From positions 1 through 11,954 of the forward strand of contig JABLTI010000083.1 in the NCBI GenBank assembly GCA_013166835.1: a stretch of DNA of 11,954 bases. The letters run 5' to 3'. The DNA is from Promethearchaeati archaeon (GTDB lineage: Archaea > Asgardarchaeota > Heimdallarchaeia > JABLTI01). This document shows, piece after piece, positions 1 through 11,954 of the stretch. Below the pieces are notes generated by a model, which ran no database searches, had not been told where the DNA came from, and worked only from the letters and a program-made list of their open reading frames with translations. A program made the translations under genes and the position numbers. Numbering within the stretch: the stretch's first letter is position 1; each line of letters opens with the position of its first letter.

Positions 1-1683
1 TTGTAACATAACATCGGGATTCTTTGTTTGTTTTGTCGCATCTAGTAAAAAGAGAATCTTTACTTTCCTTAGCTTTCTGATTTTTATTATATCAGAGAAA
101 TAGTCTTTCAAAGCTTGATCAGGATTAGGTGAATCTTTTGGATTAATCACAATGATATAACCATCAGTAATTTTCTTGAGATATGCTAAGATATTCACAT
201 TAGGTTCTAATAGGGTCCGTGAATTCAGGTTTAGGAATTTGATATTTCTTTTGAAAAGTGAATTATCTCTCTCAGGATTAAATGTATACGTCTGAGAGAT
301 TTTCGGATTAATATCTGACGGTTCTTTTGTGTTAGTTTTTGAATACTCCTTGAAATAGGTATCAAGTATTCTTCCATATCCTGCTTCTTGTAAGTGTAAA
401 GCATTTAGTGTGAACAAGAGCATTTTATTTGAATTATCAGTTCCTAGTATTGCAATATTTCTAAAGTTGCGTTTCTTCGTTGCCCAGATAATTGAAAGTA
501 GTATTACTAAAAAGGCGTACAAGGCAGGTATTAGCTTCAAGAAAGCTACTAATTCTAAATTCAATAAATCTAGCAAATCCCAGAAATTCACGAAAATAAT
601 CAATACAGCTAATAAACTAAAGAGAAGCAATGTTTGCAAAAGTATTTTCCAATTACTCAATGGAAGATTTATTCTAGTATTCATTGCATTTCTTAGTGTT
701 CCAAAAGACCAAAAGGTTGCTTTTTTCTTCTTCTTTATAGGATATACTATATCTACTTTGGAAATTGGAATGACTTTGAAAGTATCTTTCTTAAACAAAA
801 CTTCCCCACCTGATGATTGCAACTCATCGAAGAGATGATCTCTCGCAACTAAGCTCTCACCAATTTTGTCTCTCATTTGCTTGTTCAAAAAACCAAAAGA
901 ATCTTTCACGTTCTCCTTTGTAAGGACATTGAAATCCAGATCGAATTCATCTTTTTTTCTGATTGTTTTGTAGAGTCTATGGATTTTCCCTGGAAATGGA
1001 TCGACCACATCTTCTTCTATATATTGATAAACATAAGTGTAAACATCCATGTCAAAGAAAACAAGGCTACCATCTCCATCGCATTTTGGACAAGTTATTA
1101 GACCAGTTCCATAACATAAGGGACAAGTTACTTTGCCATCACCATCACACTCGGAGCAATTCCCACTAAAACACGATGAACAATCAACTTCACCAGATCC
1201 ACCACACCAGGTGCAATCATCATCCATAATGCAAGAACAACTCTCTTCCCCACTACCCCCACAGGATGTACAATTACCATCTCCGCCACATTCTGGGCAA
1301 GTTACCTGTGTTTCTCCTGAGCATTCTGTACAAGTAACATTTAGAGTCCCATCGCATCTATTGCAGATTTTATCTCCAATTGTTCTTCTCAAGGGAAAAT
1401 TTTGGACTTGATTTCTAAATTTGGTAGGACGAATTGGTTTTGCTTCATCGTAGAATCTTATTTTTGACATATGAGACCGGGGTCTCTCAACAAATACCCT
1501 TTCATAAAATTCGCTTTCAGCATCAACACGGATAATTAATCCAATTAAATCATCCACATTTTTGATAGCAATATCCTTCACTAAATTGTGTCTATGAAAT
1601 AATCGTGATTTCAGAGAATTGCTAAGATTAGTTTCTGCCAAATAAAATTGAAGAATACTATCGTTAGTTAACTCTTCAGTCAT
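1..1683 (-). CDS. Partial (C-terminus beyond left edge) multi-domain membrane protein: DnaJ/SSUH2-like CxxC zinc-finger array + 2 TM helices + degenerate P-loop GTPase-like domain
   Basis: Manual translation from ATG (cat at 1681-1683) gives 561 codons with no stop down to position 1 (MTEELTNDSILQFYLAETNLSNSLKSRLFHRHNL...KILFLLDATKQTKNPDVMLQ). It is preceded by GGTGAGAAGGAAGTAAA (archaeal SD-like). It has 9 CxxC + 1 CxC motifs at aa107-201, hydrophobic segments at aa~346-368 and ~378-401, and NIAILGTDNSNKM at aa409-421. Confidence 0.92.
   Translation of the reverse strand, partial: MTEELTNDSILQFYLAETNLSNSLKSRLFHRHNLVKDIAIKNVDDLIGLIIRVDAESEFYERVFVERPRSHMSKIRFYDEAKPIRPTKFRNQVQNFPLRRTIGDKICNRCDGTLNVTCTECSGETQVTCPECGGDGNCTSCGGSGEESCSCIMDDDCTWCGGSGEVDCSSCFSGNCSECDGDGKVTCPLCYGTGLITCPKCDGDGSLVFFDMDVYTYVYQYIEEDVVDPFPGKIHRLYKTIRKKDEFDLDFNVLTKENVKDSFGFLNKQMRDKIGESLVARDHLFDELQSSGGEVLFKKDTFKVIPISKVDIVYPIKKKKKATFWSFGTLRNAMNTRINLPLSNWKILLQTLLLFSLLAVLIIFVNFWDLLDLLNLELVAFLKLIPALYAFLVILLSIIWATKKRNFRNIAILGTDNSNKMLLFTLNALHLQEAGYGRILDTYFKEYSKTNTKEPSDINPKISQTYTFNPERDNSLFKRNIKFLNLNSRTLLEPNVNILAYLKKITDGYIIVINPKDSPNPDQALKDYFSDIIKIRKLRKVKILFLLDATKQTKNPDVMLQ
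1069..1365 (-). repeat. Protein-level tandem CxxCxGxG zinc-finger repeats (10 units)
   Basis: CNRCDG, CTECSG, CPECGGDG, CTSCGGSG, CSC, CTWCGGSG, CSSCFSG, CSECDGDG, CPLCYGTG, CPKCDGDG, all read in frame on the minus strand. Confidence 0.9.
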
Positions 1684-1883
1684 TTTACTTCCTTCTCACC
1701 ATTATTGATTAAATCTTATAACAAATACAATACAAGATATGATTTAATAATTGATTGTTGAAAAAAATTGTTTTTTCTCAATTTTTAAATCCCAAATCCT
1801 ACAGTGAGTTGATAATCCTCAAATGGTAGTTTTGTGTTCTGCTTTTTAAACCTATAGAAATCAAAATCCTCTTACCAAGATAA

Positions 1884-1897
1884 TTAATCTTTTAATC
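1884..1897 (+). promoter_or_regulatory. Putative archaeal TATA box for the 1940 gene
   Basis: TTTTAATC at 1890-1897, about 43 nt before the TTG. Similar elements lie at a similar distance before the other + strand genes. Confidence 0.35.
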
Positions 1898-1939
1898 TAA
1901 AAATGAATTAGTTACTTATAGTTCCGCAGAGGGAATAAA

Positions 1940-2998
1940 TTGACTGATCAGAAAAGCAAATCAAAGGAATTCAAAAAATTCGAGTTTTATTTCTTTCGAG
2001 ATGTTGATTTAACAAAGGATTTGTTTGTTATACTTGATCCCTCTACAATTGATGATTTAAACGAAGAAGAGAAAATCTTAGCAGAAAATATGCTAATTGA
2101 AGCACTGGAATCCAGGATAGATAAACGTTGGCTTTTTGGGTTAGAAGAAATTGAGTCAGATAAAGCGTATGAATTCTTGTGGAAGCTGTTTAATCGAGAA
2201 AAAAACACCTACGATAAATGTCGAATAGCATTTTCTCTTGTAAGAATAGATGCTGGAGCTCAAGTACTGGACTATTTATTTGAGGTAATAAAATCAGAAG
2301 AAAATGAGCAAGTCAAAGAAAAAGCTCTAAGCCCATTATATTGGAACAAGGAAATCCGCTACGAAAATGAAGAACTAAATGAATTATACCTGACAATTCT
2401 TCATACGGCCATGCTAGATAATTATGAGAGAATCCGTTCTTATGCTTATTCCATTTTAGTGGAATATTATAATATGGGACAGTTTCTTCCATCGAATGAC
2501 CCATATAAGAGTATCTTCTCTGAACTTCGACCAAAGGAGGATTATCAAGAAGCAATTCAACAATTCCAAGAATTAGTTGATTCCAAACAAGAGTTTCCAT
2601 TCTCTAGGAAATTAGTTCATCAATCGATAAAGGAATTACCTGATAATCCACCAACAATTAATCTCAAAGATTGTGAGATTTGTAGTCAAATACCGGACAA
2701 AAGCTATGCAGATATAACTGATGGAAAATCATTGGACAATTATACTTCAAAACTAGAAACGGTTATCATAATTGCTTATTATAATGACTGTATTAAGCGC
2801 TGTCCTATTTGTGGAAGATTGTATGTATATGATTATCATTACGAGTATTTTGTCAATAGTCAAAGTGAGGAAGAAGAGGAGCTAATAAGAACTGATACGA
2901 AGGGAGCGATTGCTAAGATTGATAAATTTATCAAGCAAGGTTATGAATTTAAGAAGATCACTAAATGTGGCATTTTTTTGAAAATCAATTATAGATAG
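1940..2998 (+). CDS. Hypothetical protein: N-terminal HEAT/PBS-lyase-like helical repeats plus C-terminal CxxC...CxxC zinc-binding domain
   Basis: 352-aa ORF with TTG start after GAGGGA. Amphipathic helical repeats (AYEFLWKLFNREK..DKCRIAFSLVRI; VLDYLFEVIKSEENEQVKEKALSPL; LHTAMLDNYERIRSYAYSIL). CEIC at aa245-248 and CPICG at aa288-292. Confidence 0.8.
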   Translation: MTDQKSKSKEFKKFEFYFFRDVDLTKDLFVILDPSTIDDLNEEEKILAENMLIEALESRIDKRWLFGLEEIESDKAYEFLWKLFNREKNTYDKCRIAFSLVRIDAGAQVLDYLFEVIKSEENEQVKEKALSPLYWNKEIRYENEELNELYLTILHTAMLDNYERIRSYAYSILVEYYNMGQFLPSNDPYKSIFSELRPKEDYQEAIQQFQELVDSKQEFPFSRKLVHQSIKELPDNPPTINLKDCEICSQIPDKSYADITDGKSLDNYTSKLETVIIIAYYNDCIKRCPICGRLYVYDYHYEYFVNSQSEEEEELIRTDTKGAIAKIDKFIKQGYEFKKITKCGIFLKINYR

Positions 2999-3000
2999 AT

Positions 3001-3032
3001 TTACTTCTTTTTTTTAGTTTTTTTCCTCTTTT
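3001..3032 (+). terminator. Oligo-T tract, probable archaeal terminator
   Basis: Several T runs (ttacttcttttttttagtttttttcctctttt) directly after the TAG stop at 2998. Confidence 0.5.
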
Positions 3033-3040
3033 GTCAAGTT

Positions 3041-3055
3041 AAGAATCTTTATTAG
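3041..3055 (+). promoter_or_regulatory. Putative BRE-TATA promoter of the metalloprotease gene
   Basis: AAGAATC-TTTATTAG about 50 nt upstream of ATG 3105. GGAGGA RBS at 3093-3098. Confidence 0.4.
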
Positions 3056-3104
3056 GAATCACTAGATTTCTTTAGTATTATATTTATAAATTGGAGGATA
3101 AAAG

Positions 3105-5615
3105 ATGGGTAAATCTTTACCGAAAATTATAATGATTATAGCACTGATTTTTAGTAGTTTTTTAATGTTTAATACTGTGAGTTATACAACTTCTGCTAAT
3201 AATACCGATCAAGAAATAAGTTTTAGCAGTCCCAACAAAATAATAGACAATGAATTGGTTATGACAGATTTCCAGGTTACACCTTACGAGAAATTTCTTG
3301 GATCAGAAGCTGCGAGAACAGGACCTCAAAGCTACGCTGTGATTCTATGTCATTTTTCCGATTATGGACAAAGATGGACACAACCTGAACATGAGGACAT
3401 AATGCAGACAATTGACGATTACTGGGTAAATGCTACTTATGGATTAATGTCGATTGATTGGGTAGTTGAAGGATGGTATGATTTAGGACACAATCTGGCA
3501 CATTACGGGCATCTTAATGCTTGGAATTCTTTAGTGTTTGACATAAATTGGCATAATCTCGTAGATGATGCTGTAGATTTAGCTGATGGAGATATCAACT
3601 TCGCAAACTATGATAATCTCATTATCATTCTTGGTGACATTTGGTGGCGTGGAGTAAGTACGCTTGGTACCCAGGTCAATATAGATACAGATGAAGGAAA
3701 TTTCAATAAAGAAGCGACAGTAGTTGGTGAACAAGATACAGACCCAATTGAAGTAGTATGGGGTCGAATAGCTCATGAAATGGGTCACTGTTTTCTCTTG
3801 AGACACACTCATGGTTCAGGAGGAACTCAGAAGAATTATGCTAGTTATTACAGTTTAATGGCTCGAGCATACCCATCTGCTTGTAATGTCTACACTCAGC
3901 TCATCGATGATTATGCAGGTTGGTTTGATGTAGCTAATAATCAAGTTGAAATTGCTGGTGGAGGAGGAGGAACCTATCATGTTAGACCTCGGCATCTGGA
4001 TATTACTGGTGATATACAAGCTTTGAAAGTTTCAATTTCATCCACAAAATATTATCGTGTTGAAGTATGCGAACAAGAATCAGAAGATGCTTGGTTACCT
4101 GATGAAGGAGTGCTTATTTACCTCGTTGATGAAGGAGCAAATGATAATGATGAGTGTACAGATGAGGATAGTACACCAGGTTCAGATCCTGATGCAGTTG
4201 ATGATTTACTAGATTGTTTGTATGATGTCGGTCAAACATTCACTGATACTGGAAATGGTATTACTATTTCTATGGATAGTTTTTCCTTTGATGGATATGA
4301 CATTACTGTGACAAATGCTGCAGGAGGAACTCCTGATTTAATGATAAATGAATGGGGTAATCCCCCTGGTTCTCCCGGACCATATGAATCAATAGATATC
4401 CACATTGATAGTCCAGTGAATGGATGGAATTGGTATAGACATAATGATGGTAATGGTAACAACCCAGTAGGAAATGGTGATGATCCACTTCTAAATCATG
4501 CGAATAGGCTTCATGCGAAAATCAATAATATTGGTGATGCTGATGCTAGTGGTGTGATTGTAAGATTTTATGAGAACACCCCTATTGGTGCTGGTGCAAG
4601 TGGTTCCTGGAGTCTAATTGATACCGTAACAGGTCTTACAGTAGTTAAAGGAACAACACAAGATATTTATGTTGACTGGACCCCTACCCATTCTGTCTCA
4701 CCAACAGATTCCGGAATTATGGATATGCACTCTTGTGTAAAAGTCGTTATTGAGGATCACATATTAGAAGACAATACCGGAAACAATGACGCTCAAGAAA
4801 ACATTGATTTCTTTGAAGTTGTATCAGGTTCCCCACTGCCAGGTTACATGAATGCTGAAGCTTCCTATGGTTCTGTAAGCAAAGAATTCACTATTGTAAA
4901 CCCTTGGAAAGAAGCAAAAGAAATCCATATCAATGTTCTCGGCGTTACAAACGATTGGATAGTAACTGGAAACGGTATAGGTGAGTTCCATAATTTTTCA
5001 GCAAATGAAGCAAAAGTATTCAATATAGTAATAACACCTGGTCCAGACGCTCGAATTACCGATACAGTGCAAGCAGACCTCGTAGCATCAACGAATGTTA
5101 TTTACGATGAGGGTGACGAAACTTTTGTGGGAGATATGCATCTCACGCCATTTGGAGGAGTAACACTTACTGCAACTATTATGTATCGAAGTAGTCTGAA
5201 TATTGATGCAACAATCAGAGATGAAAATTTCTTTACAATCATCGGGGAACTTAGTTTCTTAGAAGACGTACCACAGCAACATTTACCTCAAGCCGAAGGA
5301 GATCGCACAGTCTATATTATAGTTGAGGAAGTTAATACTGGTGAAAAAACTCCTACTACAGTTGTATCAGATCCATATGGTGATTTTCAGCTAGAAGTCA
5401 GCGGTAAGTCAGGTCTATTTGCAATCAATGTTTACTATGCAGGCACTGGATATGTTACCAGTAGTGCATCAGTGACTCTTATGGTGGACTTAAACGCAAG
5501 CTCAGTTTGGACAAGTACCAGATCCGGTTTATTCCCAGGATTTACTTTCTATCTCACGCTAAGCGGAATGGTCTCTATGTGTGTAATCGTTATTCTAAAA
5601 CGCAAGAGAAAATAA
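3105..5615 (+). CDS. Secreted, C-terminally anchored zinc metalloprotease (M6/immune inhibitor A-like domain + CARDB/Ig-like domains + PGF-TM-basic tail)
   Basis: N-terminal signal peptide. M6-type motifs: VILCHFSD, YWVNATYG, HEMGHCFLLRH (aa224-234), Met-turn YSLMA, YYRVEV...DAWLPDEGVLIYLVDE. CARDB-like segment NRLHAKINNIGDADASGVIVRFY...NNDAQENI. C-terminus FPGF + hydrophobic helix + KRKRK. Confidence 0.88.
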   Translation: MGKSLPKIIMIIALIFSSFLMFNTVSYTTSANNTDQEISFSSPNKIIDNELVMTDFQVTPYEKFLGSEAARTGPQSYAVILCHFSDYGQRWTQPEHEDIMQTIDDYWVNATYGLMSIDWVVEGWYDLGHNLAHYGHLNAWNSLVFDINWHNLVDDAVDLADGDINFANYDNLIIILGDIWWRGVSTLGTQVNIDTDEGNFNKEATVVGEQDTDPIEVVWGRIAHEMGHCFLLRHTHGSGGTQKNYASYYSLMARAYPSACNVYTQLIDDYAGWFDVANNQVEIAGGGGGTYHVRPRHLDITGDIQALKVSISSTKYYRVEVCEQESEDAWLPDEGVLIYLVDEGANDNDECTDEDSTPGSDPDAVDDLLDCLYDVGQTFTDTGNGITISMDSFSFDGYDITVTNAAGGTPDLMINEWGNPPGSPGPYESIDIHIDSPVNGWNWYRHNDGNGNNPVGNGDDPLLNHANRLHAKINNIGDADASGVIVRFYENTPIGAGASGSWSLIDTVTGLTVVKGTTQDIYVDWTPTHSVSPTDSGIMDMHSCVKVVIEDHILEDNTGNNDAQENIDFFEVVSGSPLPGYMNAEASYGSVSKEFTIVNPWKEAKEIHINVLGVTNDWIVTGNGIGEFHNFSANEAKVFNIVITPGPDARITDTVQADLVASTNVIYDEGDETFVGDMHLTPFGGVTLTATIMYRSSLNIDATIRDENFFTIIGELSFLEDVPQQHLPQAEGDRTVYIIVEEVNTGEKTPTTVVSDPYGDFQLEVSGKSGLFAINVYYAGTGYVTSSASVTLMVDLNASSVWTSTRSGLFPGFTFYLTLSGMVSMCVIVILKRKRK

Positions 5616-5625
5616 TCTCTTAATT

Positions 5626-5671
5626 GTAAGTAAAGGAGTATTCCTTTCTTACTTTTCATTTATTTTTTTTT
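5626..5671 (+). terminator. Hairpin plus oligo-T putative terminator
   Basis: gtaag(t)aaagga-gtat-tcctttcttac bulged stem, followed by TTTT and a T9 run (5663-5671), just after the stop at 5615. Confidence 0.55.
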
Positions 5672-5700
5672 AAGCAGTTATCAATTCGCTGATTTGAGGT

Positions 5701-5715
5701 TAAAAGATTTTTATC
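5701..5715 (+). promoter_or_regulatory. Putative BRE-TATA promoter of the clostripain-family gene
   Basis: TAAAAGA-TTTTTATC about 31 nt before GTG 5746. GGGAG RBS-like sequence just upstream of the start. Confidence 0.45.
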
Positions 5716-5745
5716 TTAAGAGGTGATAGTATAATAGGGAGTACG

Positions 5746-7755
5746 GTGAAGAAAAAACAGATATTGAAATTTAGTGTCTTAGTATTATTTATTCTATTTA
5801 GTAATTTACAAATTATCTCAAAGAATGAAAACCATTCAAATACAACAACTAGCACCAGTCCTGTGACTAAAATCACACCTAATAATGGACCTGCAGATTG
5901 GTTATTGATGTTTTACTTAGATGGTGATCATCAATATGAGCATGCTATTATTGATGCTTTAAATGAATTAGAAGTAGGTTATATATTAACGGGAGAAGTT
6001 GAAGTACTCATAATGGTTGATCGTCATAATGAATATGACAAATCAGCTAGTAATTGGAATGGAACGAGATACTATCGACTTCTACCTGATAGTGATCCTA
6101 TGATTATAGGTTCTGAGTTGCTTCTAGATTTAGGGGAAGTTAATATGGGCGACGGAGCAACATTAAGGAATTTCGTAGTTTGGGCCCAAGGATTAGCTTC
6201 AGCAGAAAAACAAGCATTAATTATACTTGATCATGGTGAAGGATTAACTGGTATTAGTTGGGATTTTACTTCAGATCGTGACTACATAACTCCCAATGAA
6301 TTACAAGAAGCCATGAATGGCTTGCATGTTGATTTACTTGTCACAGAGGCATGTAGAATGGGTTACGTAGAAGTCGCTTATGAGTGGCGAACGTTTACAG
6401 ATTATATTGCCTTTTCTCAAAATACTATGTTAATCGAATCACTTGATTATGATGCAGTGATCAGTGAATTATGTTTAGACCCAACTATCATGCCTTGGGA
6501 GCTAGGTGAAATTTTCGGAACTACCTATTTGGGATTATATGCTTACTGTACTTTCCAAACATTTTCAGTAATTAATTGTACATTGTTAGCATCCCTTGTT
6601 GAAGCTCTCTCAAATCTTAGTTTAGAATTAATTGATATGCTCCCAGGAGATATCTTGAACTTGTCAGCAATACGTTATGAATCAGATGAATTCTCATTAA
6701 GATCAGTTGATATTGGAACGATGATAGAAGTTTTCCAAGTAGAATTTCAAGATAATTTAGTTGTCAAAAACATATTAGATGAATTTGAAACAATTTATGA
6801 AGAAGCTATTTTGTATAATTTTAATTCCCCTTATTCACTGAATAAAACAGGCATGAGTTTGTTTTTCCCAATAGATAATAGAACAATTTCTCCTTGGGAA
6901 CAATATGTTAATTATACTCATCCAGGAGACTTAACAAACCTAGATTTCCTCAATGATACCTCTTGGGATGAATTCTTAATTGAATATGAATCTCATGCTC
7001 CATTCATACCTCTTGAATCTCAACCGACTCAATGGTTATCTTTTAACAGGGATTATCATCTAGAACTCACTGGAAAAGCAGCCAAAATATTCATTCTCAC
7101 AGTTGATATGCCAGCAATCTATAATTTCACACTTACAGTTATTAGTGGTGACATGGGTTTCTCACTGAAAAACTATCTTGGTGATTCTGTGTTTAAGTCG
7201 GATTATATGTACGCAGATCTTGTCAATCCAGAACAAGGAAATACGGAACAAATTATTCACTTTCTGAAACCTGGAATTAGTTTTGTTTTTATAAATTCTT
7301 TAGGAAATGCTTCAGGGATTTTTCATGCAACACTAACAAGAACAACTGAGATTTTGTATGACCAAGTTGTGAGTGGAGATTTCTTACCAGCTGATGGTTT
7401 AAATCCTCCAAGTGCTGTTGCCCATTATTACTCAATTTATTTAGATCCAGGGACATATGATATTGTGGTAAATACATCTTGGCCAGTGGGATTAGAAGTA
7501 GAAATTATTAATCACCGTAATTACTATATTGTTAATCATCGTTACGGAATTCCTGGAGCTAATTTCAGTTATCAGCATGAAATGTGGGAAAAGAGGTTTC
7601 TTGTAATTGGTATTGGTTCTTATACTGGTACAGGTTCATTTAGTCTAATAATTGTGGGGCATGCAGTAGCTATACCAAAATTAACATTTATTGTAGTTCC
7701 TTTTGTACTTCTTGTGTTAATAACCATAAGGTTTCGAAGAAAATATAACAAATGA
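5746..7755 (+). CDS. Clostripain-family (C11) cysteine peptidase, secreted and membrane-anchored, with C-terminal beta-sandwich (PPC-like) domains
   Basis: Signal peptide. C11 motifs WLLMFYLDGD, GEVNMGDGATL, LIILDHGEG (His163), DLLVTEACRMGYVEVAYE (Cys203), GMSLFFP, WDEFL. Beta-rich region with YYSIYLDPGTYDIVV. C-terminal TM + RFRRK. Confidence 0.88.
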   Translation: MKKKQILKFSVLVLFILFSNLQIISKNENHSNTTTSTSPVTKITPNNGPADWLLMFYLDGDHQYEHAIIDALNELEVGYILTGEVEVLIMVDRHNEYDKSASNWNGTRYYRLLPDSDPMIIGSELLLDLGEVNMGDGATLRNFVVWAQGLASAEKQALIILDHGEGLTGISWDFTSDRDYITPNELQEAMNGLHVDLLVTEACRMGYVEVAYEWRTFTDYIAFSQNTMLIESLDYDAVISELCLDPTIMPWELGEIFGTTYLGLYAYCTFQTFSVINCTLLASLVEALSNLSLELIDMLPGDILNLSAIRYESDEFSLRSVDIGTMIEVFQVEFQDNLVVKNILDEFETIYEEAILYNFNSPYSLNKTGMSLFFPIDNRTISPWEQYVNYTHPGDLTNLDFLNDTSWDEFLIEYESHAPFIPLESQPTQWLSFNRDYHLELTGKAAKIFILTVDMPAIYNFTLTVISGDMGFSLKNYLGDSVFKSDYMYADLVNPEQGNTEQIIHFLKPGISFVFINSLGNASGIFHATLTRTTEILYDQVVSGDFLPADGLNPPSAVAHYYSIYLDPGTYDIVVNTSWPVGLEVEIINHRNYYIVNHRYGIPGANFSYQHEMWEKRFLVIGIGSYTGTGSFSLIIVGHAVAIPKLTFIVVPFVLLVLITIRFRRKYNK

Positions 7756-7776
7756 TAGATTTTGTCTATGAAGAGT

Positions 7777-9171
7777 TCAGTTACTTAGTGTTTGTGTTTT
7801 TCCACGTTGTAATACTTGCCCAGTTCCAGATTGAGCGATGATTTTTCTATCTTTGTAAACTATTTCTCCTCGGCGTATTGTAATCTGTGGCCAACCAGTG
7901 TGCTTTTGACCATCATACATTGAGAAACCGGCTTGAGAATGCATATCAGCATCCTTTATCACACGTTCTTCTTTTGGATCCCAAATGACCAAATCAGCAT
8001 CAGAACCTACTTGGATAGCACCTTTCTTAGGATATAGACCAAAAAGTTTTGCTACATTTGTTGATGTTAATTCAACAAATTTTTCTAATGTAATTTTACC
8101 TTTTAAGACTGCTTTAGAATGTAGCATTGGCAACATTACTTGTAATTCATTAATTCCGGGAACTAGTTTGCTAATATTTAGGTCAGGATTCAGTTTCTGC
8201 TCTCGAGTATGTGGTGCATGATCAGTGGCGATTGTATGAATAGAACCTTGTTGTACTCCTTTCCATAGTGCTTTCACATCACTTTTCTCTCGAAGGGGTG
8301 GTTGAACTACATATAGTGCACCTTCTGGTTTGAGGTATTCCTCTCGAGTAAGATACAAGAAAATAGGTCGTCCCTCAACATAAACTGGTAATGAGCGTTT
8401 CTGAGCTTCCTCGCAAACTTGGAGGGCTCCCTTAGAAGATAAATGAACGACATAGATTGGAGCACCGGTTTCTTCACACATCTCAACTGCTTTTTGTGTA
8501 GCGACTACTTCTGAGATGACTGGTCGACTATCAGCATAATTTTTAAGAGAACCTTTTCCTTCAGCTATCATCTTCTCACTTGTTTCTTTGATGATTGTAT
8601 TATCCTCACAATGAATCATCGAAAGCATATTAGCATCTTTTGCTGCTTGGATAGCTTTAAGGTAATCACCTGAGTTTGCATCAAAGTCATCAGTAACCAT
8701 GAAAATCTTGATGGTAGAACAACCTTTTTCTGCTAGTTGTGGAATCTCTGCAAGCTTTTCTTCTGTTAAATTAAATAACACTGGATGAATCATAATATCA
8801 GCAATAGCTTCCTTTTGAATGGTTTTCGATTCGCGTTCTAATGTACCAAGGGGTGTTTCTTCTTGATCCGGAACAGAAATGCAACCTAGAGTAGTTATCC
8901 CACCTGCAAGAGCTGCTTTTGAACCACTCTCAAAATCATCGGACCAACGAAATTCCTTAGGAACATAATCAGGTAGAGAGAGATGGACATGGGGATCTAT
9001 TCCACCAGGTAAAATGAGTAATCCTTTTGCATCAATCTCTTGTTCCTTATCTTCAGATTTTTTCAGTTTGAAACCTATTTCCGTTATTTTTTCTCCAACA
9101 ATTCGAATGTCTGCTTTGTATTGTTTGGTGTCAGTAACTATTGAACCATTTCTAAGAATGATATTACTCAT
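7777..9171 (-). CDS. Dihydropyrimidinase/hydantoinase-like cyclic amidohydrolase (substrate uncertain)
   Basis: All binuclear-metal ligands are present: PGGIDPHVH, K155 (TIKIFM), HCED, VVHLSS, TDHAP (D317). Also AALAGGITT and AKLFGLYPKKGAIQVGSDADLVIWDP. GGTTGGGA RBS-like sequence upstream. Confidence 0.9.
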   Translation of the reverse strand: MSNIILRNGSIVTDTKQYKADIRIVGEKITEIGFKLKKSEDKEQEIDAKGLLILPGGIDPHVHLSLPDYVPKEFRWSDDFESGSKAALAGGITTLGCISVPDQEETPLGTLERESKTIQKEAIADIMIHPVLFNLTEEKLAEIPQLAEKGCSTIKIFMVTDDFDANSGDYLKAIQAAKDANMLSMIHCEDNTIIKETSEKMIAEGKGSLKNYADSRPVISEVVATQKAVEMCEETGAPIYVVHLSSKGALQVCEEAQKRSLPVYVEGRPIFLYLTREEYLKPEGALYVVQPPLREKSDVKALWKGVQQGSIHTIATDHAPHTREQKLNPDLNISKLVPGINELQVMLPMLHSKAVLKGKITLEKFVELTSTNVAKLFGLYPKKGAIQVGSDADLVIWDPKEERVIKDADMHSQAGFSMYDGQKHTGWPQITIRRGEIVYKDRKIIAQSGTGQVLQRGKTQTLSN

Positions 9172-9325
9172 GAATCAATCCCAACCAACTGAATTACCTT
9201 ACATAGGATTTTGAAAATTAATGTATCTTTTGGAAAATTTAGCTATTTAGATATCCGAGAGCTAACACATTTCTTTTATCTCTTTAACTCAATAAATGAC
9301 TAATTAACTTGGGAGATATTTTACA

Positions 9326-10210
9326 ATGGAAATTTTTAATGTAACAAAAAACATAGTTGTTGCTAATACATCAAATATAGGAAGTAATATTGTTTGTGTA
9401 AACACTACTGATGGTCTCATCTTTGTTGATACAGGACTAATAGTTGAAGAAGTAAAGAAATTCAGACAAGATATGGAAAAGAAATTTGGGAAGAAGACTA
9501 TTTCTCTAATTTTAACTCATGCGCATCAAGACCACATATTCGGGATGAAATCATTTTTTGATGTTCCAATTATAGCAACTCAAAAGTGCAAGGAAAAGAT
9601 CAAAGAGAGATTAGCTACTGATTTCGCTGGTGATGGTATTAGAAAAATTTTAAATAATTATTCAGAATTCAAAGAGTATTTCGCTAATATGGGTATATCG
9701 GAAGACGAAATAGCAGAAGTTGTGAATCAAACAGATATTGTTGTTGAAATTCCTCAAAAGGATTTCACAAAGGAATTAGCAATTGGAACTAAAGAAAATA
9801 AAATAATCATCACAATCTCCGGTGGTCACTCACTTGATTCAGCGACTGTTTATCTTCCTTCTGAAAAAGTTCTCATAACTGGTGATGAATTTTACCATTC
9901 ACAAGTTCCATTATTGGCAGGAGCACCAGAGAGTCACGAAAATTGGTTGAAGGCACTCAAGAGCTGGGAGAAATTAGATGTGGACATTGTTATTCCAGGA
10001 CATGGTTCTCCTATTGATTTTGAGTATGTAACGAATGCAAGGAAATTTGTTGAAAAAACCTTCAAAATTGTGAGAGAACTAAAAGAGAAAAATGTCAAAG
10101 TGGATGAAGTAATCAAAGACAAGAGATTAAAGGAATATTATGGAAAATCCAATTGGAAAGATCCATCTTGGTGGAAAGAATCACTGAAAGCACTATATCA
10201 AATATTATGA
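9326..10210 (+). CDS. MBL-fold metallo-hydrolase (cyclase/glyoxalase II-like)
   Basis: VDTG, THAHQDH, GGHS, TGD and PGHG motifs. GGGAGA RBS, and TTTTATC TATA-like element at 9274-9280. Confidence 0.9.
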   Translation: MEIFNVTKNIVVANTSNIGSNIVCVNTTDGLIFVDTGLIVEEVKKFRQDMEKKFGKKTISLILTHAHQDHIFGMKSFFDVPIIATQKCKEKIKERLATDFAGDGIRKILNNYSEFKEYFANMGISEDEIAEVVNQTDIVVEIPQKDFTKELAIGTKENKIIITISGGHSLDSATVYLPSEKVLITGDEFYHSQVPLLAGAPESHENWLKALKSWEKLDVDIVIPGHGSPIDFEYVTNARKFVEKTFKIVRELKEKNVKVDEVIKDKRLKEYYGKSNWKDPSWWKESLKALYQIL

Positions 10211-10223
10211 GAGAAAAAATGAA

Positions 10224-10254
10224 GATTTTGTCAATCGGTATTTTTGACAAAATC
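10224..10254. terminator. Perfect 11-bp inverted repeat between convergent genes, possible bidirectional terminator
   Basis: GATTTTGTCAA (10224-10234), 9-nt loop, TTGACAAAATC (10244-10254). Confidence 0.55.
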
Positions 10255-11134
10255 ACTTTCGACGTCTTCTAATTATAACAGATACAATTATGATTGCACT
10301 AAAAGCTGCGAATGAAATATAACACTCGAATCCAGGTAATCCAACAGGTTTATCGAAGTAAAACGCAGGAAGAGCATATCCATTAATCGTTACTTCTTGA
10401 TTCAGTATCATTTCAAAATTTTGACCTTCAATAACACCGTCATAATCTAATTCAAGTCGATATCCTTGCATAACACCTGTAGTTTTATCAAAGGCAATTT
10501 TGAATCGTTCATAACCCTCTAGCAAGAAATTGTAAGGTGCAGTATAGTTAAGAGTTCCATCAACTATCCAGTCAAAAATCGCAACAGTTCCAGTTTCATC
10601 AAAATTTCCATCTATTTGAGTGAAAGTATGTCTTGGATCAGCAGCAATTGGAGACCAATACGATGAATTCGCATAAAATCTAAAGTGATCGAGGATAGCA
10701 TGTGCAGTATCAAAGAAGAAATAAAAATGCACAGTAGGTCCTAAATCAACAGTTTCTTGCGACCAAGTAGTAGCATAAACCACAGCATGCTGAACTATGT
10801 ATAATAGTAGAGATCCTAATTGAAACAAATCAGTATCATCATTTTGATATGCAAAAACAAATGATCCTACAGTTAAATTCCATGAAACACTAGTGTCGGG
10901 AATAACATCTGTTACTTCTACTGTGAAGCTTGTTCCCTCATCATAGGAATCCAAAACAATTAGGCATTTTGATACTGAACCACTATTATCACCAAGTTTG
11001 ATACTCCAATTTGAAGTATTCACGTTATAGGTAAAAGTCTCGCCAATAGAGACTTGATAATCCCCTTGTACTAATGTTGTACTTAGGATTAAGGCTATTA
11101 CAAATGTTGGTATTAGAATATTTATTTTCCTCAT
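10253..11134 (-). CDS. Cell-surface protein with signal peptide and PGF-TM-basic anchor (resembles Asgard 'choice-of-anchor S'-type proteins)
   Basis: Start moved to ATG 11134 (MRKINILIPTFVIALILSTTLVQG), because the track's GTG at 11146 lies inside the GGGGTG RBS. Mature N-terminus DYQVSIGETFTYNV, internal motif FDKTTGVMQGYRL, C-terminus LPGF-hydrophobic-RRRRK. The family name is from recollection, not from a search. Confidence 0.8.
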   Translation of the reverse strand: MRKINILIPTFVIALILSTTLVQGDYQVSIGETFTYNVNTSNWSIKLGDNSGSVSKCLIVLDSYDEGTSFTVEVTDVIPDTSVSWNLTVGSFVFAYQNDDTDLFQLGSLLLYIVQHAVVYATTWSQETVDLGPTVHFYFFFDTAHAILDHFRFYANSSYWSPIAADPRHTFTQIDGNFDETGTVAIFDWIVDGTLNYTAPYNFLLEGYERFKIAFDKTTGVMQGYRLELDYDGVIEGQNFEMILNQEVTINGYALPAFYFDKPVGLPGFECYISFAAFSAIIIVSVIIRRRRK

Positions 11135-11147
11135 ATTTAGGCCCACC

Positions 11148-11170
11148 CCAAATATACAGAAAATATTTGG
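11148..11170. promoter_or_regulatory. 8-bp inverted repeat in divergent intergenic region, candidate operator or 5' UTR hairpin
   Basis: CCAAATAT-acagaaa-ATATTTGG, immediately upstream of the RBS of the surface-protein gene. Confidence 0.3.
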
Positions 11171-11242
11171 TATTTGAATTCATTTACTTTTCGGAATTTT
11201 TATGACTAATATTAATATAGTTAGAAATAATTCGTGATTATT

Positions 11243-11848
11243 ATGAGCAATGTAAAACAAAAGTTTCTACTGGAACCATCAACGCAAATTAAATCAGAAC
11301 GATTAATAATTAGAAAATATGAAAGCGGTGATGGAAAAGGTTTATTTGATTTGTTAGAACGAAATGATAATAGAATTTTCCTAAAAGATCATGTTGATGA
11401 AGCAACAGATGTGAAATCATTAGAGGATGCAGAAATAAGGGTAAGAACGTTAGCTTCGTTTTGGGAAGCTAGAAGTCGATTTGTTATGGGAATTTGGTTA
11501 AAGAAAAATAAAGTGTATATTGGGAATATTTGGATTGAACCAAAACACTGGGAAGTACCTTCCTTTGAGATTGGCTATTTTCTTGATCAAGGTTATATAG
11601 GCAAGGGTTATGCAACAGAAGCGACCAAAAGATCAGTTGAATTTATTTTTGAAGAATTGAATGCTCACAAAGTTATTCTGATAACTCGAGACACCAATGA
11701 ACGAAGCTTCAAGTTAGCAGAACGAATGAATTTTGTTAAAGAAGGTCATTTTAGAGAGAGTAATAAAGAAAACGAACGCCGATTTGGTCTACTCTATTAT
11801 GGGTTACTGAAAGAAGAATATGAAAAGCTATTCAAAGGAAAATTATAG
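11243..11848 (+). CDS. GNAT N-acetyltransferase, RimJ/RimL family
   Basis: IKSERLIIR, FEIGYFL, YIGKGYATEA, NERSFKLAERMNFVKEGHFRE. ATG 11243 is preferred, with GTG 11234 as the alternative. TTTTTATG TATA-like element at 11197-11204. Confidence 0.9.
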   Translation: MSNVKQKFLLEPSTQIKSERLIIRKYESGDGKGLFDLLERNDNRIFLKDHVDEATDVKSLEDAEIRVRTLASFWEARSRFVMGIWLKKNKVYIGNIWIEPKHWEVPSFEIGYFLDQGYIGKGYATEATKRSVEFIFEELNAHKVILITRDTNERSFKLAERMNFVKEGHFRESNKENERRFGLLYYGLLKEEYEKLFKGKL

Positions 11849-11954
11849 GTAAAAATAGTTTTTATTATTTGAAATGCGAAAGCTTTTTACTAGCTCACAC
11901 TTTTTCCTTAGTTATGATTCGTTTAGCCTGTATTCAAATTGCACCTGTTTTTCT

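Follow-up and report, generated by a model that had tools for sequence, protein, structure and literature searches.

Among the described systems closest to the locus studied here are the DO-GTPase systems and the class i pseudoGTPases. In the passages of Kaur, Burroughs, Iyer and Aravind (eLife 2020, PMC7159879) that concern them, DO-GTPase systems contain two paralogous GTPases that are thought to dimerise. N-terminal zinc ribbons (60%) and TM segments (13%) are reported there, together with a conserved glutamate in Walker B, a conserved GAP1 protein encoded downstream, and a link to prokaryotic ubiquitin-like conjugation systems. As for the class i pseudoGTPases, the relevant passages of PMC12490416 place the N-terminal domain of AAGAB in this class, where it acts on membrane-trafficking adaptor subunits, and the abstract of PMC5593906 concerns the pseudoGTPase domains of p190RhoGAP.

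The window (the whole stretch of DNA analysed, 11,954 nucleotides from an Asgard archaeon of the Heimdall type) carries at its left edge a gene for a zinc-knuckle membrane protein with a GTPase-like C-terminal domain. On balance we consider it probable that this protein is a membrane-held pseudo-GTPase, that is, a DO-GTPase-like G domain whose fold is kept for protein-protein contacts. Like AAGAB and p190RhoGAP, as far as the cited passages describe them, it would keep the G fold, lose the G motifs and serve as a protein-binding module within a larger protein. Unlike these eukaryotic class i pseudoGTPases, to which it shows no sequence relationship, the window domain is archaeal and hairpin-tethered, and its loss of nucleotide binding is deduced from residues.

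Gene and protein layout

Translation of window positions 1-1683 (minus strand) gave 561 residues, and the ORF continues past position 1. Contig C160 of the same assembly overlaps the window by 144 nt at 100% identity and adds 53 codons, which results in a protein of 614 aa. This join is backed by the continuation of the ORF, by an identical 614-aa database protein (P0002) and by a matching gene order in genome G083. The C-terminal domain, about 210 aa in length, is incomplete in the window, its final 53 residues being encoded on C160, which corrects an earlier note on this DNA. What lies past the left edge is the remainder of the gene (53 codons), an ORF for a zinc-ribbon protein of 44 aa and a gene for an Fe-S protein in convergent orientation. 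The parts of the gene are as follows.

1..1683, minus strand: codons 1 to 561 of 614, with the remaining 53 and the stop on contig C160 (L002/L020 nt 145-306, plus strand)
1369..1683, minus strand: N-terminal domain, aa 1-105, common to a wide bacterial and archaeal family of zinc-finger membrane proteins with no assigned function
1069..1365, minus strand: DnaJ-type (CR-type) zinc knuckle array, aa 107-205, with nine CxxC motifs, six of which are CxxCxGxG
655..1068, minus strand: middle domain, aa 206-343, conserved together with the zinc-finger part in homologues that have no C-terminal domain
478..654, minus strand: a pair of hydrophobic helices (Kyte-Doolittle scan) at about aa 344-367 and 375-401, with a short acidic loop between them and Lys/Arg-rich flanks
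1..477, minus strand: C-terminal GTPase-like domain, aa 403-561, running on to aa 614 on C160; supported by alignment A5, the P0089 model, structural searches and a dN/dS of 0.136

By the positive-inside rule, the helix pair is predicted to be a membrane hairpin that leaves both large parts in the cytoplasm. The 614-aa product would be a cytoplasm-facing membrane protein made of N-domain, zinc knuckles, middle domain, two-helix hairpin and C-terminal G domain. Its knuckles resemble the DnaJ/BSD2-type CR zinc fingers (PF00684, PF25436) in their repeated CxxCxGxG units, six in the window protein; unlike in those proteins there is no J domain, and the array is embedded in an architecture (N-domain, middle domain, TM) that bacteria and archaea widely share. 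The homologue P0089 passes the cut-off of the Pfam DnaJ_CXXCXGXG model (39.7 bits vs 32.7), and the window protein scores 7.2 bits, below it. For the C-terminal domain, Pfam, NCBIfam and PADLOC returned no match in the window protein. Besides, the ORF that lies upstream in divergent orientation has a weak LmuA/DUF4297 match (E 6.7e-5).

Fold of the C-terminal domain

We ran AlphaFold2 with alignment A5 (10 sequences) and the domain of P0089 (aa 446-619) as target, and obtained a model with a mean pLDDT of 87.0 and a pTM of 0.85. Foldseek against the PDB placed EF-Tu, Rab6, RhoA, Rab4a and RagD on top (E ~1e-6). In a second structural search, made with a method other than Foldseek over 48,161 chains, the best match was DiRas1 (Z 14.0, rmsd 2.5 Å over 139 residues), followed by Rab6 (13.7), Rab28 (13.4) and RagD (13.3), and all title-named chains in the best 50 rows listed were G domains. 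With the Asgard LokiRagO (8yl2) included, these Ras-superfamily matches range from Z 14.0 to 11.7, with rmsd of 2.5-3.0 Å over 135-141 residues. The predicted structure has the features of a TRAFAC G domain: the P-loop fold is alpha/beta in three layers, and beside beta1 lies an antiparallel hairpin of beta2 and beta3. In this hairpin and in strand order it agrees with G domains (Z 11-14, 127-150 residues). Unlike the Ras-superfamily small GTPases, with which there is no detectable sequence similarity, the family model carries two additions between alpha1 and beta2, a short strand and a helix. The P0089 and window domains are 25% identical, the fold being applied to the window sequence by alignment A5 only.

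It could be argued that the GTPase likeness is a chance pattern of hydrophobic strands in some other Rossmann-like fold, CheY-like or flavodoxin-like. For the window domain there is indeed no significant sequence match to any GTPase family, the profile of the Njord-type domain gave weak CheY matches (34 residues, E 0.15), and the sole model with the window's own sequence as target, a full-length AlphaFold2 run with six sequences, was of too low confidence to be used (pLDDT 31.6). PDB profile searches with A3, A4 and A5 gave no match below E 0.1, with PACRG, CheY, ASK1 and Cas7 appearing as noise at E of at least 0.15, and those with A9 and A10 gave no match. Against this stand a perfect GxxxxGKT after beta1 in homologues, the G-domain matches just described, in which no named non-GTPase occurs among the best 50 rows listed, and the similarity, by profile comparison, with stand-alone GTPases in which the motifs G1, DxxG, [ST]KxD and S[AS] are present. 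We regard a chance pattern as very improbable.

State of the G motifs

The motif strings of the domain were placed on the strands of the modelled homologous domain through alignment A5, in which they fall on beta1 with the P-loop, beta3, beta4 and beta5.

412-459, minus strand: beta1 and P-loop, NIAILGTDNSNKMLLF, aa 409-424 (alignment A5 and homologue model)
421..444, minus strand: G1/Walker A remnant, GTDNSNKM, aa 414-421, with Gly414 and Lys420 kept, the second Gly replaced by Asn419 and the Ser/Thr by Met421
220..246, minus strand: strand beta3 and G3 remnant, NIKFLNLNS, aa 480-488, with Asn485 at the position of the Walker B Asp (IIDLKS in the Njord-type sequences)
139..183, minus strand: end of helix alpha2 and strand beta4, YLKKITDGYIIVINP, aa 501-515 (alignment and homologue model)
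31..60, minus strand: strand beta5 and the place of G4, KILFLLDATK, aa 542-551, with no [NT]KxD, at an alignment register uncertain by one residue

The earlier note had proposed a small-GTPase (TRAFAC) fold with degenerate G boxes, and the model of the P0089 homologue, the top structural matches, which are G domains only, and the canonical P-loop in homologues bear this out. A script check of the translation found all four motif strings that it quoted at the residues it gave; their order and spacing, which it had taken to fit a TRAFAC GTPase, match the strands of the homologue model; and its question whether some homologues retain GxxxxGKT is answered by P0089, P0090 and P0091.

The window domain departs from G1 (GTDNSNKM for GxxxxGK[ST]), from G3 (NLNS for DxxG at the end of beta3) and from G4 (LLDATK for [NT]KxD after beta5, with the register uncertain by one residue). 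It turned out that the Njord-type homologues have an intact Walker A exactly where the window has GTDNSNKM, namely GPAKIGKT in P0089, GPTKTGKT in P0090 and GPPKTGKT in P0091. Their G3 is DLKS, in which the Asp is kept and the Gly lost, and at the G4 position they read YNEDI, YNADV and YNKET (a YN[EAK][DE] pattern), not NKxD. Among the fused domains, the acidic position of Walker B is D, N, S or Y. A class i pseudoGTPase has the G fold with the G motifs lost, as found here (for the fold, through the homologue model and alignment), and neither binds nor hydrolyses nucleotide, as the lost G1 and Walker B residues predict for the window domain.

In P-loop NTPases, Mg2+ is held by the Ser/Thr and the Asp. 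In the window branch the ligands for Mg2+ and phosphate are gone, with the second Gly changed to Asn, the Ser/Thr to Met and the Asp to Asn, and with no NKxD; from these residues we infer that nucleotide binding has been lost. The Njord-type domain probably binds an NTP, since it has both the canonical P-loop and the Walker B Asp.

A different reading of the same residues would be a working nucleotide-binding switch with an unusual P-loop, in which Gly414, Lys420 and the N-K-M segment bind the nucleotide or phosphate without Mg2+ or with ligands from a partner. All seven degenerate-loop sequences with a confident alignment (P0002-P0006, P0088 and G119) retain the first Gly and the Walker A Lys, and the window shares its N-K-M with G119, which belongs to a different Asgard family: G119 reads GEDETNKM and FLNLSS where the window reads GTDNSNKM and FLNLNS, in domains that are 21% identical overall. 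Purifying selection on the domain (see below) is also in line with such a switch. What speaks against it is that three independent Mg-NTP ligands (the second Gly, the Ser/Thr and the Walker B Asp) are replaced together, and that P0088, from the window's genus, has Ile on each side of the Walker A Lys, while P0008 has lost this Lys as well, so the loop is not uniformly constrained. We consider a working switch unlikely.

Family placement

The G domain would belong to a small, uncurated family of TRAFAC GTPases. We compared A5 by hhalign with five stand-alone GTPases and with 12 Ras-family paralogues from the same genome. The former gave 81% probability, E 1.2e-5 over 120 columns, a value that came only from the five-sequence alignment, as A4 compared with P0092 by itself gave a weak match (22.5%, 37 columns); the latter gave 1.5%, E 0.034 over 30 columns. 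One of the five stand-alone GTPases exceeds the Pfam DO-GTPase1 cut-off (29.7 vs 27 bits). The Pfam Ras model (PF00071) matches 30 other places in this genome and not the window gene. As for the Pfam DO-GTPase models (PF19975/PF19993), neither the window domain nor the G119 domain has a match, and the window gene was not among the matches when five genomes were searched for these families. A protein-language-model search, taken as a lead only, placed DO-GTPase2 clusters nearest to the window domain (0.89, 168 of 256 features). By these profile comparisons, the nearest detectable sequence relatives are stand-alone DO-GTPase-like GTPases and not the Ras/Rab/Arf-like GTPases that are abundant in Asgard archaea.

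Homologues of the same architecture with an intact Walker A and G3 Asp were found in a Njordarchaeota MAG (P0089) and on two metagenome contigs. BLASTP of P0088 (612 aa) against P0089 gave E 2e-57, with an alignment unbroken across the hairpin, the P-loop and beta3, and when the window group was aligned to the Njord group by hhalign, E was 2.3e-4 over 110 columns. A further protein, P0008 (670 aa), matches in its N-part (E 1e-33); its C-terminal domain was left unaligned by BLASTP and was aligned only weakly by hhalign (18.6%, E 0.0013, 125 columns), so that it is probably homologous to that of the window.

The family has no Pfam model and is rare. Same-architecture copies occur in 5 of 400 Asgard genomes (G000, G081, G083, G288 and G119), and the C-terminal profile matched 2 clusters among 1.84 billion representatives. 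Weak A5 profile matches in 5 of the 10 matching genomes (E 1.6e-4 to 9e-3) were rejected as false, being ORFs with no Walker A motif. Literature searches found no title or abstract that describes the family, and term searches of PMC10936438 and bioRxiv 10.1101/2024.02.28.582541 returned no passage on this architecture.

Selection on the degenerate domain

For the window gene and its G083 orthologue we compared five segments of the protein. The C-terminal domain (aa 403-561) has a dN/dS of 0.136 at a dS of 0.56, and since dS is above 1 in the other segments, the ratios are rough. Its amino-acid identity of 84% is the highest of the five. No other part of the protein is as well conserved as the C-terminal domain, which is under purifying selection. 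The degenerate state of the loop is old and recurs in a second Asgard family (G119).

This bears on whether the domain could be a relic in decay, functionless in itself and merely carried by a zinc-finger membrane protein. Its G motifs are lost, the architecture with no C-terminal domain (P0007, P0011) exists in many bacteria and archaea, and the operon partners of its relatives were not found in the window's genus, all of which a relic would explain. It would not explain the low dN/dS and top identity of the domain, nor the five full-length orthologues (P0002-P0005 and P0088), in which we found no frameshifts or stops, nor a degenerate form kept in a distant Asgard family. Decay therefore appears highly unlikely. 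The loss of ligands in the best-conserved part of the protein, under purifying selection, is what leads us to read the domain as a pseudo-GTPase. It would act as a nucleotide-independent docking module held at the membrane, and we infer the docking role from this combination.

Gene neighbourhoods and partners

Gene order was compared at two loci of the relatives. At locus L027 the order is a GTPase (P0092), P0093, a protein with UEV and EAP30 domains and then the gene itself, with stops and starts that overlap or abut. In G119 the gene comes after a GTPase with a zinc ribbon (35% identity to P0092, E 1.6e-45), a homologue of P0093 (E 8e-24) and a HEAT and ubiquitin protein, in that order. P0093 represents a conserved family of 304-310 aa encoded directly downstream of the GTPase. 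ThiF E1-like genes occur at both loci; G119 has two Prok-JAB genes, one over the Pfam cut-off and one just over it, and L027 has a sub-threshold JAB match only (E 0.08-0.1). The co-operonic active GTPase, the 304-310-aa protein and the ubiquitin-related adaptor are most likely the partners of the membrane protein in these relatives.

An active GTPase beyond the left edge, suggested by the earlier note, finds no support in the window genome, going by the edge genes and by profile searches of three genomes of the genus, and is present in G119 and on L027, where an intact stand-alone GTPase shares the operon with the gene. The roadblock or longin gene that the note also proposed to look for was not found adjacent to the gene. 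P0093 had seemed by eye, from its strand/helix pattern and a D-x-x-GRP motif, a candidate for a longin/roadblock or GAP1-N domain, and this assignment was dropped with no Pfam or hhalign support. In the gene-carrying genomes of the window's genus (G000, G081 and G083), profile A9 found no homologue of the partner GTPase. The operon partners of the relatives were not found in this genus, whose genomes are 85-90% complete, so the window protein may work alone or with unlinked partners.

Compared with DO-GTPases as described in the passages of PMC7159879, the family and its loci share divergent, membrane-associated TRAFAC G domains, two paralogues per gene cluster (at G119 and L027, and not found beside the window gene), of which one carries a zinc ribbon at its N-terminus, a conserved non-GTPase protein downstream of the GTPase, and a ubiquitin-like link. 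They differ in that the Pfam DO-GTPase models match neither the window domain nor its fused homologues, the second G domain here is C-terminal on a large zinc-knuckle membrane protein and its P-loop is degenerate in three lineages. Also unlike those bacterial systems, the hosts here are Asgard archaea, the adaptors are UEV and EAP30 or HEAT and ubiquitin proteins, and no GAP1 domain was detected.

The shared layout, again as far as those passages give it, raises the question whether the family serves a DO-GTPase/GAP1-type conflict (immunity) system with ubiquitin-like conjugation as its membrane arm, and not trafficking or ESCRT functions, with the window copy as a stranded remnant. The language-model lead to DO-GTPase2 clusters and the LmuA/DUF4297 match of the divergent upstream ORF point the same way. 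However, no GTPase of the cassettes reaches the Pfam DO-GTPase cut-offs (P0092 has 21.8 vs 27 bits; the fragment from G288 has 16.6, and for the GTPase of G119 there is no match), and P0093 matches no GAP1 model in Pfam and, by hhalign, does not match the GAP1-N2-like protein encoded on contig C130 of this genome. PADLOC returned nothing for P0002, P0089, P0008, P0007 and P0011, and the UEV and EAP30 pair of the adaptor in Njord-type loci is of ESCRT-I/II type. An immunity role is conceivable, and we regard it as less likely than not.

Implications of a possible GTPase module in Asgard archaea

PseudoGTPases have mostly been described in eukaryotes. We suggest, tentatively, that the genes of the relatives may form an undescribed Asgard module of four genes (an active DO-GTPase-like switch, the 304-310-aa partner, an adaptor that reads or bears ubiquitin, being UEV and EAP30 or HEAT and ubiquitin, and the G-tailed zinc-knuckle membrane protein), which would couple a GTPase pair to ubiquitin-dependent membrane events, either ESCRT-type sorting or immunity. 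The membrane-bound G domain would be a pseudo-GTPase in several lineages, and the window copy the receptor half that has outlived its operon. If true, this would be an archaeal example of the pairing of active and dead GTPases known from eukaryotes. In two distant Asgard lineages, operons join a GTPase to domains of the ubiquitin system and of ESCRT type, which bears on how membrane GTPase signalling was wired to ubiquitin-linked sorting or immunity in the closest archaeal relatives of eukaryotes. The result for the window itself is more modest, an orphan copy. As intact and degenerate forms can be compared within one architecture, two recombinant domains would suffice for a direct test of whether nucleotide binding has been lost. 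On contig C130, genome G000 also encodes a separate pair of DO-GTPases.

Gene structure and domain composition

The window is the entire contig C220 of an assembly with 260 contigs (84.75% complete), and the ORF under study covers positions 1-1683 on the minus strand, that is, 561 codons without a stop up to the window edge. The window's first 144 nt recur, reverse-complemented, at the start of C160, another contig of the same genome (100% identity in the overlap), on which the same frame goes on; G083, a related genome, has the genes of both contigs in one stretch and in the expected order. The database copy (P0002, 614 aa) is recorded as 100% identical across 561 residues, while our comparison shows one difference at residue 288. 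From the overlap, the continued frame, P0002 and the gene order in G083, it follows that the gene has 614 codons and is split by the assembly only. By its source record, one orthologue comes from a Candidatus Heimdallarchaeota archaeon. The protein consists of five parts, four of which fill the first four rows below, a middle domain lying between the second and third; the fifth row gives the contig junction:

aa 1-105, N-domain
aa 107-205, CxxC array with nine CxxC, six of which are CxxCxGxG
about aa 344-367 and 375-401, two hydrophobic helices flanked by Lys/Arg-rich stretches
aa 403-614, C-terminal domain in question
C160 (loci L002/L020) 1-306, overlap with window 1-144 and then the final 53 codons and stop of the gene, in the same frame

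Since proteins with the first four parts only (P0007, P0011) are common in bacteria and archaea, the C-terminal domain is an addition to a four-part protein.

Homologues of the C-terminal domain

The C-terminal domain is rare. With a profile of five orthologous domains, a search of 1.84 billion representatives gave 2 clusters at E <= 0.001, namely the profile's own cluster and P0088 (612 aa, an orthologue in the same genus), and a word-index search with the P0088 domain recovered P0088 alone. Sequence searches of Pfam, NCBIfam, PADLOC and PDB gave no match for the window's domain. Among 400 genomes of the same phylum, four were matched by the profile: three in the window's genus (11 genomes, the window's own included) and, as the fourth, G288 (E 0.002). 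The G288 protein P0089 (619 aa, Njordarchaeota-type) has the same architecture, with GPAKIGKT and IIDLKS at the positions of GTDNSNKM and FLNLNS in the window's protein, and two metagenome relatives have the P-loops GPTKTGKT (P0090) and GPPKTGKT (P0091). GxxxxGKT, which the earlier note proposed to look for in homologues, is kept in these three. P0088 and P0089 align without a break from the N-domain through the hairpin and the P-loop to beta3 (E 2e-57), and hhalign connects the window group with the Njord group over 110 columns (E 2.3e-4), so their homology is secure.

A wider alignment of 10 sequences adds G119, a genome of a different Asgard family (E 2.6e-12), whose 713-aa protein has GEDETNKM and FLNLSS, close to the window's degenerate motifs. 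The other five genomes matching this profile at E <= 0.01 were dropped, their matches being ORFs without a Walker A motif. Besides, P0008 (670 aa) shares the N-part, and its C-terminal domain lacks the Walker A Lys (GDDEQLSF) and has Gly at the G3 position (YVSG); homology of this domain to the G domain is weakly supported.

Fold and G-motif residues

The full-length model was not usable (pLDDT 31.6). The confident model (pLDDT 87.0, pTM 0.85) is that of the P0089 domain, a homologue rather than the window's own sequence; the 10-sequence alignment on which it rests contains the window's domain. Its top Foldseek matches in PDB are EF-Tu, Rab, Rho, Rag, Ras, Ran and EF-G. An independent search of 48,161 chains gave DiRas1 (Z 14.0, rmsd 2.5 Å, 139 residues), Rab6 (13.7), Rab28 (13.4), RagD (13.3) and an Asgard RagA-like protein (11.7), with no named non-GTPase in the best 50 rows. 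The family's tail is read as a G domain.

The earlier note had read four strings (aa 409-424, 480-488, 501-515 and 542-551) as traces of a small-GTPase fold with degenerate G boxes. All four sit at exactly these residues and map, as it proposed, to beta1 with the P-loop, beta3, beta4 and beta5. The alignments are shallow (3-10 sequences), and the beta5 register is uncertain by one residue. In the window's domain Gly414 and Lys420 are kept, the second Gly is replaced by Asn419, Thr by Met421 and the Walker B Asp by Asn485, and there is no NKxD at the place of G4. Even the branch with an intact P-loop has neither the G3 Gly nor a proper NKxD.

Placement among GTPases

Compared by profile with 12 of the Ras-family paralogues in the window's genome, the domain showed no similarity (1.5%, E 0.034, 30 columns). 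The same comparison with five stand-alone GTPases (P0092, its relatives in G119 and G288, and two from contig C130 of the window's genome) gave 81%, E 1.2e-5 and 120 columns from G1 to alpha3. These five have canonical G1, DxxG, [ST]KxD and S[AS] motifs, and with 29.7 bits one exceeds the Pfam DO-GTPase1 cut-off of 27, the rest being below. In a protein-language-model search the clusters closest to the window's domain were DO-GTPase2 (0.89), which is a lead only. We therefore assign the domain a position close to the DO-GTPases described by Kaur et al. (2020), membership not being claimed.

In the whole genome (3.56 Mb), Pfam Ras (PF00071) is over the cut-off at 30 places, in several cases within ORFs of 333-566 aa, i.e. 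multidomain GTPases. The two C130 genes form a tandem DO-GTPase-like pair:

C130 33000-48000 (locus L062), region L062 2860-8146 (-)/9631-10785 (+), the pair with its neighbours, the pair being a 292-aa gene over the DO-GTPase1 cut-off and a 267-aa gene below it

After the pair comes a protein of 1182 aa whose GAP1-N2 match is sub-threshold (21.5 vs 24 bits), and the pair's divergent neighbours are a MIT+AAA (Vps4-like) ATPase and coiled-coil ORFs.

Selection and proposed function

Compared with the G083 orthologue, the window's gene has a dN/dS of 0.136 in the segment aa 403-561 and of 0.130 over the protein as a whole; these ratios are approximate, because dS is 0.56 in this segment and >1 in three others. 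The C-terminal domain has 84% amino acid identity, the highest of five segments. As G119 has the same degenerate loop, the degenerate state is old and maintained. Although the residues that hold Mg2+ and phosphate are lost in the window, the domain is conserved; it is most economically read as a pseudo-GTPase, tethered to the membrane, that serves as a docking surface. Eukaryotic class i pseudoGTPases, such as the AAGAB domain, offer a functional analogy (PMC12490416).

Gene context

No GTPase, roadblock or longin gene, such as the earlier note proposed to look for, lies in the neighbourhood (window and C160). The gene is surrounded by a conserved divergent 352-aa ORF, secreted peptidases and unrelated enzymes. 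At three distinct Njord-type loci (L023, L026, L027), a gene of ~283 aa lies directly upstream; in 3/3 its EAP30 domain exceeds the cut-off and its UEV domain does not. Before it comes the conserved 310-aa P0093. L027, the sole one extending further upstream, also contains the stand-alone GTPase P0092 and a ThiF E1-like gene. The G119 operon runs zinc-ribbon GTPase (35% identity to P0092, E 1.6e-45), P0093 homologue (E 8e-24), HEAT+ubiquitin protein and the gene, with a ThiF gene and two Prok-JAB genes on the opposite strand. In these relatives the tail domain may pair with the operon's active GTPase, by analogy with DO-GTPase systems, whose paired paralogues are thought to pair (Kaur et al. 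2020, PMC7159879). Family profiles of P0092 and P0093 found nothing credible in the window's genome, G081 and G083 (85-90% complete).

Two distant Asgard lineages share a cassette of a stand-alone GTPase, the family-less P0093 (304-310 aa), a ubiquitin-related adaptor (UEV+EAP30 or HEAT+ubiquitin) and a zinc-knuckle membrane protein with a G-domain tail, with ThiF E1-like and JAB genes near. Its role might be either ubiquitin/ESCRT-type sorting or immunity. A 554-aa ORF of L027 has sub-threshold JAB matches only (E 0.08-0.1).

L027 3-8519, cassette
L040 906-8712, cassette
L023 1-3480, cassette
L026 2-3243, cassette

Other features around the window's gene are as follows.

Window 1940-2998 (+), divergent upstream ORF, 352 aa, 90% identical in G083, without a Pfam family
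Window 3105-5615 (+), 5746-7755 (+) and 10253-11146 (-), probable surface-protein run
C160 (L002) 314-448 (-), 44-aa ORF between the gene's stop and a convergent 4Fe-4S protein

For the divergent ORF, PADLOC gives a weak match to LmuA/DUF4297 (E 6.7e-5, 20.5 bits); its RAP80 UIM match is insignificant (E 0.084). The 44-aa ORF contains two CxxC pairs with weak zinc-ribbon matches. The surface-protein run includes an M6-like metalloprotease that also has a CARDB-like stretch and ends in a Heimdall/Loki-CTERM-like tail, each of these matches being below cut-off. It further contains a C11 peptidase of the clostripain family (Pfam, 103 bits) and a choice-of-anchor S protein (257.7 bits) whose tail is Heimdall-CTERM-like.
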